Assembly (NCBI GenBank): GCA_900320405.1 | Contig: OOHM01000001.1 | Location: 203,191-267,190, forward strand | Source: an uncultured Pseudomonadota bacterium | GTDB taxonomy: Bacteria > Pseudomonadota > Alphaproteobacteria > Rs-D84 | Reading direction: 5' to 3' | DNA: 64,000 nucleotides | In this document: one piece after another, positions 1 through 64,000 of the stretch | How positions within the stretch are numbered: position 1 is the stretch's first letter | Layout of the letters: every line of letters begins with the position of its first letter | The notes under the pieces: generated by a model | Databases searched by the model: none | What the model was told of the DNA's origin: nothing | What the model saw: the letters and a program-made list of their open reading frames with translations, nothing else | Program-made: the position numbers and the translations under genes

Positions 1-677
1 AAGAAATTGACGGTTCTACAATATTTGTATCAAATAATAAACGCGATATACGTCAAATGGTCTTGGACGATTTAGGCGTAAGTTATCGGGCAAATAATTT
101 ATGTGCAATTGCAGAACATATAATGAACAATCCAATTGATATCGCATATAACAAGACGGACAAGAAATTGTTTGTTGTTATGTCTAATGGAGAAATTGCC
201 GTATTAAATCGAAATGTTGCGTTGGGAATTTCTGCGTGGGGGCATTATATGACCGCAGGTGATTTCAAATCTGTTGCGGTGTCAAATGACAAAACATATG
301 TTGTGACCGAACGAGATTCAAATTTTATTTTTGAAAGATTCGATGATTCGGAAATGATTGATTCGGACGAATATTCATATACTTCGCGTGCATGCGGGTT
401 GCCAATAATGACATCGGGTCATAACGCAAAATATGTAAGGATTAAAAAGATTATTGCACGTGTGCACGATTCAAAAACTTTATTTATAAACAATTTTCGA
501 ACCACATTCCCAGATGAAGTATACACCCCCGATGTATCCGGATTTTCGGGGGATATATCGGTAAATGTCTTGGGGACACTGCGTGATATGGTGGACAGTC
601 CATGGGAAATATCAACAAATGATGAATTACCGCTTACGGTTTTGTCTGTGACCGTATATGGGCGGTATCAAATATAA
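1..677 (+). CDS. hypothetical phage-associated protein; reading frame is open to the window edge, so the 5' end may be truncated
   Basis: ORF 57..677 in track. The frame upstream of the ATG has no stop back to nt 3. It lies directly upstream of the terminase-like genes. Confidence 0.35.
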   Translation, partial: EIDGSTIFVSNNKRDIRQMVLDDLGVSYRANNLCAIAEHIMNNPIDIAYNKTDKKLFVVMSNGEIAVLNRNVALGISAWGHYMTAGDFKSVAVSNDKTYVVTERDSNFIFERFDDSEMIDSDEYSYTSRACGLPIMTSGHNAKYVRIKKIIARVHDSKTLFINNFRTTFPDEVYTPDVSGFSGDISVNVLGTLRDMVDSPWEISTNDELPLTVLSVTVYGRYQI

Positions 678-692
678 ACAAAAGGATAAGAA

Positions 693-1040
693 ATGGGACA
701 AGTTATTACAGATGTAAAAGATATTCTGGATTATCAAGATGGCAAGAAAAAGACCGCAACAACCAGAAAAGAAATTATCAGGCAAATGGCGATTGATGAA
801 AAAAACAAACAAAATTTGGTAAACAAGGTCTTGGCGACCCAACGTGCAAAATATGGCGCATCCGGAATGAAGCCCCAAGGGCAAACAGAAGATGCGGTTT
901 TGGCACGATTAAAAGAAGAAACCGAAAAACCATATAACGATAAGCGTCAATCTAATTTGCAAAAATTACAAAATGCGCGCACCAGGAAAAAGAACCTGAT
1001 ATTGGCGGCGTTGGAACATATGGAAAAATTGGTCGGGTAA
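693..1040 (+). CDS. hypothetical small basic protein, possible terminase small subunit given its position
   Basis: 115-aa ORF immediately upstream of and abutting the terminase ATPase fragment. Lys/Arg-rich. No motif recognised. Confidence 0.3.
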   Translation: MGQVITDVKDILDYQDGKKKTATTRKEIIRQMAIDEKNKQNLVNKVLATQRAKYGASGMKPQGQTEDAVLARLKEETEKPYNDKRQSNLQKLQNARTRKKNLILAALEHMEKLVG

Positions 1041-1041
1041 A

Positions 1042-1635
1042 ATGACGGAATACAACCAATTTTTGGATTCTTGGAATTCTGTATTGGGATTGAATACACC
1101 ATCACACCATCACCGTATGACAGATTTTCTAACGGAAGTGTTAAATAATGGGAATCATCGCGGGTTGCTGATGGCGTTTCGGCATTCGGGTAAATCCACC
1201 ATCGTCGGCATTTTTGCGACATGTGTCTTGTTTTTGCGACCCGAAACGCGAATACTGATTTTGTCTGCGCAAACGCACCAGGCCACCAGAATGGTTATGC
1301 ATATAAGAAATATTTTAGAAAATCATCCGTGGTGCCAAAATATGATTCCAAAAAATCGTCGGGAATGGGCCGAAAATAAAATTACCATCAATCGACCGAT
1401 TGGTATTCGTGAACCATCCGTTATATGCCAAGGCATATATGGCAACATAACCGGTATGCGCGCAGATTTGATAATTTGTGATGATGTCGAGGTTCCAAAT
1501 ACATGCAACACCGCACGAAAACGTGCGGCGTTGCGTGAAAGGTTGCGTGAATTAGATTTTGTGTTGGCCCCAACCGGCACAATGATTTATATCGGTACAC
1601 CACACACATTGGATACCATATATCGTACGACCTAG
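1042..1635 (+). pseudogene. phage terminase large subunit, N-terminal ATPase fragment (truncated)
   Basis: Walker A-like FRHSGKST and Walker B-like LIICDDVE in the order typical of a terminase. The ORF stops right after the IGTPHT motif. The remainder of the terminase resumes at ~5000. Confidence 0.55.
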
Positions 1636-2288
1636 GCTTCAGAATTTATATGTGCCAAAGAACTTGTAATCTTGTGCAATTTGTGCAACAACGTTCTGCC
1701 TTCATCACCAAACATCGGCAGATATGTTTCGTAATCTGGCATATCAACTTGAAGTTGTGCACGTGCCCGTTCATTGATTGGTTTGGAAATAATATCGTTT
1801 GCGCTTTCCCAAAGGCTGTACGCCCGCCAAGTGCGAACAATCGTATCAAATTTTTTCAATTCTTCGGGATGATTGTTCAATATGTGTTTTATGGAAACCG
1901 CCCATTCGGGACCAAATCCACGAACAACCGGCATCTGCATAAATTGCTGTAACGCGTCTTGGTCCGGTTCAAAATTATTAATTGCAGATATCAAATCATC
2001 TAAATCGTCGTTTGATATATCGGTCGCGATTGCGGGTTCGTTCATCATACCACCATATGGCAACAATTCACGCGCAATAGAATTCATTGGTGTTTTACCG
2101 TCGCGCAAATTTTTTATATGTTGTACCAACATTTTTCCGGTCGGTAAATCTGCCATTTCGGTCAGAACTTCGTCGGTGGCTTCGTCAACAAAGACACGAT
2201 TTACCGCGCCCCATCCGCCGACGATAACATGCGCCTGACGGTAAAGATTTAACAATTTTTGTGCGATTACACTTGCTTTGGCTTTCAT
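1632..2288 (-). CDS. hypothetical protein (218 aa)
   Basis: Long ORF on the opposite strand within the block that interrupts the terminase. No recognisable motif. Confidence 0.4.
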   Translation of the reverse strand: MKAKASVIAQKLLNLYRQAHVIVGGWGAVNRVFVDEATDEVLTEMADLPTGKMLVQHIKNLRDGKTPMNSIARELLPYGGMMNEPAIATDISNDDLDDLISAINNFEPDQDALQQFMQMPVVRGFGPEWAVSIKHILNNHPEELKKFDTIVRTWRAYSLWESANDIISKPINERARAQLQVDMPDYETYLPMFGDEGRTLLHKLHKITSSLAHINSEA

Positions 2289-2315
2289 CTCGTTTAATCC
2301 CCCCGTTGGTTAATG

Positions 2316-3326
2316 TTATTCTGTTGTGACCATAATAACCTTGTGCATGGTTTGTGCAGAAATTTTTTCTTCTGGTGATACCATTTGACCATAAATTTGA
2401 CCTTTGGAATCTTGGCGCACAACGGCAATGTTTGCAACCACCGTTTGATCATCGCGCAGTGTTTTGAAATCTGCATCAACGAATACCGCCAAATCACCAA
2501 CCGCGGGCACAGATTTAACATCGGCAAAAACATAAGACTTTGCCGGGATGAACCCGCCCAAACGTTTAGAATTCGGGATAAGCGCATAAACGCCACGGCG
2601 ACCTTCAAGATTTGCGGGTGCGGCAATCATTGTTTTATCAGATTTTTTGAATGCGATTGCTTTGCCTTCGGGTTTACCGAACACCGGAATCAATTTTTTG
2701 CGTGCATTGTCATACAATTTTGCACCATATAAATGACCCTGCATATCGCCCAAATCTGCGGCAGAATCACCCGGTACCAAAACCGCCTTGACACGTTCTT
2801 TGACCTTGTTCATTTGTTTGGCAAGTTCGCCCGATTTATACAGGTCTGCGATTCTATCGAACATACCGTCCACAGAATACGCAAACGATTTTGCCAATGG
2901 TTCGATTTCGTTTTTGTATATTTCACGTTGACCGACCTCTATTTTGTGATAAACGGACAGGGTCATCCCTGCATCCTTGGCGGCCTGGGCAATGGTTTTT
3001 CCGGCCTGTTGGCGTATCTTGCGCAGACCACTGCCAAACACTTTCAAACCACTGTCTTCATTATCGTTCATACGGCGTTTGATTTCATCTTGCCATTTGG
3101 TTGCGACTTCGTCCGTGTCTTTGATGAATATATCGGACAGTTTACAACCCAATATATTACAGATATTCAACAATTGTTTCTGGTTTAGACGACGCACACC
3201 CTTTTCAATCTTGGAAACCGCCGACAGCGACAGCCCCGACCGACGTGCCAATTCGGTCATTTTCATACCTGCGCCCAGGCGAATGTTTCGAATATTGTTT
3301 GGAAAAATGATTTCTTCTTGGGCCAT
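2316..3326 (-). CDS. CI-like transcriptional repressor with tandem XRE-family HTH domains and a degenerate S24-peptidase-like C-terminal domain
   Basis: Two HTH_XRE-like segments (MTELARRSGLSLSAVSKIEKG and AQAAKDAGMTLSVYHKIEVG). The C-terminus has a GDLAVFVD-like segment resembling the LexA/CI fold but lacks a clear Ser-Lys dyad. Confidence 0.55.
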   Translation of the reverse strand: MAQEEIIFPNNIRNIRLGAGMKMTELARRSGLSLSAVSKIEKGVRRLNQKQLLNICNILGCKLSDIFIKDTDEVATKWQDEIKRRMNDNEDSGLKVFGSGLRKIRQQAGKTIAQAAKDAGMTLSVYHKIEVGQREIYKNEIEPLAKSFAYSVDGMFDRIADLYKSGELAKQMNKVKERVKAVLVPGDSAADLGDMQGHLYGAKLYDNARKKLIPVFGKPEGKAIAFKKSDKTMIAAPANLEGRRGVYALIPNSKRLGGFIPAKSYVFADVKSVPAVGDLAVFVDADFKTLRDDQTVVANIAVVRQDSKGQIYGQMVSPEEKISAQTMHKVIMVTTE

Positions 3327-3430
3327 ATAAAACTCCTTAGATAAATCTTGACAAAATCATAGTCAATTTTAGAAAACTTGGCAAGGAAAAATTTTACCAA
3401 CCATCACCAACTAATAACACCGACCAGTAT

Positions 3431-4981
3431 TTATATATCCATATCGTCGGGGATTTCGGTCAAATCAATAGGTGCCGCATCGTCGGATTGTGGCACAGGT
3501 GCGTTTTCTTCGGCAAATTGTATATGACCACGATTTGCCATTTCATTCAGGTTATCAAACAAACTGAATTCCGGCAAAAACGCCACCCGTATAGTATCGG
3601 TTTTCCCGTGACGGTTTTTCCCGATGATAATATCGGCCTTGCCTTTGGCTTTCTCCATACGATTTTGCCACGAATCAACAGATTTTTCATTTGGGGTGTT
3701 TGATATGCGATATGACGGGTCGCGATTTGCCAAATAGTATTCTTCGCGATATGTGAACATAACAATGTCGGCATCTTGTTCAATAGACCCCGATTCACGC
3801 AAATCCGACAATTGCGGGCGTTTATCATCACGCATTTCAACACTGCGTGATAATTGGGACAGGGCAATAACCGGAACATCGAATTCTTTGGCCAACATTT
3901 TAAGACCGCGCGTAATTTCCGACAATTCTTGAACACGATTGTCTTTGTTTTTACCGCCCGGTGAAGTCAATAATTGCAAATAGTCAATCACGATAAGTGC
4001 AATTCCGTTATATTTGCGGGCCAATCGGCGCACACGTGTGCGAATCATTGGAACCGACATACCCGGCGTATCATCTATGAACAATGGAATACGACCAATG
4101 GCATCTGCAAACTGGGTCATTTTAAGGAAATCTTCATCGGTCAACGACCCGGCCAGCATGGCATTAGAAGGTATTCGTGACTGTGAAGACAGCACGCGTG
4201 CCGCCAATTCAGATTGGTTCATTTCTAAACTGAAAAACGCGACCGCACCAGTGTATTGTGGATTTGCACGTCCCGAAAATATTGCGTTTGCCGCATTAAA
4301 TGCGATATTCATCGCCAATGTGGTCTTACCCATACCTGGACGTCCCGCGATAATAAGCAGATTCGATTTATGCAAACCACTAATGGCCTTGTCTAAATCG
4401 GTCAGACCCGTTGTTAATCCGGACAATTTGCCGTCCGCCTTGTACGCGATTTCGGCCTCAATCAGTGCGCTTTTCAATGCGGTTGCAATTGGTGCGACAT
4501 CGCGTCCAATATCGCCGGTTGTTGCCATATTGAATAACATTTGTTCGGCGTTTTCTATTTGTGATGCGACCGGTTTATCTAAATCTTCGACAAATGCGTC
4601 GTCGGTTATTGTCTGGCCAATTTGAATCAGTTCGCGTCGCATTGCGTTTTCGTGAACAATTCGACCATATTGTTCAACATTTACGACGGTTGCCCCCGCA
4701 CCCGCCAATTGTGTTAGATAATCTATTCCGCCAACAGATTCCAATGTTCCCTGTTGGTCCAGATAGTTTTTAACGGTGATTATATCAAACGGAATTCCGG
4801 CCGCGAATTGTCGCAACGCCAAACGATAAATTTCTTGGTGCGCGGGATGGGAAAAATCTTCGGCCCGCAAGAATTCAGAAATTTTTTCTAATGCACGATT
4901 GTTGGTCAGCACCGCGGCCAACACGGCTTGTTCGGCCTCTATATTCGTTGGTAAAGTTTTGGGAGTAAAGTCCATGTCCAA
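3431..4981 (-). CDS. dnaB: replicative DNA helicase DnaB
   Basis: 516 aa. N-terminal DnaB domain and RecA-like core with Walker A GRPGMGKTT. Acidic C-terminal tail as in alphaproteobacterial DnaB. Confidence 0.85.
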   Translation of the reverse strand: MDMDFTPKTLPTNIEAEQAVLAAVLTNNRALEKISEFLRAEDFSHPAHQEIYRLALRQFAAGIPFDIITVKNYLDQQGTLESVGGIDYLTQLAGAGATVVNVEQYGRIVHENAMRRELIQIGQTITDDAFVEDLDKPVASQIENAEQMLFNMATTGDIGRDVAPIATALKSALIEAEIAYKADGKLSGLTTGLTDLDKAISGLHKSNLLIIAGRPGMGKTTLAMNIAFNAANAIFSGRANPQYTGAVAFFSLEMNQSELAARVLSSQSRIPSNAMLAGSLTDEDFLKMTQFADAIGRIPLFIDDTPGMSVPMIRTRVRRLARKYNGIALIVIDYLQLLTSPGGKNKDNRVQELSEITRGLKMLAKEFDVPVIALSQLSRSVEMRDDKRPQLSDLRESGSIEQDADIVMFTYREEYYLANRDPSYRISNTPNEKSVDSWQNRMEKAKGKADIIIGKNRHGKTDTIRVAFLPEFSLFDNLNEMANRGHIQFAEENAPVPQSDDAAPIDLTEIPDDMDI

Positions 4982-5822
4982 TATAGTATATGAAAAAAAT
5001 GTTTTTTCAACGCCTTTTTTATGTGGCTATGCCGAATTAAAAATTCCGATAATGGATGGGTGCGGAAATTCGGCGTGGCCGGCGATTTTTCCGCCCGAAA
5101 AAATTGCCCAAATTCGGGAAACGGTTGGGGAACGGCATTTTTCTGCACAAATGATGTTGGAATATGTTGCGCCCGATAAAATCCGTCTTGACCCTGGAAC
5201 CGTACATTTTTATACGGACGAATTCGACCCGCATACCGCGCGCATTGGCGAACATTTAATATCGGGTGCGGCCATTTATTGGGACCCGTCGGGGGGTCGG
5301 CGCGGCGGCGATAACAGTGTATGCGTTCTTGTCTATCGCGATGATAACAATCGATGTGTATTTATACACAATATAATGTACATCGTCGTCCCAGATGAAA
5401 CAGATTACCCATTGGCGTATCAATGTGACCGGGTTATCGATTTTGTTCGTCACAATCGTTTGCGCCAAATCACAGTAGAAACGAACGGTATCGGTGGCGC
5501 GTTGCCCGAAATTATGCGTGACATTATAAAGCGTGGCGGTGGCGGAATAACCCTTAATTCGATAACAAATTCGCGACGCAAAGAAGATCGCATATTGGAC
5601 GCATTGGAACCATTAATGTCAACGGGTCGATTGTTTGCACATCGGCGAATCACCCAGACCCCATTTATATCGGAAATGTTGGCTTGGTCGCCAATGGGCG
5701 GTGCCGAACACGATGACGGATTGGATGCGGCGGCCGGTGCAATTGCGTGCACGCCGATACCGGTGCGACCAATACTTGGTGGCGTGCCACGATATACCGC
5801 AAATACAGATTTCAAAATTTAA
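4899..5822 (+). pseudogene. phage terminase large subunit, C-terminal nuclease fragment (true start uncertain, probably ~5040)
   Basis: FSAQMMLEYV motif and an RNaseH-like nuclease region with conserved acidic residues (DPSGG...D, HDDGLDA). Continues the reading logic of the 1042..1635 fragment. Confidence 0.55.
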
Positions 5823-5843
5823 CACACAACAAAAGGATAAAAT

Positions 5844-7070
5844 ATGAAATATGATTTACAACAAATGTACATTCGCGCGATAAATATGCGTGAACCTTGG
5901 ATACGGCGTTGGGCGGATGCGCGCCGTTATACGATGCCCACAACGGATGAAGATTTGGCAACACTGTTTGACGCGACCGCATCTGATGCGGCGGCGGGTT
6001 TGGCGGCGTGTATGTATTCATTACTGACACCGCCAGAATCTTTGTGGTTGAACCTGGTTCCGGAAAGTCCGGATTCGCCCGACCCGGCGGTTGCGACGGC
6101 CGCATTGCGTGCAAATTTGAATGATTCGAATTTTTACACCACGATTCATCAATGCTATATGGATTTGGTGACATTGGGCACGGCGTGTCTGTTTATGGCG
6201 GAATCGCCGATTGGCGCGTCCAGTGCGTTTACATTTACCGCGATTCCAATTACAGACATTGCGATTTTGCCGAACGCGATATTCCATACTGCGACGATTT
6301 CCGGGGCGGAAATTCTGCGCCGATATCCGGAATGGACGCCGCCACGCGATATTGCGGAAAAAATAAAACAAGATGGCGAATATCAAATGCGTCTGGTTCA
6401 ATCTTTGGTTGATACAGATTTTACCGCATGGGTTGATGTTGGTGGTGATTTTGAAAACAATGTAGTGGCACGCGGAACATTTGAAACGAATCCATATATA
6501 ATTTTCCGTTGGTCGGTCGCCAGTGGCGAATTATACGGCCGTGGACCGATTCTGCGCGCATTGCCAGATATTAAAACGGCGAACAAAGTCGTAGAATTGG
6601 TTTTGAAAAACGCAACCATCGCGGTCAGTGGCATATGGCAGGCCGATGATGACGGCGTCATAAACCTTGGCAATATCAATTTGACCCCCGGTGCCATTAT
6701 TCCCAAAGCGGTGGGCAGTTCGGGTTTGACCCCACTTGCATCGGGTGCAAATTTTGATGTGTCGCAAATCATTTTGAAAGATTTGCGCGAACGCATAAGG
6801 CACACATTATTGGCGGACAGAATAGGGCTGTTGTCTGACAAAGAAATGACCGCGACAGAAATTTTGGCACGCAATGCGGATATGCTGCGTATTTTGGGTG
6901 CAACATATGGACGGTTATTGCACGAATTTATTCGGCCCCTGTGTGACCGCGGATTGCAAATATTGGCGCGTCGCGGCGTTATCGATAAAATATCGTTGCA
7001 CGGGGATGCAGAATTAAAATACATTGCACCAATCGCACAAATGGTTTCTGAAAATAATACATTGATTTAA
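5844..7070 (+). CDS. putative phage portal protein
   Basis: 408-aa ORF directly downstream of the terminase nuclease fragment, with a phage-like SD. Assigned from position and size. No strong motif. Confidence 0.4.
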   Translation: MKYDLQQMYIRAINMREPWIRRWADARRYTMPTTDEDLATLFDATASDAAAGLAACMYSLLTPPESLWLNLVPESPDSPDPAVATAALRANLNDSNFYTTIHQCYMDLVTLGTACLFMAESPIGASSAFTFTAIPITDIAILPNAIFHTATISGAEILRRYPEWTPPRDIAEKIKQDGEYQMRLVQSLVDTDFTAWVDVGGDFENNVVARGTFETNPYIIFRWSVASGELYGRGPILRALPDIKTANKVVELVLKNATIAVSGIWQADDDGVINLGNINLTPGAIIPKAVGSSGLTPLASGANFDVSQIILKDLRERIRHTLLADRIGLLSDKEMTATEILARNADMLRILGATYGRLLHEFIRPLCDRGLQILARRGVIDKISLHGDAELKYIAPIAQMVSENNTLI

Positions 7071-7081
7071 CGGGGGCAACA

Positions 7082-7288
7082 ATGGAACGCATAGAAATTG
7101 CATACGCACGAACATTTGGATGCGCATCGGGTGCGGTCGTATTGGAACACCTGCGGAAAATGACGATTGAACGTGCAATGGGGCCAAATGCAACGGACAA
7201 CGAACTGCGATGGTTGGAATCCCAACGCGCATTGGTCCATAAAATTGAACAATTGGTATTACGGGGGCGTGAAAATGCAAAAACATAA
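7082..7288 (+). CDS. small hypothetical phage protein
   Basis: 68-aa ORF following the portal gene. Confidence 0.3.
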   Translation: MERIEIAYARTFGCASGAVVLEHLRKMTIERAMGPNATDNELRWLESQRALVHKIEQLVLRGRENAKT

Positions 7289-7532
7289 TGGTTTATCAAA
7301 TATTATCGACACACTGCGCAGTGGTTGGTTTTTAATTGCGTTTATTGCAGGTATGATTTATTGGGTTGCGCGCCAAGATAATGCGTTGGTGGAATTAGAC
7401 CGATTAACGGTTCGAATGACAACATTGGAAAATCGTACGACGGTATTGGAAACGGGAATAGGCCAATTGCAATTAAAAATAGACGGTATCAAAGAAGATG
7501 TCACATTGATTAAAACGGCCGTTATAAAGTAA
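7275..7532 (+). CDS. small membrane protein with one TM helix and a coiled coil (phage-associated)
   Basis: Internal start MQKHNG overlaps the previous stop. TM segment WFLIAFIAGMIYWV is followed by a heptad-like region. Confidence 0.35.
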   Translation: MQKHNGLSNIIDTLRSGWFLIAFIAGMIYWVARQDNALVELDRLTVRMTTLENRTTVLETGIGQLQLKIDGIKEDVTLIKTAVIK

Positions 7533-7535
7533 ACA

Positions 7536-7566
7536 AAATCCCGCGGGTTTCGCGGGATTTTGTTCG
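7536..7566 (+). terminator. rho-independent terminator
   Basis: Perfect 10-bp stem aaatcccgcg/cgcgggattt with loop ggttt and a T-rich tail. Confidence 0.7.
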
Positions 7567-7567
7567 T

Positions 7568-7717
7568 TTAGCAACCGCCGGTCGCGTTGCCAATCCATTT
7601 AGAAATAGAAATATCTTTATGCAGCAAGAAATGATATTCACAATTCCCAGATTTATATGCACCCGTGCAGGCGGCCAATGTCAAAACGGCAAACAACGCC
7701 AAAATAACTTTTTTCAT
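7568..7717 (-). CDS. small lipoprotein (49 aa)
   Basis: MKKVILALFAVLTLAAC lipobox with a strong SD aaggag. Shorter than the ORF-track cutoff. Confidence 0.45.
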   Translation of the reverse strand: MKKVILALFAVLTLAACTGAYKSGNCEYHFLLHKDISISKWIGNATGGC

Positions 7718-8047
7718 GTGTTCTCCTTTATGCTGTTAACACAATTATGATTATATTCATATTTTCATTGATTGCAAGGTTAAAAACAAAATCCGTGGGG
7801 TGGTCGATTTAATCGTACCTTTTTGTCCAGTACTTTTTTTAGGAAATGTGATTCAGTAAAATCAATGACTTACAAAATCACAAGGGTGGTCAAAATAAAG
7901 GTACCTTTAATGCCATAATATAAGTGTATAAAACAAGCACAAAAAAGGAAGGGATCCCGGCCTAGACCACCCACAAAAAACTTCGTTTTTTGCGGGACCC
8001 GGACGCCGGGATGACGACAAGCAAAAAGGAAAAATAGGAGGAATATT

Positions 8048-8467
8048 ATGAAACAAGCATTATTCATTGGTGTAATTGCATCAATATTAACAATCAATTC
8101 AGTTTTGGCGGATACAACCGTCACATCCAAACAATATGTTGATACTGAGGTCGCAAAAAAGCAAAACAAAATCGAATCCGCAATGGTGAAAGACGTATAT
8201 ACCAGTATCGCATCATATGATGACGAAGGCGGGTTGGTTGCAAATAAATTTGGCATAATTACCGAGGAAAGTCTCTTTGAGGATGAGATACCATTAAACT
8301 TTTATCTTAGTGCAGATGATGAGATAACTGCTTTTGCCGACAAGATGGTTCCAACCGTCGCGGCGGTTGTTGGAGAACTGTGGAATTACCAGCAGAGACT
8401 TACCTGTGCCGGGTGGCCGGATGGTGTGTCACATACGGATGAAAATTGTTGGCTGTGGAGCAAATAG
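8048..8467 (+). CDS. secreted protein, paralog family A (signal peptide, YVDxExAxKQ N-terminal motif, C-terminal TCxxWxDxxxHTDxNCWLWS)
   Basis: Signal peptide MKQALFIGVIASILTINSVLA. Shares both terminal motifs with the protein at 29636..30346. Confidence 0.6.
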   Translation: MKQALFIGVIASILTINSVLADTTVTSKQYVDTEVAKKQNKIESAMVKDVYTSIASYDDEGGLVANKFGIITEESLFEDEIPLNFYLSADDEITAFADKMVPTVAAVVGELWNYQQRLTCAGWPDGVSHTDENCWLWSK

Positions 8468-8478
8468 AATCAAAAAAT

Positions 8479-8505
8479 GCACCGGCGGTTGCCGGTGTTT
8501 TTTTA
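8479..8505 (+). terminator. rho-independent terminator
   Basis: Stem caccggc/gccggtg with loop ggtt, followed by a T7 run. Confidence 0.7.
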
Positions 8506-8520
8506 CTGTCCACTAACCAC

Positions 8521-8868
8521 TTAAAACGCCTGTTTAATCCACGTTATGTGCCATCCGTGGATAATTATTACATCAAAACGCGCGTCACCCATCCAACGCG
8601 TTTGCAATAAGTATGTTTCCGCCGCGGCGCGCAATCGTTTTATTTGGGGCCGTGTAATCGCATCAAACCCCGCCGATATGGTTTTGCGTTTTTTAACCTC
8701 TACAAACACAATTAAATTTCCGCGCCGGGCAATAATATCTATTTCTGCGCGACCCGTATATCGCCCCGTGGTATATCGCCGGCGAATAATCCTAAACCCG
8801 TGCAACATTAAATATGCGCACGCAAAAAATTCTGAAAAAATACCTTTTTGATAAGAATCCATTTTCAA
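8521..8868 (-). CDS. yraN: YraN-family (UPF0102) endonuclease
   Basis: 115 aa with a restriction-endonuclease-like core (EIDIIAR, VFVEVK) typical of the YraN family. Confidence 0.6.
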   Translation of the reverse strand: MKMDSYQKGIFSEFFACAYLMLHGFRIIRRRYTTGRYTGRAEIDIIARRGNLIVFVEVKKRKTISAGFDAITRPQIKRLRAAAETYLLQTRWMGDARFDVIIIHGWHITWIKQAF

Positions 8869-9690
8869 TTAAAATGCGTAAGATTTCGCCGCAAAATTAT
8901 CGGTCGCGCTTTGAATATTTTCCGAATTGTCTTCGGCGTTTCGGCCACAATCAACCAATTCCAATTCACCATAGTACGCGGTCATCATCGGGTCGTATGA
9001 ATTGTCCGAACTGACCCATTTATCGGTATCTGAATTTGGATTACCGTATTTATCCAACACATTTTGCCACCAAGCCCAGATTTTTTTATCGCGTTGGTTT
9101 GCAAACTTTTCTGCGTCGCCTTCGACTTCATCGACATCATTTTTATAAACGATTTTCCATGCGACATTGTCGGTGGCGTTGCTGGTAAAATAAACATCGA
9201 TTGTTTCACCCGTGACACCACGCACCAAATGCAGTTCAGATGCATACATAACACCACGATTGCGCGCCAAAGAATTTATGCACGCGTCCAATTTTGCCGG
9301 GGCGTACACACCATTGCGCCGGCATTCGTAGTCAAGGTTGTATTTCCAATCCGGATGTATGGTATAAATAACGCTATTCTTCGGTCGATTCACATACAGA
9401 CCATTTTCGCGCGCGACCAATTGTGCCTCGTCAAAACTCATTCCCAACATTATGCCTGCAATATCAAACCCGGAAACCGCGGCGGGATTGTCACCGGCGT
9501 TTATCGATACCACGCCCGCACTGCACGCGTTGTTGCCATCTTCATTTGTTTCAATCGTATATTCATCAAAGTTATCGTATTCTTGGGCCTCGGGGAATCC
9601 TTCATAGTCAAATTCGTCTTCGGCCGGCGCAACAAACGGATGCGCCACAACGACGCACATAACACATAATAGCATCCATAAACGTTTCAT
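8869..9690 (-). CDS. secreted hypothetical protein (273 aa) ending in Phe
   Basis: Signal peptide MKRLWMLLCVMCVVVAHPFVAPA. Acidic N-terminal region. Cotranscribed downstream of the VirB8-like pair. Confidence 0.45.
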   Translation of the reverse strand: MKRLWMLLCVMCVVVAHPFVAPAEDEFDYEGFPEAQEYDNFDEYTIETNEDGNNACSAGVVSINAGDNPAAVSGFDIAGIMLGMSFDEAQLVARENGLYVNRPKNSVIYTIHPDWKYNLDYECRRNGVYAPAKLDACINSLARNRGVMYASELHLVRGVTGETIDVYFTSNATDNVAWKIVYKNDVDEVEGDAEKFANQRDKKIWAWWQNVLDKYGNPNSDTDKWVSSDNSYDPMMTAYYGELELVDCGRNAEDNSENIQSATDNFAAKSYAF

Positions 9691-9695
9691 ACCTT

Positions 9696-10349
9696 TTATT
9701 CCCCACCAAACATTACATCTGATACCCGAAACACAAACACAACCGCCGGATCAATTCCCATCTTTAACGCCCGTTGCACCGCATCGATATCGCTTTTCAA
9801 CCGACCGATTGTGCCGGCATCTTCGATTTTTATGTACATTGTGCCACGCGTGACCGTCGGTGGTGTGCCCATATCATTTGGTTTATACCACGTTTTTAAT
9901 TCATAATCAACATGCCAATAATTACTGTTTTCGGGCTTAAAGATTTCGTTAAAAACCCGAACCGTTCGGCGCGCGCCATTTGACGCCAATTCGCGAATTT
10001 CGGGCACAACATTCTGTTCCCATGCGCGCGCAACATTCGCCGCAGACATAATTCTTATATTTGCGGTGTTTCCGCGTGTGCGTCGCGCAACATTTTCAAC
10101 ATCGGGAATTACATAGAAATATTCCATAACAAATTTTTGAATTAACCAATCCCGCATTCTGCGTTCACCAACCTCGGCAAGATTGCGTGGCATACCGGTT
10201 TGATTAACCGCGCTTAACCCCGTGCGAAAGAAATATGGTTCAACCGTCACTTTGTTGCCCGTATCATATATCGCACCTGCGATATAAATCATCGCGAATA
10301 CGGCGAATATGGTCACCAATCCGATAATATATCCAATCAGTCGTTTCAT
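9696..10349 (-). CDS. VirB8-like bitopic membrane protein (T4SS component family), paralog 2
   Basis: N-terminal TM helix followed by VEPYFFRTG (a VirB8 PYxVxVD-like motif). Shares the ARAWE motif with the adjacent paralog. Confidence 0.4.
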   Translation of the reverse strand: MKRLIGYIIGLVTIFAVFAMIYIAGAIYDTGNKVTVEPYFFRTGLSAVNQTGMPRNLAEVGERRMRDWLIQKFVMEYFYVIPDVENVARRTRGNTANIRIMSAANVARAWEQNVVPEIRELASNGARRTVRVFNEIFKPENSNYWHVDYELKTWYKPNDMGTPPTVTRGTMYIKIEDAGTIGRLKSDIDAVQRALKMGIDPAVVFVFRVSDVMFGGE

Positions 10350-10350
10350 A

Positions 10351-11085
10351 TTATTCCCTGTACGCGTTAAAACCCGTTATATAGTATCCCAATGTTTGCG
10401 GATACCGTGCGACATCATATGCAACCTTGACATATGCAATGATATCAAAATGGCCGTTTATATTGGAATAAACACGCGCCCGCGCCACCCACGTGCCACC
10501 ATTTGCGGTGATTTTTCCGCCACTGAAAACGGTAATTTTGTTTGGGTCAATATACCACCGTTCACCGGCCGATTCGTATGCACGGTATTGTGGCAACACA
10601 TCTGTCACAAAATTTTGATACATCCCTTCACCCGAAATGCAGTATATATCGCACCCATCAACATTCGCGAATGTATTTGGCACGTGTCGCGTGCATTCTG
10701 TTTCGCGATTGCACCGTTCCCACGCGCGTGCATTTTTTTGTGCATTGGCGGAAATTGTAAACCATTTTTCGGTGAAAATCCCGACCAATGCGCGTTGAAC
10801 AGATTGATAGTAAGGAATGTTTTTTTCGCCCAATGGCCGACCAACCAATTGCCATTCGCCGCGCGTACTGTCTACATATATCACAAACGGATTTACCGTC
10901 TGGTTCGTGCGCAACCACGGCAAGGCGACACAAAAACCGATGATAATCAAAAATGCCACCGCAATCCATATGCCCATTGTTCGGGAAACGGCGACCCGTT
11001 TTCCCGCCGGAAACGCGGAATTTTCAAAATCATCTGGGTAATCCAATGTTCTCTCCCCAAAATATGGTGTGCACAATCCGCGCAA
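10351..11085 (-). CDS. VirB8-like bitopic membrane protein (T4SS component family), paralog 1
   Basis: 37-aa cytoplasmic N-terminus, one TM helix, then LPWLRTNQTVNPFVIYVDSTRGEWQLV, matching the VirB8 LPxxxxVPYxVRVDxxTG pattern. The C-terminal LGYYITGFNAYRE resembles VirB8 NPLGFxVTSYR. Confidence 0.5.
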   Translation of the reverse strand: MRGLCTPYFGERTLDYPDDFENSAFPAGKRVAVSRTMGIWIAVAFLIIIGFCVALPWLRTNQTVNPFVIYVDSTRGEWQLVGRPLGEKNIPYYQSVQRALVGIFTEKWFTISANAQKNARAWERCNRETECTRHVPNTFANVDGCDIYCISGEGMYQNFVTDVLPQYRAYESAGERWYIDPNKITVFSGGKITANGGTWVARARVYSNINGHFDIIAYVKVAYDVARYPQTLGYYITGFNAYRE

Positions 11086-11232
11086 TTACGCACGGTATAC
11101 CATAATGCACGCGCACGGACTTAATTTCAATTCATTCGTATCGTATCCGACACCAACCGGTTCGCGGTCATATATCTGACCACATCCGGCCACGGCCAAT
11201 CCAATAAACAAACCTAGTATAATTTTTTTCAT
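11086..11232 (-). CDS. small lipoprotein (48 aa), VirB7-like by size and position
   Basis: MKKIILGLFIGLAVAGC lipobox with a G-rich SD. Its stop abuts the start of the VirB8-like gene. Confidence 0.4.
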   Translation of the reverse strand: MKKIILGLFIGLAVAGCGQIYDREPVGVGYDTNELKLSPCACIMVYRA

Positions 11233-11300
11233 ATCCTTTCCCCCATGTTTGTTTTGATTATAAGAAAATTTTGCGCACCCGGTCAAGTGCAAATAACACA

Positions 11301-13559
11301 TTAAAACTGGGTTTCAAATGAAAGCAAGAAACGGCGTTCACGGTCGTGTTCACCCATCTTTAACGGCCAACCCCAACTGAAATTCATTGGACCCATTGGC
11401 GTATTCCAATAAATACCAAGACCGACAGATGTGCGAATACCGCTGTCTATAAAATTCGGTTGCCCAAGATATGTGTTTTCACGCGCTGGCGGTTTACCCA
11501 AAATACCATAGTCCATAAATACGAAACCTTTGACCTGGTATTCATCGGGGATAAAGATGGGGAAATTCAATTGCGTTGAACCATTGATTTTCCACATACC
11601 ACCCAATGAATATGACTGGTATGCCCAATTACGGCTGCCCACACCGGCGATTTCAAACCCACGCAACGATTCACCGCCCAAGAAATAACGATATACACGT
11701 GGCACATAATCATCACCGATTGATTGGATATAGCCCAAATCCAACGAAGTCTTTAATTGCCAACGGTCGTCCAAGAATTTAACCATTGCGGTTGCATCCG
11801 CACTGTATCGCATAAATGTTTCGGTTCCGCCAAATCCGGTATACGCGATGCCAAAATTACCGACCAAACCGGTGTGGGTATTCTGTTCAAAATTCGTGTC
11901 CAGGTTATAATATTTCAAATATGTTCCCAATGTGTAAAGGCGCGCATTTTGCCAACCACCAATTTGCAAATCATAATTTTGATCAAATGATGCAGATAAA
12001 CGCAATGTTTGTGACCAATGGTCGGTCAATTGCCAACCCATCCGCCCCGCAATGGTCAATGAATCGCGGTCGTATCCAAAACCACCCAAATGTTTATAAT
12101 TATACATAGTATATGAAACATCAAATCCCGCAGATAACGCGCGCCCGAATAAAAACGGTTCTGTGAAACTGAATAACGCCTGTTTTTGATATTGTGCGAT
12201 GGACCCGCGCAGTTGCACCGTTTGTCCGCGCCCCATAAAGTTATTTTCGGCAATACCTGCGTCCAACATAAAACCGTTTATATTTGACCAACCAAAACCG
12301 CCCGATAATTCACCGGTTGGTTGTTCTTCAACCTTGATATCTAAATTCATCATATTTGCATCGGCAATACGCGATGGAACCATTTGAACATCTTTGAAAT
12401 AACGCGTACGCATCAAACGTTGGCGTCCCTGTTCAATGGTTTGCAGCGAGAACGGATCGCCCGCGCGCATAGGAACCAATTGATTAATAACGGAATCAAA
12501 TGTTCGTACATTTCCCAAAATATTCACCGAGTTCAAATAAATTCGATTTGTTTTTTGAATTTTGAAATCTAAATCTATTGTTCGTGCATCGTCATTTTTT
12601 GTTGGCACCGGTTCGACATTTATAAATGCGTACCCATAATCTGCAACCGCGCCGCGCAGTGCAGAAATACTGGATTCCACTTTGTCTATGTTATATGTAT
12701 CACCACTGGAAATTTTTAACGCGTCATTCAAAACATCGTCCGGCACATCGTCAAATGGATTATCAATACTTAACTTTCCAATTTTGTACTTTGGGCCTTC
12801 GTCAACATTGAAAACCACAGAATAATATTCACGGTCGGGCGTAAATGTTCCCTTGGCATTTTTTACCTGGAAATCTACATAACCATTGCGCAGGTAAAAT
12901 TGGCGCAGCATTTGTTGGTCGTACAGTATGCGGTCTTCATCGTACACATCAAATTGCGACATAAACCGCCACCACGCGTGTTCGCGTGACAAAATTTCCC
13001 CGCGCAGCGTTCGTGAACTGAACTTCTTATTACCTTCAAAATCAATATCGCGGATATAGGTTGGGTGACCTTCGGTAATCTCGTATACAACATTTACGCG
13101 ATTATCATCCAAAGATATTTTTTTGGGTTCAATTTTTGTTCCAAAAAAACCCTTGCGTTGATACAGTGTCAGCATCCGCCCAACATCCGCCCCAATCACA
13201 GATTGGTCAAATGCCGACCGTTCCTTTAATTTAATTTCTTTTTTCAAATCGTCTGTTGAAACATCATCATTGCCTTCAACGGTGACCATATTCACAATTG
13301 GCGCCTCGGTGATATTTATCTTCATAATACCACCGTCCATTTTGACCGAAACACTTGAAAAGTATCCGCTTTCCTGTAATTGTTTTGCGATTTTATTTGT
13401 GCGTTCTGTTGTGATGTTTTCGCCGGTCTTAACATCGGCCAATATCCGTACAGATTCTGCGTCCATACGATTGTTTCCGACCACATCAACGCGCGACAAC
13501 GTCACGGCCCCGCATGGGACAGCAAAAATAATCAAAAAAGCGTATAAATATTTTTTCAT
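11301..13559 (-). CDS. bamA: outer membrane protein assembly factor BamA
   Basis: 752 aa with a signal peptide, POTRA repeats and a C-terminal Omp85 barrel ending in F. Confidence 0.85.
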   Translation of the reverse strand: MKKYLYAFLIIFAVPCGAVTLSRVDVVGNNRMDAESVRILADVKTGENITTERTNKIAKQLQESGYFSSVSVKMDGGIMKINITEAPIVNMVTVEGNDDVSTDDLKKEIKLKERSAFDQSVIGADVGRMLTLYQRKGFFGTKIEPKKISLDDNRVNVVYEITEGHPTYIRDIDFEGNKKFSSRTLRGEILSREHAWWRFMSQFDVYDEDRILYDQQMLRQFYLRNGYVDFQVKNAKGTFTPDREYYSVVFNVDEGPKYKIGKLSIDNPFDDVPDDVLNDALKISSGDTYNIDKVESSISALRGAVADYGYAFINVEPVPTKNDDARTIDLDFKIQKTNRIYLNSVNILGNVRTFDSVINQLVPMRAGDPFSLQTIEQGRQRLMRTRYFKDVQMVPSRIADANMMNLDIKVEEQPTGELSGGFGWSNINGFMLDAGIAENNFMGRGQTVQLRGSIAQYQKQALFSFTEPFLFGRALSAGFDVSYTMYNYKHLGGFGYDRDSLTIAGRMGWQLTDHWSQTLRLSASFDQNYDLQIGGWQNARLYTLGTYLKYYNLDTNFEQNTHTGLVGNFGIAYTGFGGTETFMRYSADATAMVKFLDDRWQLKTSLDLGYIQSIGDDYVPRVYRYFLGGESLRGFEIAGVGSRNWAYQSYSLGGMWKINGSTQLNFPIFIPDEYQVKGFVFMDYGILGKPPARENTYLGQPNFIDSGIRTSVGLGIYWNTPMGPMNFSWGWPLKMGEHDRERRFLLSFETQF

Positions 13560-14611
13560 AATCCAAATACCCGTACCAAATCATTCCACATTGTTAATGC
13601 GAACACAAATGCCAAAAATACCCATCCACAAATTATGACAATTTCCATTCCTTTGCCACCTAGCTTTTTGCGTGTTATGCCTTCTATTATCAAAATCAGC
13701 AAATATCCGCCATCCAACACCGGCAACGGCAACAGGTTTATAACCCCCAAATTCACCGACAGCAACGCAATTATCGCCATCAACGCAAAGAACCCATTTG
13801 CCATTGCTTGGCCAGAAACCTGGGCAATGGTAATGAAAGATCCCAATTGCCGTGATGAACGGTCACCGGTGACAATCTGCTTTAACACAATTAACAATGT
13901 CTTAGATTGGTAATATGTTTCGCGCGCACCGGAATACAACGCGCCAAAGAAACCTTTCTTGCGAAATTCGGTCTTACTGCCGTCTGCAACCAATCCCCAG
14001 CGTTCCGCCGGTGCCAATGCGACCTCTACTATTTTGTCTTTGCGCGCAATTGTGACATGTGCCGGACGTGAACCCGCCAATTCTTTGGCGATAACCAATT
14101 CACCCCAGTTTGTGATTTTTGCCCCGTCAATTTGAACGATAACATCGCCCGATTTTACACCGGCATTAAACGCGACGCTTTCACGAATAACCTGGCCAAC
14201 CACAGGCAACTGAACGGTGCGGGGTTTGAACATAAATATTGACGAATATATACACCACGCCAGGATAAAATTCATAACAACACCGGCGGCGATGATAATA
14301 AATTGTTTCCACGCAGGCGCAGACAGATAATGCCCGACCTTTTTATCTTTGGGTAATTCTTTGTACTTTTTGCGGTTGAACATATCTTCTTGGCCATATA
14401 TGGAAACATATCCACCCAACGGTAAACACGCGATTTTCCAAATTGTGCCGCGTTTATCGGTCCATTTTACAATCGCCGGTCCAAACCCAATAGAAAACGC
14501 ATCAACGCGAACGCCGGCCCAACGCGCCGCCAAAAAGTGCCCAAGTTCGTGTATAAAAACCACCACACCCAAAACAATCAGCAGTGCGATAATGGTCGTT
14601 ATTGTATGCAT
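13556..14611 (-). CDS. rseP: RIP zinc metalloprotease RseP (site-2 protease)
   Basis: HELGHFLAAR zinc motif in the first TM helix, PDZ-like middle region, LDGG motif. Start chosen at MHTITT, which has an SD. Confidence 0.8.
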   Translation of the reverse strand: MHTITTIIALLIVLGVVVFIHELGHFLAARWAGVRVDAFSIGFGPAIVKWTDKRGTIWKIACLPLGGYVSIYGQEDMFNRKKYKELPKDKKVGHYLSAPAWKQFIIIAAGVVMNFILAWCIYSSIFMFKPRTVQLPVVGQVIRESVAFNAGVKSGDVIVQIDGAKITNWGELVIAKELAGSRPAHVTIARKDKIVEVALAPAERWGLVADGSKTEFRKKGFFGALYSGARETYYQSKTLLIVLKQIVTGDRSSRQLGSFITIAQVSGQAMANGFFALMAIIALLSVNLGVINLLPLPVLDGGYLLILIIEGITRKKLGGKGMEIVIICGWVFLAFVFALTMWNDLVRVFGL

Positions 14612-14631
14612 TTCCTTCCATCCTTTTTTTC

Positions 14632-15282
14632 TTATGCCAATACAGCCCATATAATAGGCAACACATAAATCCAACCGTCAAACCGGTCGATAATTCCACC
14701 GTGTCCGCCCAAAATATGACTGTAATCCTTGATTCCTAATTTGCGTTTAACAAAACTTGCGGTTAAATCGCCATATTGCGACAGCAACGCAATACCAATT
14801 CCAATCCAAACCAATTGTGAAACGAATGTTCCCAAAACCCAATGACCGTAAGCAATTGCCGCGGCGGTTCCACCAATCACACCAAAAATTTGTCCGGCCC
14901 AGGTTTTATGTTCAGAAATCCGTTCCCACATTTTGTCACCGCCGATTTGTCGCCCAAAGAACCACGCACAAATGTCGGCCGCGCATATAATAACCAAAAT
15001 CATTAGAATCAACATTGGTCGCCGCGCCAAAGTCAACAAAGATACAAAATCAAATCCCAAAACGCCCAAAAATATCAAGAATATCGCAATGTTTTTGCCA
15101 CCGAACATAACATCACGCGGTGCACGCCACATACATCCCAAAAATTCAATAATCATTGCCAACGATACACCCAAACACAGCCAATAAACACCCGGAATCC
15201 CGGCGCGTTCCAACAACGCCGCGATAACGATAACCGCGAATATTCCGCCCGCGACCAGTATTCTATTCATTGTTTCTGACAT
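14632..15282 (-). CDS. cdsA: phosphatidate cytidylyltransferase CdsA (short form)
   Basis: C-terminal signature SxxKRxxGxKDxSxxxPGHGGxxDRxD, present here as SFVKRKLGIKDYSHILGGHGGIIDRFD. Confidence 0.75.
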   Translation of the reverse strand: MSETMNRILVAGGIFAVIVIAALLERAGIPGVYWLCLGVSLAMIIEFLGCMWRAPRDVMFGGKNIAIFLIFLGVLGFDFVSLLTLARRPMLILMILVIICAADICAWFFGRQIGGDKMWERISEHKTWAGQIFGVIGGTAAAIAYGHWVLGTFVSQLVWIGIGIALLSQYGDLTASFVKRKLGIKDYSHILGGHGGIIDRFDGWIYVLPIIWAVLA

Positions 15283-15291
15283 ATTATTCCC

Positions 15292-16059
15292 CTATTTTTT
15301 ACGTCCAGAATAGTTTGCCTTTTTCCCACCACCGAACCGGCGATTGCGTTTGGCATATTCGTCCAAAACAAACCGCCACAGTTTTGTTGACTTTACCAAT
15401 TCCGGCCAGTGTTCCGGCACAAACAACAATTCCGCATACGCCAATTTCCACAACAGAAAGTTAGAAATTCTAAATTCATTACTTGTCCGCACCATAAGGT
15501 CAATAGGTAACAAATCCCCGGTATCCAAAAATGTTTCGAATGTTTCGCGTGTGACGGGTGCGCCCGCGGCAATGGCGGCATTTGCGGCGTTTACGATTTC
15601 ATCTTGTCCGCCATAATTCAGCGCAAATACAACCGTGCCATTGGTGTTTTCTGCCGATTCGGCCTCTAATTTATCACACATATTGGCCAATTTTTTTGGC
15701 AACCTATCGCGCGAACCGATTACCAGGTATCTAAGGTTTTTTTCCAATGCGTGTTTCAAATTCTTTTTCAGTTCGGAATAGAACAAATCCATAAGGAAAT
15801 CGACTTCTTCTTTGGACCGGTTCCAATTTTCGGTTGAAAATATAAAGAAAGTAATCGTCGTAACACCACGTGCAACAAACCAATCAACCAAGTTTTCAAA
15901 GTTTGAAATACCCGCACGATGACCCAACAGGGGCGGCAAACCGCGGGCTTCGGCCCAACGACGGTTGCCGTCACAGATAAACGCGATATGCTTTGGAATT
16001 TTTACCGGTGCCACGACATCGGGTTTCTTTTTGAATAATCTGAACATTTTTACACCCAA
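15292..16059 (-). CDS. uppS: undecaprenyl diphosphate synthase
   Basis: HIAFICDGNRRWA motif and cis-prenyltransferase fold signatures. Confidence 0.85.
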   Translation of the reverse strand: MGVKMFRLFKKKPDVVAPVKIPKHIAFICDGNRRWAEARGLPPLLGHRAGISNFENLVDWFVARGVTTITFFIFSTENWNRSKEEVDFLMDLFYSELKKNLKHALEKNLRYLVIGSRDRLPKKLANMCDKLEAESAENTNGTVVFALNYGGQDEIVNAANAAIAAGAPVTRETFETFLDTGDLLPIDLMVRTSNEFRISNFLLWKLAYAELLFVPEHWPELVKSTKLWRFVLDEYAKRNRRFGGGKKANYSGRKK

Positions 16060-16090
16060 TATTTTTTGTTAAACCACGTGTCCAAAAATC

Positions 16091-16651
16091 TTACACAGAC
16101 ATAATATCTGCTTCTTTTTGTTTGGCAATAGAATCAACCTCGGCCCCGCGGGCATCAAACACCTTTTGCAGATCGGTTTCGAATTTGCGTTGGTCGTCTT
16201 CGGAAATTTCTTTGTCGGTGACGGCGCGTTTGATTTTACCCATTGCGTCCTGACGAATGTTGCGCATAGAAATCTTGGCTTCTTCGGCGTATTTACCTGC
16301 AACCTTGGTCAATTCGCGACGGCGTTCTTCGGTCAATGGTGGCATATTCAGGCGAATAACCGCACCCGCACTCATTGGGTTCAATCCCAATCCAGAATCA
16401 CGAATCGCTTTTTCAACCGCGCCAACATTTGACATATCCCACACGGTCACACTAAGCGTTTGGTTATCTGGGGTTGAAACGGTTGCCAATTGGTTCAATG
16501 GCATATCAGACCCATATGTATTCACGCGTACACCATCCAACAGGTGTACCGACGCGCGTCCTGTACGCAAACCGGCATATTCATTGCGCAAAACTTCGAT
16601 TGTTTGTGCAGTTTTTTGTTCCGTTTCGGCCTTCAAAGATTGATAATCCAT
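16091..16651 (-). CDS. frr: ribosome recycling factor
   Basis: 186 aa with the RRF fold. Conserved frr–uppS–cdsA–rseP–bamA order. Confidence 0.85.
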   Translation of the reverse strand: MDYQSLKAETEQKTAQTIEVLRNEYAGLRTGRASVHLLDGVRVNTYGSDMPLNQLATVSTPDNQTLSVTVWDMSNVGAVEKAIRDSGLGLNPMSAGAVIRLNMPPLTEERRRELTKVAGKYAEEAKISMRNIRQDAMGKIKRAVTDKEISEDDQRKFETDLQKVFDARGAEVDSIAKQKEADIMSV

Positions 16652-16736
16652 ATATAAAACTCCTTATGCTTATGGTTTAGGTTAGCAAATATATTTGACA
16701 TTTGGCAAGAAGAAATATAAAATGCTTTCTCGAAAT

Positions 16737-16812
16737 GGGGTTGTAGCTCAGTTGGTAGAGCACTTGCATGGCATGCAAGGGGTCGTCGGTTCAAGTCCGA
16801 TCAGCTCCACCA
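16737..16812 (+). tRNA. tRNA-Ala (GGC)
   Basis: Cloverleaf with a G3:U70 acceptor pair. Anticodon loop atGGCat. Encoded CCA. Confidence 0.85.
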
Positions 16813-16925
16813 TCCGTCTTCGCTTCGCTCCGTCGCGATTGGTACAATCGGGCGGGGCGATGTGATTTTAATCACGCGAAGCGGATGTCGCGACGGAGTG
16901 CGCACTGCGCACGCAGACGGACAAA
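16813..16925 (+). other. long imperfect hairpin (~110 nt) immediately 3' of tRNA-Ala
   Basis: ccgtct...tccgtcgcga pairs with tcgcgacgga...agacgg, and there is an inner cgcttcgc/gcgaagcg pairing. GC-rich relative to its surroundings. Confidence 0.5.
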
Positions 16926-16929
16926 AATT

Positions 16930-17169
16930 ATGTTTTACGTATACATTTTACAGAGTATAAATTTTCCAGATAATTTTTATATCGGTTATACCGATGATTT
17001 GAAAAGGCGCATAAAACAGCATAATTATAATCATGTTGGACATACAGACAAATATAAACCATGGCGAATAAAAGATTATTTTGCAATTGATGATGAACAA
17101 AAGGCAAAAGATTTTGAAAAATACCTAAAATCCCAATGTGGTCGTGAATTTATCAAGAAACACTTTTGA
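16930..17169 (+). CDS. GIY-YIG nuclease family protein (79 aa)
   Basis: MFYVYIL...YIGYTDDLKRRIKQH GIY-YIG motif. The longer ORF-track version overlaps the tRNA and is rejected. Confidence 0.65.
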   Translation: MFYVYILQSINFPDNFYIGYTDDLKRRIKQHNYNHVGHTDKYKPWRIKDYFAIDDEQKAKDFEKYLKSQCGREFIKKHF

Positions 17170-17229
17170 AACCTGATACCTTGCGACAGCAATCGGCGCA
17201 GGCGGGCCAAATATATAATGTAATACAAT

Positions 17230-17257
17230 TTGACATCTGTCCCATTTATTTTATACT
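17230..17257 (+). promoter_or_regulatory. near-consensus sigma70-type promoter (TTGACA-16-TATACT) abutting the start codon of the downstream gene
   Basis: TTGACA at 17230..17235, TATACT at 17252..17257, ATG at 17264. This implies a leaderless or near-leaderless mRNA. Confidence 0.5.
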
Positions 17258-17263
17258 GGTCGT

Positions 17264-17857
17264 ATGCTTTACATTGTGCGACATGGACAGACAGATTGGA
17301 ACCTGAACGGGCAAATTCAGGGACAAAACGATATACCGTTGAACGATACGGGGCGACTCCAGGCATCCAATGTTGCAGACCGTTTGTCGCGATTTAATTT
17401 AGAATATATTATTTCATCCGATTTATCACGTGCGGTGGAAACCGCGAATATAATTGGCGATAAATTGAATCTGCACGTTGAATACGATGCGCGTCTGCGT
17501 GAATATGATTTTGGAATTTTAACCGGTATGACACGCAAACGCTTTGACCCGCGCAGTATAGAATCGTTCTTTAAAGACCCAACCTATTTTAACGCCGAAC
17601 TGTTTGAAGACACATTTGCGCGTGTCGGTGAATTTTTCAAATCTGTTGATTACAATAAAAACATTTTGGCCGTCACACATGGCGGATTTATAAACTTTGC
17701 GCTGTGTTATTTAGAAGGAAAAGATAAATTCTACCTGTTAGATAAATTTCTGCATACAAAAATCGATAATTCGGCCGTGTTGCGAATACGGGATTTGAAA
17801 TCGGGTATGACGATATTGAAAAAGACGCGGTTTTTCAAATTGCCAAAAACGCGATAA
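17264..17857 (+). CDS. histidine phosphatase family protein (phosphoglycerate mutase-like)
   Basis: LYIVRHGQTDWN RHG catalytic motif. Confidence 0.75.
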   Translation: MLYIVRHGQTDWNLNGQIQGQNDIPLNDTGRLQASNVADRLSRFNLEYIISSDLSRAVETANIIGDKLNLHVEYDARLREYDFGILTGMTRKRFDPRSIESFFKDPTYFNAELFEDTFARVGEFFKSVDYNKNILAVTHGGFINFALCYLEGKDKFYLLDKFLHTKIDNSAVLRIRDLKSGMTILKKTRFFKLPKTR

Positions 17858-18778
17858 TTAAATTAAATAAATTATATATGTCGCGTATGCAATTAAAAAC
17901 ATAATCCCGCCCACACGCCCCAGGCGCGAACCGCGTGCCGTTAATATCATTAACATTATAATCGCCAACATCGCGATTGCGCCGTCAAATATAAACGCCG
18001 GGTTAAATGGCAATGGGTGAATTGCCGCCGCCGTTCCCAACACAAACAGTATATTAAATATATTTGACCCGACAATATTTCCAACCGCCATATCATATTC
18101 GCGTTTTAATGCGGCGGCAATGCAAACCGCCAATTCGGGCAAACTGGTCCCCAGGGCGACCAAAGTCAGGCCAATCACACGATCCGATACCCCCAAACGC
18201 GTCGCAATATCCATTGCTGAATCAACCGTTAAATTACTGCCCAAAACAATTGCGACAATGCCGGCAATAATCATCAATATTGTCATCGGCATAGAAAAAG
18301 TTTTGATTTCGGGCGTTGTGTCATTTGATTGCCGTGCCATAAATACTGTGTATACGATAAATCCGACAAACATTGCCAAAAATATGAATGCCGCGACGCG
18401 TGAAACCGAACCCACCCATATTCCAACCCCAACCAGCATCAATGTCACCAATCCAACAAAAGGTAATTCATATCTTTTTGTGTTTTTATGAATTGGTAAT
18501 GCGCCGATTACCGCGGTTAACCCCAATATAAGGAATATGTTTGTAATATTACTGCCAATGACATTGCCAATGGAAACACCGTTGGAACCTTTTAATGCGG
18601 CGGCGATACTAATTGCGGCCTCGGGGGCACTGGTACCGATGGCGACAAGTGTTGTTCCAATTATAATCGCGGGAATGTGAAAACGGCGCGCCACGCCCGC
18701 GGCGGCATCAACAAATGCGTCTGCCCCGCGAACCAATAACACAAATCCGACAATCAACAATATCAATGATTCTATCAT
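17858..18778 (-). CDS. CaCA-family cation/Ca2+ exchanger (YrbG-like)
   Basis: Two alpha-repeat regions with GTSxPE signatures and about 10 TM helices. Start placed at MIESL to leave room for a promoter. Confidence 0.75.
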   Translation of the reverse strand: MIESLILLIVGFVLLVRGADAFVDAAAGVARRFHIPAIIIGTTLVAIGTSAPEAAISIAAALKGSNGVSIGNVIGSNITNIFLILGLTAVIGALPIHKNTKRYELPFVGLVTLMLVGVGIWVGSVSRVAAFIFLAMFVGFIVYTVFMARQSNDTTPEIKTFSMPMTILMIIAGIVAIVLGSNLTVDSAMDIATRLGVSDRVIGLTLVALGTSLPELAVCIAAALKREYDMAVGNIVGSNIFNILFVLGTAAAIHPLPFNPAFIFDGAIAMLAIIMLMILTARGSRLGRVGGIMFLIAYATYIIYLI

Positions 18779-18871
18779 AACGAGCAATATATCATAAATT
18801 TGCTTTTTTTGAAACGGTTTTTGTGATAAAATATATACCGACAAAAATTACAGAACAGGGGGAATCAAACA

Positions 18872-29403: not shown

Positions 29404-29612
29404 GAATCGGATGGGAATCCGTTTCGGGGCTGTAGCAGGCTCTTTGAAATACCGGTGCAGCGGCATCGTAATCCAATGGATTTTCATGTCTTTGCACCGC
29501 ATATTACCCCGCGTGGTCGGGGTGCCGATGGTTATATATCGAAGATTATCGGAGTCATTGTATTTCATGATTTGCTAACACCCCGACCGTCAATTCCCAT
29601 TGACGGTTTCTT
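29404..29612 (+). ncRNA. unclassified structured RNA element, copy A (5' GGGA-loop hairpin, conserved core cggggctgt..ggtgcag.ggcatcgtaatcc, two further hairpins, 3' terminator-like hairpin) located just upstream of 29636 gene
   Basis: About 70 percent identical to 61823..62051, with compensatory substitutions in three stems. Ends in accgtcaat/attgacggt followed by Us, 24 nt before the ATG. Confidence 0.6.
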
Positions 29613-29635
29613 ACTAGAGACAAAGAGGGAATATT

Positions 29636-30346
29636 ATGAGCAAAAAATTACTGTTCGCCACAATCGCATCGGTTTTGGCAACCGGCGCATTTGCCGACCC
29701 GAAAACCGTAACAACCCAGGATTATGTTGATAATGAATTGGCACAAAAACAAGCCATAATAACACCAACAAATTATTCTGCAACAATCGGCAATACGACA
29801 TACCCTGTCAAAGGATTAGTATTATACCCAGATGCAAATAATTCTGATGCGTCGGGTGCAATTGGCGCAAATAAGTTGTTTGGACGTGATATGGCTTTTG
29901 CATTGGCGGATTATGCTGATTCAAATCCTAATAACGACGATACAAATACTTATTGGTACAATGAATATTTATGGCCGTTCGCACAAGGAGAGACATGTAG
30001 TGGTAGACTTTGTGATGGTTTTACCCCTGGTTTTGCCAATTATGTTATTACGGGTGCCGCCTTGTTTGAAGGTTTAAATAGGCTTAGAATGTATGTTGAA
30101 GATATGATATATGCGGCAAAACCCACAGGTGATGCAAATACCGTTGCTTTGTATGGAAATGACGGTGAACTTAACACATCACGGGCATTATACGATGGTT
30201 CGGGAACGTATAATGCCGGAACCGATGCCGGAAAAATTGCCACCGCCGCCGCGGTTGAAACCAAACAAAACAAAATGACCTGTACACGGTGGTTGGACAA
30301 TGCCGAACACACCGATGCAAACTGTTTGTTGTGGAGTATAAACTAA
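29636..30346 (+). CDS. secreted protein, paralog family A (236 aa)
   Basis: Signal peptide MSKKLLFATIASVLATGAFA, N-terminal YVDNELAQKQ and C-terminal TCTRWLDNAEHTDANCLLWS, shared with the 8048..8467 protein. Confidence 0.6.
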   Translation: MSKKLLFATIASVLATGAFADPKTVTTQDYVDNELAQKQAIITPTNYSATIGNTTYPVKGLVLYPDANNSDASGAIGANKLFGRDMAFALADYADSNPNNDDTNTYWYNEYLWPFAQGETCSGRLCDGFTPGFANYVITGAALFEGLNRLRMYVEDMIYAAKPTGDANTVALYGNDGELNTSRALYDGSGTYNAGTDAGKIATAAAVETKQNKMTCTRWLDNAEHTDANCLLWSIN

Positions 30347-30377
30347 ATTAAAAAAACGGCGCAACGCACCGTTTTTA

Positions 30378-30944
30378 CTATCTGCCGCGGTACATTTGGT
30401 TAAAATGCATTCTGCAAACGGATTTATAATTTGAATCGCCCAATGCGAATTGTTCCCCGGCGCGCACAACGCGACCGTTCGCATCAAACCGCAAATGGTG
30501 CGTCGCCATATGCAAACACCCCGGAATTTGACAGTTAGATTTCAACAGGTGCAATTTTGCGCCAACCTCGACCAATCGTTTTGATGCGGGGAACATTTGT
30601 TCGTTGCTGTCCACCATTAAACCATAACACATAACAATTTTATTTTGCACATCGGCGATTTCGACCATTTTATCAATGTCGGCGGGCGAAAAGAATTGCA
30701 CTTCGTCCACCAATAATACGCGTGTTTCGGGTTTAATTTGAAAATCGTCCAAATTTTTTAACGCCAACGCATCCACCGACAGACCAATTCGCGATGTAAT
30801 CTTGGTTGCGCCGAAACGCGTGTCCATTGCGGGTTTTATAACCTCGGTCGCGATTCCGTTCTGTTTATAATTATACGCGTTTATAATCAGTGCCGCCGAT
30901 TTAGAACTGCTCATCACGCCATAATGAAAGTGCAGGTTTGCCAT
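30378..30944 (-). CDS. tdk: thymidine kinase
   Basis: 188 aa. P-loop GVMSSSKSA and a C-terminal zinc ribbon, typical of Tdk. Confidence 0.8.
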   Translation of the reverse strand: MANLHFHYGVMSSSKSAALIINAYNYKQNGIATEVIKPAMDTRFGATKITSRIGLSVDALALKNLDDFQIKPETRVLLVDEVQFFSPADIDKMVEIADVQNKIVMCYGLMVDSNEQMFPASKRLVEVGAKLHLLKSNCQIPGCLHMATHHLRFDANGRVVRAGEQFALGDSNYKSVCRMHFNQMYRGR

Positions 30945-30966
30945 TTCTTTTTCTCCTTAGCCAAAA

Positions 30967-31899
30967 TTAAATAACCATCGATTCCAATCTTTTTATTCTT
31001 TGTTCCACCGGTGGGTGTGTTGCCAAAATTTCGCCCAAAAACGCCCGCCGCTTTAACGGGTTCGCAATACACACCGATGCCATCGCGCTTTGGGCGGATA
31101 AAGATTTAACCGTCGAATTGCCCGATATTTTACGTAATGCGTTTGCCAATGCAATTGGGTTGCGTGTAATATGTGCACCGCACGCGTCCGCCGCGTATTC
31201 GCGTCTGCGCGAAATTGCCATACGCAATACCGGCGTGATAATCACATTAAACACCGTGAACGCCAACCATACCATCATTATAACCGCCGCGCTGTTATTC
31301 TTTTCATCACTGCGTGGGGCGGAATATGTTATTCCGCGCAATAACGCATCCGCAATAAATACCGTGACACCAATTCCGGTAATAATAAACATATCCAAAC
31401 GTATATCGCGATTCCCAATGTGTGACATTTCGTGCGCGATTACGCCTTCTAATTCCACACGGTCCAATTTTTGAATAATTCCGCGCGTCAACGCGACCGT
31501 TGCATCACGCGGGGACCGCCCCGTCGCAAACGCGTTCAGCCCAGAATCATTTATCACATACACACGCGGTGTTGGCAATCCCGCCGCCAACGCGACATTT
31601 TCGACCGATTTATAGATATACTTGTAATCCGGGTCGGTGTTGTTTATCTGTTTTGCGCCCGCCATATTTAACATCATAGAATCACCAAACACCCACGATA
31701 TAAGTGTCCATATTATGCACACTGCAAAAGTCGGCACCGCAACGCGAACCGCGGTATTCACCGCATCATTCATCGGCATAACAATCCAAGTGAACAAAAA
31801 CACCAACGCAACAAATATAATCGGGAACAATATCACAAGAATTGCGGTCTTGATATTGTTTGCGCGTATATGGTCATAAACGGTTCTAATTTTTTTCAT
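30967..31899 (-). CDS. htpX: M48-family zinc metalloprotease HtpX-like
   Basis: HEMSHIGNRD HExxH motif and several TM helices. Start at MKKIRT. Confidence 0.75.
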   Translation of the reverse strand: MKKIRTVYDHIRANNIKTAILVILFPIIFVALVFLFTWIVMPMNDAVNTAVRVAVPTFAVCIIWTLISWVFGDSMMLNMAGAKQINNTDPDYKYIYKSVENVALAAGLPTPRVYVINDSGLNAFATGRSPRDATVALTRGIIQKLDRVELEGVIAHEMSHIGNRDIRLDMFIITGIGVTVFIADALLRGITYSAPRSDEKNNSAAVIMMVWLAFTVFNVIITPVLRMAISRRREYAADACGAHITRNPIALANALRKISGNSTVKSLSAQSAMASVCIANPLKRRAFLGEILATHPPVEQRIKRLESMVI

Positions 31900-31973
31900 A
31901 TTGAAAATGGTATTAAAAAAAATAATCCCAATCAACAGATTTATTTTTGCATCAAAATGTGGTAAAATGTGGT

Positions 31974-32828
31974 ATGCGATTAAAAATGATGGCATTTTTA
32001 TCGATTGGGTTGTTTTGCGCCGTTGCGGCGCGCGCGGGATTTTTGGTGCCAACCGAATTTCCTAAGGTTGTTGACGATTTGTCTTTCATTGACCGTATGG
32101 CACTAAGAAGTGCGGATTATGATATCCTTGAAAGTGTATATGATGAAAACGGAAATTGTGTTTCGGGTTGCGCGTATGCCATGCCAAAATGGGAAGATGA
32201 ATTGGCCGCGGCAGAGCGTTGGAATCGCCTTGTGCACCAAGAATTGATAGATGAATATGGTTATACCGAAAACGATGATGGGGAATTGGTGCCACCGACG
32301 GACTATAATACATACGAACAACCAACGGTCGATTTCCCATCTATTTCGTCCGCATCGTATGTGGCATATAACCAAAACTGCGCAATCAAAAATTCGTCTT
32401 TTGCAAATTCCGATATACCGCGTGGCAACCCGTTGGGGCATATTGCGTGCATAACATCGCCATTTGGTCCACGCAGTCTGTTTGGACGCGTCTTTCATTA
32501 TGGTATGGATTTTCACTCTGTGATCGGGACCCCGGTATATGCACCGGCAAACGGGGTTGTTGAATGGGTGTGCCGTGGCAGTAAATCATGTGGGAACGGT
32601 CTGCAAATCAAACACGCCAACGGTTATTCTACGCGATATTGCCATTTTGAATCTTTGGCGGTAAAAAAAGGCGACAAATTATCTGCGGGGTGTTTAATTG
32701 GCAAAAGTGGTAATACAGGTCAAAGTACGGGACCGCACCTGCATTATGCGGTTTTGAAAAACGGCACAGCCGTAAATCCACGGGATTTTATTGAGCCGGA
32801 ACACAGAAGTTGCTATATCAAGAAATAA
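31974..32828 (+). CDS. M23-family peptidase (secreted)
   Basis: Signal peptide. C-terminal LytM/M23 domain with HxxxD and HLHYAV motifs. Confidence 0.75.
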   Translation: MRLKMMAFLSIGLFCAVAARAGFLVPTEFPKVVDDLSFIDRMALRSADYDILESVYDENGNCVSGCAYAMPKWEDELAAAERWNRLVHQELIDEYGYTENDDGELVPPTDYNTYEQPTVDFPSISSASYVAYNQNCAIKNSSFANSDIPRGNPLGHIACITSPFGPRSLFGRVFHYGMDFHSVIGTPVYAPANGVVEWVCRGSKSCGNGLQIKHANGYSTRYCHFESLAVKKGDKLSAGCLIGKSGNTGQSTGPHLHYAVLKNGTAVNPRDFIEPEHRSCYIKK

Positions 32829-33186
32829 TTTTACGGAATTTGACGGAAAAACTGCCGTTATTTAATGGAACGCACGAAACAATATATGGACTAAGCACAC
32901 TGTCGCGAACCCAATTTTGAAATTTGATTTTTAATATGCCACTGGCACCGGTGATAATTGTCGCGCTTTTTGCGCCAGATTTTGCAATTTCCATTATTTC
33001 GCCCCACGCCTGTTCAATCGTGTGCATATGCAGGTCCAGTGTTATATGCGATGGAATTTGCACGGGTTTTGGAATACGCCGGGACAGTTTCAATTCGGCC
33101 CGCACTGTTTTCCGTGTGACATTGTCGTCGGGCGCAAAAGGCGCACCAATCATATTGGCAATGTCTTGATCGGATAATTTACGCAT
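32818..33186 (-). CDS. Smr domain protein
   Basis: LDLHMHTIEQAW...ATIITGASG Smr signature. 122 aa. Confidence 0.65.
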   Translation of the reverse strand: MRKLSDQDIANMIGAPFAPDDNVTRKTVRAELKLSRRIPKPVQIPSHITLDLHMHTIEQAWGEIMEIAKSGAKSATIITGASGILKIKFQNWVRDSVLSPYIVSCVPLNNGSFSVKFRKIIS

Positions 33187-33187
33187 A

Positions 33188-33913
33188 TTATTTTTCTAAT
33201 TTTTTTGCCCAGTCGCTGTCCGGGAAATTTAATTTTAACATTTTTGCGTATCCGTCCGCTTGTTCTGGCAAACCGATTGCGGTATATGCCTCGGTCAGGC
33301 GGTACATCGCTTCGGCGGGCATAACCGTTTCCGGCGCATCGGTAAGGACGGATTGAAATTTAGTAATGGCGGATGCCCAATTTTCTTTTCTCATATCGTT
33401 TCGCGCGGAATACATAACTTTGCCGGCGATATAGTTTTTTAATATGTTTATTTTATTTTTTGCGTTTTCGGCATATGGCGACCGTGGGAACCGGTCGACC
33501 AGTTGTTGAAATGCCTGCATGGCATAGACCGACATACCGGGTTCACGGCGAACATCGCTGACCTGGCGATAATAACACATTCCGCGCAGGTATAAAACAT
33601 ATGCCACATCACTGTGCCCGGGGTGAAACCGCATAAAACGGTCGGTGGTAAGCAATGCGCCCGCAAAATCATTGTCCAAATATTGCGAATATGCCGCCAT
33701 AATCAACGCATCCGCGGCCCAAGGACTGGCCGGGTATTGTGTTTCCGCGGTCAAAAATTTTTCGGCCGCATCATCATAGTCTTTATCTTCAAATTCTGCG
33801 TATGCCGCATCATAAAGGTCGGCCAGTGGTTCTTGGGGAACAATTTTTTGGGCGTCGCCTGCGCATCCGGCAAGTGTGGCCCCAATTAAAGTCGCAAAAA
33901 ATATTTTTTTCAT
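33188..33913 (-). CDS. bamD: outer membrane protein assembly factor BamD
   Basis: Lipoprotein signal MKKIFFATLIGATLAGCAG. TPR-like repeats throughout. Confidence 0.75.
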   Translation of the reverse strand: MKKIFFATLIGATLAGCAGDAQKIVPQEPLADLYDAAYAEFEDKDYDDAAEKFLTAETQYPASPWAADALIMAAYSQYLDNDFAGALLTTDRFMRFHPGHSDVAYVLYLRGMCYYRQVSDVRREPGMSVYAMQAFQQLVDRFPRSPYAENAKNKINILKNYIAGKVMYSARNDMRKENWASAITKFQSVLTDAPETVMPAEAMYRLTEAYTAIGLPEQADGYAKMLKLNFPDSDWAKKLEK

Positions 33914-33967
33914 ATCCGTTTATTCCTGTCTTGATTTTATTAGATATTGGGAAGTATAATCCAAACT

Positions 33968-35431
33968 ATGAAACTTGGCAAACATATTTTCGGCGTTGGT
34001 CTTATGACCGGTATAAGTCGCATATTCGGGTTTGTTCGCGATATGCTGATTGCGCGCGTGTTGGGCGCGGGGCGGCTGTCCGACATATTCTTGGCGGCAT
34101 TCAAATTACCGAATCTGTTTCGCGACTTGCTTGGTGAAGGCGCATTGTCTGCGATATTTATTCCTATGTACGCGGATTCGCGTCACGACGAATCGTTTGC
34201 AAAAAATGTTTTTTCGTGGTTGGCGGTTGTATTATTGGGCATAACAATCGTATTTGAAATATTTATGCCGATTGTTGTGTGGATTTTGGCACCGGGCTTT
34301 GCCGATGTTCCAGGCAAAATGGAATTAACGGTTGTTATATCGCGCATAATGTTTTTCTATGTAATATTTATATGCAGTGCGGCATTTTTGTCGGCGGTTT
34401 TGAACGCGTTTTCACGGTTTATGTTGGCGGCATTTATGCCGGTGTTGTTGAATATAATGTTGATTGGTGCGTTGTTGGTGTCTATGCATATTGGCGCGTC
34501 AAGCACGGTTTTATACATAATGGCGGGCACGGTTGTGGCGTCGGGTATAATTCAGTGTTTGGTGCTGTGGGCGCGCATACGACATAAACATTTTGGTCTG
34601 CATTTGGTTGTGCCGCGTTTTACACCGGGAATCAAAACAATGTTCAAACGTTTCGGGGTCAGTATTATTGGAAATGGATTTTACCAAATAACAATTATTC
34701 TTGGTACCCTGGTGGCCAGTTTCGAAAGTGGCGCGGTTTCGTGGCTGTATTATTCTGACCGTATTGTTCAATTGCCATTTGCGATGATAGGGCTTGCGGT
34801 TGGAACGGTTTTGATGTCGTCTATTTCGAATGCGTTGGCGGATAAAAATATGCGCAGTGTTTATATTCAACAAAATTCGTCAATGCGTCAATCTATGATG
34901 TTGATAATGCCGTGTGTGGCGGGATTGTTCGTGTTGGCGGAACCAATTATTAGATACCTGTTTGAATATGGGGCGTGGACGCCGGAATCGACCCACGCGG
35001 TTGCAATTGCGATTATGATTCAGGTCTTTGTTTTGCCCGCCATGTTGATAAGCCAGATTTACAGTAAAACACTTTATGCGTCCCAAGATGTCAAGACGCC
35101 GGTCAAAACCAGTGTTATATCATTGGCGGTGGCGTCTGTGATTTATGTCGCGTTGTTCTGGTTTGTGGGATATTTGGCGATACCAATTGGTGTCGTAATA
35201 AGCGGATATGTTAAAAATTATCTGTTGGGACGTGCGTGCCGGCGCAAAGGCCTAATAAAAATGGATGGTCGAACAATTCGTGCGATGGTGTTGTTTGGGA
35301 CTTTGTCTGCGGTATTGGGCGTGGGGTTGTGGTTTGTGCCAATAACCGGAATTATATCCTTGGGATTGGCGATTATGGGCTTTGGCGTTTTGTATTTACC
35401 AATCGCGTTTTTATTAAACAGAAAAATATAA
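33968..35431 (+). CDS. murJ: lipid II flippase MurJ
   Basis: About 14 TM helices. N-terminal TGISRIFGFVRDMLIARVLGAG matches the MurJ/MviN signature. Confidence 0.8.
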   Translation: MKLGKHIFGVGLMTGISRIFGFVRDMLIARVLGAGRLSDIFLAAFKLPNLFRDLLGEGALSAIFIPMYADSRHDESFAKNVFSWLAVVLLGITIVFEIFMPIVVWILAPGFADVPGKMELTVVISRIMFFYVIFICSAAFLSAVLNAFSRFMLAAFMPVLLNIMLIGALLVSMHIGASSTVLYIMAGTVVASGIIQCLVLWARIRHKHFGLHLVVPRFTPGIKTMFKRFGVSIIGNGFYQITIILGTLVASFESGAVSWLYYSDRIVQLPFAMIGLAVGTVLMSSISNALADKNMRSVYIQQNSSMRQSMMLIMPCVAGLFVLAEPIIRYLFEYGAWTPESTHAVAIAIMIQVFVLPAMLISQIYSKTLYASQDVKTPVKTSVISLAVASVIYVALFWFVGYLAIPIGVVISGYVKNYLLGRACRRKGLIKMDGRTIRAMVLFGTLSAVLGVGLWFVPITGIISLGLAIMGFGVLYLPIAFLLNRKI

Positions 35432-35498
35432 TAAAATAAAGTTGAAACCCACCTTTTTATATGATAAAATGCATTTATAAGAATGTAAGGAGTCCCTA

Positions 35499-36347
35499 AT
35501 GAAAAAATTGGTATCATTGGCGGTATTGACCGCTTTGCTTGCGGCGTGTGCCGAAACGACAAAACCATCTGAATATGGTTCCGACGGGTTTGCCGAAGAA
35601 GCGCTTGCCACGGAAACTTTTAATGACACATATTTGATGGCGGCGGCACCGCGCTATTATATCGGTAATGCGTACAAGGTTGAAGATATTCAATATATTC
35701 CGACCGAAGATTATGCGTATAATCAAACCGGTATGGCGGGAATAATTCCAACCGAATTAAACGGTACAAGAACAAGTAATGGTGAAACATACGATATGGC
35801 GCAAATGGTCGCAACCAGCAAGACTTTACCTCTGCCCACAATTGCCAAGGTCACAAATTTGGAAAATGGCCAATCGGTCGTTGTTCGTGTGAATAATCGT
35901 GGTCCGTTCGTGAATACGCGCATTATGGATTTGTCGCCGGCGGCGGCGGGTAAAATTGGCCTGACCAATCAATCCAAGGTCCAGGTTCAGGTTTTGCCGG
36001 AACAATCCATCGCGGTAAAGAATGCGACCATTGGTGAAAAAACAACAACCGTCACCGAAGAAGAAACGGCAACGGTCACCGCACAACCGGCACCGGTTGC
36101 TGCGTCCGGTGATTACAGCGTCCAAGTCGCGGCGTTTTATGCCGAAGACAGTGCCAATGCGTTGGTTCAAAAAATGCGCGCATACGGTGACGCAACCGTC
36201 GTCAAAGAAGGTGATATGTTCAAGGTTCGTATTGTAAACCTGGATGCACCGTCTGCGCGTCGCGTTATCGATAGCCTGCGTTCCAACGAAGGTATGGCAC
36301 CGGGTCTGTTAAAGAACGGCCGTTGGATAAATGCCGACAGCATCTAA
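35499..36347 (+). CDS. rlpA: septal ring lytic transglycosylase RlpA-like lipoprotein (DPBB domain + C-terminal SPOR domain)
   Basis: Lipobox LLAAC. DPBB core TSNGETYDM...VRVNNRGPFVNTRIMDLS. C-terminal SPOR-like YSVQVAAF...FKVRIVNL. Confidence 0.7.
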   Translation: MKKLVSLAVLTALLAACAETTKPSEYGSDGFAEEALATETFNDTYLMAAAPRYYIGNAYKVEDIQYIPTEDYAYNQTGMAGIIPTELNGTRTSNGETYDMAQMVATSKTLPLPTIAKVTNLENGQSVVVRVNNRGPFVNTRIMDLSPAAAGKIGLTNQSKVQVQVLPEQSIAVKNATIGEKTTTVTEEETATVTAQPAPVAASGDYSVQVAAFYAEDSANALVQKMRAYGDATVVKEGDMFKVRIVNLDAPSARRVIDSLRSNEGMAPGLLKNGRWINADSI

Positions 36348-36397
36348 AAATTAACAATTTTGGTTATTCAAAACCCCGTCAAATGACGGGGTTTCTT

Positions 36398-36907
36398 TTA
36401 ATATGATTTTTGCTGTAATTTCGCAATGCATTGCATCATATCTTGGGCGGTGCCCAAAGATTTGTATTTTACACCGGCTTCATCAAACATTTGAAACGAT
36501 ATATTAAGTGAATCGCGCCACCCCGGAATTTGTCTATCGGGTTCAGGATCCAAATAAATTATTTCCCGAATTCCGCTTTGAATTATAGAACCCGCGCAAC
36601 GCGTGCACGGTGCCATTGTTGCATATAAAATCCCGCCATTTAATCTGGTTCCGTTTCGACCCGCATTCAAAAGGGCGTTTTCTTCGGCGTGAACGACAAA
36701 ATCGTATTTTGTTGGACGGGTCCATCTGGCGGGAACATTATCTTGTATTCCGCGTGGAAAACCGTTGTACCCCATGGATAGTATTGTTTTATTTGGACTA
36801 ACAATCACACATCCAACCTTGGTACTGTTGTCTTTGGACCATGTGGCGATAAGTTGCGCCATCTGCATAAATCTGTAATTCCATTTGTCATTGAACGTAA
36901 GTTCCAT
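36398..36907 (-). CDS. dCMP deaminase (CMP/dCMP deaminase zinc-binding family)
   Basis: HAEENAL and PCxxC zinc-binding motifs. The pattern is dCMP-deaminase-like, not TadA-like. Confidence 0.7.
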   Translation of the reverse strand: MELTFNDKWNYRFMQMAQLIATWSKDNSTKVGCVIVSPNKTILSMGYNGFPRGIQDNVPARWTRPTKYDFVVHAEENALLNAGRNGTRLNGGILYATMAPCTRCAGSIIQSGIREIIYLDPEPDRQIPGWRDSLNISFQMFDEAGVKYKSLGTAQDMMQCIAKLQQKSY

Positions 36908-37018
36908 AATAAGGCCTTTTTATGTTACGTTCTCTCTCTAATTGAACAAATTACAATAAATCTGTGAATTTTCAAGTTTTTTGTTCACTTTTGAATTTTG
37001 TGTGTTATTCTTTCCCTT

Positions 37019-37912
37019 ATGACAAAGACGTATTCTGGATTTATCGCAATTGTGGGACCCACAAATGCCGGCAAAAGCACCCTTATGAATCAAATTATGG
37101 GGCGCAAGGTATCAATTGTTTCGCACAAGGTTCAAACCACGCGAACAAACCTGCGTGCCGTGAAAATGGTCGGGGCGCGACAATTGATATTTGTGGATAC
37201 TCCGGGTATATTTCGCCCCAACCGTCGTTTGGACCGCGCAATGGTGGGTGCGGCGATGGATGCATTGTCGGATGCGGATGCGGTATTACTGATTATTGAT
37301 GCAACGCATGGCATTACCGATACGGTGCGGGGCATAATTGAACGGGTACGCGAACATAAAAACCTGTTTGTCGCATTGAACAAGACAGATTCTGTTAAAA
37401 AGCCGGATTTATTGCCAATTGCCGCAGAATTAAATACTTTGGCACCATTTCGTGAAATATTTATGATTTCCGCGCTGAAAAACGATGGTGTGGCGGAAAT
37501 GTTAAATGCGTTGGCGGCCGTTATGCCGGAATCTCCGTATTTATTTGATGCAACGGATAGTGTCGATGTGCCGGATAATCTGTATTTGGCGGAATTGACC
37601 CGGGAAAAGATTTATCGGTATATTCACCAAGAATTGCCTTACCACATAAATGTTGTGACGGAACGCGTTGATGTTGATGATGCGGGTGTCCTTGATATAT
37701 ACCAAAAAATAGTGGTGGCAAATGATGCCCACAAAAAGATTGTTGTCGGGCGTGGTGGTGCGCAATTGAAACAAATAGGTGTGGCCGCCCGTCACGATAT
37801 ACAGGACCAATGGGGGGTAAACGCACGGTTGCATTTGTTCGTGCGGGTCGAGGAAAATTGGGAAAATATGGCGGAGAATTATACCGACCAAGGTCTTGAA
37901 TTTAAAAAATAG
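37019..37912 (+). CDS. era: GTPase Era
   Basis: GPTNAGKSTL G1 motif, DTPG, NKTD, and a C-terminal KH domain. Confidence 0.85.
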   Translation: MTKTYSGFIAIVGPTNAGKSTLMNQIMGRKVSIVSHKVQTTRTNLRAVKMVGARQLIFVDTPGIFRPNRRLDRAMVGAAMDALSDADAVLLIIDATHGITDTVRGIIERVREHKNLFVALNKTDSVKKPDLLPIAAELNTLAPFREIFMISALKNDGVAEMLNALAAVMPESPYLFDATDSVDVPDNLYLAELTREKIYRYIHQELPYHINVVTERVDVDDAGVLDIYQKIVVANDAHKKIVVGRGGAQLKQIGVAARHDIQDQWGVNARLHLFVRVEENWENMAENYTDQGLEFKK

Positions 37913-37922
37913 AGGAATCAAA

Positions 37923-38318
37923 ATGAAAAAAAATGTAAAAAAATTAACTTTTTTGTCGCTTCTGGCGTTGGCCGGTTGTGCAAACAATAAAAATGTTGTG
38001 ACCGATGCAACAATGAATCGCGCGGTTTTGCGTGATATTAAAACCGGTCGTGAACGCGTGTACGATTGTTCATATAACGACGCAATGAAAAGTGTTTTGA
38101 TTTGGTTGGCGCCAGGTGACACGGTCCAATTGCAATCCAAAGATTGTGCGCGTGGCGTGTTCTTTACACCGGATAATTCGCAACTGATTTATGACGATGC
38201 CGAATTGGCGCGTAGAAAAGACGCGTTGGAACGTGAAAAAATCAGACAAATGGTCAAAATTGAATTTGAAAAACAAGAAGAAATGAAACGAAAAATGCGT
38301 GACGGTAACCACAGATAA
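37923..38318 (+). CDS. hypothetical lipoprotein
   Basis: MKKNVKKLTFLSLLALAGC lipobox. Basic, Glu-rich C-terminus. Confidence 0.5.
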   Translation: MKKNVKKLTFLSLLALAGCANNKNVVTDATMNRAVLRDIKTGRERVYDCSYNDAMKSVLIWLAPGDTVQLQSKDCARGVFFTPDNSQLIYDDAELARRKDALEREKIRQMVKIEFEKQEEMKRKMRDGNHR

Positions 38319-39847
38319 ATGCTGCATACATCAGATTTTGATTTTGAATTGCCACCGGAATTAATCGCGTCGCATCCATTGGAACGACGCGATGCTTCGC
38401 GTATGTTGGTTGTTGACCCAAATGGCATTTGCGAAGTTCCCCTCCTCGGAGGGGTGCCGGGTGAAACCCGGTGGGGTGGGGGTAAAAAAGATATTTGCTT
38501 AAATTTACCTAAAAACCCAAAATTAAAACAACGTGCACGCGAATTGCGCCAGGCCGGCAGTTTACCCGAAGCCTTGCTGTGGAATGAAATAAAAAATAAG
38601 AAGTTAAACGGTCTTGATTTTGATAGACAACATATCATAGGCAATTATATTGTAGATTTCTTCTGCCCGCAAATTGGGTTTGTTATTGAAATAGATGATA
38701 AAACCACACACGACCTTAAAGGTGCGTATGATGAAAAACGTGATAAATATCTTAAATCATTGAACCTTACTGTGATGCATATACCGGCTTCAGATGTGCT
38801 TAAAAATCCGGCATCCGTGGCACAATGGATTTATAATGTTGTTTTTGATACCCCCACCCCGGCGTGCATTGCACGCCACCCCTCCGATAATCACCCAAAA
38901 AATGCTATGCATTTTTCGGGACCCGATGGAGGGGAACTTGTTATTGCCGATAAATATATTCGTGATTTTTTGGACTACCTGAAACCTGGTGATGTGGTGG
39001 TGTTTAACAATTCACGTGTTATTCCCGCGCGCTTTGATGCGGATGGGCACGAAATAACATTACATACCGCGGTGGATGATAAGAATTGGTGGGGGCTGTG
39101 TAAAAAGTTTAACAAAATCAATATTGGCGACACATTGACAATGCGTGATGGCACAACAATTACGGTTGTTGATAAAGATGATGAAAGTGGACTACTGCTG
39201 CGTTTTAATTGCGACAATGTTTTTGATGTGTTGAATCGTGTTGGCAAAATGCCACTGCCACCATATATGAAGCGCGATGCCGAAGTGGCGGACCAAACGC
39301 GTTATCAAACGGTCTATGCCGACCCGTTGGGTTCTATGGCGGCACCAACCGCGGGTTTGCATTTCACCGACGAATTGATGGCGGAAATTGAAAATCGCGG
39401 TGCAAAAATAGTAAAAATTACATTGCATGTTGGCGCGGGAACATGGATGCCGGTTAAAACCGAAAATTTAAACGAACATAAAATGCACAGTGAATGGTGC
39501 TGTATCACACCCGCCCAGGCGGAAATAATAAACAACGCCACGCGTGTCATTGCCGTTGGAACAACATCACTGCGCACGCTGGAAAGTGCCGCCCGAAACG
39601 CCACCGGTGGGGCGCGTGTCGCACCGATTTGCCAAACCACAGATATATTTATCACACCGGGATATAAATTCCGTGTGGTTGATGTGTTGTTAACGAACTT
39701 TCATTTGCCAAAATCTACATTGTTTATGTTGGTGTCGGCATTTTCGGGCCTGGATGAAATGAAGGTCGCATATGCCCACGCCGTTGCGGAAAAATATCGT
39801 TTTTTCAGTTATGGCGATTGTTGTTTGTTATTTAGAAAGGAATCATA

Positions 39848-39848
<1 letters not shown>
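38319..39848 (+). CDS. queA: S-adenosylmethionine:tRNA ribosyltransferase-isomerase QueA carrying an in-frame ~146-aa insertion with a DUF559 endonuclease-like domain
   Basis: N-terminal FDFELPPELIASHP and a C-terminal region collinear with canonical QueA (VFNNSRVIPARF, HVGAGTW, VGTTSLRTLES, TNFHLPKSTL). 509 aa versus about 350 aa for typical QueA. Confidence 0.8.
38448..38886 (+). mobile_element. putative in-frame selfish insertion: DUF559 (Vsr-like endonuclease) cassette bounded by 38-nt GC-rich inverted repeats
   Basis: Left end cggaggggtg-ccgggtgaaacccgg-tggggtgggggta (38448..38485). Right end tacccccacccc-ggcgtgcattgcacgcc-acccctccg (38849..38886), which is the reverse complement apart from a swapped central palindrome. 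The DUF559 motifs ALLWNEI, FDRQH, YIVDFFCP, VIEIDD lie in between. Confidence 0.5.
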
Positions 39849-41355
<1,507 letters not shown>

Positions 41356-41414
41356 ACTGTTGATTTTATTTTTCATATGTTGAAAGATAGTTTATGGTAC
41401 AAGGAAAAACAAAA

Positions 41415-41762
41415 ATGGCAAAGGGAAATCAAGAAAAATCAAACGCAACGCAACCGTTGGTAAAGCAATCGGGAATGCCCGCGTTTGTGCTGAATATGGA
41501 CACGCGTTTCTATCTTGCGGTGGCGAAAAAGACGGTTGGTAAATTGATATTTGTTTATACACTGGCGTGTGCCGGTGAACATGCGCGCTATGATGCGGCG
41601 GGGGCAACCGAAATTGCAACATTTGATAATGCCGATAATGCGGAAATTTATTATCAAACAATTAAACAGGCAATAGAATACAATAAAAAAACATCGATTT
41701 ATGATGCGTTAAGTGAATTTAACAGCGGTTTGTTAAAAAACTTTAATGTGGCAACACGATAA
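41415..41762 (+). CDS. hypothetical protein
   Basis: ORF with SD aaggaaaaa. No motif recognised. Confidence 0.4.
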   Translation: MAKGNQEKSNATQPLVKQSGMPAFVLNMDTRFYLAVAKKTVGKLIFVYTLACAGEHARYDAAGATEIATFDNADNAEIYYQTIKQAIEYNKKTSIYDALSEFNSGLLKNFNVATR

Positions 41763-41785
41763 ATATCACGAAAGGAGAAACCAAT

Positions 41786-42769
41786 ATGGCAAAAAAAGAA
41801 ATCGAAGTAATCGACCGCGGTGGTGCCAAAACCGTCGCAAAAAAAACATCGGTTATCACGCATGCAAAACGTGTGTTTTTAATCGTGTCAATTATATGGT
41901 TGGCGTTTGTGGCATGGTTTCCGTTGTATGTGAAATCGCACTATGCGGGGCCGATAAAAAAATCTATTGTTGTATCAATGTTTTTTGATTTGCAACGCAA
42001 CATTGTGGAACAATATGAAAAGTTATTGGGCGGAATTAAAAACGCAATCAATTTAGAAAAGCCAGTTGGCATTGCAATTGAAAAAGTAAAAATTGTTGAA
42101 AAACAGGTTGATAAAGTGACCGATACGACCGCCAAAGCGAAAGAGCAAACCGCCAAGGCGTCCGAGACAACCGCCGGTGTCAAAGGATTAACGGGTTTGG
42201 TCAATAAATTTGGTGTAAAAACCGATGGTGTAGATAAAGTCGTTAACCAGGCCGATTCTGCAATCGGTAAAGCAAACGCCGCGGTGGACAAAGTGGACAA
42301 TGTTGCCAAAATGGTGAACGATAAATTGGACACTGTTGAAAAAGAATTGGTTAAATTGACCCAAATCGAAGTCGATAAAATGATTGATGAAGCCGTCAAA
42401 AAACAAATCGACAAAAACACCGGTGGATTGGGCACAACATTGCTGACCAATTACGGAATTAAACACGTGTATCCGTGGCGTCCGTCTTCGTGGCCGGTGG
42501 CGGTGAAAATCTATAACGATTTGGAAAAATCCAATGTTGGCGTAGTGCAAATTTTGACCCGCACCGTGAACAAATATTTTGATTATGTTGCGTGGGGGTT
42601 GGTAATTGCGGCATGGGCGGTTGGTCTTTATATCTGGATGTTCATATACAAAAAATACAAGGCCACAATTGCACCGTTCATTGTATGCCCGCGTTGCGGA
42701 CACGCGTTTGCGGACCGGCGTACGGCTATGAGTATGCTGAAAGTATTGCAGCCGTGGAAGTGGTTTTAA
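41786..42769 (+). CDS. hypothetical membrane protein with central amphipathic helical repeats and C-terminal CPRCGH zinc-ribbon-like motif
   Basis: Strong SD aaggag. N-terminal TM helix, apolipoprotein-like KxxDxV repeats, two C-terminal TM helices. Confidence 0.5.
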   Translation: MAKKEIEVIDRGGAKTVAKKTSVITHAKRVFLIVSIIWLAFVAWFPLYVKSHYAGPIKKSIVVSMFFDLQRNIVEQYEKLLGGIKNAINLEKPVGIAIEKVKIVEKQVDKVTDTTAKAKEQTAKASETTAGVKGLTGLVNKFGVKTDGVDKVVNQADSAIGKANAAVDKVDNVAKMVNDKLDTVEKELVKLTQIEVDKMIDEAVKKQIDKNTGGLGTTLLTNYGIKHVYPWRPSSWPVAVKIYNDLEKSNVGVVQILTRTVNKYFDYVAWGLVIAAWAVGLYIWMFIYKKYKATIAPFIVCPRCGHAFADRRTAMSMLKVLQPWKWF

Positions 42770-42770
42770 T

Positions 42771-42795
42771 AAAACGCCCCATTTGGGGCGTTTTT
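42771..42795 (+). terminator. rho-independent terminator
   Basis: aaaacgcccc-attt-ggggcgtttt followed by T. Confidence 0.7.
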
Positions 42796-42856
42796 AACAA
42801 TATTTATTTTTTACTTGCAAAAACGAAATTTGTATGTAAGAATGTTCCACGCAATT

Positions 42857-42933
42857 GCGAGCGTAGCTCAGTTGGCTAGAGCGCAACCTTGCCAAGGTTG
42901 AGGTCGAGGGTTCGAGCCCCTTTGCTCGCACCA
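42857..42933 (+). tRNA. tRNA-Gly (GCC)
   Basis: Cloverleaf with anticodon loop ttGCCaa, T-loop ttcgagc and CCA encoded. Confidence 0.8.
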
Positions 42934-43202
42934 AAATTTTAAAAACCACCGTCAGGTGGTTTTTTGATTTTGCCGGCAAAGGGGCGAGAACCCGCAGGGT
43001 TGCGAGGCGAGGTGGCATTGCCACCGAAGTACTTTGCTCGCACCAAAATTTTAAAAACCACCGTTAGGTGGTTTTTTAATTTTGTCTGCAAAGGGGCGAG
43101 AACCCGCAGGGTTGCGAGGCGAGGTGGCATATGCCACCGAAGTACTTTGCTCGCACCAAAATTTTAAAAACCACCGTTAGGTGGTTTTTTAATTTTGCCG
43201 GC
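42921..43202 (+). repeat. tandem array (2.4 units of 112-113 bp), each unit ending with the tRNA-Gly 3' terminal 13 nt (tttgctcgcacca) followed by an intrinsic terminator hairpin
   Basis: tttgctcgcacca recurs at 42921, 43033 and 43146. The terminator aaaaaccaccgt(c/t)aggtggtttttt is present 3 times. Unit body: ggggcgagaacccgcagggttgcgaggcgaggtggcat(a)tgccaccgaagtac. Confidence 0.8.
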
Positions 43203-43281
43203 ATAAATGAACGACTGCCTTTTAATTTTATGGCAATGGCGGGATTTTTATTCTAAGATTCGATTATCTAAAGGGGTTTTT

Positions 43282-44391
43282 ATGACACAGATATTATCAG
43301 AAGTTAATTTGGATTACAGCGATATTTTAATTCGACCAAAAATGGGTATAAACCTGAATTCGCGACGTGATGTGAACCTGACGCGGGTTTTCAAATTCAA
43401 ACACGGCCAGACGCGCACCGGTCTTGGCGTTTTTAACGCCAATATGGCAACGGTTGGAAACTTTGTTGTCGCGAAAAAGTTATTGTCGCGCGGGATGTTC
43501 GCAACAATTCATAAACACTACAATATCGATGAAATCGGTGAATTTTTGAATTTGTGTCGGGCCGAAAATATTCCTTTGGACAATTTGTTTATAACAATCG
43601 GGTTAAAAAATGCCGATGCGGAAATTCAAAAATTAAAAGATTTAGAATCAAAATATAAATGGACGAATCCGCGCAATATATGTATCGATGCACCGAACTT
43701 TTATATCCCAAATGCGTTGGATGTGTTGATGCGTGTTCGTGACGAATTTCCGGATGCAGTGATTATGGCCGGAAATATCGCCAGTGGTGACATATGTCTT
43801 AAATTATTAGATTATGCGGACATTATAAAATGCGGCATAGGCAGCGGTTCCGCGTGTTTAACGCGTCGCCAGACGGGTTGCGGAACGCCAATGGTATCAT
43901 TAATTATTGAATGTGCCGATATTGCGCATTCTGTGAACGGTCATATTTGCGCGGATGGCGGAATTGTCGATGTTGGTGATATATGCAAGGCGTTGTGTTT
44001 GAATGCAGATTTTGTTATGGCGGGTGGAATATTTGCCGGTTCGGACGAAGCCGCGGGTAATGTCATCGAAAAACATTTCGAAACCAATGAAATTGTGGAT
44101 GGTGCGCGCGTTGTTCAAACAAAATATTTCAAGGCGTATTACGGAATGTCATCTGAATATGCGAACAATAAATTTGCGGGCGGTATGGCGGACTATAAAA
44201 CATCCGAAGGCCGCGAATTGTTGATACCATACACCGGGCCGATTGACAAAATATTGCAGGATATAAATGGTGGAATTGCATCTTGTTGCACATACATCGG
44301 CGCGACCACGGTCAAACATATGGCAAAATGTGCCACTATAATACCGGTTCATAACCAATTAAACCGCGTGTTTGAAAAATATTCTGTATGA
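43282..44391 (+). CDS. guaC: GMP reductase (IMPDH/GMPR family, no CBS pair)
   Basis: TIM barrel with GIGSGSACLTRRQTGCG catalytic Cys loop. Size fits GuaC. Confidence 0.65.
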   Translation: MTQILSEVNLDYSDILIRPKMGINLNSRRDVNLTRVFKFKHGQTRTGLGVFNANMATVGNFVVAKKLLSRGMFATIHKHYNIDEIGEFLNLCRAENIPLDNLFITIGLKNADAEIQKLKDLESKYKWTNPRNICIDAPNFYIPNALDVLMRVRDEFPDAVIMAGNIASGDICLKLLDYADIIKCGIGSGSACLTRRQTGCGTPMVSLIIECADIAHSVNGHICADGGIVDVGDICKALCLNADFVMAGGIFAGSDEAAGNVIEKHFETNEIVDGARVVQTKYFKAYYGMSSEYANNKFAGGMADYKTSEGRELLIPYTGPIDKILQDINGGIASCCTYIGATTVKHMAKCATIIPVHNQLNRVFEKYSV

Positions 44392-44468
44392 TATCGTCAC
44401 GGTATTTATAATTGTCAAATTTGTGGTTTTGTGATATAATATGCCCGATAAAACAATGGGGTATATTT

Positions 44469-45977
44469 ATGATACAGGCCAAGAAAACAAAACTTACAAA
44501 ATCTGCGTTGGGAATTGCAACGGCTGCAATGGTTGCGGGTGGTGTCGCGTTGCACGGAAATAAACAGAAGGCGCGTGATAAAGAATCCGCGTCACAAGAA
44601 AAAGACGATGCGCCCACACGTAATCAGATTCAGAAAAATTTGACATTTGGCGAATACAAAGAAATGTTGGCCCCGGTCACGCCGTATATTATGTTGGAAT
44701 TGATTTTGAATGAAGGAATCAAGTTAGACAAATCCGGAAAATATTGTGTCCCGTACAAAGATTCCCGTGGTGTTTGGACAATTGCGTTCGGTGTCACCAC
44801 AACCAGTGATGGTAAAAAGGTTTCTAAAAATACGAAACCGATACCGATTGCGCGTGCGTGGGATGAATCTATACACTTTTTGGAAACACGTGAAACATAC
44901 TTTTTAATGTATTGCTATGATGTTGGGTGTGAAAATTTACATTTGGATAATGCGGCGCGTATGTGTGCGTTTGCGTCGATTTTTTATAATTCCGGTACAA
45001 AACTTATGGAAGAACCAGACGATAAAAATCATCGTGAAAGAAACGAAACATTGCGCAATTTATACAAAGAATATGGTGACAATATTACCGCGGATATGGT
45101 GCGTGAATGTTTTGCAAAATATCCAATTGTTGCCCCGCGTTCGTTTGGCGCACGCGCAATTGCCGGCGCATCGGATAAGGAATTGGCGGACATTTTGGGG
45201 TTGTATACGGTTGGTGGACGCGGGTTATGGTCACGGCGTTGGATTGAAGGACAAATTTTGATGGGCAATATAACACCCGAAGATTTCTTGCAATTGCCCG
45301 AACAAAGTCTTTATGAATTCTTTCGTTTGATGGGTGAAGAACGCTCTGTTTTTTGGCTTGGCAAAGATCAAGATACCAAAATAAATATGGAAACATTGAA
45401 CGCGTTTCAAGAATGGATTAAAAACCCGGTCACACATGACGGTAAAACAAAATTTTCCGGCCAAACAATTGGGGAAATGTTGGCGCATATGACCCCGCAA
45501 ATATTGGCGGATTTTGACGGGGGTAAATATGAATTGGGCGACATAAATCACCTTTATAAACGTCCAAATAAAAAATCGATGACGGATTCTTTATATTTTT
45601 TGGCAAATGCGGATTTCTTGGCGGGTGACTATGCATCGGCCGCAGAAAAGTTCGAAACATTGGCAACAAAAAATCCGGGCAATGCGCAAATCTTTAATGA
45701 CTTGGCCGCGACATACAATAATATGGGTGAATATGAACGCGCATTAACTGCAATCGGGCATATTATTAAAGATATCAAAGATAAAACCGCATTCGCGGCG
45801 GCATACTATAACGCGGGTGTCGCACGGGAAGCCCTGGGCGAATATTCCAAGGCATTGATAAATTATAACAAGGCGATTGAGAACGGTAATAAATCACCGC
45901 GTGTGCCCGCCGCAATCAAACGGGTGGAATTAAATAAAAATATGGCGTCACGCGGTGGCGGCGGCGCGCGTATTTAA
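44469..45977 (+). CDS. secreted/anchored GH24-lysozyme-like domain protein fused to C-terminal TPR repeats
   Basis: N-terminal hydrophobic segment. ELILNEGIKLDKSGKYCVPYKDSRGVWTIAFGVTT matches the T4-type lysozyme ExxxxxYxDxxGxxTIGxG core. The C-terminus has TPR-like YYNAGVAREALGEYSKALINYNKAIE. Confidence 0.55.
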   Translation: MIQAKKTKLTKSALGIATAAMVAGGVALHGNKQKARDKESASQEKDDAPTRNQIQKNLTFGEYKEMLAPVTPYIMLELILNEGIKLDKSGKYCVPYKDSRGVWTIAFGVTTTSDGKKVSKNTKPIPIARAWDESIHFLETRETYFLMYCYDVGCENLHLDNAARMCAFASIFYNSGTKLMEEPDDKNHRERNETLRNLYKEYGDNITADMVRECFAKYPIVAPRSFGARAIAGASDKELADILGLYTVGGRGLWSRRWIEGQILMGNITPEDFLQLPEQSLYEFFRLMGEERSVFWLGKDQDTKINMETLNAFQEWIKNPVTHDGKTKFSGQTIGEMLAHMTPQILADFDGGKYELGDINHLYKRPNKKSMTDSLYFLANADFLAGDYASAAEKFETLATKNPGNAQIFNDLAATYNNMGEYERALTAIGHIIKDIKDKTAFAAAYYNAGVAREALGEYSKALINYNKAIENGNKSPRVPAAIKRVELNKNMASRGGGGARI

Positions 45978-46002
45978 TCGCCAAAATAATGTATAAATAT
46001 TG

Positions 46003-46179
46003 TTAGTGTGATTTTTGCATCACAGATTCTTGATAGGCTTTCAGTTCGTCAAGATAATTTTCCAGTGCAATTTTTTCCGGTGACAAAACCTTTTGTGTGC
46101 CGCCGCTGGTCGTCACATACTGTAATACCCATTTGCCGTTTTCTTTATCCCATTTTATTGGATATACTTTTTTGACCAT
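46003..46179 (-). CDS. small hypothetical protein (58 aa)
   Basis: MVKKVYPIKWDKENGKWVLQYV... Below the ORF-track cutoff. Weak SD. Confidence 0.25.
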   Translation of the reverse strand: MVKKVYPIKWDKENGKWVLQYVTTSGGTQKVLSPEKIALENYLDELKAYQESVMQKSH

Positions 46180-46204
46180 TTCTTTTTCTCTTTTCCTTGC
46201 CTTG

Positions 46205-46768
46205 TTATTTCGTGATTATTCCGTGCTCTATCAGTGCGGTGGCCAAATCGGGATAATGTTCCACGCGGTCACACAGATGGTGATTGTACGGTGTATCCGG
46301 ATTTGAAATCATCACAATATCAATATCGTTTGTAATACAGTCGTGCACAACATTTGGTGAATCGTCAAAACACAAATCAATGTTGTATTTGCGCAGTGCC
46401 TCGATTTTAGGTTTATGATTTACAACCCGACTTTTATCACATACAATTCCCGCATTTTGTAATTGCATAAGATCCATATCTGACATAGCAATTGGACGTT
46501 CTGTAATAAAATAGATTTCTATATCGTCGCGGGCGACCATGCGATTTAATAATTCCGGAATCCGGGCATTTACAACCGGTATGTTTCGCAGTTCCGGGGA
46601 ATCGAATGCCCCCATTATTTCATCTGCAACATATTTGGGCACACATTGATATGGGTCATATGTTTTAAGCATATTAAAATCGACATTATGCCGTTCACAA
46701 ATATCGTGAATTACACGCGCAGTATCAAAAACTGTATTATCCAAATCGATTGCGATTCTGGTGTTCAT
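46205..46768 (-). CDS. 5'(3')-deoxyribonucleotidase (HAD superfamily)
   Basis: IAIDLDNTVFD HAD motif I in the NT5C-like arrangement. Start at MNTRIA. Confidence 0.6.
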   Translation of the reverse strand: MNTRIAIDLDNTVFDTARVIHDICERHNVDFNMLKTYDPYQCVPKYVADEIMGAFDSPELRNIPVVNARIPELLNRMVARDDIEIYFITERPIAMSDMDLMQLQNAGIVCDKSRVVNHKPKIEALRKYNIDLCFDDSPNVVHDCITNDIDIVMISNPDTPYNHHLCDRVEHYPDLATALIEHGIITK

Positions 46769-47028
46769 ATGTTTACTTTTCCAAATTATTGTTGGGGTAT
46801 TATAAATGCAGAAAAACATCATAACCAGTTAATTTTTGCGTTTTTTATAAATAAATCCTTTGACAACCGGCATAAAAGCGTCCATAATACCGTCGTGTGT
46901 TTAACAACACGGAATGGTAAATGCGTACAATGTGCAAGAAATCTTTGCTATAATGGTGCGACCACAACGAAATTTGCGGGCGCACCTTTGTGGTGCCCCG
47001 TTTTTTTAAAAAACAAAAGGAAAAGGTT

Positions 47029-48495
47029 ATGTCAGAAAACACAACAATGTCCACAAACGAATTGACGGCCCGTCTGCAAAAGGCCGAAAACATCCGCGCA
47101 CGCGATGGCGTTGTATGGAAGGATAAATTTGACCGTACACATACAATTGCGGAATCACGCGAATTGGCGGACGGCACGGCGGTGAAACTTTGTGGTCGTG
47201 TGACGGCGTTGCGGTGGCTTGGTAAATTAATGTTTGGGCGCATTTATGACATAAATGGTGAAATTCAGTTTTCTATGTCGCGCGAAGAATTGGGCGAAGA
47301 AAATTATAAATTTATGAAGGCCAATGTCGATTTGGGCGATTTTATTGGTATAACCGGTGAATTGTATCACACAACGGCGGGCGAATTGACCGTGCGTGTA
47401 TCTGCCTATGAAATCTTGGCCAAGGCGTTGCGTCCGTTGCCGGAAAAATTCCACGGTTTAACCGATATGGAAACGCGTTATCGTCAACGCTATCTGGATA
47501 TTATTTCTAACCCAGAATCGCGTAACGCATTGTTGGGGCGTTTCAAAATGACCCAGCATTTGCGTGATTTTATGAATGATAACGGTTTTTTAGAAATCGA
47601 AACCCCAATTATGCAGAACATCGCATCGGGTGCGGCGGCACGTCCATTCACAACACACCATAATGCATTGGATGCCGATTTCCAATTGCGTATTTCACCG
47701 GAATTGTTCTTAAAGATGGCGATTGGTGCCGGATTTGACCGTGTGTACGAGGTCGCCAAGGATTTTCGCAACGAAGGTATGGATGCGATGCACCTGCAAG
47801 AATTTACTATGATTGAATGGTATGCGGCGTATTGGGATTACAAACGGAATATTGAATTCACGTGGAAACTGGTGCAAGATTTGATTATGCGCGCCCGTGG
47901 CACATTACAAATTGAATACCAGGGTACAAAATTAGATTTTTCAAAATACGAAATGATAGATTACACCGCAAAAATGAACGAATTATTCGGTTGCAACATT
48001 TTGGATTTTGAAGATGTTGATGTTCTGCGCCAAAAATTGGTTGACGAAGGTATGTTCCCGGCCGATGAATTAGAAAATTTGAAATCATTGGCAACATTGG
48101 TTGATTATGTATACAAGCGCAAAATCCGCACTCAAATTGTTCAGCCTACAATCCTGTACAATTATCCAACATATATGGTACCATTGGCGCGTCGCAACGA
48201 CGATGATGACCGGCGTTTGGATATGTATCAATTGTTGGTGGCGGGGGGCGAATTGTGCAAGGGATATTCCGAATTGGTTAACCCGATTCAACAGGCCCAG
48301 GCATTCGAAGACCAGGCGAAGAGTATCGCCGGCGGCGAAGAAGAAGCGTTTAATCCCGACAACGACTTTGTTCGTGCGATGGAACACGGGTTTCCACCGA
48401 TTTCCGGTGTGGGTATGGGTATAGACCGTCTGGCGGCGATTGTCTTTGACCAACCGACACTGCGTGATGTTGTGTTGTTCCCGATTATGAAATAA
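47029..48495 (+). CDS. lysS: lysine--tRNA ligase (class II)
   Basis: N-terminal OB anticodon-binding domain, class II motifs 1-3, C-terminal GIDRLAAIV. Confidence 0.85.
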   Translation: MSENTTMSTNELTARLQKAENIRARDGVVWKDKFDRTHTIAESRELADGTAVKLCGRVTALRWLGKLMFGRIYDINGEIQFSMSREELGEENYKFMKANVDLGDFIGITGELYHTTAGELTVRVSAYEILAKALRPLPEKFHGLTDMETRYRQRYLDIISNPESRNALLGRFKMTQHLRDFMNDNGFLEIETPIMQNIASGAAARPFTTHHNALDADFQLRISPELFLKMAIGAGFDRVYEVAKDFRNEGMDAMHLQEFTMIEWYAAYWDYKRNIEFTWKLVQDLIMRARGTLQIEYQGTKLDFSKYEMIDYTAKMNELFGCNILDFEDVDVLRQKLVDEGMFPADELENLKSLATLVDYVYKRKIRTQIVQPTILYNYPTYMVPLARRNDDDDRRLDMYQLLVAGGELCKGYSELVNPIQQAQAFEDQAKSIAGGEEEAFNPDNDFVRAMEHGFPPISGVGMGIDRLAAIVFDQPTLRDVVLFPIMK

Positions 48496-48506
48496 CGGAT
48501 TTATAT

Positions 48507-49892
48507 ATGGTTGCCCAAGATGTTAATCTTTTAACCGCAGACCACGATAGGCATAACCTTGACATTATTGACAAGGCGCGCGTTGCCGGGCGCATAAACG
48601 ATGAAACGGCGGAATACCTTGTGCGGCTTTACACCGACGGTATGCGGTCTTATCGCGAGGTTTTTCATGTCTTGGGCAAATGTTTTGGCGCGCCAAAAAC
48701 GGCGGTGACAGAATATGACCCGGCGACAGATTCATCTGTTAACAAACCGATTAAGATTGCCGACATAAATCCATTGTCTTCTTATTTGGTAAATCATCGT
48801 TTGGACGCCGACCCGATGCGGAACCAGTTTTTTACATCCGGTGCGTCGCATAAAATTGATTTATCTGTGTCATCAATTGTGACTGTTATTGTCGCGGCCC
48901 AAAAAAACATTGAACGCGCATTGGACAAGGTCACGGGTAAATATTATCGATTCTTTATCGAAGATGTTATCGCGGCATTATCATCCGTTATGGCGGAATC
49001 GGTGTCAAAGAAAGATTTTGATGAAATTGAACAACGAATTCGTGCCCGTTTTGATTCCAAATATGTGACCGATGCCGCCAAGGAGGTTTTATCTGTCCTT
49101 GGCCAAGGTGACGATGCGTTGGTTGTTAAAATTGTTCGTGAATTAGATAATGTTAAAAAACCATACCTGTATTTGAATGATGTTTGGCGTGTAAAATGTT
49201 TGTTTGACTTGATACCCCAGGCCCGCACATTTATCGAACGCCTTAATATTATGATGCCGGAACGTGTGTTGACCGTGCGTGACAAATTCTATGATATTGG
49301 CAATCCGCGTAATTATCGTGATTCCAAGGTTATTATAAATATTGGTACGCCGGATTATGTTATCCCCATGGAAATTATATGCCAGGTTCGCACATTCTTT
49401 GAATTTGAACGCAAAACACATGATTACTATGCGTTGATTCGTGAAGACCCGAATATGGAAAATGCCAAGATTGAAAAAGAACTGGCCGAATTTATGGAAA
49501 ACGGTATTCGTGAATATAACCTTATGATATGCCGTTGCTTGGACGATTTGTTTGATCGTGTTGGGTGGAATATTTTATACAGTCGTGGTGGTGATGTCGC
49601 ACTGTTCGAAGGTTTCCCGCGTGAATGCAAATTATATTATCCGGCAAGTATGATGGAAACCATATTGAACAAATTGGATGCGGCGGTCAAGAACGAGATT
49701 TTCCATATCACAAATTCTTCATCAAAGTTGGATTTGACTCAACAGATTGCTATTTTCCGTTTTATGGCGCGTTTCATATTGGTTTCTGCGTTACCGCGGG
49801 CCCGTGCGGGGACAAATATTCCCGGTAAAGATTTGGCAACGCGTTTGTTCAATTTTGTTATGAATGAAGTTTATCGGTATTATAAAAAATAG
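48507..49892 (+). CDS. hypothetical protein (461 aa), no recognisable domain
   Basis: Clean ORF 12 nt after lysS. No signal peptide. Confidence 0.5.
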   Translation: MVAQDVNLLTADHDRHNLDIIDKARVAGRINDETAEYLVRLYTDGMRSYREVFHVLGKCFGAPKTAVTEYDPATDSSVNKPIKIADINPLSSYLVNHRLDADPMRNQFFTSGASHKIDLSVSSIVTVIVAAQKNIERALDKVTGKYYRFFIEDVIAALSSVMAESVSKKDFDEIEQRIRARFDSKYVTDAAKEVLSVLGQGDDALVVKIVRELDNVKKPYLYLNDVWRVKCLFDLIPQARTFIERLNIMMPERVLTVRDKFYDIGNPRNYRDSKVIINIGTPDYVIPMEIICQVRTFFEFERKTHDYYALIREDPNMENAKIEKELAEFMENGIREYNLMICRCLDDLFDRVGWNILYSRGGDVALFEGFPRECKLYYPASMMETILNKLDAAVKNEIFHITNSSSKLDLTQQIAIFRFMARFILVSALPRARAGTNIPGKDLATRLFNFVMNEVYRYYKK

Positions 49893-50023
49893 GGCTATAC
49901 GGACAAATATCCTTTTGGTCACATATGATATTTTCTTGATTTTACATTTTTATTGTGACAAGATTCAATTAGATGCAACTGAATATGGTTGAATCATAAA
50001 CAAGGTTAGCAAAGGAAAAAAAG

Positions 50024-50368
50024 ATGCGTCAAGGTAAAGTAAAATGGTATAACGGCAAAAAGTGTTTTGGTTTTATTGCGCCGGACACGCCGAATGAAGA
50101 CGGCAATACAGATGATGTTTTTGTTCATTCCAGTTCTTTGAAAGATGCAGATTTGCGATTCCTTAATGAAGGCGATATCGTCGAATTTGAAGAAGAGGTT
50201 CGCAATGGCAAATTATCCGTCACAACAATTAAATTGATTCAACGCGATGAAGAATCCGCAAAAAGATTCCAAGAACGTCGTGCGGAACGCCGGCGTGCCC
50301 GCGAAGAAAGAAAAAGTCGCGAAGAACATAAAGAAAAAAAATCAGGTTTTGCATTTTGGAAAAAGTAA
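50024..50368 (+). CDS. cold-shock domain protein with Arg/Glu/Lys-rich C-terminal tail
   Basis: KWYNGKKCFGFI and VFVHSS RNP motifs of CspA. 45-aa charged extension. Confidence 0.75.
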   Translation: MRQGKVKWYNGKKCFGFIAPDTPNEDGNTDDVFVHSSSLKDADLRFLNEGDIVEFEEEVRNGKLSVTTIKLIQRDEESAKRFQERRAERRRAREERKSREEHKEKKSGFAFWKK

Positions 50369-50371
50369 AAT

Positions 50372-50395
50372 AACCCGCACGATGCGGGTTTTTGT
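50372..50395 (+). terminator. rho-independent terminator
   Basis: acccgca-cga-tgcgggt followed by T5. Confidence 0.7.
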
Positions 50396-50457
50396 TTGCT
50401 TTTAATCTAATTTATTATAAAATGTAAACACAACCATAAAAACAAAAAGGATGAAAT

Positions 50458-51006
50458 ATGTGGACGGCAATTGGAATTGTTGCAGTTTTGGTGTTATATA
50501 TTATTGCGGTTTATAACGGACTGGTTTCCCGTCGGAACCAGGCACGCGAGGCATGGTCAACAATCGACACGCAATTAAAACGCCGGTACGATTTGATACC
50601 AAACCTGGTTGAAACGGTTCGTGGCGCGGCGGCACACGAAAAAGATACGCTTTCAGATGTTATCAAGGCGCGTAATACGGCAATGTCAACAAATCCGTTG
50701 GACGGCGCGTCGGCGGAACGCGGACTGACCGGTGCATTGAACAAGTTATTTGCCCTTGGGGAATCATATCCAACCCTGCGTGCAAACGAAAATTTCTTGG
50801 AATTGCAACGCGAATTAACGGATACAGAAACAAAAATTCAATCTGCGCGTCAATTTTATAATACCGTTGTAATGGCATTAAATACCCAGATTGAACAATT
50901 CCCATCAAATATTGTCGCGCGTATGTTTGGGGTCACCAAAGAAAAATTGTTCGAAATGGATGAATCCGAACGCCGGACCCCAAAGGTCAGTTTTAATAAA
51001 CAGTAA
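50458..51006 (+). CDS. lemA: LemA family protein
   Basis: N-terminal TM helix, then YNGLVSRRNQAREAWSTIDTQLKRRYDLIPNLVETV, typical of LemA. Confidence 0.75.
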   Translation: MWTAIGIVAVLVLYIIAVYNGLVSRRNQAREAWSTIDTQLKRRYDLIPNLVETVRGAAAHEKDTLSDVIKARNTAMSTNPLDGASAERGLTGALNKLFALGESYPTLRANENFLELQRELTDTETKIQSARQFYNTVVMALNTQIEQFPSNIVARMFGVTKEKLFEMDESERRTPKVSFNKQ

Positions 51007-51013
51007 GATAAAA

Positions 51014-51037
51014 AAACACCCGCCGTTGCGGGTGTTT
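51014..51037 (+). terminator. rho-independent terminator (possibly bidirectional)
   Basis: acacccgc-cgtt-gcgggtgt followed by tt. Confidence 0.55.
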
Positions 51038-51052
51038 CAATTCGTATAATAT

Positions 51053-51439
51053 TTAATCTTTATGTTCGCGCATATTGCGACGCATCGCGCGTTTTGCGGC
51101 ACGAAATTCTTCTTCTGAAACACAACCGTTTGCGTCAACATCTGCGACCGCCAATGCCGCCTGCATTTTTGGACATTTGATTGATTGCATATCTAAACAT
51201 CCATTTACAAAAACCGGATGCATACGGTGCATTTTTGGCCCGAATTTATGGCATGGACACACGCAAAAGTATGCGACCAAGAATCCCAATATAAACATCC
51301 CACCCAAATAGAAACATTTTTTAAGTGGTGTGCATCTGCATCCACAATGGCATTCGTGCATTTCTGGTGCCGGTGCCGCCACAGGTTTTACAACCCGTTT
51401 GGTGGTCGTGCGTTTGGTTGTTTTTGTTGTTTTTGGCAT
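51053..51439 (-). CDS. Cys/His-rich membrane protein with C-terminal EF-hand-like Ca-binding loop
   Basis: Start at MPKTTK with SD gggaga. HECHCGCRC and CVCPCH clusters flank a TM helix. DVDANGCVSEEE fits the EF-hand loop consensus. Confidence 0.5.
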   Translation of the reverse strand: MPKTTKTTKRTTTKRVVKPVAAPAPEMHECHCGCRCTPLKKCFYLGGMFILGFLVAYFCVCPCHKFGPKMHRMHPVFVNGCLDMQSIKCPKMQAALAVADVDANGCVSEEEFRAAKRAMRRNMREHKD

Positions 51440-51777
51440 ATTTTCTCCCTTTTGTTTCGACGATTTTATTGTATAGAAATTAAATTTTAATGTCCAGAAT
51501 TTTTTATCGATATTTAATTTCCCAATCAAAAAGTTTTAAATTGAATTTCTGTCGCCGATATAGTATAATTTTTGGGCAATGGCGGGTTGTCATTGTGGGG
51601 AATACAAAACCCCGTCTTAGCACGCCAGCAATGGCGATATTAATCCAATCTTTACAGGTTGGAGTTCGCCGAATATACCGAATAAGGCGGTCAATATTTG
51701 CTAAGATATTGTTTTGTATACTCCAACCATTTGTAATTTTTCAAATGGTTTTATTTTTTTTACTCAAGGGGACATCA

Positions 51778-51993
51778 ATGTTTTCAAATGGCAATATAAT
51801 AACAGAAAACCCAATACCGCAAACACTTATAACCGCGATGTACAATTATTATGCCAAAAACCAAATGACGATTGGCGAATTATATATGCTGTTGAAAATG
51901 ATAGTATCAAATTTAGAGGACGAATTGGCAACAATGGGTATGTTAGATACCACGGAACTTAATTCAAATTTGGTTGATCAAACAAAAAAGTAA
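51778..51993 (+). CDS. small hypothetical protein (71 aa)
   Basis: ATG preceded by SD caagggga. The upstream part of the long track ORF crosses promoter-like AT-rich DNA and is rejected. Confidence 0.35.
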   Translation: MFSNGNIITENPIPQTLITAMYNYYAKNQMTIGELYMLLKMIVSNLEDELATMGMLDTTELNSNLVDQTKK

Positions 51994-52017
51994 AACGCCC
52001 CGTTTGGGGCGTTCATA

Positions 52018-53850
52018 TTATTTTTGAACAAAATGCACACTGTATTGCGGTTTTTTATCCGCACCCAACGACGCGCGCACAACTTTGTTCGCGGCACTTT
52101 GCACCGCCCGAACCAGGTTGTCTTGCGATTTCCGTTCGGCCTTGGACAATGCGTCAATTGCCTTGGTAATTTCAATTTGAATTTGCCGTTTCATAAATCC
52201 GGTTGTATCAGATTCGAAAATACCGGCACTGGAAACCTCGGGCGTGCCCTTTAAGAAACCGCGTTTATCAACCGGCAATGTCACGAATATCGCGCCGTTT
52301 GATGCGATTTTTTTACGGTTTTTATAAACCTGGTCATTGGCACTGCGTTCGGTTTCGCCCTCCATAACAACGAATCCGGTTTCAATTGTTTCGCAAACAT
52401 ATGGTTCCGTGCCATCGGCCAAGGCGACCATTTCACCATTGCGTACCAACATCATATGTTTTGCACCACCGCGTTCCATTGCCATTTTCCCGTTCAGCAT
52501 TTCGTTTATATAATCGCCATGCATAGGAATAGAAACCTGGGGATGAACCATATCATAGAACCGTTCGAATTCGGGTCGTCCGGCATGACCACTGGCGTGG
52601 ACATGGTCGGTGTCATAAATTGTGTGCGTGCGAATACCCATACGCGCCAATTTGTTATACAGGAACGACACATCTTGTTCGCGCCCCGGAATAATAATGG
52701 AACTGAATACCACCGTATCGGTCGGCATTAATTTCATTTCTTTAACCTGGCCACGACACAGACGCGTCAACATCGCGAACTTTTCCCCCTGGGACCCGGT
52801 CAGGAATATTGCCTGCTTTTCCGCCGGCAAATCTTTGATTTCCGAATGCAGGTAAACATCGTCTTCATTCAAATATTTGAATTCGATTCCCATTTCACGG
52901 AATTCCGGTAACCCGACATACGGCACCGGACTTGGGTTGCTGCGTTCTTTGATTGCGGCAACGCGTCCCGCGGCGTGTGCGGCATCTGCAAACATTTTCA
53001 TACGGGCAAGGCTTCGTGAATAACCGGTGACAATAACGCGTCCCGGGGCGTTTTTCATAATTTCCGTCAAAGTATCACGAACCTGAATTTCGGTTGTTTG
53101 AACGGTTTGGCGTGCGGACGAAGTCGAATCACACGCACACGCCAACAATTTCGGGTCTGAACCAATTTCCCGCAAACGCGCATAGTCTGTACCGGGTTCA
53201 ATCGGGTTATCATCATTAAATGTCCAATCGCCGGTGTGCAGAATTTTTCCTGCGCCGGTCTTGATAATCAACATTTGTGCCTCGGGAACCGAGTGACTTA
53301 CGTGGAAAGTTTCGACGGTAAACGGTTTCAAATCCAGTGTTGCGCCCGCGGCATCAAATTCCACAATATCTTTCTTTGGGTCAAAATCTAATTCGATTCC
53401 ACGGAATGTTTTACGCAAAATTTCCGCCGGGAATCGTGTGCAGTAAATCGGCTTGCGGAACTTTGGCCAAATGTATTTCAATGCGCCGATATGGTCTTCG
53501 TGACCGTGGGTCACAACAAATGCGACAACATCTTTTTTGCGTTTTTCCAACCAAGTTGTGTCACAGTATTGAACATCACCGGCACCGATTTCTTCTTCCA
53601 GAAATCCCATACCGCAATCAACGACCAAGAATTTGCCGCGGTATTTATACAGGTACATATTTTGGCCCACGTGTTCCAAACCACCCAACGCCATAAAATA
53701 TACCTTGTTATCATTTTCATCCGATTCCGGATTGATATGTTTTTTATTAGATTTTTCTGTGGATACATGTACAGACAAATCTTCGTCCATATCTGTATCA
53801 ATATCGTCGACCACCACTTCGGGTTCGACGTGTTTGTGTAATTTCACCAT
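52018..53850 (-). CDS. rnj: ribonuclease J
   Basis: Metallo-beta-lactamase HGHEDHIG, beta-CASP and C-terminal domain. True start may be internal. Confidence 0.8.
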   Translation of the reverse strand: MVKLHKHVEPEVVVDDIDTDMDEDLSVHVSTEKSNKKHINPESDENDNKVYFMALGGLEHVGQNMYLYKYRGKFLVVDCGMGFLEEEIGAGDVQYCDTTWLEKRKKDVVAFVVTHGHEDHIGALKYIWPKFRKPIYCTRFPAEILRKTFRGIELDFDPKKDIVEFDAAGATLDLKPFTVETFHVSHSVPEAQMLIIKTGAGKILHTGDWTFNDDNPIEPGTDYARLREIGSDPKLLACACDSTSSARQTVQTTEIQVRDTLTEIMKNAPGRVIVTGYSRSLARMKMFADAAHAAGRVAAIKERSNPSPVPYVGLPEFREMGIEFKYLNEDDVYLHSEIKDLPAEKQAIFLTGSQGEKFAMLTRLCRGQVKEMKLMPTDTVVFSSIIIPGREQDVSFLYNKLARMGIRTHTIYDTDHVHASGHAGRPEFERFYDMVHPQVSIPMHGDYINEMLNGKMAMERGGAKHMMLVRNGEMVALADGTEPYVCETIETGFVVMEGETERSANDQVYKNRKKIASNGAIFVTLPVDKRGFLKGTPEVSSAGIFESDTTGFMKRQIQIEITKAIDALSKAERKSQDNLVRAVQSAANKVVRASLGADKKPQYSVHFVQK

Positions 53851-54061
53851 TTATAATCCTTTTTTAATATTTAACATTTCCGCAATCACGCGAATCCATT
53901 GCGAATAGGGCACATTGCCATATTAGTAGTGAATCTGTGATTGCGGGGCTTGCGCGGTGCATACCAACCGCACCACGCGACAAATAATACACGGTTTTTA
54001 TTAAAAACACAAGAAAAATAGAAAACGGCGCATTGCGCGCCGTTTCAACAACCCCTAACAA

Positions 54062-55309
54062 CTATCTTTGTTTTGCAAATGAATAATTCATTTTCAGGTG
54101 GTTTGCATCGTATGTTTTATTCATAATGCCGATTGTATCTTCCACAATAACGATTTCTTCATTTGTTGGAATCATAAATATTTTAACGCGACTGTCGGGT
54201 GTGGAAATTTCGCATTCGCCGGCATCCAGGCGTGCCAACGCCTTTTTGTTTTTCTCGACATCCAATTTAATGCCCAATTCTTCCAATCCAGAACAGAATT
54301 GTTCACGCAGGTAATCGTCGTTTTCGCCAACGCCCGCCGTAAATACCAACGCATCGGTATGACCCAATTCCGCCATAAACGCGCCAATGTATTTTTTAAC
54401 GGTATGAACTTCCATTTCCAATGCCAATTTGCAATCTGGATTGATTTCGCGGTTGCTTTCAACATCGCGGCGGTCCGCAAAGCACTTTGTAATCCCAAGG
54501 TGCCCCGAATCTTTGTTCAAATGTTTGGTCATTTGTTCCGGCGAAAGTTTCAATTTCTCCATAACATACAGCAACGCACCCGCATCAACATCGCCCGGAC
54601 GTGTTCCCATCATCAATCCCGCGGTTGGCGTCATACCCAATGTTGTATCAACCGCAACGCCTTTTTTGATTGCAACGCCCGATGCACCCGAACCGATGTG
54701 CATAGTAATCAAATTGCATTCAGATGCCGGTTTGCCCAACATTGCAGCCGCACGTTTGGAAACATACAGGTGGCTTGTTCCGTGGAAACCATAACGACGC
54801 ACGCCCAATTCGCGATACCACGCGTCCGGCACCGCATATCGATATGATGCCTCTGGCATGGTTTGTAAAAATGCGGTATCAAATACGGCAACCTGGGTCG
54901 CATTTGGCAACATTTGGCGCGCACTTTCAATCCCCATCAGTGATGCCGGAATATGCAACGGCATCAAATCGCGCCAGTTTTGAATTTCACGCATAACTTC
55001 GTCGTTAATTTCAACGGAAGACGCAAATTTAGAACCGCCCATAACCACGCGGTGTCCAACACCGCGAATTTCGTTCATATCAACCGATGCATCGCGCAAC
55101 ATATTCATAACAACGCCCAACGCCTCGTTATGATTTTTCATTTCGGTTTCTTTTTTCTGTTTTGTCCCATCGGGATATTTTTGTGTGATAAAAGAATCTG
55201 GCGAACCAATTTTTTCGACATTACCGCCGACAACTTGTTTTTTAGAATCCGCATCAAAGATTTGATATTTCAAACTGGATGAACCACAGTTCAACGCCAT
55301 AATATACAT
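54062..55309 (-). CDS. ackA: acetate kinase
   Basis: MALNCGSSSLKYQIFD N-terminal signature and the ASKHG fold throughout. Confidence 0.85.
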   Translation of the reverse strand: MYIMALNCGSSSLKYQIFDADSKKQVVGGNVEKIGSPDSFITQKYPDGTKQKKETEMKNHNEALGVVMNMLRDASVDMNEIRGVGHRVVMGGSKFASSVEINDEVMREIQNWRDLMPLHIPASLMGIESARQMLPNATQVAVFDTAFLQTMPEASYRYAVPDAWYRELGVRRYGFHGTSHLYVSKRAAAMLGKPASECNLITMHIGSGASGVAIKKGVAVDTTLGMTPTAGLMMGTRPGDVDAGALLYVMEKLKLSPEQMTKHLNKDSGHLGITKCFADRRDVESNREINPDCKLALEMEVHTVKKYIGAFMAELGHTDALVFTAGVGENDDYLREQFCSGLEELGIKLDVEKNKKALARLDAGECEISTPDSRVKIFMIPTNEEIVIVEDTIGIMNKTYDANHLKMNYSFAKQR

Positions 55310-55404
55310 ATTCTTTCCTTTTGGTTGAGAAATTATTACGCGGGAATCTTAGCACCCAGTCTGTGCGATTTCAACACAAAAAATCCCCCAATTGGGGGAT
55401 TAAA

Positions 55405-57915
55405 TTACGCAGCATGATAATCACCGCGGAATTTGTTGTATAGATTCATGGCCTTGGGATTAAGACGCGCTTGATTCTTTTTTGCAGATGCAAAGCGGCG
55501 TGTGTAAAGTGGACCAGTATGTGAATCGCGCCCGGTTTCCAGAAAATCCCAATATGCCATAAGTTCCTCATAAACATTTTTATGTTCATCGTCCCAACTG
55601 TTAATTTTCTTTTCGTCTTTCTTAATTGTTTCATCCAATGCCTGGATTTCTGCGGTTGCCTTTTTATATTTATTTATGGCTTCTTGGCGTGAATAAATAG
55701 AATCGTTCGTCTTGTTAAGTGTTAATAGGTGTCGGTTATATGTTGGATCGTTGCTAAGATCATCTATTTTGTCTTGGATTTTATTTCCAAGTGTTGATAT
55801 ATCAAAAGATGAACCGCGCGTAAATCCGAGTTTTGTTAATTCGTCTTCATATTTTTCTAATTGTGCCAAGATATCCGCCTGGTTTGCAGACAGCTTTTTT
55901 GAAATCTCGGGATCCTTGGTTATGGATTTTTGCCAATCCAGATAACCAATGTGTTCCACCATATCAAGCATTTCATTATATGTTTCCAGTTCAGCATTGA
56001 TTGGTGCGACTTTGGATTCCAACACGTTTTTCAAATCAATGCGCTTTTCTAAATATTTTTCTTCTATATCCAGGTCGTTATCATTTCTAATTCCGGTTGC
56101 ATCGCGTTTTGCAATTTGGTTTGTGCGGGTGGCTTCGGTATTGGCCTTGCGCTGTTCAATTTCTGCTTTTGCGGCCACATGATCTGCATCCCATCTATCA
56201 CTTGCCTGTTTCATACGTTGACCGGTTGCATCCTTTTTATTGTCCATAAATTTTTGATTAAATTTACTGCCCAGTTTTCTTGCATTGTTCCATATGAATG
56301 TTGCGCCATATCCGGCCCCGATAAAGGCGGCACGAATTGTTTTGTCAATTGCGGTTGTTACGAATTTAACGCCTTCGTTTTTATTCCAAGACAAATCTTT
56401 ATTAGACATTAGGCTAAATAAATCTTTATCGCCTTTGATTGCATCCATAACATTACTGGTTGTATTGCCATATTTAATAACAGATAACACTTCCAATGCA
56501 ATCTTGGCTTTGGCAGTTACCTTTGGGTCATCCGCTTCTGCGGCAATAATGATTATTTCTTTCACCAGGCTTTTCATTTGACGACCGCTTTTTAATGCGC
56601 CTTCAAATGCTTTTGACATTTTGGAATCAGATTGTAATTCTTTCAATGTTGAAATAAACCATTCAAACGCACCACGCGCGTTGACGTTATCTTGCAATGA
56701 TTTTTGTATATTCTTTTCATTTTCAATAATTTTTGCCAAACCATCGGTTGGTTTAATTTTGGCTTTATCCAGTGCCTTGCATATATCGCCGGATGATGCA
56801 TCCATAAATATTCTGTCGCCCTTAAATTTGGAATATTTGTCAAAATACCCCTCGTATGTATTAGATGCCCATTTTCTAATTTGTTGCGGCAATGTTAATT
56901 CTTCCTCGCGTTTTTTGGATACAAAATCCTTGGATTCAGGATTTGCATAGTCCATATCTGTTTTTGTTTTTTCTATCGCCGCAGATACTTGTTTATCACT
57001 GCCTTCATACTGTTTAAATGCATCAAAAACTTTTTGTTCGCTATACAGTTCTTTAAATATAGCGGAATACTTTAATTTGAATTTATCTTTTGCGGTGTTG
57101 CTAATATGTGATTCTGTCCAGGCGCCATAATCGTCCGCAATGCGATTGTTTGACACAGATTTTACCAAATGTTGCAAAGTATTTTTCTTGGCTACATCTG
57201 TTTCTTTATCGATAATATTTTTTAATAATTTATCAACACGTTCTTTGATCGCATCGTTACCATAGTTTGTAAATGATTCAGCAACATTTTTCAACGTAGA
57301 TTGAAATTCGTCGTTCTTGTTGTAATCTTCTTTTTCCGCCTTTTGTATAAAGTTTTCCAGCGAACCATTTAATACAGAACGCAAAATTACCTGTAATTCA
57401 CCGCCCGATGTTGGATAATCTTTTGTAATTGTTTTCAATAATTTAACCAAATTATCAATGGATGTTTTGGTGGTTGGACGTGCTATACGACTGGAATTTT
57501 TATCTGAAAATGTATCATAAAAGTTATTTATAAAGTTATACACTTTGGCATTGTCGATATAGGCATCCCTATTTTTCTTTAGCCCATCAAATGCCGTTTG
57601 ACATGCCAAATATAATTGTTCTAAATCTTCATCCGGTACATCGTCAATGTTTGGGTAATCCTGAATTTTAAAGAAACCATCTGGCGCGGGCTGGCGTAAA
57701 TATTTGGTGGGATTTATTGGGTCTTTTTCTAAATAACCGGCCCATTTTTTCATATTGTCGGTCATATTATTTTTTGACACAAAATCCTCGAACCGGACCC
57801 AACGTTCATAATCATTGTCCTGCATATCGTGCAAGCGAAGTATGTTGAAAAATTTTTTCAAAAAATCTTTACCGTTAACTGCCATATGCACCACCTTTGG
57901 TTCTGCGCCATTCAC
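55405..57915 (-). CDS. large hypothetical protein (~826-836 aa), Lys/Glu/Asp-rich, predicted mostly helical; probable start at 57886 (MAVNGK, SD aaaggtgg)
   Basis: Single long ORF. No signal peptide, TM helix or known motif. Confidence 0.5.
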   Translation of the reverse strand: MNGAEPKVVHMAVNGKDFLKKFFNILRLHDMQDNDYERWVRFEDFVSKNNMTDNMKKWAGYLEKDPINPTKYLRQPAPDGFFKIQDYPNIDDVPDEDLEQLYLACQTAFDGLKKNRDAYIDNAKVYNFINNFYDTFSDKNSSRIARPTTKTSIDNLVKLLKTITKDYPTSGGELQVILRSVLNGSLENFIQKAEKEDYNKNDEFQSTLKNVAESFTNYGNDAIKERVDKLLKNIIDKETDVAKKNTLQHLVKSVSNNRIADDYGAWTESHISNTAKDKFKLKYSAIFKELYSEQKVFDAFKQYEGSDKQVSAAIEKTKTDMDYANPESKDFVSKKREEELTLPQQIRKWASNTYEGYFDKYSKFKGDRIFMDASSGDICKALDKAKIKPTDGLAKIIENEKNIQKSLQDNVNARGAFEWFISTLKELQSDSKMSKAFEGALKSGRQMKSLVKEIIIIAAEADDPKVTAKAKIALEVLSVIKYGNTTSNVMDAIKGDKDLFSLMSNKDLSWNKNEGVKFVTTAIDKTIRAAFIGAGYGATFIWNNARKLGSKFNQKFMDNKKDATGQRMKQASDRWDADHVAAKAEIEQRKANTEATRTNQIAKRDATGIRNDNDLDIEEKYLEKRIDLKNVLESKVAPINAELETYNEMLDMVEHIGYLDWQKSITKDPEISKKLSANQADILAQLEKYEDELTKLGFTRGSSFDISTLGNKIQDKIDDLSNDPTYNRHLLTLNKTNDSIYSRQEAINKYKKATAEIQALDETIKKDEKKINSWDDEHKNVYEELMAYWDFLETGRDSHTGPLYTRRFASAKKNQARLNPKAMNLYNKFRGDYHAA

Positions 57916-57994
57916 ACACCATTATAGTACAAAATCGACCAAATTTCAAGATACGCATGATGTTTTTGTCAATGTTTATTAAGACTTCTTTCCA

Positions 57995-58708
57995 ATGGTT
58001 TGGGTGTGGCAATATGGCATAATTTATATCATGTGGATAAAAATTCGTGATTTTTTACTGCGCAGTCTGCCATATCTTATATCGATTGCCGGTGGGGTGC
58101 TGTTGTTTACTGTATCTTTGGATAATGTTCATGACCCGGCGGTTGAAGGATTGATTAGTAATATTTCTGCATCATTATTGGCGATACCGTTGGTATTCTT
58201 GCTGTACGATTACACAACAACCCGTGTGTCGCGGCGATTACAGAAAAGTCTGGCCAATGGGGTTAATGACAAAATAAATACGATAATTTTGCACTTTGTG
58301 TTTGTTTTAATGAAAATTATGGGTATGCGCAGACAGATTACACGCGCGAATATTGCCGAAATTCGCAATGTTCCAGAATCGCAAATAACCAAAAAAATGC
58401 ACCTGAGGGCAGAATATACGAACGCAATTCATCAATATTATCAAGAATTGGAAGGTCTGGTTTTGGGATATGGCAGACAAAATATTATTGCGCCCGACCA
58501 ATTACAATTATTGACGGAATTGACGCGTGATATGGCGCGCATGGTCGTTGCGCACAGATTGGGCGGGCATCGTCGAATAATTGCCGGATATATCAAAGAT
58601 ATCGCCGGTGAAATCACTGATTGGTTAAATTCCAATACTGATGTAACCAAAAATTTTGATGTCATTTTGAACAATGCGATTGCACCAGAAAAACAGGCGA
58701 AAAAATGA
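57995..58708 (+). CDS. hypothetical membrane protein
   Basis: Two N-terminal TM helices. No motif recognised. Followed by a terminator hairpin aaaaccgacacaaggtcggtttt. Confidence 0.45.
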   Translation: MVWVWQYGIIYIMWIKIRDFLLRSLPYLISIAGGVLLFTVSLDNVHDPAVEGLISNISASLLAIPLVFLLYDYTTTRVSRRLQKSLANGVNDKINTIILHFVFVLMKIMGMRRQITRANIAEIRNVPESQITKKMHLRAEYTNAIHQYYQELEGLVLGYGRQNIIAPDQLQLLTELTRDMARMVVAHRLGGHRRIIAGYIKDIAGEITDWLNSNTDVTKNFDVILNNAIAPEKQAKK

Positions 58709-58731
58709 AAACCGACACAAGGTCGGTTTTA

Positions 58732-58753
58732 ATTTTTGGTGGGGCCACAGGGA
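58732..58753. repeat. 22-nt direct repeat of the tRNA-Lys 3' end region (atttttggtggggccacaggga), preceded by its own terminator hairpin
   Basis: Identical to 58902..58923. The two copies are 170 bp apart. Both are preceded by aaaaccg-N-cggtttt hairpins. Confidence 0.7.
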
Positions 58754-58906
58754 TTGCACATCCCAACACTGCGTGTTGGGACCCTTCCACTCGTATGGTT
58801 CAAACTGCGCAGATGCTTGTTTTCACCAACTATCGTGTCGAACCCACGGGCTCTCGTCTTGTTTCCCCGGGGCAAAAATAAAAACCGCATAAGCGGTTTT
58901 GATTTT

Positions 58907-58982
58907 TGGTGGGGCCACAGGGACTCGAACCCTGGACCCAATGATTAAAAGTCATTTGCTCTACCAACTGAGCTATAGCCCC
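58907..58982 (-). tRNA. tRNA-Lys (TTT)
   Basis: Reverse complement gives a cloverleaf with anticodon loop ctTTTaa, T-loop ttcgagt and CCA. Confidence 0.85.
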
Positions 58983-59063
58983 AGAACTTTCTGTCTTTTT
59001 CCAGCAGTTCGGGGCAAATTATGACACAGTTTTATAAAAAATCAAGAAAAAATCACAAAAATA

Positions 59064-60878
59064 CTAATTTTTATTTTTTGTGTTATTTTTTCCTTTGAAT
59101 TGGATATCACGCAACTTTTTATATTCCCCGTCCAATGCGACCAATTCCGCATCAGTTCCCTGTTCGATGATATGACCGTTTTTAATAACACAGATTATAT
59201 CGGCATCCAATATAGTAGACAAACGGTGCGCAATAACAAATGTTGTACGCCCACGCATCAAATCTTTTAATGCAGATTGAATCAATTTCTCGCTTTCGGT
59301 GTCCAATGCACTTGTAGCTTCGTCCAACAACAGAATAGGGGCGTTTTTCAAAATCGCGCGCGCGATTGCAATGCGTTGTTTTTGCCCGCCCGACAGCAAT
59401 GCGCCACCTTCACCGACCCGCGATTCATATCCGTGCGGAAATTCCATAATAAAATCGTGCGCGTTTGCGGCCGTCGCGGCGGCAACTACTTCATCATGTG
59501 TTGCATTTGGTGCGCCATACTTAATGTTCGCCTCAATCGTGTCGTTGAACAGAAACACATCTTGTGATACTTCGGAAATGTTACGACGCAAAGAATCCAA
59601 TGTATATTTCCGTATGTCGCGCCCATTTATCGCGATTGTGCCCGTTTGCGGTTCATAAAATCGTTCCAACAGGTTAAACATAGTTGTTTTTCCACCACCA
59701 CTGGGGCCGACCAGGGCGCAAACCTGACCCGCCGGTACACGCAGATTTATGTCGTGCAATACGGGTTCTTCGGGAACATATGCAAAGTTCACATCGCGAA
59801 ATTCTATTGAAGGTTGCACCGCGTGCAATTCTGTCGCGTCACGCGCATCACGAATCGTTGGTTTGGTGTCCAAGAAATCAAATAACACTTCGGCCGCAAG
59901 CAACCCGTGCTGAACCGTGTCACCGACGCCGGTAATCGCCTTGGCCGGTTTGTACGCCGCGGTCAACGCCAACAGAAACGCCGTAAAATCACCGGTTGTG
60001 ATTGCGCCACTGACAATAAAATGTCCCCCCAGAATCATTGCCACACACAACCCAATCGATATAACCAATTCCATCAATGGCGAACGCAGACCGTTTGCCT
60101 GGGTGCTTTTGTACGAATTCACAATTGCATCATTTACAACGTGTTCAAACCGTTTAATCTCGGTCTTTTGGGTGGCGAACGCCTGAATGGTTTTCATTCC
60201 GCGCAGGGTCTGGTTCAATTGTTGTGAAACATTATTTGCAATGCCGAACGATTGTCGTGACAATTTCCGGCGTTTGCGCATAATAAGAATCATTGGTATC
60301 ATCAGTGCCGGCACCAAAAACACCAATATCGCGCACAACTGCGGGGCATAGTACACCATTAAACCCAATGTAATCGCCAAAGTCGCAATTTGCTGAACCG
60401 TTCGAACAATCGTTCCCGTGACCAGGTTAAGAACCGCACCCGCCTGGACCCCAAAATAGTTAAGATATTTTCCAATACCGTCACCATAAAAACTGGCCAC
60501 ATCCATATGCATCATATGCGAATAAATTCGCTTTTGCAGATGTGCCGACGCGGTTAATCCCGCCTTGGCCATAAGCAACGAACGCGCATATCCAAATGCG
60601 CCCTTTAATCCGAACGCCAATATAATCAGCATCCCGATTATATATGTAGAACCCATATTTTTTTCAATAAACGCCTGGTCAACGACGCGTTGAACCAGTG
60701 TAATAGTATAACCTTCGGCCGCCGCGGCACAGATTGTCGCGATGATACCGGCGGTCAACCATTTCCATTGGGGTTTGCCGATTTCGCGCCATATGCGACC
60801 GTATAACGACCATTTAATGCGTGCGTTTGACGCATCGCCGTGAATAAATTTTTTAACTGCGTTTATAATTTTCTTCAT
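59064..60878 (-). CDS. msbA: ABC transporter permease/ATPase, MsbA-like lipid exporter
   Basis: Six-TM N-terminal domain. Walker A GPSGGGKTT, signature LSGGQKQRIAIARA, Walker B ILLLDEATSALD. Confidence 0.8.
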   Translation of the reverse strand: MKKIINAVKKFIHGDASNARIKWSLYGRIWREIGKPQWKWLTAGIIATICAAAAEGYTITLVQRVVDQAFIEKNMGSTYIIGMLIILAFGLKGAFGYARSLLMAKAGLTASAHLQKRIYSHMMHMDVASFYGDGIGKYLNYFGVQAGAVLNLVTGTIVRTVQQIATLAITLGLMVYYAPQLCAILVFLVPALMIPMILIMRKRRKLSRQSFGIANNVSQQLNQTLRGMKTIQAFATQKTEIKRFEHVVNDAIVNSYKSTQANGLRSPLMELVISIGLCVAMILGGHFIVSGAITTGDFTAFLLALTAAYKPAKAITGVGDTVQHGLLAAEVLFDFLDTKPTIRDARDATELHAVQPSIEFRDVNFAYVPEEPVLHDINLRVPAGQVCALVGPSGGGKTTMFNLLERFYEPQTGTIAINGRDIRKYTLDSLRRNISEVSQDVFLFNDTIEANIKYGAPNATHDEVVAAATAANAHDFIMEFPHGYESRVGEGGALLSGGQKQRIAIARAILKNAPILLLDEATSALDTESEKLIQSALKDLMRGRTTFVIAHRLSTILDADIICVIKNGHIIEQGTDAELVALDGEYKKLRDIQFKGKNNTKNKN

Positions 60879-60976
60879 AGTGCACCAATTATAGAAATTC
60901 CCATCCCGTGTGTAAAGATATATTTTTTGATTGACTTTCGGAACAAAAACACATAAAATACGCGTCGCAGAGTTCT

Positions 60977-61053
60977 GGGGTTGTAGCTCAGTTGATTAGA
61001 GCGCCTGATTTGCATTCAGGAGGTCGTGGGTTTGAGTCCCATCAGCTCCACCA
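60977..61053 (+). tRNA. tRNA-Ala (TGC)
   Basis: G3:U70 acceptor pair. Anticodon loop ttTGCat. CCA encoded. Confidence 0.85.
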
Positions 61054-61183
61054 CCAATTTTCGTTATCGCGCGCATTGCGCACGATTAAGAAAATTGAGT
61101 GTCTCGCCGTAGCGCAAGCGAAGGCGGACCAGGTAAGAGATAAGTTTATAAGTTATAAAATCGCCAAAGGGGGTGAAAGGTTT

Positions 61184-61390
61184 ATGGTCAAAGTTCTGGT
61201 ACGTGATAACAACGTCGAACAGGCATTGCGTGTTGCAAAACGCAAGTCCCAAAAAGAAGGACTGTATCGTGAAATGAAAGAACGCCAGCGTTATGAAAAA
61301 CCAACAACAAAACGCAAACGTTTGAAAGAAGAAGCCGTTCGTAACGAAAAGAAACGTCAATCAAAACAAAGAATGGTTTTCGGATTCTAA
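61184..61390 (+). CDS. rpsU: 30S ribosomal protein S21
   Basis: [21 protein letters not shown]...[10 protein letters not shown] matches the S21 family. SD gggggtga. The track ORF extension over the tRNA is rejected. Confidence 0.8.
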
Positions 61391-61392
61391 TT

Positions 61393-61420
61393 AAAAAACG
61401 CCCGTCGGGGCGTTTTTTGT
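61393..61420 (+). terminator. rho-independent terminator
   Basis: aacgcccg-tc-ggggcgtt followed by T6. Confidence 0.7.
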
Positions 61421-61509
61421 TAGGTATTTGTTCGCATTGTGTGCGTATGTTCCGTGATGTATAATGGTATCGTCAATTATGACAAAACCAACAAAATGGG
61501 AGAAACAAA

Positions 61510-61713
61510 ATGAAAGGATTGACAGATTACGTTCTTGCACCATTAACATTTATTGGCGCAATCAATTGGGGATTGGTCGGCATATTCGGCTTTGATTTGG
61601 TCGCATGGCTGTTTGGTCCCGCCACGATGGTATCTAATATCGTTTATGCAATCATCGGTGTTGCCGCGGTTGTATGGTTGATATTGATGTTCATTGAAAG
61701 ACCGACGCGTTAA
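61510..61713 (+). CDS. DUF378-family small membrane protein
   Basis: 67 aa with two TM helices. LTFIGAINWGLVGIF motif. Confidence 0.6.
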   Translation: MKGLTDYVLAPLTFIGAINWGLVGIFGFDLVAWLFGPATMVSNIVYAIIGVAAVVWLILMFIERPTR

Positions 61714-61757
61714 AGTTCGGGAATCAATGGAAAAAGATTTTTTGCGACCGTTATTTT

Positions 61758-61788
61758 CCGCCGGTTCGCCGGCGGGTTATTTTTTTGT
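61758..61788 (+). terminator. rho-independent terminator
   Basis: ccgccgg-ttcg-ccggcgg then gttattttttt. Confidence 0.6.
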
Positions 61789-61822
61789 TGAATTGTTGTT
61801 CATATTTGATAAAAATAATTCT

Positions 61823-62051
61823 GAATTCAATGGGAATTGAATTCGGGGCTGTGAGAGGCCTTTACAAACCCGGTGCAGGGCATCGTAATCCATCAAGATT
61901 CTTCGTATGTTTTGCATCGCGATAATTCCCCCGACATATTGTCGTCGGGGTGCCGGTGGTTATACAACAGGTTTATCCGAAAACCACCGGAATCACAGGT
62001 TTGTATGATTTCTCAACACCCCGACCGTCAATTTCTGTTGGCGGTTTTTTT
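61823..62051 (+). ncRNA. unclassified structured RNA element, copy B (same family as 29404..29612), free-standing between convergent genes
   Basis: Perfect 9-bp stem gaattcaat/attgaattc with GGGA loop. Conserved core cggggctgtgagaggcc..cccggtgcagggcatcgtaatcc. Stems ccccgac/gtcgggg and ccggtggtt/aaccaccgg. 3' hairpin plus U7. Confidence 0.6.
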
Positions 62052-62110
62052 ATGGTCGATGGTATCCCCATAAATCTCCACCGACCACCTTTTTTTGTTA
62101 TGATTAATTT

Positions 62111-64000
<1,890 letters not shown>

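Follow-up and report, generated by a model that had tools for sequence, protein, structure and literature searches.

The locus considered here raises the question of whether a phage terminase gene that is cut in two by opposite-strand genes, the replicative helicase gene dnaB among them, is the relic of a disrupted prophage, as an initial annotation had proposed, or part of something that its host maintains. It lies in a 64,000-nt stretch of DNA (the window) from an uncultured Pseudomonadota bacterium (GCA_900320405.1 OOHM01000001.1:203191-267190), the host being Candidatus Enterousia of the order Rs-D84, Alphaproteobacteria of the gut and rumen. Enterousia, of which no culture exists, has genomes of about 0.75–1.0 Mb with a coding density of about 90% (PMC12306168). 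The window takes in the right-hand part of a podovirus-like cluster, roughly 9 kb in all, of T7/BPP-1-like head, tail, packaging and lysis genes (endolysin, scaffold, capsid, adaptor, nozzle, large terminase subunit TerL, portal), with the following features.

1..677, plus strand: C-terminal part of the tail nozzle (tubular B-like); phrog_376 tail protein
693..1040, plus strand: p115, basic, 115 aa; position kept in all loci; dN/dS 0.29
1042..1635, plus strand: TerL-N, ATPase core, 197 aa; profile matches and motifs; dN/dS 0.043
1632..1635, junction: left junction CTAG, overlapping stop codons of TerL-N (plus) and ORF218 (minus)
1632..2288, minus strand: ORF218, 218 aa, clade-restricted, all-alpha; 1051 homologues; dN/dS 0.12
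2316..3326, minus strand: HTH336, tandem XRE-type HTH regulator, 336 aa; two HTH_3 domains; dN/dS 0.059
3348..3384, minus strand: promoter-like site of HTH336, TTGCCA-17-TATGAT, with inverted repeat TTGAC-N9-GTCAA over the -10 box; motif scan
3431..4975, minus strand: dnaB, replicative helicase of cellular alphaproteobacterial type; NF006606 and TIGR00665; dN/dS 0.034
4973..4976, junction: right junction CATG, overlapping divergent start codons of dnaB (minus) and TerL-C (plus)
4974..5822, plus strand: TerL-C, 282 aa, with post-motif-III region, RNaseH-like nuclease and C-terminal tail ANTDFKI; profiles; dN/dS 0.095
5844..7070, plus strand: portal, T7-type head-to-tail connector; PF12236, E=1.5e-75; dN/dS 0.039
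7082..7288, plus strand: Bbp19-like small phage protein; PF25181
7275..7532, plus strand: p85, small, with a hydrophobic stretch, final gene of the cluster; gene call in the related locus L001; present in all loci; dN/dS 0.092

The nozzle gene (568 aa) starts upstream of the window and is complete in L001 (7930-9636); a terminator-like hairpin (I1) lies 3' of p85. The portal expected behind the nuclease half is indeed there, as the PF12236 match shows. In 80/80 species-level genomes the cluster has one and the same order, lipB being followed by endolysin-sm62-scaffold-capsid-p76-adaptor-nozzle-p115-TerL-N-(ORF218, HTH, dnaB; minus strand)-TerL-C-portal-Bbp19-p85, and the same host genes border it across the loci compared. 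A compositional anomaly of the cluster was looked for and not found. No integrase, excisionase or phage polymerase/primase occurs in the precomputed Pfam annotation of genes called in loci of ±10 kb, nor any integrase or phage replication gene among the window ORFs scanned against profile families. A small terminase (TerS) was not recognised among the cluster genes; p115, which gave no family match in Pfam and PHROG profile scans, is a candidate for either an internal virion protein or the small terminase. The cluster lacks large internal core (ejectosome) proteins of the T7 kind, and the sub-lineage to which the window belongs has no tail-fibre gene, a gene that is variable or absent across relatives. 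The p139 frame (8048..8467) was considered as a tail fibre and set aside: it shows no relation to the Mtd_N-type fibre found in relatives, and no family matched it.

By profile and alignment evidence, 1042..1635 and 4974..5822 are consecutive, non-overlapping parts of one T7-type TerL, the family represented by NF033889 and by PF03237 plus PF22530. TerL-N matches positions 275-459 of 760 in phrog_38 and 2-190 of 500 in the NCBIfam model termin_lrg_T7, and TerL-C continues with positions 483-701 and 334-500, respectively, and additionally matches the Pfam T7 RNaseH-like terminase domain (PF22530, E=1.1e-9). Against the cut-off of 150 bits for T7-type TerL (NF033889), TerL-N reaches 227 bits; TerL-C alone, at 117 bits, stays under this whole-protein threshold because it is only part of the protein. 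When joined, the halves give a single alignment over 97% of the length to a T7-like phage TerL and align across the junction to the solved T7 gp19 structures 4bij and 8dgc. Compared with unsplit relatives (460-515 aa), not one residue is lost or gained at the break, and the sum of 197 + 282 = 479 aa equals the length of these relatives. The same-family consecutive profile positions, together with the joined alignment, bear out the initial proposal that both halves belong to one terminase. The single polypeptide of about 470-590 aa that is usual for T7-type TerL is thus replaced by two ORFs, set apart by a 3.34-kb gap that opposite-strand genes fill. The catalytic equipment is complete: Walker A (FRHSGKST), Walker B (ICDDVEVPN) and motif III (IGTPH) of TerL-N are invariant in 83 sequences, as are the acidic nuclease motifs YWDPS, ETNG and DDGLDA of TerL-C in 71. 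TerL-N ends 9 residues past motif III, and the region with which TerL-C resumes would, judged by its position, be the ATPase lid. Identity to the TerL of isolated phages is 26-28% at best and nowhere above 28%.

The break is delimited to the nucleotide. The nuclease half has the orientation first ascribed to it, with its start moved from about 5000 to the ATG at 4974; a 307-aa frame from TTG 4899 was rejected for TerL-C as an over-extension into dnaB. The coincidence of breakpoint and stop codons noted at 1632/1635 holds for the left junction, where two convergent stops overlap in CTAG; at the right junction, CATG unites two starts. The left junction is a 4-nt YTAR overlap in most species, the spacing ranging from -87 to +9 nt; the right CATG is kept in 72/74 species. 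A conserved ribosome-binding motif (GGAG/GGGG) is placed 9-13 nt upstream of the TerL-C ATG, within dnaB codons 3-5, and TerL-C appears to be translated independently from this site and its own ATG. A promoter-like site for dnaB lies within the first TerL-C codons, ending 7 nt before the ATG. Match counts in promoter and terminator scans were not above chance, a conserved terminator at the convergent (left) junction was not detected, and direct or inverted repeats of an attachment-like kind did not exceed chance at either junction. A strong 13-bp hairpin at 1505-1534, in TerL-N and 3' of ORF218, was discarded as an embedded terminator, its pairing being confined to the window's closest relatives.

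The block between the halves has the composition first described, namely a gene of no known kind, a tandem-HTH regulator and a cellular-looking dnaB, all on the minus strand. The 1051 homologues of ORF218 are unnamed, or "hypothetical" wherever the source gives a name, and its AF2 model (pLDDT 82) matches no fold in PDB or BFVD. HTH336 carries HTH_3 stretches at residues 12-65 and about 97-150 (Pfam). The degenerate S24 domain initially ascribed to its C-terminal part was not detectable: Pfam gave no S24 match, and no PDB profile matched outside the HTH domains; comparison with LexA returned an hhalign probability of 1.3%, the C-terminal domain is modelled by AF2 at low confidence (pLDDT mostly <50), and the candidate catalytic Ser253 is neither invariant nor nearly so. 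The inverted repeat at the HTH336 promoter is present in 62/78 species and, within ±10 kb, is confined to that promoter apart from a single stray half-site in one locus (L087); it is likely an autoregulatory operator. A shared operator linking HTH336 to the structural genes was therefore dismissed, the palindrome occurring only at the HTH336 promoter. DnaB is full-length (PF00772 and PF03796 both match) and scores 593.6 bits against the cellular equivalog NF006606 (cut-off 540; coverage 19-491 of 497) and 505.4 bits against TIGR00665 (cut-off 385.25). It is also a strong match to phrog_19, and reaches 403 bits with the phage_DnaB model TIGR03600, under the cut-off of 498.65. A phage-derived, recruited DnaB, the other origin initially envisaged, finds no support in scores that exceed the NF006606 threshold and fall short of that of TIGR03600. 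The 64-kb window contains no second dnaB.

The age of the arrangement is evident from a census of 254 related loci. All 242 judgeable loci with a TerL-N identity of at least 62% have the same split and hence TerL as two ORFs; in 175 of them both halves flank a minus-strand dnaB, and in the other 67 the contig stops short of the C half. Every unsplit locus has a TerL-N identity of 51% or less, and the loci of unsplit relatives have no DnaB beside TerL. In the deep lineage L172/L175 (62% identity) the gene is broken at the same residue and dnaB is present with other companion genes; HTH gene and ORF218 are absent, and dnaB does not adjoin TerL-C. Synonymous divergence among species is saturated. 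In addition to the dN/dS ratios listed above for TerL-N, TerL-C and portal, those of capsid (0.074) and nozzle (0.093) are low, the comparison genes being DnaB (0.034) and lipB (0.098): the cluster is under purifying selection comparable in strength to that on dnaB. Capsid identity (80-95%) matches or exceeds DnaB identity in most of 80 loci. Pairwise distances of the main structural and packaging genes correlate with those of DnaB/lipB at a Spearman rho of about 0.6-0.8 (0.3-0.5 for Bbp19 and p85), and the two TerL halves diverge in step with the portal (rho 0.72 and 0.80). All genomes of the clade that were examined carry this ancient split as a fixed trait, and the cluster is vertically inherited. 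The description as a disrupted prophage does not survive this comparison of terminase–portal synteny: the split is fixed, and strong purifying selection acts on halves and structural genes alike; therefore the element is maintained and domesticated, not a wreck. Of the marks of a temperate prophage, integrase, flanking repeats and variable presence are all missing, the locus being the same in 80/80 species genomes. What is seen instead are features by which gene transfer agents (GTAs) are recognised, that is, a structural and packaging cluster devoid of integration and phage replication functions, at a fixed locus, vertically inherited in a host clade and under purifying selection. Neutral retention of phage genes over about 9 kb is unlikely because the host genome is small and about 90% coding. 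In one species (L048) most of the capsid, tail, TerL-C and portal genes are gone while the block remains, so that either the cluster is dispensable or the L048 assembly is faulty.

Several other explanations were weighed against this evidence. That a decaying prophage had its terminase killed by a recent insertion or rearrangement, the halves being pseudogene fragments, is suggested by the physical interruption of the gene, by the large deletions in L048 and by the listing of these regions in IMG/VR as predicted viral. It is rendered highly improbable by an identical split in 242 loci of many species at saturated synonymous divergence, by open frames, full sets of catalytic motifs and dN/dS of 0.04-0.10 in both halves, and by the strong streamlining of the host genome. 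An on-demand rejoining of the gene, whether through splicing of a group I/II intron, through a split intein or by excising the block at specific sites, is next to negligible in probability. Other bacteria do have elements that are excised during development. In phages with known split terL genes, splicing of group I introns restores the gene (PMC12880540); here, however, coding genes of the opposite strand take up the whole gap, no Rfam intron matches even at E<=1, neither end has surplus residues for intein halves, and flanking direct repeats and a recombinase gene are lacking. The conserved stop of TerL-N and the separate start signals of TerL-C also speak against rejoining, and excision of the block would remove dnaB. 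The block might alternatively be the lysogeny and replication module of the ancestral phage, whose helicase replaced that of the host. DnaB-like helicases and XRE/CI-type regulators are common in phages, the phrog_19 match is strong and the block sits inside a phage-derived cluster; still, we regard this origin as very unlikely given a DnaB above both cellular cut-offs and below that for phage_DnaB, the L172/L175 lineage that has dnaB and lacks the HTH gene and ORF218, unsplit relatives that have no DnaB beside TerL, and an ORF218 that has no viral fold match.

Two further proposals concern function. The structural genes could have been co-opted for a use other than packaging, such as a killing particle or a capsid-like compartment that stays empty, with the TerL pieces serving in separate ATPase or nuclease roles. 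A TerL in two pieces, the missing TerS and large ejection proteins, and a fibre gene that is variable or absent would fit such a use, which we nevertheless judge unlikely: portal, ATPase and nuclease motifs of TerL and its C-terminal tail are jointly under strong constraint, and the divergence of the TerL halves follows that of the portal. A regulatory device, in which start overlap and convergent transcription (interference or antisense RNA) couple particle production to the shut-off of replication, has in its favour that the CATG overlap is nucleotide-exact where the left junction is loose, that the promoter-like site of dnaB falls within the first TerL-C codons, and that the convergent junction is free of a conserved terminator. 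It is considered doubtful, for promoter-like matches are no commoner than chance, gene overlaps are frequent in streamlined genomes, dnaB and TerL-C do not adjoin in L172/L175, and the HTH operator is found only at its own promoter and not at the structural genes.

On the collective evidence, the locus is probably an anciently domesticated, vertically inherited, GTA-like cluster of podovirus type with a two-chain terminase. To arrive at it, the TerL gene would have been broken once, in the ancestor of the clade, at a variable loop 9 residues past ATPase motif III, with host genes placed at the break in opposite orientation and dnaB as the constant member of the block. From then on the pieces would have been kept as genes translated separately, TerL-N with its own stop and TerL-C with its own ribosome-binding site and ATG. 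Both pieces are intact in all related genomes examined, from which it follows that the enzyme probably functions in the form of two separate chains; these may bind each other non-covalently and so form a functional packaging enzyme, which would fill the capsids encoded by the neighbouring genes, with particle production and DNA transfer as the presumed outcome. To our knowledge, no TerL is known to function as two chains, and a literature search turned up no case of a working two-chain TerL; the ATPase and nuclease domains of T4 gp17, expressed apart and mixed, reportedly did not restore packaging. That dnaB is nested here most likely reflects a tolerated rearrangement, later locked in because dnaB is essential, and overlapping divergent starts with convergent transcription could possibly have a regulatory role. 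The far-reaching version, an undescribed podovirus-type gene-transfer particle of Rs-D84/Enterousia with a two-chain motor, in which the dnaB nesting is a switch, by overlapping divergent starts and convergent transcription, that lets a producer cell either replicate its chromosome or package DNA but not both, appears unlikely.

Our analysis has importance in several respects. If the halves work together, they constitute a natural experiment in which a packaging ATPase-nuclease is functional though cut after motif III, and such a two-chain TerL bears on the communication between ATPase and nuclease. The cluster is probably a new domesticated phage-particle system in gut Alphaproteobacteria with genomes of about 1 Mb that are apparently partner-dependent, and the about 1% of the genome kept for phage genes suggests an important role, for example in DNA exchange or partner-cell interaction. 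An essential host gene has become locked within a phage-derived operon, an arrangement that resembles the herpesvirus UL15 locus and arose independently of it. The IMG/VR listing of these chromosomal regions as viral means that a host dnaB locus is mislabelled by virus-prediction pipelines.

Comparison with known systems places the locus among GTAs with qualifications. Like FpGTA of Faecalibacterium (PMC12946183) and the RcGTA-type agents of Alphaproteobacteria, it occupies about 9-10 kb of the chromosome as a compact set of TerL, portal, scaffold, capsid and tail genes, lacks integrase and phage replication genes, and is fixed between host genes, vertically transmitted and under purifying selection. 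It shares podovirus-type parts with FpGTA (PMC12946183), whereas it is not homologous to the siphovirus-like RcGTA and belongs to a different host clade with 1-Mb genomes. It differs from GTAs in that two genes, enclosing the host dnaB, encode TerL and that no TerS was recognised. Motifs, domain order and C-terminal tail are those of T7 gp19 (NF033889; 4bij, 8dgc), but the Enterousia TerL consists of two polypeptides cut after motif III and retains only 26-28% identity to isolated phages. In jumbo phages of the Jug group, terL is likewise distributed over two or more ORFs (PMC12880540), yet these fragments are same-strand, co-transcribed and group I intron-spliced, with homing endonucleases in the gaps, and Enterousia has no intron. 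Herpesvirus UL15, whose exons flank the opposite-strand UL16 and UL17, offers the parallel of a terminase ATPase gene in two coding blocks, in which lineages differ in gap content but share the split (PMC3079670). The herpesvirus mRNA is spliced to encode one protein, in contrast to Enterousia, where there is no splicing, two proteins are expected and an essential host gene lies in the gap. UL15 is interrupted between Walker A and Walker B, and the UL15 and Enterousia splits are therefore independent events.

On the strength of sequence comparison, the large terminase (TerL) of this locus is understood as a conserved, selected two-gene terminase with the host dnaB nested between its genes. The initial annotation had described a prophage terminase gene split into an ATPase and a nuclease half by an opposite-strand block; the split itself stands, at ORF positions borne out by the ORF calls, and its interpretation is right in part.

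Features of the split terminase locus and order of the surrounding gene cluster
1042..1635, plus strand: TerL-N, 197 aa, N-terminal ATPase part of T7-type large terminases
3348-3384, minus strand: promoter region (sequence-predicted) of the regulator gene HTH336, unusually well conserved across species
dnaB, minus strand: 514-aa DnaB
Cluster, left part: lipB, then endolysin, 62-aa protein, T7-type scaffold, capsid, p76, adaptor-like p172, nozzle
Cluster, right part: p115, TerL-N, then ORF218, HTH336 and dnaB (all minus strand), TerL-C, portal, Bbp19, p85, host genes

In profile searches, TerL-N covers positions 275-459 of 760 in phrog_38, with a further match to PF03237, and positions 2-190 of 500 in NF033889 (227 bits, cut-off 150); the plus-strand ORF ending at 5822 covers positions 483-701 and 334-500 of the two profiles, respectively, and also matches the T7 RNaseH-like terminase domain. 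Profile positions are thus consecutive, and the joined translations align as one piece to T7-like phage TerL (97% of length, 26-28% identity) and, across the break, to the solved T7 gp19 chains 4bij and 8dgc, confirming the two ORFs as halves of one terminase. The break reads GTPHTLDTIYRTT, a stop codon, then MSNIVYEKNVFSTPFLCGYAELKIPI, where one unsplit relative has GTPHCHDSLYNYSQNPAEPAFLQEFHRLYLPI. Since alignment to the unsplit relatives (460-515 aa, at most 51% identity) reveals no residues lost or gained, the break is placed in a variable loop, 9 residues past motif III. At the left junction, CTAG (1632-1635) is common to two convergent stop codons; at the right, CATG (4973-4976) is common to two divergent start codons, which sets the start of TerL-C, previously put near 5000, at 4974. 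A 13-bp GC-rich hairpin lies within the TerL-N coding sequence (1505-1534) and is limited to the window's closest relatives.

The intervening genes proved to be those expected from the first inspection, that is, a gene without family match, a tandem-HTH protein and dnaB, all on the minus strand. ORF218 gave no family match in profile searches; its predicted model is confident and all-alpha, with no fold match in a structure search. HTH336 (336 aa) has two HTH_3 domains, and no S24 match was obtained for its C-terminal domain from Pfam, a PDB profile search or hhalign against LexA. An inverted repeat, TTGAC-N9-GTCAA, lies over the -10 box of the HTH336 promoter region in 62 of 78 species and within ±10 kb is confined to it. 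Its conservation at the gene's own promoter region suggests that HTH336 regulates its own gene; an operator link to the structural genes was not found within ±10 kb. At one related locus, the HTH regulator gene (L045:11278-12282) carries a single in-frame stop codon, reflecting a pseudogene or a sequencing error. DnaB is cellular in look, as had been proposed: it passes the cut-offs of NF006606 (593.6 bits vs 540) and TIGR00665, and stays below that of phage_DnaB (403 vs 498.65 bits). NF006606/PRK09165 is the alphaproteobacterial DnaB type. A second dnaB was not found within the 64-kb window.

Many metagenomic contigs encode an identical TerL-N protein. Scanning of one genome per species yielded 80 loci (TerL-N identity 69-94%) from rumen and faeces, named Candidatus Enterousia or 'Alphaproteobacteria bacterium', one of them on a complete circular chromosome of 958,618 bp. 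Enterousia, a member of the order Rs-D84, has genomes of ∼0.75-1.0 Mb with a coding density of ∼90% and is described as partner-dependent (PMC12306168). Comparison of terminase-portal synteny among relatives, which the initial annotation had called for, gave the same order and a single architecture in 80/80 loci, with host genes at both ends, and scans of IMG/VR and metagenomes gave the same picture. In a census of 254 loci in total, both halves flank a minus-strand dnaB in 175, at a distance of 3276-4601 bp (median 3345 bp); in 67 the gene is split and the contig stops short of the C half. TerL is unsplit in 7 loci, every one with TerL-N identity of at most 51%, and 5 could not be judged, the contig ending just past TerL-N. 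The deep branch L172/L175 (62% identity) is broken at the same residue, with dnaB adjoining TerL-N, and is devoid of ORF218 and HTH336; its gap holds an 834-aa protein for which no family match was found. In L181, the strand of the ORF218 and HTH genes is reversed. A split shared with the deep branch despite differing gap content implies that the TerL break is one old event, with dnaB the constant occupant and the other gap content variable. Between TerL-C and portal, L172 (10850-12425) and L175 additionally carry genes for a ParA-type ATPase and for a pilin-like protein with an N-terminal methylation motif, indicating host gene entry at more than one point of the cluster.

Pairwise dN/dS (Nei-Gojobori; pairs with dS 0.1-1)
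TerL-N: 0.043
TerL-C: 0.095
Portal: 0.039
Capsid: 0.074
Nozzle: 0.093
HTH336: 0.059
ORF218: 0.12
DnaB (housekeeping): 0.034
lipB (housekeeping): 0.098

Synonymous sites are saturated in most pairs, hence divergence is deep. Neither the ATPase motifs (Walker A, FRHSGKST; Walker B, ICDDVEVPN; motif III, IGTPH) nor those of the nuclease (YWDPS, ETNG, DDGLDA) vary among the 71-83 sequences compared, and the C-terminal tail ANTDFKI is common to split TerL and unsplit relatives. For most of the 80 loci, capsid identity (80-95%) equals or exceeds DnaB identity. Pairwise distances of TerL-N, TerL-C and portal co-vary with one another, and those of the phage genes track DnaB and lipB to roughly the degree that DnaB tracks lipB, consistent with vertical co-inheritance of the cluster with host genes. 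Gene calls surrounding the cluster contain neither an integrase nor phage replication genes, the block has no att-like repeats on its flanks, and base composition is unremarkable. One species (L048; JAZLBQ010000007.1, 9635-14574) has capsid residues 1-69 fused directly to TerL-N and TerL-C residues 4-89 fused directly to Bbp19; the portal and the tail genes are gone, and little is left of TerL-C and of the stretch from capsid to p115, with dnaB, HTH and ORF218 kept, by natural loss or through a collapsed or faulty assembly.

The CATG overlap of dnaB and TerL-C starts is found in 72/74 species, and the ATG of TerL-C is preceded at 9-13 nt by a GGAG/GGGG motif within dnaB codons 3-5; TerL-C is therefore translated from a start of its own. 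At the other junction, overlap of the stop codons (YTAR) is frequent and less strict. A promoter-like site for dnaB falls within the first TerL-C codons, such matches being not above chance. RNA splicing is excluded by a gap full of antisense genes and devoid of Rfam intron matches, and protein splicing by a split intein is excluded because there are no surplus residues able to form intein halves. Excision of the block, which would rejoin the gene, is unlikely: neither repeats nor a recombinase are present, the TerL-N stop codon is conserved, and dnaB would be removed with the block. With splicing excluded and excision unlikely, we infer that the TerL-N and TerL-C chains most likely assemble non-covalently.

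Several further genes accompany the cluster. In L005 (9496-10044) and about half of loci L012-L091, an additional gene (182 aa) separates p115 from TerL-N and matches phage tail fibres (phrog_1640) in their N-terminal region, which serves tail attachment; the gene is absent at 1040/1042 and from the window's sub-lineage, with no copy elsewhere in the 64 kb. Upstream of the window, between scaffold and capsid genes, L001 encodes an Ala-Lys-Lys-Pro repeat protein (5735-6037; at 5708-6007, a 15-nt unit is repeated in tandem ∼20 times), followed before the capsid gene by a 17-bp hairpin (6089-6129). MAG JAZTWT01 has one cluster copy on each of contigs 2 and 11 (L053 and L065; TerL-N identity to the query 73% and 72%), representing two copies in one genome or a bin of two mixed species. 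Directly past the cluster, a poorly conserved 139-aa protein with a signal-peptide-like start (8048-8467) has no family match and is unrelated to the relatives' Mtd_N-type fibre gene near the same position. Three conserved minus-strand genes adjoin bamA (8869-11085), two of unknown function (273 and 217 aa) and one VirB8-like by a weak match (244 aa); a 1431-aa ORF (18872-23167) has no Pfam match. A ComM/YifB-type Mg-chelatase-like ATPase is encoded at 24201-25721 (minus strand). Uptake of DNA from RcGTA, a known gene transfer agent (GTA), depends on several competence proteins of the recipient, ComM being one of them, so that the persistence of this gene in a 1-Mb genome may be of relevance.

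A two-gene TerL with dnaB nested in it will surprise phage specialists and is open to direct testing. Phage-like elements of Enterousia did not turn up in our literature search, and the account of its genomes does not mention phages (PMC12306168). The surrounding cluster resembles a GTA-type domesticated phage element and is probably GTA-like; the podovirus-like FpGTA of Faecalibacterium is the closest described analogue in form (PMC12946183). Split terL genes of phages are rejoined by group I introns (PMC12880540), a restoration not seen here. The closest architectural parallel to the split TerL is herpesvirus UL15, where opposite-strand genes lie between the two exons and vary from one subfamily to another (PMC3079670); unlike the Enterousia TerL, UL15 is spliced into a single protein.

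Follow-up and report, generated by a model that had tools for sequence, protein, structure and literature searches.

A structured RNA family of uncultured gut Alphaproteobacteria with an intrinsic terminator, two mutually exclusive conserved folds and a predicted regulatory function

Two non-coding stretches in 64,000 nucleotides of contig OOHM01000001.1 from an uncultured alphaproteobacterium (hereafter the window) are members of a structured RNA family of about 210-230 nt that is absent from Rfam 15. The RNAs have a promoter, end in an intrinsic terminator, share a strongly covarying fold (fold 1) and conserve the pairings of an alternative fold (fold 2), and most are associated with a gene that starts a short distance downstream. 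The reading to which we give an even chance is that of a terminator/antiterminator leader that is off by default, the on state of which would resemble the small RNA sRNA-Xcc1 and would be selected by a postulated effector.

Two homologous RNAs in the window

An earlier note, made from the letters of this DNA, had pointed to two look-alike non-coding stretches, and these were readily recovered. Copies A and B are homologous with 72% identity over 249 columns in blastn (E 1e-25), and the mean column identity between them in a MAFFT alignment is 81%. The covariance model R1 placed copy A at 29403-29613 (212.8 bits) and copy B at 61822-62051 (220.7 bits), both on the forward strand, and a scan of the window with the model gave no RNA copy beyond these two. 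Two exact occurrences of the 19-mer AACACCCCGACCGTCAATT, located ahead of the terminal hairpin, were counted in the window, where 0.04 would be expected. A multi-branched architecture is common to the two copies, with folding energies of -87.9 kcal/mol for copy A (z -6.39) and -95.3 kcal/mol for copy B (z -6.99), each judged against dinucleotide shuffles, and 55 of the 56 consensus pairs are intact in copy B. Upon a scan of the window with Rfam 15 at the gathering thresholds, five tRNAs and nothing else were reported. At this threshold the view of the note that the element fits no known class stands; it needs qualification for the 3' half of those members that carry an extended P5, which resembles sRNA-Xcc1.

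Homologues and a covarying fold

Loci were fetched via homologues of the protein encoded downstream of copy A and of the PBP1A gene adjoining copy B. The best matches of the neighbouring proteins stem from metagenome-assembled genomes (MAGs) labelled Alphaproteobacteria. Nine further distinct homologous RNAs from related gut alphaproteobacterial MAGs were collected, giving 11 sequences in all, with identical RNAs counted once (L212 = L213 and L214; L215 = L216-218). They comprise orthologues of copy A at the tRNA-Arg/RNA/secreted protein/thymidine kinase locus (L210, L212, L221, L215), copies at other loci (L222, L223, L219, L078) and an orthologue of copy B (L237, its RNA termed L237B). A motif scan of genome contigs returned 87 loci, among which L078 from a red-deer gut MAG was the sole true homologue; the motif was too strict, as several true members vary inside it. 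Scanning metagenome contigs with the core motif gave two chance matches, both within coding regions, no homologue was present among the motif matches in viral contigs, and blastn against a phage collection gave no match to the RNA.

RNAalifold, applied to the plain MAFFT alignment of 10 sequences, returned a structure of 56 pairs, and compensatory changes on both sides affect 24 of these. In the model-based alignment of 11 sequences, 97.1% of the cells were paired and 25 pairs had two-sided changes, as compared with 38-51% pairing and 4-9 covarying pairs in controls with slid partners, and none of 500 shuffles reached the covariation of fold 1. Selection on RNA structure, not repeat decay, had been claimed from the two copies, and compensatory double changes at 24-25 of the 56 pairs bear this out for the family. 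Fold 1 consists of the 5' hairpin P1, the closing helix P2a-c, a four-way junction with P3, P4 and P5, and the terminator hairpin with its U-run (Table 1). Two-sided changes affect three of the seven pairs of P2b and all five pairs of P2c. In copy A, P5 is of a short form; its counterpart in copy B includes an additional inner hairpin as well as the motif AUACAA...GAA.

The three stems for which compensatory differences between the copies had been proposed are all real and correspond to P1 (cggat/atccg in A versus gaattcaat/attgaattc in B), P4 (ccccg/cgggg versus ccccgac/gtcgggg) and P5 (ccgatgg/attatcgg versus ccggtggtt/aaccaccgg), but in copy B P4 is lengthened rather than compensated. The core described as nearly invariant deserves this term between A and B only. 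Across the family, invariance is confined to short pieces, including UCGU.A in P3, CGGGG.G, UGA.U and GACCG, and the segment cggggctgt.gcagg..tttgaaa corresponds largely to the 5' strand of the long helix P2, a strand that covaries.

Table 1. Positions of the features of copies A and B in the window
Feature	Position	Strand	Description
Promoter, copy A	29369..29397	+	-35 TTGCCC, 17-nt spacer, TG-extended -10 TAAAAT
P1, 5' hairpin	29404..29425	+	4 of 8 pairs with two-sided changes; loop AUGGGAAU at 29411-29418
P2 5' strands	29426..29448	+	P2a GGGG 29426-29429, P2b 29433-29439, P2c 29444-29448
Local hairpin in P2 5' strand	29427-29442	+	fold 2; 2 compensatory pairs (L222, L078)
P3 hairpin	29453..29499	+	conserved internal segment CAUCGUAAUCC at 29464-29474
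P4 hairpin CCCCG...CGGGG	29507..29522	+	listed as invariant; extended 3' arm GUCGGGGUG at 29516-29524
P5 hairpin	29525..29552	+	7 of 9 pairs with two-sided changes
P2 3' strands	29553..29578	+	P2c 29563-29567, P2b 29571-29577
Hairpin H, copy A	29553-29557 / 29568-29572	+	AGUCA / UGAUU; fold 2 only
Segment X	29579..29587	+	CACCCCGAC; ends in GAC, at the foot of the terminator stem
Intrinsic terminator, copy A	29585..29613	+	stem GACCGUCAAU/AUUGACGGUU, loop UCCC, U-rich tail
RBS and secreted-protein gene	29623..30346	+	RBS AAGAGGG 29623-29629; 236 aa, signal peptide
Promoter-like region, copy B	61788..61815	+	TTGAAT, 16 nt, TG-extended TAAAAA; read from sequence
sRNA-Xcc1-like 3' domain, copy B	61944..62033	+	whole model, 38.3 bits, E 1e-5 to 2e-5
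Terminator, copy B	62023..62051	+	10-bp stem, U7; passes as canonical terminator
Second terminator after copy B	62054..62096	+	GGUCGAUGG...CCACCGACC, U7, loop UAUCCCCA

Many pairs of fold 1 are G-U pairs (for example alignment columns 37-204, 65-93 and 218-241), and the model scores amount to about 15 bits for the reverse strand versus 170-230 bits for the forward strand, which together indicate that the object under selection is the RNA of the + strand. These results bear on the reading of the copies as a DNA-level repeat without RNA function, such as a mobile promoter cassette, a MITE or a recombination site of variable surface-protein loci. Such a repeat would suit the variable loci in which the RNAs lie, the site of copy B, where the content differs between close relatives, and the palindromic MITE-like inserts found nearby in relatives. 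We nevertheless regard it as highly improbable, given the strand-specific pairing with its G-U pairs and low reverse-strand score, the 25 compensatory pairs, and an element that is devoid of terminal inverted repeats and target duplications.

A conserved alternative pairing at the base of the terminator

The extended 3' arm of P4 is complementary to segment X in all members. X spans the 3' strand of P2a as well as the three bases with which the terminator stem begins. Its partner is the 5' GGGG of P2a in fold 1 and the extended arm of P4 in fold 2, so that the two pairings are mutually exclusive. The conserved elements GAUCA and UGAUU, which are unpaired in fold 1, are able to pair in fold 2 as hairpin H. 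The 19 pairs of fold 2 were 95% paired, compared with 36-51% in slid controls, and three of them had two-sided changes; the closing stem was 96% paired and hairpin H 100%, with four pairs of the latter varying on one side. The helices of fold 2 are mostly invariant and their covariation is thin, with one compensatory change in the helix formed by the P4 arm and X. A partner-switch position of L219 is altered in three strands, with A to U in the 5' arm of P4, U to A in its 3' arm and A to U in X.

The same locus holds, at 9752-9950, a divergent subtype that escaped the covariance model and precedes another gene of the secreted-protein family described below. Its topology is the same (z -4.9), with CUCCAACC/GGUUGGAG as P4 and CCUCCAACC as X, which here too overlaps with the base of the terminator. 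Short of strand exchange, it is difficult to see why X should duplicate the P4 5' arm in two subtypes of divergent sequence.

The predicted stabilities of the two folds were compared for the full-length RNA, in which fold 1 was more stable than fold 2 for all 11 sequences, and for prefixes ending before the 3' arm of the terminator, in which fold 1 had the advantage by 4-17 kcal/mol for nine of the 11. For the prefixes of the other two, copy A and L221, column-based constraints made fold 2 the better one by about 3 kcal/mol. No more than 3-4 bp of the terminator are lost in fold 2. The computed stability of fold 1 in most members is consistent with a switch that is off by default.

Promoter, terminator and downstream genes

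A consensus scan detected a promoter 6-9 nt before P1 of copy A, with nine of 12 consensus matches and a TG before the -10 hexamer, from which transcription would start near 29403-29406. A -10-like hexamer at equal distance from P1 was aligned in all homologues; the promoter-like region of copy B did not pass the strict consensus scan.

At the 3' end of copy A, the terminal hairpin and U-run end at 29612/13 and the ATG of the next gene follows at 29636. The tail of this terminator (TCTTACTA) is below the criterion of the terminator scan. An RBS and ATG follow the U-tract in nine of the 11 loci, in most of them at about 20-25 nt, a distance that leaves no space for another promoter; L215 alone carries an extra GC-rich insert of about 60 nt between the U-run and the gene. 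The earlier description of a terminal hairpin with Us before a Shine-Dalgarno sequence is thus correct for copy A and for nine of the 11 loci, with the restrictions that the tail of copy A is weak and that copy B has no gene on the same strand.

Eight of the nine downstream genes belong to one variable family of secreted proteins, and the ninth, in L219, encodes a GT92 glycosyltransferase, which is unrelated to the other eight and argues for a portable cis-acting module. RNA-gene pairs were present in at least five neighbourhoods (the tRNA-Arg/thymidine kinase locus, L222, L223, L219 and L078). The N-terminus TITTQDYVD and the Cys-loop C-terminus CTRWLDNAEHTDANCLLW of the secreted proteins are conserved, the middle is variable and mosaic, and neither Pfam nor PHROGs gave a match to the family. 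An AlphaFold model made for the family was of too low quality (pLDDT 47) for a structure search. Other genes of this family are found without a leader (8048-8467 in the window, L211 and L222 10001), which we counted against the leader model.

ATG-initiated reading frames inside the RNA are not shared by all members, differ in length and frame, and lack an RBS; attenuation by a leader peptide was rejected, as no conserved reading frame with an RBS lies inside the leader.

The position directly before genes for secreted, probably abundant surface proteins, the strong RBS immediately after the element and the imperfect U-tract of copy A, which fails the terminator scan, would also suit a constitutive structured 5' untranslated region that stabilises the mRNA or tunes its translation and in which the hairpin serves as a stabiliser or processing site. 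We consider this improbable, since copies exist without an mRNA to follow, the hairpin and U-run are conserved and form a canonical terminator in copy B, and a conserved, mutually exclusive fold 2 would be needless.

Members without a downstream gene

No open reading frame follows copy B on its strand. Instead, a second, strong terminator with the loop UAUCCCCA comes after it, which is conserved at L237, and no open reading frame intervenes in either case. The next gene in L237 is an unrelated Cys-rich gene that probably has its own promoter. The site of copy B is a variable hotspot between a DUF378 gene and the convergent PBP1A gene, and in relatives it is empty or holds either the RNA or a gene of 605 or 1066 aa. 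A remnant of a deleted gene was not recognisable after copy B.

Between the window and L237 the PBP1A proteins are 95% identical and the orthologous RNAs 86.4%. The 31 substitutions that separate copy B and L237B are distributed unevenly, with three in 112 paired columns and 28 in 134 unpaired ones (Fisher p = 1e-5), and two of the three in paired columns keep the pair. We rejected the idea of copy B as a decaying relic, because its substitutions against L237B avoid paired positions. At least these two members would, judging from their sequences, function without a target in cis. Given that they lack a gene and are nevertheless conserved in structure, a purely cis-regulatory reading misses some members of the family.

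Loop complementarity and a possible function in trans

The loop of P1 is complementary to that of the terminator. For copy A, AUGGGAAU and AUUCCCAU form a duplex of -11.8 kcal/mol, and one of 1000 loop shuffles was as good; for the individual sequences this number ranged from 1 to 172 of 1000. In L078 the pairing is between GUGGAAUC and GUUUUCAC, and in L219 between AAGAGA and UUUCUU, so that the complementarity covaries in these two, and in divergent members the cognate loop pairs best or near-best. Loop-loop complementarity is not found in the L219 9752-9950 subtype. The support for a P1 loop that may kiss the terminator loop is statistical and no more than suggestive, and the complementarity implies that the terminated RNA would itself be a folded unit.

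Several other candidates were discarded. The terminator loop does not qualify as an anti-Shine-Dalgarno element, its pairing with the RBS region being no better than for shuffles or non-cognate pairs, and pairing of the P3 loop CAUCGUAAUCC, considered as a seed for action in trans, with the conserved QDYVD codons was not significant. Two candidates noted by eye were also dropped. The segment of a hammerhead-like CUGAGAA covaries as one strand of a helix, and a CGU resembling a T-box specifier, adjacent to tRNA-Arg(ACG), has no UGGN partner and no Rfam match and lies beside the tRNA at one locus type only.

The orphans and the loops bring up a different reading, in which each copy is a stand-alone gene for a structured small RNA, a large relative of sRNA-Xcc1 that would act in trans on a protein or on RNAs. 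The downstream genes would then be expressed by leaky read-through or from a shared strong promoter, and the two folds would not constitute a switch. In agreement with this, every copy has a promoter and a terminator, copy B and L237B have tandem terminators, no open reading frame and a structure under purifying selection, and the covarying complementarity of the P1 and terminator loops in L078 and L219 suggests the terminated transcript as the functional unit. Moreover, sRNA-Xcc1 was seen as a discrete 88-nt RNA (PMC2996969). Against a stand-alone RNA speak the coupling to RBS and ATG on the same strand in nine of 11 loci, in several contexts and with two unrelated gene types, the duplication of the P4 5' arm by X in two divergent subtypes, and the failure of the two candidate target pairings (terminator loop with RBS, P3 loop with QDYVD codons) to exceed shuffles. 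We rate this reading as possible, less likely than the leader model and its main and serious rival. The leader and the small RNA are not exclusive of each other, because a terminated leader RNA can also work in trans.

A model for conditional termination

In the leader model, the RNA would be transcribed from its own sigma-70-type promoter and conditional intrinsic termination would control the downstream gene. Fold 1 is the predicted thermodynamic ground state, in which the 5' GGGG and its neighbours would pair with the 3' region as P2a-c, closing the four-way junction with P3, P4 and P5. The terminator would form completely, its loop would be able to kiss the P1 loop, and RNA polymerase would stop, leaving an RNA of about 210-230 nt and the gene off. 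In fold 2, the 5' strand would fold back on itself and GUCGGGGUG would pair with CACCCCGAC, so that the terminator would lose its lowest three base pairs, and formation of the GAUCA/UGAUU hairpin would complete a domain like sRNA-Xcc1. The weakened terminator would then be read through into the gene. As fold 2 is the less stable one in nine of 11 members, it probably needs an effector, which may be a small molecule, a protein or an RNA, or kinetic control. Three points of the model are inferred: an actual switch between the folds, suppressed termination in fold 2 and the effector itself.

The earlier suggestion of a riboswitch or attenuator is partly supported. The terminator before the RBS at nine of 11 loci and the conserved alternative pairing at the terminator base fit it, and it does not extend to copy B and L237B with their lack of a gene. 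As both mutually exclusive folds are conserved, the family is a promising candidate orphan riboswitch or factor-dependent attenuator. A bolder proposal, which we think rather unlikely, is that of a new class of bistable, riboswitch-like leaders in which the Xcc1-type fold is the antiterminated on state and an effector selects the fold and so controls variable surface-protein genes. If this were true, the widespread Xcc1-type RNAs that phages and integrons carry before toxin and antirepressor genes would be switches acting in cis and not ordinary small RNAs acting in trans, and the orphan copies would be effector-responsive RNAs working in trans.

The RNAs described here form a well-supported structured family that is new to Rfam 15. 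The clade of uncultured gut Alphaproteobacteria in which they occur has been little studied, and their association with hypervariable secreted or surface proteins may be relevant to host interaction. Orphan members with a conserved structure make the question of action in cis or in trans directly accessible to experiment.

Comparison with sRNA-Xcc1 and other known systems

Small, permissive Rfam searches with RF02221 (sRNA-Xcc1) gave 38.3 bits for copy B, 43.5 for L237B, 38.0 for L219 and 32.9 for L222, none of which reaches the gathering score of 53. For copy A, in which P5 is short and lacks the inner hairpin, there was no RF02221 match at E values up to 10. In the reciprocal direction, a model of the 3' domain in fold 2 found the Xcc1-like element of phage Aaphi23 with 30.9 bits (E 5e-6), and its score with the Xcc1-like element of the Stx phage P13374 was 14.3 bits. 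E-value scans (up to 10) of copies A and B and the L219 subtype gave noise except for sRNA-Xcc1, and no riboswitch, T-box or leader family.

The likeness extends from the P4 3' arm to X, which align end to end with the 87-position model. Common to both are a 9-bp GC-rich closing stem and two hairpins, of which the first has AUACAA.A ... GAA on either side of an inner stem-loop and the second is small. Xcc1-type elements too are found shortly before genes on the same strand, namely ant in Aaphi23 and, in integron cassettes of Xanthomonas, symE (bioRxiv 10.1101/2025.06.18.660453), and sRNA-Xcc1 also precedes an ORF6N gene in APSE phages. The mechanism of the discrete sRNA-Xcc1 transcript is unexplained (PMC2996969), and the reciprocal similarity offers a testable idea of how this mobile-element RNA might work.

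The differences from sRNA-Xcc1 are substantial. Members of the new family are 210-230 nt long and possess a 5' domain of about 115 nt (P1, the P2 5' strands, P3 and the P4 5' arm), which re-pairs the Xcc1-like part into another, more stable and strongly covarying fold. They end with an intrinsic terminator, have their promoter about 115 nt upstream of the Xcc1-like part, and reside in the chromosome beside housekeeping genes and not in integrons, phages or plasmids. The 3' domain appears to be a distant relative of sRNA-Xcc1 or a module shared with it, and is not a member by the Rfam criterion.

Purine riboswitch aptamers are three-way-junction RNAs in which two loops kiss. The new RNAs are similar in that hairpins flanking the closing helix have complementary loops, which covary in divergent members, but here the terminator hairpin is one of the partners, and the loops are of 4-8 nt and would require closing A-U pairs to open.

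Terminator/antiterminator riboswitches and attenuators share with the family a promoter of its own, a structured and covarying 5' leader, a terminator immediately before the RBS, an alternative pairing that is conserved and may compete for the base of the terminator, and recurrence before functionally related genes. Unlike these, the family has an antiterminator overlap of only 3-4 nt, orphan members under selection and no conserved leader peptide. By its predicted function we class the family with the known kind of terminator-based riboregulators, as one that is distantly linked to sRNA-Xcc1.

Leader RNAs and related elements

A divergent leader subtype lies 5' of another secreted-protein family gene in the related gut genome locus L219 (see table). 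Its topology and partner-switching logic are those of the main leader family and its sequences are different (z -4.9); the covariance model R1 did not detect it. Since this RNA shares topology and switch logic yet escapes R1, the leader class is wider than the 11 sequences analysed.

The Xcc1-like elements of phages Aaphi23 (L235) and P13374 (L236) sit 3' of a short terminated RNA with a consensus promoter, are followed by an ACCCU...AGGGU hairpin and precede an ant or antitermination gene by about 40-45 nt. The upstream RNA holds a CGCCCGAC-like segment which could be a re-pairing partner for the Xcc1 closing stem.

The variable site of copy B

Copy B, the second leader RNA in the window, occupies a variable hotspot (window 61713-62111), the gap between a DUF378 gene and a convergent PBP1A gene, also seen at L227, L230, L234 and L237. 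Across close relatives this gap contains nothing, a gene for a 605-aa or a 1066-aa protein, or copy B with genes for Cys-rich secreted proteins behind it; no Pfam domain was found in any of these proteins. A second intrinsic terminator directly follows copy B. Read-through of copy B would append this hairpin only. Its C-rich loop UAUCCCCA is kept at the orthologous locus L237. The loop is similar to an anti-Shine-Dalgarno sequence.

Secreted proteins and their surroundings

Coordinates of features in the window and in related or phage loci
Feature	Locus	Position	Strand	Remark
1431-aa protein	window	18872-23167	+	
Second secreted-protein family member, 139 aa	window	8048-8467	+	short; no RNA leader
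Second intrinsic terminator	window	62054-62096	+	immediately 3' of copy B
Counterpart of second terminator	L237	about 7125-7180	-	orthologous locus
Divergent leader subtype	L219	9752-9950	+	
Xcc1-like element region	L235	1340-1625		phage Aaphi23
Xcc1-like element region	L236	1360-1610		phage P13374
TTAGTGG/CCACTAA 7-mers	L211	about 10733-10760, 10830-10870		
TTAGTGG/CCACTAA 7-mers	L212	about 10915-10950		
TTAGTGG/CCACTAA 7-mers	L219	9670-9700		
GC-rich palindromic (MITE-like) insert	L215	9926-9990		same sequence in L216-218
GC-rich palindromic (MITE-like) insert	L222	9770-9975		

The 1431-aa protein has no Pfam domain and is conserved and syntenic at all related loci (1411-1449 aa).

The secreted-protein family has a mosaic look. 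The window protein (29636-30346) and that of L211 (10001-10732) are 85% identical in the middle and differ at their N- and C-terminal ends, a pattern which suggests recombination among paralogues. Tandem 7-mers recur between genes of related genomes, often right behind genes of this family, and none occurs in the window. At L215, the MITE-like insert separates the RNA terminator from the downstream gene's ribosome-binding site. Upstream of the leaderless window gene, inverted repeats of the GGTACCTTT type and a palindromic insert, cccggc...gccggg, are present (7790-8040); similar elements precede those family genes of L211 and L222 that lack a leader.

Follow-up and report, generated by a model that had tools for sequence, protein, structure and literature searches.

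An in-frame DUF559 nuclease insert in an alphaproteobacterial queA gene is probably one copy of a selfish mobile cassette with hairpin ends

Our analysis of a 64,000-nt stretch of DNA from an uncultured alphaproteobacterium (the window) suggests that the insert in its queA gene is probably one copy of a selfish mobile nuclease cassette that is translated within the host protein. The insert comprises two terminal inverted repeat units of ~50 bp with a gene for a Vsr-like (DUF559) nuclease between them, is open in frame over its entire length, repeats included, and lies in a variable loop of QueA. A preliminary description of the same DNA had already seen an in-frame DUF559-coding insertion and proposed a small mobile element that combines terminal inverted repeats with a nuclease cargo and leaves the host frame intact. 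The insertion (a 509-aa ORF with DUF559 at a Pfam E-value of 1.1e-25) is confirmed and the proposal gains support from the data below, all of which come from metagenome assemblies.

Judged by matches to PF02547, TIGR00113 and NF001140 above the curated cut-offs across the full domain, the interrupted gene is a queA: its product scores 386.5 bits with PF02547 (cut-off 25) and 415.7 bits with NF001140 (cut-off 324), exceeds the cut-off of the NCBIfam QueA equivalogs and matches Queuosine_synth (1.2e-115) in two stretches, which the insert (DUF559 at aa 68-174) splits. Identical copies of this 509-aa protein occur on 18 contigs from several samples. As had been proposed, we mapped the boundaries by orthologue alignment, and compared with L084, the closest insert-free orthologue, the extra segment covers aa 37-208 (172 codons, 38427-38942), the cassette itself being 506 nt long (Table 1). 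The ~440 bp and ~150 additional residues given in the preliminary description were therefore too low, its ends having been underestimated by about 65 nt. Predicted junction peptides of insert-bearing QueA proteins include MLVVDPNGICEVPLLGGVPGETR and HFSGPDGGELVIADK.

Table 1. Coordinates of queA, the cassette and its parts in the window
Feature	Position	Strand	Basis or detail
queA ORF, interrupted in frame by the cassette	38319..39848	+	509 aa; Pfam and NCBIfam
Host QueA, N-terminal part (aa 1-36), ends ...RMLVVDPNG	38319..38426	+	alignment with insert-free orthologues
7 nt (att tgc g) from host loop to element end; host loop residue or filler	38427..38433	+	orthologue alignment against repeat ends
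Whole cassette between repeat ends, 506 nt	38434..38939	+	outermost perfect 12-nt inverted repeat
5' terminal repeat unit, encodes EVPLLGGVPGETRWGGG	38434..38484	+	repeat/fold analysis; family consensus and covariation
5' unit, outer hairpin	38439-45 / 38448-54	+	CCCCTCC / GGAGGGG
5' unit, inner hairpin	38457-62 / 38466-71	+	CCGGGT / ACCCGG, then GGGGTGGGGGTA 38473-84
DUF559 (Vsr-like PD-(D/E)xK) nuclease domain, aa 68-174	38520..38840	+	Pfam 1.1e-25, 90 bits (cut-off 20.6)
3' terminal repeat unit, matching the 5' unit in reverse complement	38849..38939	+	begins TACCCCCACCCC 38849-60
3' unit, inner hairpin	38861-67 / 38871-77	+	GGCGTGC / GCACGCC
3' unit, outer hairpin	38879-85 / 38928-34	+	CCCCTCC / GGAGGGG, then AACTT 38935-39
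Nested A/T-rich hairpin module, fills the 3' outer-hairpin loop	38886..38927	+	stem CCCAAAAAATGC 38894-905 / GCATTTTTCGGG 38909-920
One additional codon (gtt) from element end to host restart	38940..38942	+	orthologue alignment
Host QueA, C-terminal part, IADKYIRDF... through stop codon	38943..39848	+	Pfam and alignment
Site B, second queA loop (LESA-ARNATGGA-RVAPIC); empty in the window, cassette-bearing in other genomes	39591..39614	+	

The sole ORF of the element is DUF559, and neither within it nor nearby did we find a transposase of the kinds associated with terminal inverted repeats (DDE, serine, tyrosine or HUH). The nuclease domain keeps the acidic, Lys and His residues that are invariant across the cassette family (D of VDFF, E-I-D-D-K and H). 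Its closest structure in the PDB is 3HRL (3.6e-13), an uncharacterised protein onto which the predicted fold superposes with a TM-score of 0.88 (rmsd 1.8 A); with the homing endonuclease I-Bth0305I (3R3P) the TM-score is 0.70. The structure prediction called for earlier was confident for the nuclease (pLDDT 86-95, with values below 50 for the repeat-coded linkers) and moderately so for the QueA part, which matches the folds of 1YY3, 1VKY and 1WDI (pTM 0.52). In comparison with locus L083, omega is ~0.08 for DUF559 and 0.074 for host queA, indicating that nuclease and host parts are both under purifying selection. DUF559 is an orphan family of considerable size, with 26,422 cluster representatives found at E <= 1e-3; to our knowledge no DUF559 protein has a known biochemical activity and the family holds no characterised enzyme. 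Among the PADLOC profiles for anti-phage defence, the only match was a marginal one to a methyl-directed REase model (E 0.0026, 15 bits).

Each end of the cassette is a unit of ~50 nt with the order AAGTTCCCCTCC-nn-GGAGGGG-TG-hairpin-GGGGTGGGGGTA, which returns as its reverse complement at the 3' end. In the window, the inverted repeat arms at 38446-38489 and 38844-38887 (44 nt, 75% complementary overall) have identical outer segments and central palindromes unlike each other, both of which fold into hairpins as had been noted at the outset. Further out lies a perfect 12-nt inverted repeat (AAGTTCCCCTCC at 38434-38445, GGAGGGGAACTT at 38928-38939) that was missed at first because the nested module occupies the loop of the 3' outer hairpin. 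The 38-nt inverted repeats initially reported do exist and are longer than was thought. The GC-richness ascribed to the ends holds as well (0.58-0.63 versus about 0.35-0.45 nearby). The nested module measures ~40 nt, where canonical units have a 3-nt loop; it is common to the window and L083 and has a homologue with compensated stem changes in an intergenic copy (L031). Within the 64-kb window GGGGTGGGGGTA occurs only at 38473-38484 (+) and 38849-38860 (-), with 0.13 occurrences expected, and there is no second copy of the repeat motifs, of similar hairpins or of a DUF559 cassette.

Terminal inverted repeats are a property of the cassette family: the end consensus A(A/G)TTCCCCTCC...GGAGGGGAA(C/T)T recurs in about 50 other elements, and the units share an invariant outer palindrome (TTCCCCTCC-N3-GGAGGGG), an inner hairpin conserved in structure and an invariant GGGGTGG(T/G) run. 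Our hairpin survey comprised 208 distinct units, 52 of which, being equal in length, were used for covariation. In these 52 the outer helix is invariant, while the inner helix is 99% paired with three of its four pairs covarying; double-change cells number 46 versus 15.2 +/- 2.4 in shuffles (0/500), positions slid as a control are at most 64% paired, and a near-invariant T and G border the inner stem. The flanks of about 50 elements contain neither a direct repeat of 3 nt or more that could be a target-site duplication nor a shared target sequence or motif. This weighs against our reading: closely related nucleases occupy unrelated sites, and the only routes to these that we can suggest are solo units or rare illegitimate events.

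More than 90 QueA+DUF559 clusters were found in gut and rumen Alphaproteobacteria (Ca. Enterousia and relatives), their inserts following reference position ~35, ~257 or both. These sites are variable loops rather than conserved motifs. The preliminary description had named two observations that would speak against mobility, namely the same insert in unrelated QueA proteins without repeats and the lack of further copies, and neither was made. The queA cassettes are confined to one queA clade, always with repeats, and orthologues of 337-351 aa that are 86-89% identical to the cassette-bearing QueA are empty; further copies exist at the other queA loop, elsewhere in the genes of related genomes and in a wide range of host genes across phyla. 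An ancient fusion, by which the QueA of this lineage would have taken up DUF559 for a function of its own, agrees with the purifying selection on the nuclease. It is nevertheless hardly conceivable to us, given the empty orthologues, the use of two alternative loops (sometimes both occupied), the four or more cassette sub-families at a single queA site, the degenerate copies and footprints, and the presence of the cassette in unrelated proteins and between genes. Of the alternative raised at the outset, an intein-free endonuclease domain fusion, what stands is the likely protein product, not the origin.

Spread of the cassette between diverged genomes is seen at site B, where L014, L018, L019 and L021 differ in 3-5 of 453 nt (99% identity) although the queA flanks of L018 are only 80-88% identical to those of the other three. 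At the cassette edges, identity falls within ~15 nt (3') and ~75 nt (5'), and site A of the same four loci is taken by two different sub-families or a solo unit. Thus, as expected of homing genes, the element is present or absent at one site and more similar between genomes than its flanks, and the unit of horizontal spread among these loci is the entire cassette. To our minds, a 99% identical cassette in queA genes that are 80-88% identical is direct evidence, at the level of sequence, of movement. The site-B cassette of L020 shares 89-90% nucleotide identity with the site-A cassettes of L014 and L021, so that sub-families are common to both sites.

One may ask whether the mobile entity is the hairpin unit rather than the cassette, in the manner of REP, MITE or Rickettsia palindromic elements (RPEs), moved by another enzyme or by replication slippage, with DUF559 either carried along as a passenger or recombining between units as a domain that benefits the host. 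Solo units without nuclease (~27-50 nt), tandem arrays and a minimal 27-bp palindrome (AAGTTCCCCTCCatcGGAGGGGAACTT) are indeed seen as footprints, alongside degenerate copies; they occupy the same queA loops, and units occur in both orientations and at sites in neighbouring genes. We still regard this model as rather unlikely, since unit architecture and outer palindrome accompany DUF559 across phyla, the nuclease is under strong purifying selection, with its invariant residues retained where copies are embedded, the whole cassette was the unit of spread in the case above, and no other candidate transposase adjoins the elements at the loci inspected. Moreover, repeat and nuclease variants covary: CTCT/AGAG repeats accompany the nuclease variant NFNRQ in 6 of 7 cases and DFDRQ in 1 of 62, a pairing that may go back to one inherited event.

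The probable selfish cassette is not a peculiarity of queA. With the same hairpins, it is found in frame in PriA, a TsaB-like protein, fumarase, Mur ligases and iPGM from various phyla as well as in restriction-modification proteins (HsdR, HsdS, Type ISP, Type IIG, and N6 and N4 DNA methylases), all of which carry hairpin-coded peptides of identical type; in HsdR a single insertion site is conserved across phyla. When genomes were scanned by tblastn, which is blind to frame, 68 of the best 80 loci (a set that excludes the window's own genome) lay within longer ORFs continuous with the host and 12 were free-standing. Judging from these data, the family is widespread in loops of many bacterial proteins with the frame kept. 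We considered whether free-standing copies might be out-of-frame gene insertions and discarded this for the cases inspected in Enterousia-like genomes, which are truly intergenic, between uvrB and tsaE. Genes that neighbour the elements are housekeeping genes.

Orientation and frame bear on a further model, in which recombination between the inverted repeats flips DUF559 and so switches the host gene between in-frame and broken states (phase variation). According to a systematic survey (PMC9881135), products enriched in predicted targets of programmed inversion include 'DUF559 domain-containing protein', with an odds ratio of 14, and 'endonuclease domain-containing protein'; inverted repeats of ~50 bp would suit such a switch. 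However, the nuclease is in sense orientation and continuous with the host ORF in 30/30 queA loci as in the other embedded loci, the antisense strand of the window cassette has no open frame, no invertase gene lies near the elements at the loci inspected, and inversion leaves presence/absence, the use of two sites and cross-phylum spread unexplained. Hence, we find an invertible cassette very improbable.

A different question is whether the insert is removed from the queA message. The repeats might pair as a panhandle that draws the two parts of queA together and that a double-strand RNase cuts before an RNA ligase (e.g. RtcB) rejoins the mRNA, leaving QueA free of the insert, a process with an analogue in the 'SOS splicing' of DNA transposons from animal mRNAs, which is triggered by inverted-repeat pairing (PMC12779559). 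Consistent with this, folding prediction gives the element RNA a strong panhandle that joins its two ends (MFE -176 kcal/mol, z = -7.6, equalled by 0/100 shuffles) and in which 38434-38456 and 38473-38484 pair with 38849-38860 and 38876-38939. In addition, pS between the window and L083 is 0.20 for repeat and linker codons, 0.44 for the host and 0.70 for DUF559, pointing to conservation of the repeats at the nucleotide level, synonymous sites included. (That the nuclease has diverged more than the host fits replacement from a diverged donor, and also a faster rate.) On the other hand, a spliced element would be under no pressure to remain free of stops or a multiple of three in length, yet 68 of the 80 best loci are continuous with the host ORF on either side, and repeat units occur in each of the three reading frames, with spacers that bring the host back into frame. 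Within a single element the two inner hairpins usually differ, which argues for selection on local hairpins, not on end-to-end complementarity, and Rfam gave no match at E <= 1 on either strand of 37800-40300, whether to a group I or II intron or another catalogued RNA. We know of no such splicing system in bacteria and consider removal at the RNA level quite improbable.

Similar reasoning applies to an intein or a self-splicing intron that carries a homing endonuclease of the Vsr-like EDxHD type (I-Bth0305I). Its in-frame location in a conserved gene, the predicted fold near I-Bth0305I and the homing-like population pattern would all be in keeping with this. But no intein or Hint family matches the window QueA even at E <= 0.1, and its junctions (I/C...G-E in the window, S...E-R and K...L-A elsewhere) are variable and non-nucleophilic, lacking the pattern of an N-terminal Cys/Ser (or Thr) and a terminal His-Asn followed by Cys/Ser/Thr. 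The ~50 residues outside the nuclease are of low complexity and predicted to be disordered, the sites are variable loops, and Rfam found no intron in an element that is stop-free in the host frame. An intein or intron is therefore highly improbable.

So for the translated selfish cassette, frame conservation and selection make translation through the element the most likely outcome: since all of it is ORF and it sits in a variable loop, the ribosome most likely reads through. The product would be a QueA with a folded nuclease domain held on two disordered Gly/Pro-rich linkers coded by the repeats, so the cassette would gain expression while QueA remains functional. As for mobility, we infer that the nuclease makes a nick or a cut at the hairpin units, at the empty site or close to either, and that recombinational repair then copies the cassette in, much like homing by gene conversion, with the repeat units serving as recognition sites and portable homology. 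Colonisation of new sites would be rare and its survivors would be in-frame insertions in tolerant loops. It is tempting to go further and see in the DUF559 cassettes an unrecognised class of autonomous bacterial mobile element whose nuclease acts on its own double-hairpin ends, possibly when extruded, and which lives as a translated domain of housekeeping and restriction-modification proteins across phyla and, inside genes, lacks its own promoter, start and stop; this we hold to be somewhat short of an even bet. The published literature on DUF559, on Vsr-like, in-frame or palindromic elements and on the repeat sequences yielded no description of such an element, subscription journals lying mostly outside the coverage. 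A preprint on 7-deazaguanine that had come up as a source on DUF559 was set aside, as its text reads DUF5591.

Several known systems come close. RPEs, which Ogata et al. are said to have described in 2000, are reportedly tolerated by landing in surface regions while open in frame, and the solo units of the queA family behave like them. However, RPEs have no gene or known enzyme, whereas the cassette repeats bracket a conserved nuclease gene, consist of two hairpins of which the outer palindrome is invariant, and occur across phyla; the likeness to RPEs noted earlier, one of architecture, is no more than an analogy. Fungal mitochondria, whose genomes are AT-rich, also have GC-rich (double) hairpins in their mobile GC clusters and double-hairpin elements, which enter genes in frame and occur alongside endonuclease ORFs; these differ in being organellar, free of DUF559, of other sequence and more loosely associated with the nuclease. 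RAYT transposases are HUH/Y1 enzymes, and REPs are extragenic. With REP/RAYT and IS200/IS605 systems the cassette shares short GC-rich tagged hairpins that are solo, arrayed or flank a cognate nuclease gene whose product presumably recognises structured DNA; compared with the REP element classes (PMC3733652), its enzyme is predicted to be PD-(D/E)xK and its repeats are mainly intragenic and, by prediction, translated.

Vsr-like EDxHD homing endonucleases (I-Bth0305I) reside in group I introns, in inteins or between split-intein halves and are spliced out (PMC2677866, PMC3239194). Like them, the cassette encodes a small nuclease of Vsr/PD-(D/E)xK fold, occupies a fixed site in some copies of a conserved gene and is missing from others, differs less between genomes than the gene around it and goes through invasion, decay and loss; unlike them, it lacks a splicing apparatus, is a member of Pfam DUF559 with hairpin inverted repeats at its ends, and sits in variable loops. 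The ShiLan domain, inserted in a phage DNA methylase, is actively spreading and is not an intein or an intron (PMC11855218). It too contains no stop codon in the frame of its host, from whose protein it is predicted to protrude as a loop, and DNA methylases also host the DUF559 cassette. In ShiLan, however, an HNH nuclease that has its own start and stop is hidden in a different frame, hairpin repeats at the ends are not described (PMC11855218) and the hosts are actinobacteriophages, whereas the DUF559 nuclease is in the host frame of bacterial chromosomal genes across phyla.

If our reading is correct, homing-type nucleases would have a third gene-internal lifestyle besides introns and inteins, domain insertions would have a natural and recurrent origin, and DUF559 would have a function in selfish mobility. 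It would also account for odd peptides in annotated proteins (NSPPLEGW..., NHPALxGTPPxEGN, VPLLRRG...) and for unexpected domain architectures of HsdR, HsdS, methylases, Mur ligase, fumarase, PriA and QueA. Near-identical cassettes repeated in single-copy marker genes lead to fragmentation and mis-annotation of metagenome assemblies; in one MAG, for example, queA sites A and B are found on separate contigs (L009 and L016). Loops that tolerate nuclease insertions of ~150 residues would be natural permissive sites for protein engineering, and the pair of nuclease and hairpin is a candidate DNA tool specific for sequence or structure.

The queA ORF in the window encodes 509 aa and scores above curated cut-offs for QueA (NCBIfam). 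In Pfam its Queuosine_synth match is broken into two stretches (1.2e-115), DUF559 matches at aa 68-174 (1.1e-25) and no further domain appears down to E <= 0.1; alignment with the closest insert-free orthologue (L084) places the additional segment at aa 37-208. Since 18 contigs from several samples encode the identical protein, the interruption is not an assembly accident. Small ORFs with no Pfam match lie on both sides of queA, at positions conserved in comparison locus L001, in L083 (a relative with the same insert) and in L084.

The inverted repeat of the preliminary description is borne out and does bound the insert, albeit not as its outer limit: it is enclosed by another, perfect inverted repeat (Table), so the element runs from 38434 to 38939. 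The 12-nt core of the inner repeat would be expected 0.13 times in 64 kb but is present twice, and no other hairpin units or DUF559 copies were found in the window. Each end holds one unit comprising an outer hairpin (CCCCTCC/GGAGGGG), an inner hairpin whose sequence is unlike between the two ends, and the run GGGGTGGGGGTA; its G-rich strand, with at least four G-runs (GGGG, GGG, GGGG, GGGGG), might be a candidate G-quadruplex. An A/T-rich hairpin module is common to the window and L083, and a homologue in the intergenic cassette L031 carries compensated stem changes (CCCAAAAAATGC/GCATTTTTCGGG vs CCCACAAAATC/GATTTTGCGGG). It has the look of an optional third structural module, or else of an insertion nested in the hairpin loop.

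Coordinates of the queA cassette and of related features (window positions unless a locus is named)
Feature	Location	Detail
queA ORF	38319-39848 (+)	
Small ORF upstream of queA	37896-38318	~131-140 aa
Small ORF between queA and tgt	39848-40252	134 aa
Outermost perfect inverted repeat	38434-38445 / 38928-38939	AAGTTCCCCTCC / GGAGGGGAACTT
Inverted repeat described earlier	38446-38489 / 38844-38887	
G-rich unit strand	38448-38484	
A/T-rich hairpin module, ~40 nt	38886-38927; L083 2555-2596; L031 3871-3912	in the window, inside loop of 3' outer hairpin
Site A (the window's site)	after position ~35 of insert-free reference	5-6-residue variable turn RMLVV-xxxxxx-DKHIRDF
Site B	after position ~257 of insert-free reference	variable 8-14-residue loop LESA-xxxxxxxx-RVAPIC
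Empty site B in the window	39591-39614	loop ARNATGGA
Variant unit (GGAGGAG)	L008 ~7105, L014 ~6215, L017 ~7369, L019 ~6999, L020 ~7570	~3 kb downstream of queA, Enterousia genomes
Variant unit (GGAGGAG)	L028-L036	adjoins intergenic cassettes
Loop-ATG copies	L034 ~3989-4030; L036 ~169-210	proteins P0134, P0137, P0140, P0149
Truncated units	L045 4693-4980	
HsdR ORF	L039 2564-6970	1469 aa

A whole-protein search found more than 90 QueA+DUF559 clusters together with insert-free QueA proteins (337-351 aa) that are 86-89% identical across the host part. The ortholog alignment proposed in the preliminary description maps the inserts to two places, sites A and B; the latter, empty in the window, is occupied by the same cassettes in other genomes. 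Both sites are filled in six proteins (620-718 aa), and each hosts at least four cassette sub-families told apart by their repeat-coded peptides. Some queA alleles hold a solo unit alone (e.g. NSPLARGVVGETHRGVA), tandem units alone or nothing but the outer palindrome (KFPSIGGEL = AAGTTCCCCTCCatcGGAGGGGAACTT), and some nuclease copies have internal deletions. The queA carriers in a frame-blind scan are gut and rumen MAGs named Candidatus Enterousia or uncultured Alphaproteobacteria, and from these relatives the window probably belongs to the same clade. One MAG (JAFXVB01) has its site-B and site-A queA cassettes on separate contigs (L009 and L016), one contig ending at the cassette; cassette repeats probably break metagenome assemblies of single-copy queA.

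Four MAGs from different studies (L014, L018, L019, L021) have site-B cassettes with 3-5 differences in 453 positions, and yet the queA flanks of L018 are merely 80-88% identical to those of the other three, identity dropping ~15 nt past the 3' end and ~75 nt ahead of the 5' end of the cassette. At site A these genomes carry two different sub-families or a solo unit. Moreover, a further locus (L020) has a site-B cassette that shares 89-90% identity with cassettes found at site A in other genomes.

Further copies, whose search the preliminary description had also suggested, exist as cassettes and hairpin-coded peptides in other genes of related and unrelated genomes. Among the best 80 loci of the frame-blind scan (insert profile, one genome per species), 68 run on without a break into far longer ORFs and 12 are free-standing; the free-standing copies examined from Enterousia-like genomes lie in the uvrB-tsaE intergenic region. 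By Pfam, host domains flank the cassette on both sides in PriA, HsdR, HsdS, Type ISP and Type IIG enzymes and N6/N4 methylases. In HsdR the cassette occupies one conserved site, ~25 residues ahead of Walker A, across Bacteroidota, Ignavibacteriota, Cloacimonadota, Calditrichota and others. Further hosts are a TsaB-like protein and, from a search of 1.84 billion cluster representatives, fumarase, Mur ligases and iPGM, all these hosts having the same hairpin-coded peptides. At E <= 1e-3 the insert profile matched 26,422 representatives, of which 208 remained at E <= 1e-30; within the best 150 matches, 61 of 142 newly fetched proteins have at least 250 aa. An ancient fusion, which in the preliminary description meant the same insert at the same position without repeats in unrelated lineages, is rejected by insert-free close orthologues, by presence or absence at two queA sites, by cassette movement and by the other host genes. 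So is an intein (no Hint domain, junction residues not conserved), and neither a catalogued intron or RNA nor a known defence protein was matched.

Some 50 elements share the end consensus A(A/G)TTCCCCTCC-N3-GGAGGGG-TG-hairpin-GGGGTGGT, the 3' end being its exact reverse complement, and none has a target-site duplication; with no transposase either, a classical TIR transposon is rejected. We collected 208 distinct units. Among 52 of equal length the outer helix shows no variation, pairing in the inner 4-bp helix reaches 99%, and three of its four base pairs covary (two-sided changes in 46 cells vs 15.2 +/- 2.4 when shuffled, reached in 0/500; slid partners <=64% paired). Hence, constraint acts on the sequence of the outer palindrome and on the structure of the inner hairpin. 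Nearly all pairs are Watson-Crick, and units are found both along and against the direction of transcription, which fits a structure required on both DNA strands, or perhaps one in RNA. In a variant unit (TTCTCCTCC-tgt-GGAGGAG-TAC-hairpin-GGAGGTGGT), a C-to-T change in one outer-hairpin arm is matched by a compensating G-to-A change in the opposite arm, the sole covariation observed in this otherwise invariant helix. Intergenic copies have an ATG in the inner-hairpin loop (…GGAGGGGTGTCGCAAATGCGACGGGG…, read MRRGGL…) ~10 nt past GGAGG of the outer hairpin, so outside genes the 5' unit could also supply the ribosome-binding site and start codon. At least five truncated 33-nt units (AATTCCCCTCCTCAGGAGGGGCAAGGGGTGGT) are arrayed without the inner hairpin within an hsdR ORF of a Roseobacteraceae MAG (L045).

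Selection was measured between the window and L083, whose insert includes the nested module. Host QueA gave dS 0.66, dN 0.049 and omega 0.074, DUF559 pS 0.70 (near saturation), dN 0.17 and omega ~0.08, and repeat/linker codons a pS of merely 0.20 with omega 0.53. Both the nuclease and the interrupted QueA thus appear to be maintained as functional proteins, and the repeats as nucleotide sequence. The greater divergence of the nuclease relative to its host suggests that a diverged donor replaced it. Structure prediction of the insert, likewise proposed earlier, is confident for DUF559 (AlphaFold, pLDDT 86-95), moderate for QueA (pTM 0.52) and disordered for the repeat-coded stretches aa 36-59 and 181-202 (pLDDT below 50). 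The DUF559 model superposes on the uncharacterised structure 3HRL (TM 0.88) and on the Vsr-like homing endonuclease I-Bth0305I (TM 0.70), the remainder resembles QueA structures, and the fold-typical acidic, Lys and His residues are invariant across the cassette family.

Onto the anatomy, polymorphism, spread, decay, host range and selection observed for the cassette we place a mechanism in which the ribosome would read through it as part of the host ORF, because nearly all embedded copies keep repeats, spacers and nuclease free of stops and in register, the repeat units being read in all three frames. Read-through would be the sole explanation of such register-keeping; RNA-level removal of the insert from the transcript is a minority alternative, to which a predicted RNA panhandle points. 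The nuclease would drive cassette copying, as the element has no other gene, purifying selection acts on the nuclease, and one repeat variant (CTCT/AGAG) goes together with one nuclease variant (NFNRQ), although this association could be a single inherited event. The units may serve as recognition sites and portable homology, since the outer palindrome does not vary between phyla and the same loops also house solo units. DUF559 proteins are among enriched targets in a survey of programmed inversion (PMC9881135), but all embedded copies observed are in sense orientation, and to our minds it is highly improbable that the cassette is such a target.

In the literature searched we found no description of this hairpin-bounded DUF559 element. 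Near concepts include Rickettsia palindromic elements, REP/RAYT, mitochondrial GC clusters and double-hairpin elements. Others are Vsr-like homing endonucleases of introns, inteins and split inteins (PMC2677866, PMC3239194) and the ShiLan insertion with a hidden HNH (PMC11855218). We place the cassette with selfish in-frame insertions and homing-type nuclease genes, with a substantial chance that it merits the status of a new class. A second type of in-frame nuclease cassette may exist: in the HsdR ORF of a Chitinophagales MAG (L039), a GIY-YIG nuclease domain (aa 275-343) accompanies the DUF559 cassette, and tandem hairpin units are numerous in several places. Finally, comparison protein P0242 (377 aa) is built of DUF559 domains, three in tandem (Pfam, 3 stretches, 6e-86).

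Follow-up and report, generated by a model that had tools for sequence, protein, structure and literature searches.

A tRNA-Gly-linked tandem element in a Candidatus Enterousia-like alphaproteobacterium: RtT-like architecture, conservation and a second role as integration site

The tRNA-Gly locus and its tandem array

The window analysed here, i.e. the whole stretch of DNA with its length of 64 kb, contains a tRNA-Gly(GCC) gene with an encoded CCA end at positions 42857-42933 of the forward strand, on which ARAGORN and the Rfam tRNA model agree (RF00005, 65.9 bits). The gene is preceded by a putative promoter, TTGCAA-17 nt-AAGAAT (42815..42843, forward strand), which was read from the sequence and lies below the threshold of the consensus scan, so that it is regarded as a candidate; the arrangement TTGCAA...TAAGAAT/TAAAAAT also occurs upstream of tRNA-Gly in L001, L005, L006 and L027 (L numbers denote loci of relatives). 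Neighbouring genes are queA, tgt, a gene for a 327-aa protein, a gene of the GMP-reductase/IMPDH family (GuaC-like), a gene for a TPR protein, and lysS. The bacterium itself is an alphaproteobacterium resembling Candidatus Enterousia. Through the GuaC-like protein, 30 syntenic loci with 78-92% identity were obtained, all from MAGs of Candidatus Enterousia or uncultured Alphaproteobacteria of rumen and gut. Genomes of Enterousia (order Rs-D84) measure about 0.75-1.0 Mb and have a coding density of about 90% (PMC12306168), and it is this small size and dense coding that make conserved non-coding DNA in the lineage notable.

Directly 3' of tRNA-Gly, Tandem Repeats Finder (TRF) delimits an array with a period of 112 bp, 2.5 copies and 95% matches (42920-43203). 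The 13-mer TTTGCTCGCACCA starts at 42921, 43033 and 43146 and has no further copy within the window (chance expectation 0.2 when up to one mismatch is allowed). Each of these cores is followed by a terminator-like hairpin, AAAAACCACCGTNAGGTGGTTTTT, with a T-rich tail (42941-42964, 43053-43076 and 43166-43189). With their flanking parts, the intrinsic terminators occupy 42941..42970 (terminator 1, a 10-bp stem including an A/T extension, then a T run, according to terminator scan and fold), 43053..43082 (terminator 2, terminator scan) and 43166..43203 (terminator 3 together with the array end, according to TRF, terminator scan and sequence), all on the forward strand. The array breaks off 3 nt into a would-be third unit (gccggca/taaatg, the slash marking the break). 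Sequence, TRF and terminator scan thus bear out the array, the 13-mer and the terminators as a first-pass annotation of this DNA had described them. The latter was also right that the array differs from CRISPR: the entire 112-bp period repeats, hence there are no unique spacers, and no cas domains are found nearby.

Two full units lie between the terminators on the forward strand, unit 1 at 42976..43045 (70 nt) and unit 2 at 43088..43158 (71 nt). They are recognized by a covariance model, R1, with 98.1 and 96.4 bits, respectively, and the assignment of both also draws on alignment A1, that of unit 1 in addition on pair counts and, for its hairpin P3, on RNAalifold. The two copies differ in the loop of P3 by a 1-nt indel (ATT in unit 1 versus ATAT in unit 2) and at spacer bases (gccg versus gtct). 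Each unit is a chimera of four parts and is built in part from the sequence of tRNA-Gly itself. The first part, at the 5' end, reads as the T-arm and acceptor 3' strand of the tRNA in reverse complement: GCAAAGGGGCGAGAACCC agrees at 16 of 18 positions with the reverse complement of the tRNA stretch GCAAAGGGGCTCGAACCC, a value reached by none of 2000 shuffles; certain lineages have a longer uninterrupted complement of 12 nt, CGAGCAAAGGGG. The second, AGGGTT(G)CGAG, is short and repeats the 5' half of the T arm (T-arm positions 50-59) in direct orientation. The third is the unit-specific core, consisting of GCGAGGCGAG, hairpin P3 and GAAGTA, and the fourth is a direct copy of the last 14 nt of tRNA-Gly (positions 63-76), CCA included. 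In the tRNA gene these 14 nt, CTTTGCTCGCACCA, form the first copy of the repeat core (42920-42933, forward strand). Lineage-specific variants of the tRNA (CCCCATTGC[T/C]CGCACCA) are mirrored in the copy at the 3' end as well as in the complement at the 5' end.

In unit 1 these parts are arranged on the forward strand as P1 5' strand GCAAAG (42976-42981), GGGCGAG (42982-42988), P2 AACCC/GGGTT (42989-42993 / 42997-43001), GCGAGGCGAG (43002-43011), P3 GGTGGC/GCCACC (43011-43016 / 43020-43025), GAAGTA (43026-43031), P1 3' strand CTTTGC (43032-43037) and the tail TCGCACCA (43038-43045). Unit 2 follows the same plan, with P3 at 43123-43128 / 43133-43138 and its core copy at 43145-43158. In the RNA, GCAAAG at the 5' end can pair with CUUUGC, which closes the unit and leaves UCGCACCA (8 nt) as a free tail.

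The number of units varies among close relatives. Within strains that have identical GuaC proteins, L080 carries a single unit (ATT), L079 carries two ATAT units, and L081, an independent assembly of the window's species, carries the same two units as the window (ATT and ATAT). Two-unit arrays are present in ten other assemblies, and a single unit is found in species in which the two terminators differ (L001, L024, L021). In the window, by comparison, a stretch of about 56 bp comprising core and terminator is nearly identical behind the tRNA and behind each unit. We suggest that the array arose by recent tandem duplication through unequal recombination between these repeats of core plus terminator. 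An assembly artefact, which the first-pass annotation had named as a way in which the array might prove spurious, or a chance repeat, is refuted: 112-bp repeats are shorter than or near read length, which would favour an artefact, but L081 and L079 independently show two units, the ten further assemblies do so as well, and the copies differ at fixed positions.

Sequence comparison revealed analogous elements behind two further tRNA genes of the window, both on the reverse strand. The element behind tRNA-Arg(ACG) (tRNA at 29243-29319, element at 29063..29196) consists of a terminator, GGGGATTTGAACCC, GGGTTCGAACC, a hairpin-bearing insert of 75 nt and AATCCTTCTGGGTGCGCCA, in this order; GGGGATTTGAACCC is a reverse-complement-like copy of the T arm and AATCCTTCTGGGTGCGCCA a direct copy of the last 19 nt of tRNA-Arg. 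Behind tRNA-Lys(TTT) (tRNA at 58907-58982, element at 58737..58869) the order is terminator, GGGG..., CGAGAGCCCGTGGGTTCGA, insert, TCCCTGTGGCCCCACCA and another terminator, with TCCCTGTGGCCCCACCA being a direct copy of the last 17 nt of tRNA-Lys. The two elements are thus alike in having a terminator, a complement of T arm and 3' strand, GGGTTCGA, a hairpin insert and a copy of 17-19 nt through CCA. The element behind tRNA-Lys folds with GGGG/CCCC, then ACCA. Behind tRNA-Arg in L071 and L045 the design is kept and the inserts differ, which could reflect a mutational process that recurs, and not function; in L045 the element includes the acceptor stem of its tRNA with all 7 bp, GCGCCCA...TGGGCGC-GCCA.

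Conservation, distribution and structure of the unit

Model R1 was built from units and applied to the 30 loci, which had been fetched via GuaC and had not been chosen for the presence of a unit. It detects units in 18 of these 30 species-level genomes. In 10 of the 23 relatives with tRNA-Gly in range the unit is missing behind this gene, and it is therefore dispensable. A pattern scan of metagenomes yielded 45 loci of which about 43 are genuine, L052 and L074 being chance pattern matches without units. Genomes and metagenome contigs together provided 66 full units (59 distinct). All but three of these 66 begin 30-46 nt, i.e. one terminator hairpin, downstream of a core copy, which is the tRNA itself in 49 cases, another unit in nine and an islet junction in five. 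The strand of the unit is that of the tRNA in every case. Among the genome loci and metagenome contigs a unit was never found away from tRNA-Gly, and the unit pattern had 0 matches in viral contigs.

Compensatory substitutions maintain P3. In 51 distinct sequences (alignment A1 comprising 58 sequences) the stem is 96% paired, and five of its six pairs show changes on both sides. This covariation score was reached by none of 500 shuffles, registers with a slid partner drop to 28-52% paired, and RNAalifold predicts P3 independently. Its stem variants include GGTGGC, GGCAAC, GGTTAT, GCCGGC, GGGGGG, GGCGGT and GGGAAC; its loops (3-7 nt) are variable and have no conserved motif. A similarity between P3 and the terminator stem (GGTGG) is confined to some lineages. 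P1, GCAAAG/CUUUGC, is 98% paired and shows one switch from A-U to U-A, in the lineages with CAATG...CATTG; the switch probably happened only once, and the tracking of the tRNA's own variant is a confounder. P2, AACCC/GGGTT, is invariant where present and precisely deleted in 21 of the 59 distinct units. Pairwise identity in the unbiased genome set amounts to 0.98 for GAAGTAC plus core, 0.85 for the 5' part, where the loss is almost wholly due to an 11-nt indel, 0.68 for spacer and terminator, and 0.59 for P3. A P3 that changes fast and is always paired, set between invariant flanks, points to long-term structural constraint and is at odds with recent spread of one sequence. Counts of G-U versus A-C, used for strand assignment, were too few to decide. 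Units that an islet separates from the tRNA have more defects at positions that are invariant or paired elsewhere, 4 of 5 versus 11 of 49 (Fisher p = 0.018; a post hoc comparison of a small sample of non-independent sequences), a hint that adjacency to the tRNA may govern the constraint on the unit.

These data bear directly on a literal minihelix, in which a GCGAG/CUCGC acceptor stem would be stacked on a T-arm-like hairpin followed by ACCA, to be recognized by RNase P, the CCA-adding enzyme or GlyRS and perhaps aminoacylated. The first-pass annotation had seen such a minihelix-like fold in the unit body. GCGAG/CUCGC indeed corresponds to the first five acceptor pairs of tRNA-Gly and is followed by ACCA, minimum free energy (MFE) folds of some units use this pairing, and the acceptor-stem copy of the tRNA-Arg element in L045 as well as the GGGG/CCCC stem of the tRNA-Lys element have the corresponding design. 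However, the acceptor-like stem does not withstand the comparison. It shows 0 compensatory changes, and its A-U pair is broken in 11 of the 51 distinct sequences; lineages with CCCGC or GCGAG at the 3' side keep the upstream GCGAG, and the pair breaks. The hairpin ggtggc/gccacc of the first-pass annotation, which is P3, is a real and conserved structure, but it lacks the 7-nt T-loop (UUCRANY) of a T arm. ARAGORN and the Rfam tRNA model detect the true tRNA and are silent on the units. In addition, the two helices cannot stack as in tRNA because 9-10 nt separate the hairpin from the 3' strand. A minihelix in the strict sense is thus very unlikely. tRNA minihelices and tRNA-like structures such as viral TLS and mascRNA have a helix and, 3' of it, a single-stranded NCCA end that stems from or mimics the acceptor end of a tRNA. 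The window unit shares with them a tRNA-derived helix with an NCCA end; it differs in having neither a T-loop nor a coaxial acceptor/T helix supported by covariation, and its best-supported fold leaves the 8-nt free tail UCGCACCA.

The conservation of the unit body is equally relevant for the idea that the array is a stack of fail-safe terminators which insulates the downstream guaC-like gene from a strong tRNA promoter, with the unit body as a passenger. Three near-identical strong terminators within 250 bp, upstream of a gene on the forward strand, fit this idea, and duplication of core plus terminator accounts for the period. It leaves unexplained, however, why the unit body is conserved across species and P3 covaries; most relatives have a single unit, and the tRNA points away from guaC in L009-L011, L015, L019 and L020, with units being present in L009, L015, L019 and L020. 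We therefore consider terminator stacking a most improbable reason for the array. The inverted orientation of the tRNA, and of the units where present, relative to guaC in six relatives also led us to reject a leader or attenuator of guaC. Coding potential was rejected given that units differ by indels of 11 nt and of 1-4 nt, and the 8-nt palindrome AAGTACTT was rejected as a protein site; it is not kept in the CATTGC lineages. The consensus scan found no promoter ahead of the units, and a search of Rfam assigned them to no known RNA family, be it at the gathering threshold or at E<=10; hammerhead, twister, pistol and hatchet ribozymes as well as riboswitches are absent from the E<=10 list.

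Integration at the tRNA-derived core

Comparison with the syntenic tRNA-Gly loci, as suggested in the first-pass annotation, yielded units in the 18 loci mentioned above and, in some relatives, islets bounded by the core. Islets of 0.9-2.9 kb bounded by the 13-mer occur in L027, L053, L059, L066 and L072, and a direct repeat identical to the tRNA 3' end bounds inserted DNA in these five loci and in L025, L068 and L070. In L027, a 2.9-kb islet with a RhuM/Fic gene is enclosed by the 3' end of the unit and another copy of the core; to the right of this copy stands what in L016 and L025 comes immediately after the unit. One and the same 1.8-kb islet, core-flanked in both cases, is located between tRNA and unit in L059 and after the unit in L053; it carries a metallophosphoesterase gene and a 66-aa ORF with a weak match to DUF6538, which we take to be an integrase N-terminal domain. 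Junctions of the form ...GTTCC/C(C)TTTGCTCGCACCA (the slash marking the joint) are present in L025, L066, L068, L070 and L072. The cargo of the islets is of the defence type (Fic, GmrSD, RhuM). In relatives these junctions identify the 13-mer as a true attachment core, and the ends of tRNA and unit both act as attB.

The source of an integrating activity was sought in several ways. No integrase was detected among the 40 ORFs of the window scanned against Pfam or in the islets. The 66-aa ORF, when used as query for a full-length integrase, retrieved only homologues of 44-108 aa; these short ORFs with their weak DUF6538 match are the sole candidates, and no viral relative of this DUF6538-like ORF was found. 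A search for a viral origin or attP by means of the islet-junction pattern failed, the sole match being a chance occurrence inside a flavivirus-like polyprotein.

A real attachment core raises the possibility that the unit itself is a miniature att-flanked islet, comparable to a CIME, i.e. the smallest module stacked at tRNA-Gly and maintained by selfish selection at the DNA level. The GCGAG repeats would then bind a protein, and the hairpin would be left over from a terminator or be recognized as single-stranded DNA. Tandem accretion at tRNA and tmRNA genes, including that of decayed, integrase-less elements, is well documented (PMC5704250, PMC3146451). The resemblance to such systems is substantial: direct repeats are identical to the 3' terminus of the RNA gene that is the target, several modules with att flanks follow this gene in a stack, many of them have no integrase (PMC3146451, PMC5704250), and islets with the same core, a 13/14-mer, exist in relatives here (L027, L053/L059, L066, L072), with Fic, GmrSD or RhuM genes and the short ORF with its weak DUF6538 match. 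Moreover, the direct repeats of 17-19 nt behind tRNA-Arg and tRNA-Lys of the window start in the T-loop. By contrast, the 112-bp module is gene-free and as conserved across species as the tRNA, and a covarying hairpin and an inverted tRNA copy are unexpected of an att scar. A scar would be expected to decay, whereas the flanks have about 98% identity between species and P3 is compensated. The ends of the islets are unrelated to the unit body, a classical intasome cannot fit a 112-bp circle, and the results of the searches for an integrase, for units away from tRNA-Gly and for matches in viral contigs count against this explanation as well. We regard it as the main rival of an RNA element, possible albeit doubtful.

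The first-pass annotation had offered stacked att scars from repeated insertion and excision as one of two readings. What holds of it is the nature of the 13-mer as attachment core in relatives; the scar itself is at odds with a unit body that is conserved across species and that persists with or without an adjoining islet. The other reading, small RNAs that mimic the tRNA 3' end, appears to be the closer of the two in the light of the comparative data. Nevertheless, the locus is a hot spot of island accretion, so that the unit may have a DNA-level or selfish role.

Resemblance to RtT repeats and possible function

Knowledge of the RtT repeats behind tyrT of E. coli goes back to the late 1970s; what they do is unexplained. 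When we re-derived the tyrT/tyrV locus of E. coli K-12, it showed a 178-bp repeat in 3.1 copies, each unit of which ends in the tRNA-Tyr 3' 19-mer AATCCTTCCCCCACCACCA. The units contain GGGGAAGGAT, the complement of the 3' end, and AAGGTTCGA, the T-arm 5' half, and GGGGAAGGAT/ATCCTTCCCC forms an internal complement pair. One of the units is annotated as the small RNA RttR. In E. coli tyrT, Rho-dependent termination takes place inside the RtT repeats.

The two systems share a number of features. Both are tandem, directly distal to a tRNA gene and on its strand, and their units end in a tRNA 3' segment through CCA (19 nt in E. coli, 14 nt here). A complement of the 3' end is located upstream (GGGGAAGGAT in E. 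coli, GCAAAG(GGG) here), together with the 5' half of the T arm in direct orientation (AAGGTTCGA in E. coli, AGGGTTGCGAG here), and in both an unrelated hairpin-bearing insert replaces the rest of the T-loop. They differ in that the window units have no detectable similarity to RtT at the level of sequence or covariance model, are 112 bp long as opposed to 178 bp, each have their own intrinsic terminator, and belong to a tRNA-Gly of Alphaproteobacteria instead of a tRNA-Tyr of Enterobacteria. Furthermore, the 3' end is used as an integration site here and there is no tpr-like ORF. The Rfam RtT model RF00391 matched the E. coli tyrT locus four times with 133-138 bits, which served as a positive control; it had no match in 42700-43350 at E<=10 and none in the whole window at the gathering threshold. 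Since the architecture matches but the Rfam RtT model does not, the window unit is an RtT analogue and not a member of the RF00391 family. Functional RNAs derived from a tRNA transcript trailer are also represented by the tRNA 3' external transcribed spacers (e.g. the 3'ETS-leuZ sponge), which lie upstream of the operon terminator and have no copy of the tRNA 3' end. The putative RNA of the window unit likewise would come from a tRNA transcript trailer; in contrast to 3'ETS RNAs, the unit lies beyond the terminator and ends in a copy of the tRNA 3' end.

Taking the comparative data and this architecture together, we propose that the array is a duplicated, tRNA-Gly-linked, RtT-like structured element of about 60-75 nt, most likely an RNA, which is also a secondary attB. 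We rate this as the best explanation, with a probability of being correct that we place about midway. The unit would act as an RNA of the forward strand. Given that no promoter of its own was found, this RNA might be made by read-through of the tRNA-Gly terminator, and it would be trimmed at its tRNA-like 3' end as is the RtT RNA from the tyrT transcript of E. coli. The product would present a tRNA-Gly-like ...ACCA end in the form of a free ...UCGCACCA tail closed by P1, and might, for instance, imitate the 3' ends of uncharged tRNAs or act as their decoy. A strong intrinsic terminator between the tRNA and each unit argues against an RNA, and levels of the RNA may be low because strong terminators intervene and no promoter-like site precedes the units. 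RtT RNAs of E. coli have been reported as expressed (PMC4147364; PMC3318445, citing Bosl and Kersten 1991), and a part for RtT in the stringent response and in the processing of tyrT transcripts has been suggested (bioRxiv 10.1101/2024.07.17.603846, citing Bosl and Kersten).

It is tempting to go one step further and to suppose that elements of the RtT type are not a peculiarity of enterobacteria but form a general class of tRNA-operon products that has been overlooked. These would be hairpin RNAs made from the 3' third of a tRNA and its complement, with an insert at the position of the T-loop and a free NCCA end, located behind at least three tRNAs (Gly, Arg and Lys) in a sub-1-Mb genome. They might serve as isoacceptor-specific mimics of uncharged tRNA 3' ends, e.g. 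toward stringent-response, toxin or processing factors, and provide integrases with a harmless second attB. We offer this as a speculation that is rather more likely to be wrong than right by a wide distance.

Distal repeats of the RtT type in tRNA operons and the accretion of islands at tRNA 3' ends are already known. New is an independent, sequence-unrelated element with RtT architecture from a distant, genome-reduced alphaproteobacterium, on which purifying and compensatory selection is clearly evident and which has kin behind other tRNAs of the same genome. To specialists, the convergence with RtT, the occurrence at several tRNAs of a reduced genome and the additional use as attB would come as a moderate surprise. 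A 3' end that derives from a tRNA and lies outside it can be an alternative integration site, and this bears on the stacking of islands at tRNA genes and on the automated calling of att sites and islands. With its 60-75 nt, the unit represents a smaller and more tractable model for RtT-like elements, whose shared architecture suggests either a function or a general mechanism at tRNA genes.

Elements downstream of tRNA-Arg and tRNA-Lys

The design of the Gly unit, the approximately 70-nt structured element that follows tRNA-Gly(GCC), is matched within the window by an element of about 135 nt (29063-29196, minus strand) located 3' of tRNA-Arg(ACG) (29243-29319). In this element the inverted T-arm-like sequence GGGGATTTGAACCC and then GGGTTCGAACC precede an insert rich in hairpins, after which the last 19 nt of the tRNA recur as a direct copy. 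Elements following tRNA-Arg in two loci from related Enterousia-type genomes or metagenome contigs (L071 and L045; L-numbers denote such loci throughout) share this design with the one in the window and have different inserts. Similarly, an element of about 133 nt (58737-58869, minus strand) is present 3' of tRNA-Lys(TTT) (58907-58982) and ends with a copy of the last 17 nt of the tRNA, after which a second terminator follows. Its motif CGAGAGCCCGTGGGTTCGA is shared with the Gly unit, where it lies within CGAGAACCCGCAGGGTTGCGA, and in its minimum free energy fold the 5' GGGG pairs with the CCCC that directly precedes ACCA.

Inversion, possible broken units and islet ends at the tRNA-Gly locus

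In six relatives (L009, L010, L011, L015, L019, L020) tRNA-Gly is found on the strand opposite to guaC, a GMP-reductase/IMPDH-family gene, and is inverted relative to this gene and p327, the flanking gene for a 327-aa protein. Units lie on the same strand as the inverted tRNA in four of them (L009, L015, L019, L020). Another recurrent boundary consists of approximately the first 15 nt of the Gly unit (GCAAAGGGGCGAGAA) or of a unit cut off within its hairpin insert P3, with unrelated DNA beyond (L014, 2794; L020, ~1830, minus strand; L025, 5925; L027, 4536; L016, 5857-5921; L028, 4416-4480); in L016 and L028 it is positioned directly 5' of guaC. Such boundaries resemble older units that have been broken, or else a second preferred breakpoint.

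The islets, small insertions bounded by the att core from the tRNA-Gly 3' end, have as their first feature, adjoining this core, a short ORF starting with MFKKCKANCQAN (L053, 4458-4658, plus strand; L059, 8181-8381, minus strand; L027, ~1622). Its match to DUF6538 is weak (E = 7e-4) and falls short of the Pfam cut-off, and all 19 of its 19 database homologues are only 44-108 aa long, with divergent C-terminal tails. The ORF could encode the N-terminal remnant of an integrase or a small protein that binds DNA.

Further features of the window

An imperfect tandem repeat (three 21-bp copies, 42113-42175; TRF, 69% matches) lies within the 327-aa ORF 5' of tRNA-Gly. The QueA homologue of 509 aa (38319-39848, plus strand) carries DUF559, which we take to be an endonuclease-like domain, at residues 68-174, N-terminal to the queuosine-synthesis domain; the insertion or fusion is an unusual one. 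Phage-like genes at 1042-7070, in otherwise housekeeping surroundings, comprise terminase N-terminal and RNaseH-like fragments in separate ORFs, a head-tail connector (portal) protein and an HTH regulator, which suggests a decayed prophage or GTA-like remnant.

Recurrent sequences at CCA ends

The sequence CCCTTCGCCAAGGCT..GG.TGGCAGGCCAT is common to two genomes, in which it adjoins two different tRNA-like CCA ends: that of the tRNA-Arg element in the window (29020-29062, minus strand) and, in L063, the ACCA of the Gly unit (616-670). A second recurrent element, of about 100-150 nt, is located 3' of tRNA-Ala(TGC) in the window (61054-~61160) and 3' of tRNA-Gly or its unit in relatives (L016, 3706-3790; L025, 5795-5920; L027, 4391-4530; L053, 4087-4250). 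Its layout behind the CCA ends is (C)AATTTTCGTTA - hairpin - AAGAAAATT.AGTG.C.CGCCGTAGC ... GCGAAGGCGGNC, and GGCGCGCCGTAGC within it resembles the opening 13 nt of a tRNA gene (acceptor 5' strand and D-stem start).

A palindromic element of about 110 nt (tccgtcttcgcttcgctccgtcgcg ... cgcgacggag ... gcagacgga) and the short ORF behind it, which starts with MFYVY, lie directly 3' of the CCA of tRNA-Ala(GGC) in the window (16813-~17200) and directly 3' of the ACCA of the Gly unit in L021 (5485-5840), L047 and L051. L027 (~4540) and L020 (~1790-1830) have related half-sites. Judged by eye, the ORF product is a candidate GIY-YIG-like protein. At each of the four sites in the window, L021, L047 and L051 the palindromic element adjoins the CCA end of a tRNA or tRNA-like sequence, and together with its ORF it has the look of a small mobile element targeting such ends.

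Follow-up and report, generated by a model that had tools for sequence, protein, structure and literature searches.

The structured RNA that we call copy B occupies positions 61823–62051 on the + strand of the window, that is, of the whole 64-kb stretch of DNA analysed here. As had been proposed in a preliminary description, it lies between two convergent genes. Upstream is a DUF378 gene (61510–61713, +; Pfam E-value 1.5e-18) with its own terminator at 61757–61776, and downstream is the gene for a class A penicillin-binding protein, PBP1A (62111–63898, −), recognized by domain matches to Transgly and Transpeptidase. The PBP1A stop at 62111 is about 60 nt past the U-run of the copy B terminator. 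On the + strand after that terminator we found no credible ORF and no SD; the only candidates were an ATG frame of 25 codons, which has no SD, and frames that run antisense to the PBP gene. These small ORFs were rejected, since they lack an SD and their frames differ between the orthologous loci L002 and L004. The next feature is the PBP1A stop, and the claim that copy B has no downstream gene on its own strand was upheld.

A promoter-like site for copy B was read from the sequence at 61788–61816 (+; TTGAAT, 16 nt, TGaTAAAAA(T)). Some 7 nt separate its end from the first stem, P1, and its position is that of the −35/−10 boxes upstream of most family copies. A strict consensus promoter scan called the equivalent site of copy A and did not call that of copy B, because the last base of its −10 box is not T. 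The 5' half of the RNA (+ strand throughout) begins with the P1 hairpin (61823–61844), a perfect 9-bp stem (GAATTCAAT/ATTGAATTC) closed by a GGGA tetraloop of the GNRA type. It is followed by the Pa hairpin (61846–61861), in which 61846–61849 pair with 61858–61861 and whose loop strand m5 (61852–61857) pairs with m3 (62010–62015) to form helix M, a pseudoknot with covariation in the family. Next come i5 (61863–61870), the 5' strand of the long-range helix I, which pairs with 61998–62005, and the P3 hairpin (61871–61919; CGGUGC ... GCAUCG), which carries the near-invariant motif GCAUCGUAAUC at 61880–61890.

The 3' half starts with a switch region (61929–61952), where strand b (CCCCGAC, 61929–61935) and strand c (GUCGGGGUG, 61944–61952) form a local hairpin, P4. 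The P5 hairpin (61953–61990), with its AUACAACA/GAAA internal loop, is the part similar to hairpin 1 of sRNA-Xcc1. Helices I and M have their 3' strands in the segment 61998–62015, which comprises i3 (61998–62005), a conserved AUGAUUU linker and m3 (62009–62015). Strand d (CACCCCGAC, 62017–62025) is an alternative partner of c (61944–61952), instead of the b:c pairing, and its last 3 nt are common to the stem of the intrinsic terminator T (62023–62051; 10-bp stem, 4-nt loop, U-run). This 3' hairpin, at 62023–62046 and followed by a T-run, was the sole call of the terminator scan here downstream of the RNA. The consensus scan called the terminator of copy B and not that of copy A, and the copy B terminator is among the cleanest and strongest of the family. 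A second, weaker hairpin at 62054–62097 (+), followed by ACC and U7, lies between T and the PBP1A stop (fold −11.4 kcal/mol, z −2.1); it is kept in L002 and L004 and may be a back-up terminator or a remnant. The preliminary description had credited copy B with the whole architecture, including the perfect 9-bp stem, the GGGA loop and the 3' hairpin, and each element lies where it had been described.

That this is the second copy of a structured RNA in the window was also borne out. Copies B and A align with 72% identity over 249 nt (BLAST, E 8e-26; A side ~29387–29612), share a fold and match the family profile, and nine base pairs are compensated between them. Compared with dinucleotide shuffles, the folds of copies B and A gave z values of −7.3 and −6.3, and none of 200 shuffles was as good. 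BLAST and profile searches with all filters off detected A and B only, and no third copy in the 64-kb window. Copy A (29369–29613, +) consists of a promoter (TTGCCC-17-TAAAAT, 29369–29397) and an RNA running from ~29404 to a terminator hairpin with a weaker U-tract at ~29613. As a leader it precedes the gene at 29636–30346 (+), which encodes a 236-aa signal-peptide protein without an assigned function. This protein belongs to a multi-paralogue family restricted to these Alphaproteobacteria, and NCBI lists its homologues as proteins of Alphaproteobacteria MAGs. Leader-plus-gene units orthologous to copy A were found at L031, L034 and L138.

Both copies belong to a family of 74 hits and 60 distinct copies, plus L138 and L140. 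The preliminary description had missed this leader family of about 60 copies, as it had the resemblance to sRNA-Xcc1. The family lives in rumen and gut metagenomes, in uncultured Alphaproteobacteria whose genomes are suggested to be small by scaffolds of only 0.9–1.0 Mb. The window itself lies, by exact protein matches, on a 916-kb scaffold of a cattle rumen metagenome, and NCBI MAGs contain its genes too. A metagenome scan that required two conserved blocks, GCATCGTAATC and CCCCGACCG, returned 95 loci, 48 of them full-length true relatives (nhmmer E below 1e-24), and further copies were reached via the loci of neighbouring proteins. Because the scan pattern for the 48 aligned copies required both blocks, their invariance is in part built in; among copies that came to light without the pattern, GCATCGTAATC is present in 6 of 7 and CCCCGACCG in 7 of 7. 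The P3 motif GCAUCGUAAUC is also conserved in the independently found copies, its invariance in the metagenome set being partly due to ascertainment. A scan of GTDB genomes gave 13 pattern matches with one true relative, L028 (red deer). Scans of viral contigs gave none and then one pattern match (L133), which fails the family profile, and a plasmid collection contained no match to copy B. Two other genomes carry at least two copies each, and a single 9-kb contig carries two.

Family membership of the two window copies was assessed with an nhmmer profile of 51 relatives that contained neither A, B nor the B-type orthologues. Copy B matched at E 5.2e-54 over model positions 2–236, and copy A matched the same profile at E 5.1e-48. 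No Rfam 15 family was reached on any copy at gathering thresholds, and in the window only five tRNAs were. In E-value mode, only a sub-threshold Xcc1 match overlaps copy B, and nothing relevant appeared on A or on 20 other loci except L062. A literature keyword search returned no relevant earlier description of the family. The family is uncatalogued and absent from Rfam; its fold, its gene set and its maintained orphan are new, while the kind of element, an attenuating leader and a leader-derived RNA, is known.

The fold of the family was evaluated in a covariation alignment of 55 copies (A5). In the named structure 97.3% of cells are paired, compared to 83.5% in column shuffles, and double-sided changes number 347, compared to 109; none of 500 shuffles reached the observed values, and slid registers of the structure were at most 44% paired. 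P1, helix M, helix I, P3, P5 and the terminator stem are strongly supported. P1 is paired in 96.4% of cells, with double-sided changes at 6 of 8 pairs and loops that are GGGA or GAGA. Helix M is 97.6% paired, with double-sided changes at 5 of 7 pairs and all four Watson–Crick types at one of them. Covariation is heavy at all 4 scored pairs of helix I and was found at all 4 scored pairs of P5, and the base of the P3 stem is 99.1% paired. Pa is itself compensated (C-G 38 and U-A 10 at one pair; A-U three times at another), and since the 5' strand of M is the loop of Pa, the two helices together form an H-type pseudoknot. G-U pairs are abundant, with 40 at one pair of helix M alone, and would become A-C on the opposite strand; the + strand, which also carries the downstream genes, is therefore the one on which the structure is read.

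Two further helices were considered and found no support. The GGGG:CCCC closing helix of single-sequence minimum-energy folds was rejected because it shows no compensation, all 11 departures from it being mismatches; its variable bases are compensated within Pa instead. A local hairpin GAAUCA/UGAUUU, the equivalent of Xcc1 hairpin 2, was likewise unsupported (89.8% paired, no double-sided change). Copy B carries every structural element of the family, including the possibility of both b:c and c:d and a terminator with its U-tract.

Most copies have a sigma70-like −35/−10 pair (CTTGNC, ~17 nt, TGnTAnAAT) that ends about 7 nt before P1. The sequence upstream of this pair is unrelated between copies; homology extends from about the predicted transcription start to the terminator or the SD. 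From the terminator to the start codon there are 10–80 nt, mostly 10–30 nt, with a G-rich SD before the start codon. In most copies this gap leaves no room for a second promoter, so that the downstream gene can be expressed only by terminator read-through. An ORF lies directly downstream in 49 of the 54 non-B copies, and the other five meet a contig end or a short or disturbed frame. About three quarters of these ORFs start with a signal peptide or lipoprotein signal, as judged by a crude hydrophobicity test and inspection. Paralogues of the copy A gene are frequent among them; the remaining quarter includes genes for a GmrSD-type nuclease, an EcoRI-type methyltransferase, an HTH protein and a GT92 glycosyltransferase. 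The copies are always oriented towards the downstream gene. Since most have their own promoter-like site and nearly all a gene within about 80 nt, we read the family as a cis-acting leader and not as a MITE. The one clear orphan among the copies is copy B, structurally a member and without a gene at the expected position.

Strand c, which is G-rich (GUCGGGG[U/A]G), can pair with either of two C-rich strands, b upstream or d downstream. The local b:c hairpin is present in every copy, with −9 to −16 kcal/mol, −21 kcal/mol in one copy and −13.9 kcal/mol in copy B. It covaries (C-G 36, U-A 8, U-G 7), and an inserted base is also compensated. The c:d pairing, where d is C[A/U]CCCCGAC, is a helix of 9–10 bp that is 97.6% paired across the family and amounts to −18.2 kcal/mol in copy B. 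One of its positions is U-A in 27–28 copies, A-U in 15, G-U in 6 and U-G in 4, and the next pair is compensated in one copy. Having strand c in common, b:c and c:d are mutually exclusive, and each is supported by covariation. At the other end, the GAC(C) of strand d is also part of the base of the terminator stem. A hairpin with a U-rich tail is present in 55 of 55 copies (mean −11.6 kcal/mol; mean of 5.8 U in the next 8 nt). When the GACC is withheld, the mean terminator energy goes from −11.6 to −4.5 kcal/mol and the base beside the U-tract is open.

As modelled, this arrangement of b, c, d and terminator is the layout of a transcription attenuator, and the family, a cis-acting leader, is most likely of this type. 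With b:c paired and the terminator complete, transcription would stop; with c:d paired, the base of the terminator would be withheld and RNA polymerase would read into the gene. The balance between the two would be set by a putative ligand or protein acting on the pseudoknotted 5' domain. The antiterminator role of c:d is a model, because its overlap with the terminator is only 3–4 nt. For the same reason a full antiterminator covering the 5' arm of the terminator was rejected and the partial-overlap version was kept. As c:d crosses helices M and I, it may not be a switch at all but a static, tertiary pseudoknot. The idea that b or d acts as an anti-SD by pairing to the G-rich SDs was dropped, no covariation being visible on inspection.

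The arrangement of copy B between the two genes was found in the window and in two further lineages, L004 and L002. In L004 the intergenic segment with copy B is 97.5% identical and the RNA has one substitution. In L002 the segment is 90.5% identical, and the RNA itself 94.3% (216 of 229 positions). For comparison, the third codon positions of PBP1A are identical between the window and L002 at 410 of 585 sites (70.1%; p 8e-16 versus the RNA), and the flanking intergenic DNA, at 144 of 165 (87%), is also less conserved than the RNA (p 0.018). Versus L002, copy B has 14 substitutions. Four of these fall in stems, all four keep the pair (A-U to G-U twice, G-U to A-U twice) and none breaks one. 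The promoter-like site and the terminator are kept in all three lineages. The third positions of DUF378, at 61 of 68 between the window and L002, are not significantly different from copy B (p 0.18), so that part of the conservation of copy B could be regional, reflecting a locally young or recombined segment. In a fourth lineage, L005, the site is empty, with only 48 bp between the two genes; copy B is thus dispensable there. Its identity to the nearest leader copies is about 70% and at most 72%, no closer than the leaders are to one another, which shows that it is not a recent duplicate. These comparisons support purifying selection on copy B, whose conservation is well above the neutral expectation.

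Having no gene to regulate in cis, copy B is most reasonably read as an independent RNA gene, and it probably works as a free-standing regulatory RNA. On balance we favour the view that it is a selectively maintained orphan of a family of ~200-nt pseudoknotted leaders, predicted to yield an RNA of ~230 nt that mimics the leaders in trans. It would be transcribed on its own and released at its terminator as the ~230-nt RNA. The simplest role in trans for such an RNA would be to mimic the leaders, as decoy or sensor, towards the factor that controls them. Because copy B is a complete copy of a leader, decoy or sensor is the most economical guess. The preliminary description had argued that the element cannot be only a cis-acting leader and may be an independent sRNA gene. 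The first argument stands for copy B, which has no gene in cis, and does not extend to the family; as the copies precede genes and depend on read-through, the family is primarily cis-acting and copy B is the exception. The second likewise remains the best reading for copy B, where purifying selection agrees with it, the role in trans being a prediction from sequence. More tentatively, and in our judgement with a good deal less likelihood, the family could be a new class of effector-sensing attenuators with an aptamer-like, double-pseudoknot domain, whose three-strand b/c/d switch controls surface, lipoprotein and defence genes as one regulon in uncultured rumen Alphaproteobacteria with reduced genomes. 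Copy B would then be a dedicated, gene-less mimic titrating or reporting this effector in trans, and Xcc1 a truncated relative within one leader superfamily.

The rival explanations are, in order of weight, a relic, an antisense sensor, a diverged sRNA-Xcc1 and a MITE. Copy B could be the relic leader of a deleted gene, still intact because the loss was recent or harmless. Essentially all other copies are leaders, the second hairpin with its U7 could have been the terminator of the lost gene, L005 has an empty site at this locus, and the first bases past the terminator (UAUGGUC) match those of leader copy L029. A relic is nevertheless hard to reconcile with conservation of 94.3% in copy B against 70% at PBP1A synonymous sites, a level above that of the flanking DNA as well (p 0.018). 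Pairing survives each of the 4 stem substitutions, promoter-like site and terminator are retained in three lineages, and with at most 72% identity to any leader copy B is not a recent duplicate; we regard this explanation as rather unlikely. Alternatively, read-through of the terminator into the 3' end of the PBP gene would lower PBP1A expression, making copy B a sensor that acts by antisense transcription. This would account for a complete switch (b, c, d and T) kept with nothing to switch on, at a distance of only ~60 nt from the PBP1A stop, and PBP1A as an envelope protein fits the gene set of the family. Listeria and Clostridium offer known examples of antisense RNAs under riboswitch control. 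We nonetheless consider the antisense sensor improbable, since the strong terminator of copy B, followed on the same strand by the second hairpin and U7, resembles insulation and not controlled read-through.

Membership of copy B in sRNA-Xcc1 (RF02221), as a trans-acting, base-pairing sRNA of mobile elements, can be given about as little credence. The Xcc1 model does align end to end with 61944–62033, at 38.3 bits and a local E of 2.6e-5. A true Xcc1 in L135 has a closing stem, GUCGGGAG:CUCCCGAC, that is almost the same as GUCGGGGUG:CACCCCGAC of copy B; Xcc1 and copy B share the AUACAA/GAA internal loop and the UUUCUNAAC junction, and Xcc1 is likewise multi-copy and upstream of accessory genes. 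Yet 38.3 bits is below the curated gathering threshold of 53 bits, copy A has no match, and only one of 20 further family loci matches (L062, 37.9 bits). The true Xcc1 loci are without the 120-nt 5' domain, and in the new family the strands of Xcc1 hairpin 2 and the junction pair with that domain. Sequence profile matches to true Xcc1 are insignificant (E 0.24–0.46). The MITE-like structured repeat envisaged in the preliminary description, spreading as DNA and sometimes landing in 5' UTRs, is largely refuted and in our view very improbable. The family is multi-copy and patchy, copy B being present in the window, L002 and L004 and absent from the same site in L005, and T-runs flank the inserted segment. 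Against this, we found no terminal inverted repeats, the one candidate, an AT-rich 13-mer, overlapping the native stop codon of the PBP gene. With differences of about 30% between them, the copies do not look like the product of a recent burst. Their similarity starts at about the transcription start, downstream of promoters that are not homologous, and their orientation is always towards the downstream gene. What is conserved is RNA pairs, including pseudoknots, with strand-specific G-U. The check for target-site duplications gave none that is clear, even against the empty site in L005, where none can be claimed because the junctions fall in terminator T-runs.

Structured repeats are known from reduced alphaproteobacterial genomes, where they include the Rickettsia palindromic elements and MITEs. 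Like them, the new family is multi-copy, structured, about 200 nt long and patchy between relatives; unlike them, it has no inverted termini, does not lie within genes, is oriented from promoter to gene and forms RNA pseudoknots. Attenuating riboswitches and leaders with multi-gene regulons, such as c-di-GMP class I, are located in 5' UTRs and combine an intrinsic terminator with mutually exclusive helices. The new family resembles such leaders in these respects and also in its beginning at the transcription start, its GNRA tetraloop, its pseudoknots and its many copies per genome before genes for surface or secreted proteins, and differs from them in an overlap between antiterminator and terminator of only 3–4 nt. 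Its genes, among them those for the GmrSD nuclease, the EcoRI-type methylase, the HTH protein and GT92, do not suggest a metabolite as the effector. As a large, pseudoknotted RNA rich in covariation, the family is a candidate for the discovery of a riboswitch or of a protein partner. If the attenuation model is true, a single RNA fold governs dozens of variable envelope and defence genes in little-known, host-associated Alphaproteobacteria, and the signal sensed by this RNA would offer a key to how they live.

RNAs with a role in trans that derive from leaders are represented by SreA and SreB of Listeria and EutX of Enterococcus, in which a terminated leader is a discrete RNA with its own function. 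SreA, SreB and EutX are attached to an operon or a known riboswitch, whereas copy B would be a leader-derived RNA in pure form. The orphan offers a natural experiment on the life of a leader as a free RNA, be it decoy or sensor.

The closest catalogued family is sRNA-Xcc1, whose outline is shared with the 3' half of copy B (61944–62033). In common are a 9-bp closing stem of a G-rich and a C-rich strand, a first hairpin with an AUACAA...GAA internal loop, a second segment, a U-rich junction ending in AAC and a 3' tail. Four true Xcc1 examples from the plasmid collection scored 69–73 bits, and in one of them the closing stem is nearly identical to that of copy B. Where annotated, they lie about 40–60 nt upstream of genes. 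Xcc1 is multi-copy, and both these examples and the literature place it a short way upstream of accessory genes (symE, ORF6N/BRO, hypothetical). The new family differs in having an extra 5' domain of ~120 nt (P1, Pa and P3) that pairs with the equivalents of Xcc1 hairpin 2 and the junction, and an intrinsic terminator directly before the gene; many of its copies are without the internal loop. The hosts differ as well, uncultured rumen Alphaproteobacteria for the new family and beta-, gamma- and deltaproteobacterial mobile elements for Xcc1. The two may be distant relatives or may have a structural module in common. Xcc1 is annotated as a trans-acting sRNA in many pathogens, and the resemblance suggests that it be re-examined as a cis-acting leader.

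The closest catalogued family to these leader RNAs is sRNA-Xcc1 (Rfam RF02221), and its bona fide elements in the plasmid collection scored 69–73 bits at all four loci (L134–L137). In both of the annotated records among these, the element lies approximately 40–50 nt upstream of a CDS on the same strand, encoding a hypothetical protein in one case and a BRO family protein in the other. sRNA-Xcc1 thus looks to be leader-positioned as well, not free-standing.

Within our own family, about ten copies carry an additional GC-rich hairpin module (UCCCCUCUGGCUAGAGGGGUGGC...GAAAG...), which follows the leader terminator and precedes the SD of the gene downstream. The carriers are L034 (positions ~9930–10000), L086, L121, L068, L101, L042, L048, L064, L076/L049 and L087, and the module may represent a second, optional conserved RNA motif. 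At another locus, L118, the ORF behind the leader copy (~1700–1756, minus strand) has AUA as its start codon, and a good signal peptide is obtained only when an A8 tract is lengthened by one A. This ORF may contain a phase-variable homopolymer or may be a pseudogene.

Directly 3' of the DUF378 stop codon, window positions 61716–61758 show weak direct-repeat matches to parts of copy B, the orphan family copy at 61823–62051 (plus strand). The stretch matches the P1 region, or 5' hairpin, at 72% over 25 nt and the start of the d/terminator segment at 86% over 14 nt, and it is also absent from L005, the relative with an empty site in place of copy B. A family profile search on these positions gave a match at chance level only (E 0.9). 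The stretch could be what remains of a family copy after an internal deletion, or the resemblance could be due to chance.

Other elements lie close to family copies. In L074, a long palindromic element (1387–1529) borders the family copy; against Rfam RF02625 (Wolbachia sRNA 46) it was sub-threshold on both strands, with 45 and 37 bits for a cut-off of 65. A tRNA gene (29246–29319, minus strand), one of five in the whole window, lies on the opposite strand to copy A, the leader copy of the window, ~50 nt upstream of that copy's promoter, and the family copy in L102 likewise has a tRNA gene directly upstream.

Elsewhere in the window, queA (~38319–39848; L010 18684–20213) encodes a product of 509 aa, compared to 341–344 aa for its orthologues in related MAGs. 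Its Pfam matches follow the order Queuosine_synth, DUF559, Queuosine_synth, which looks like an in-frame insertion of the endonuclease-like DUF559 domain.
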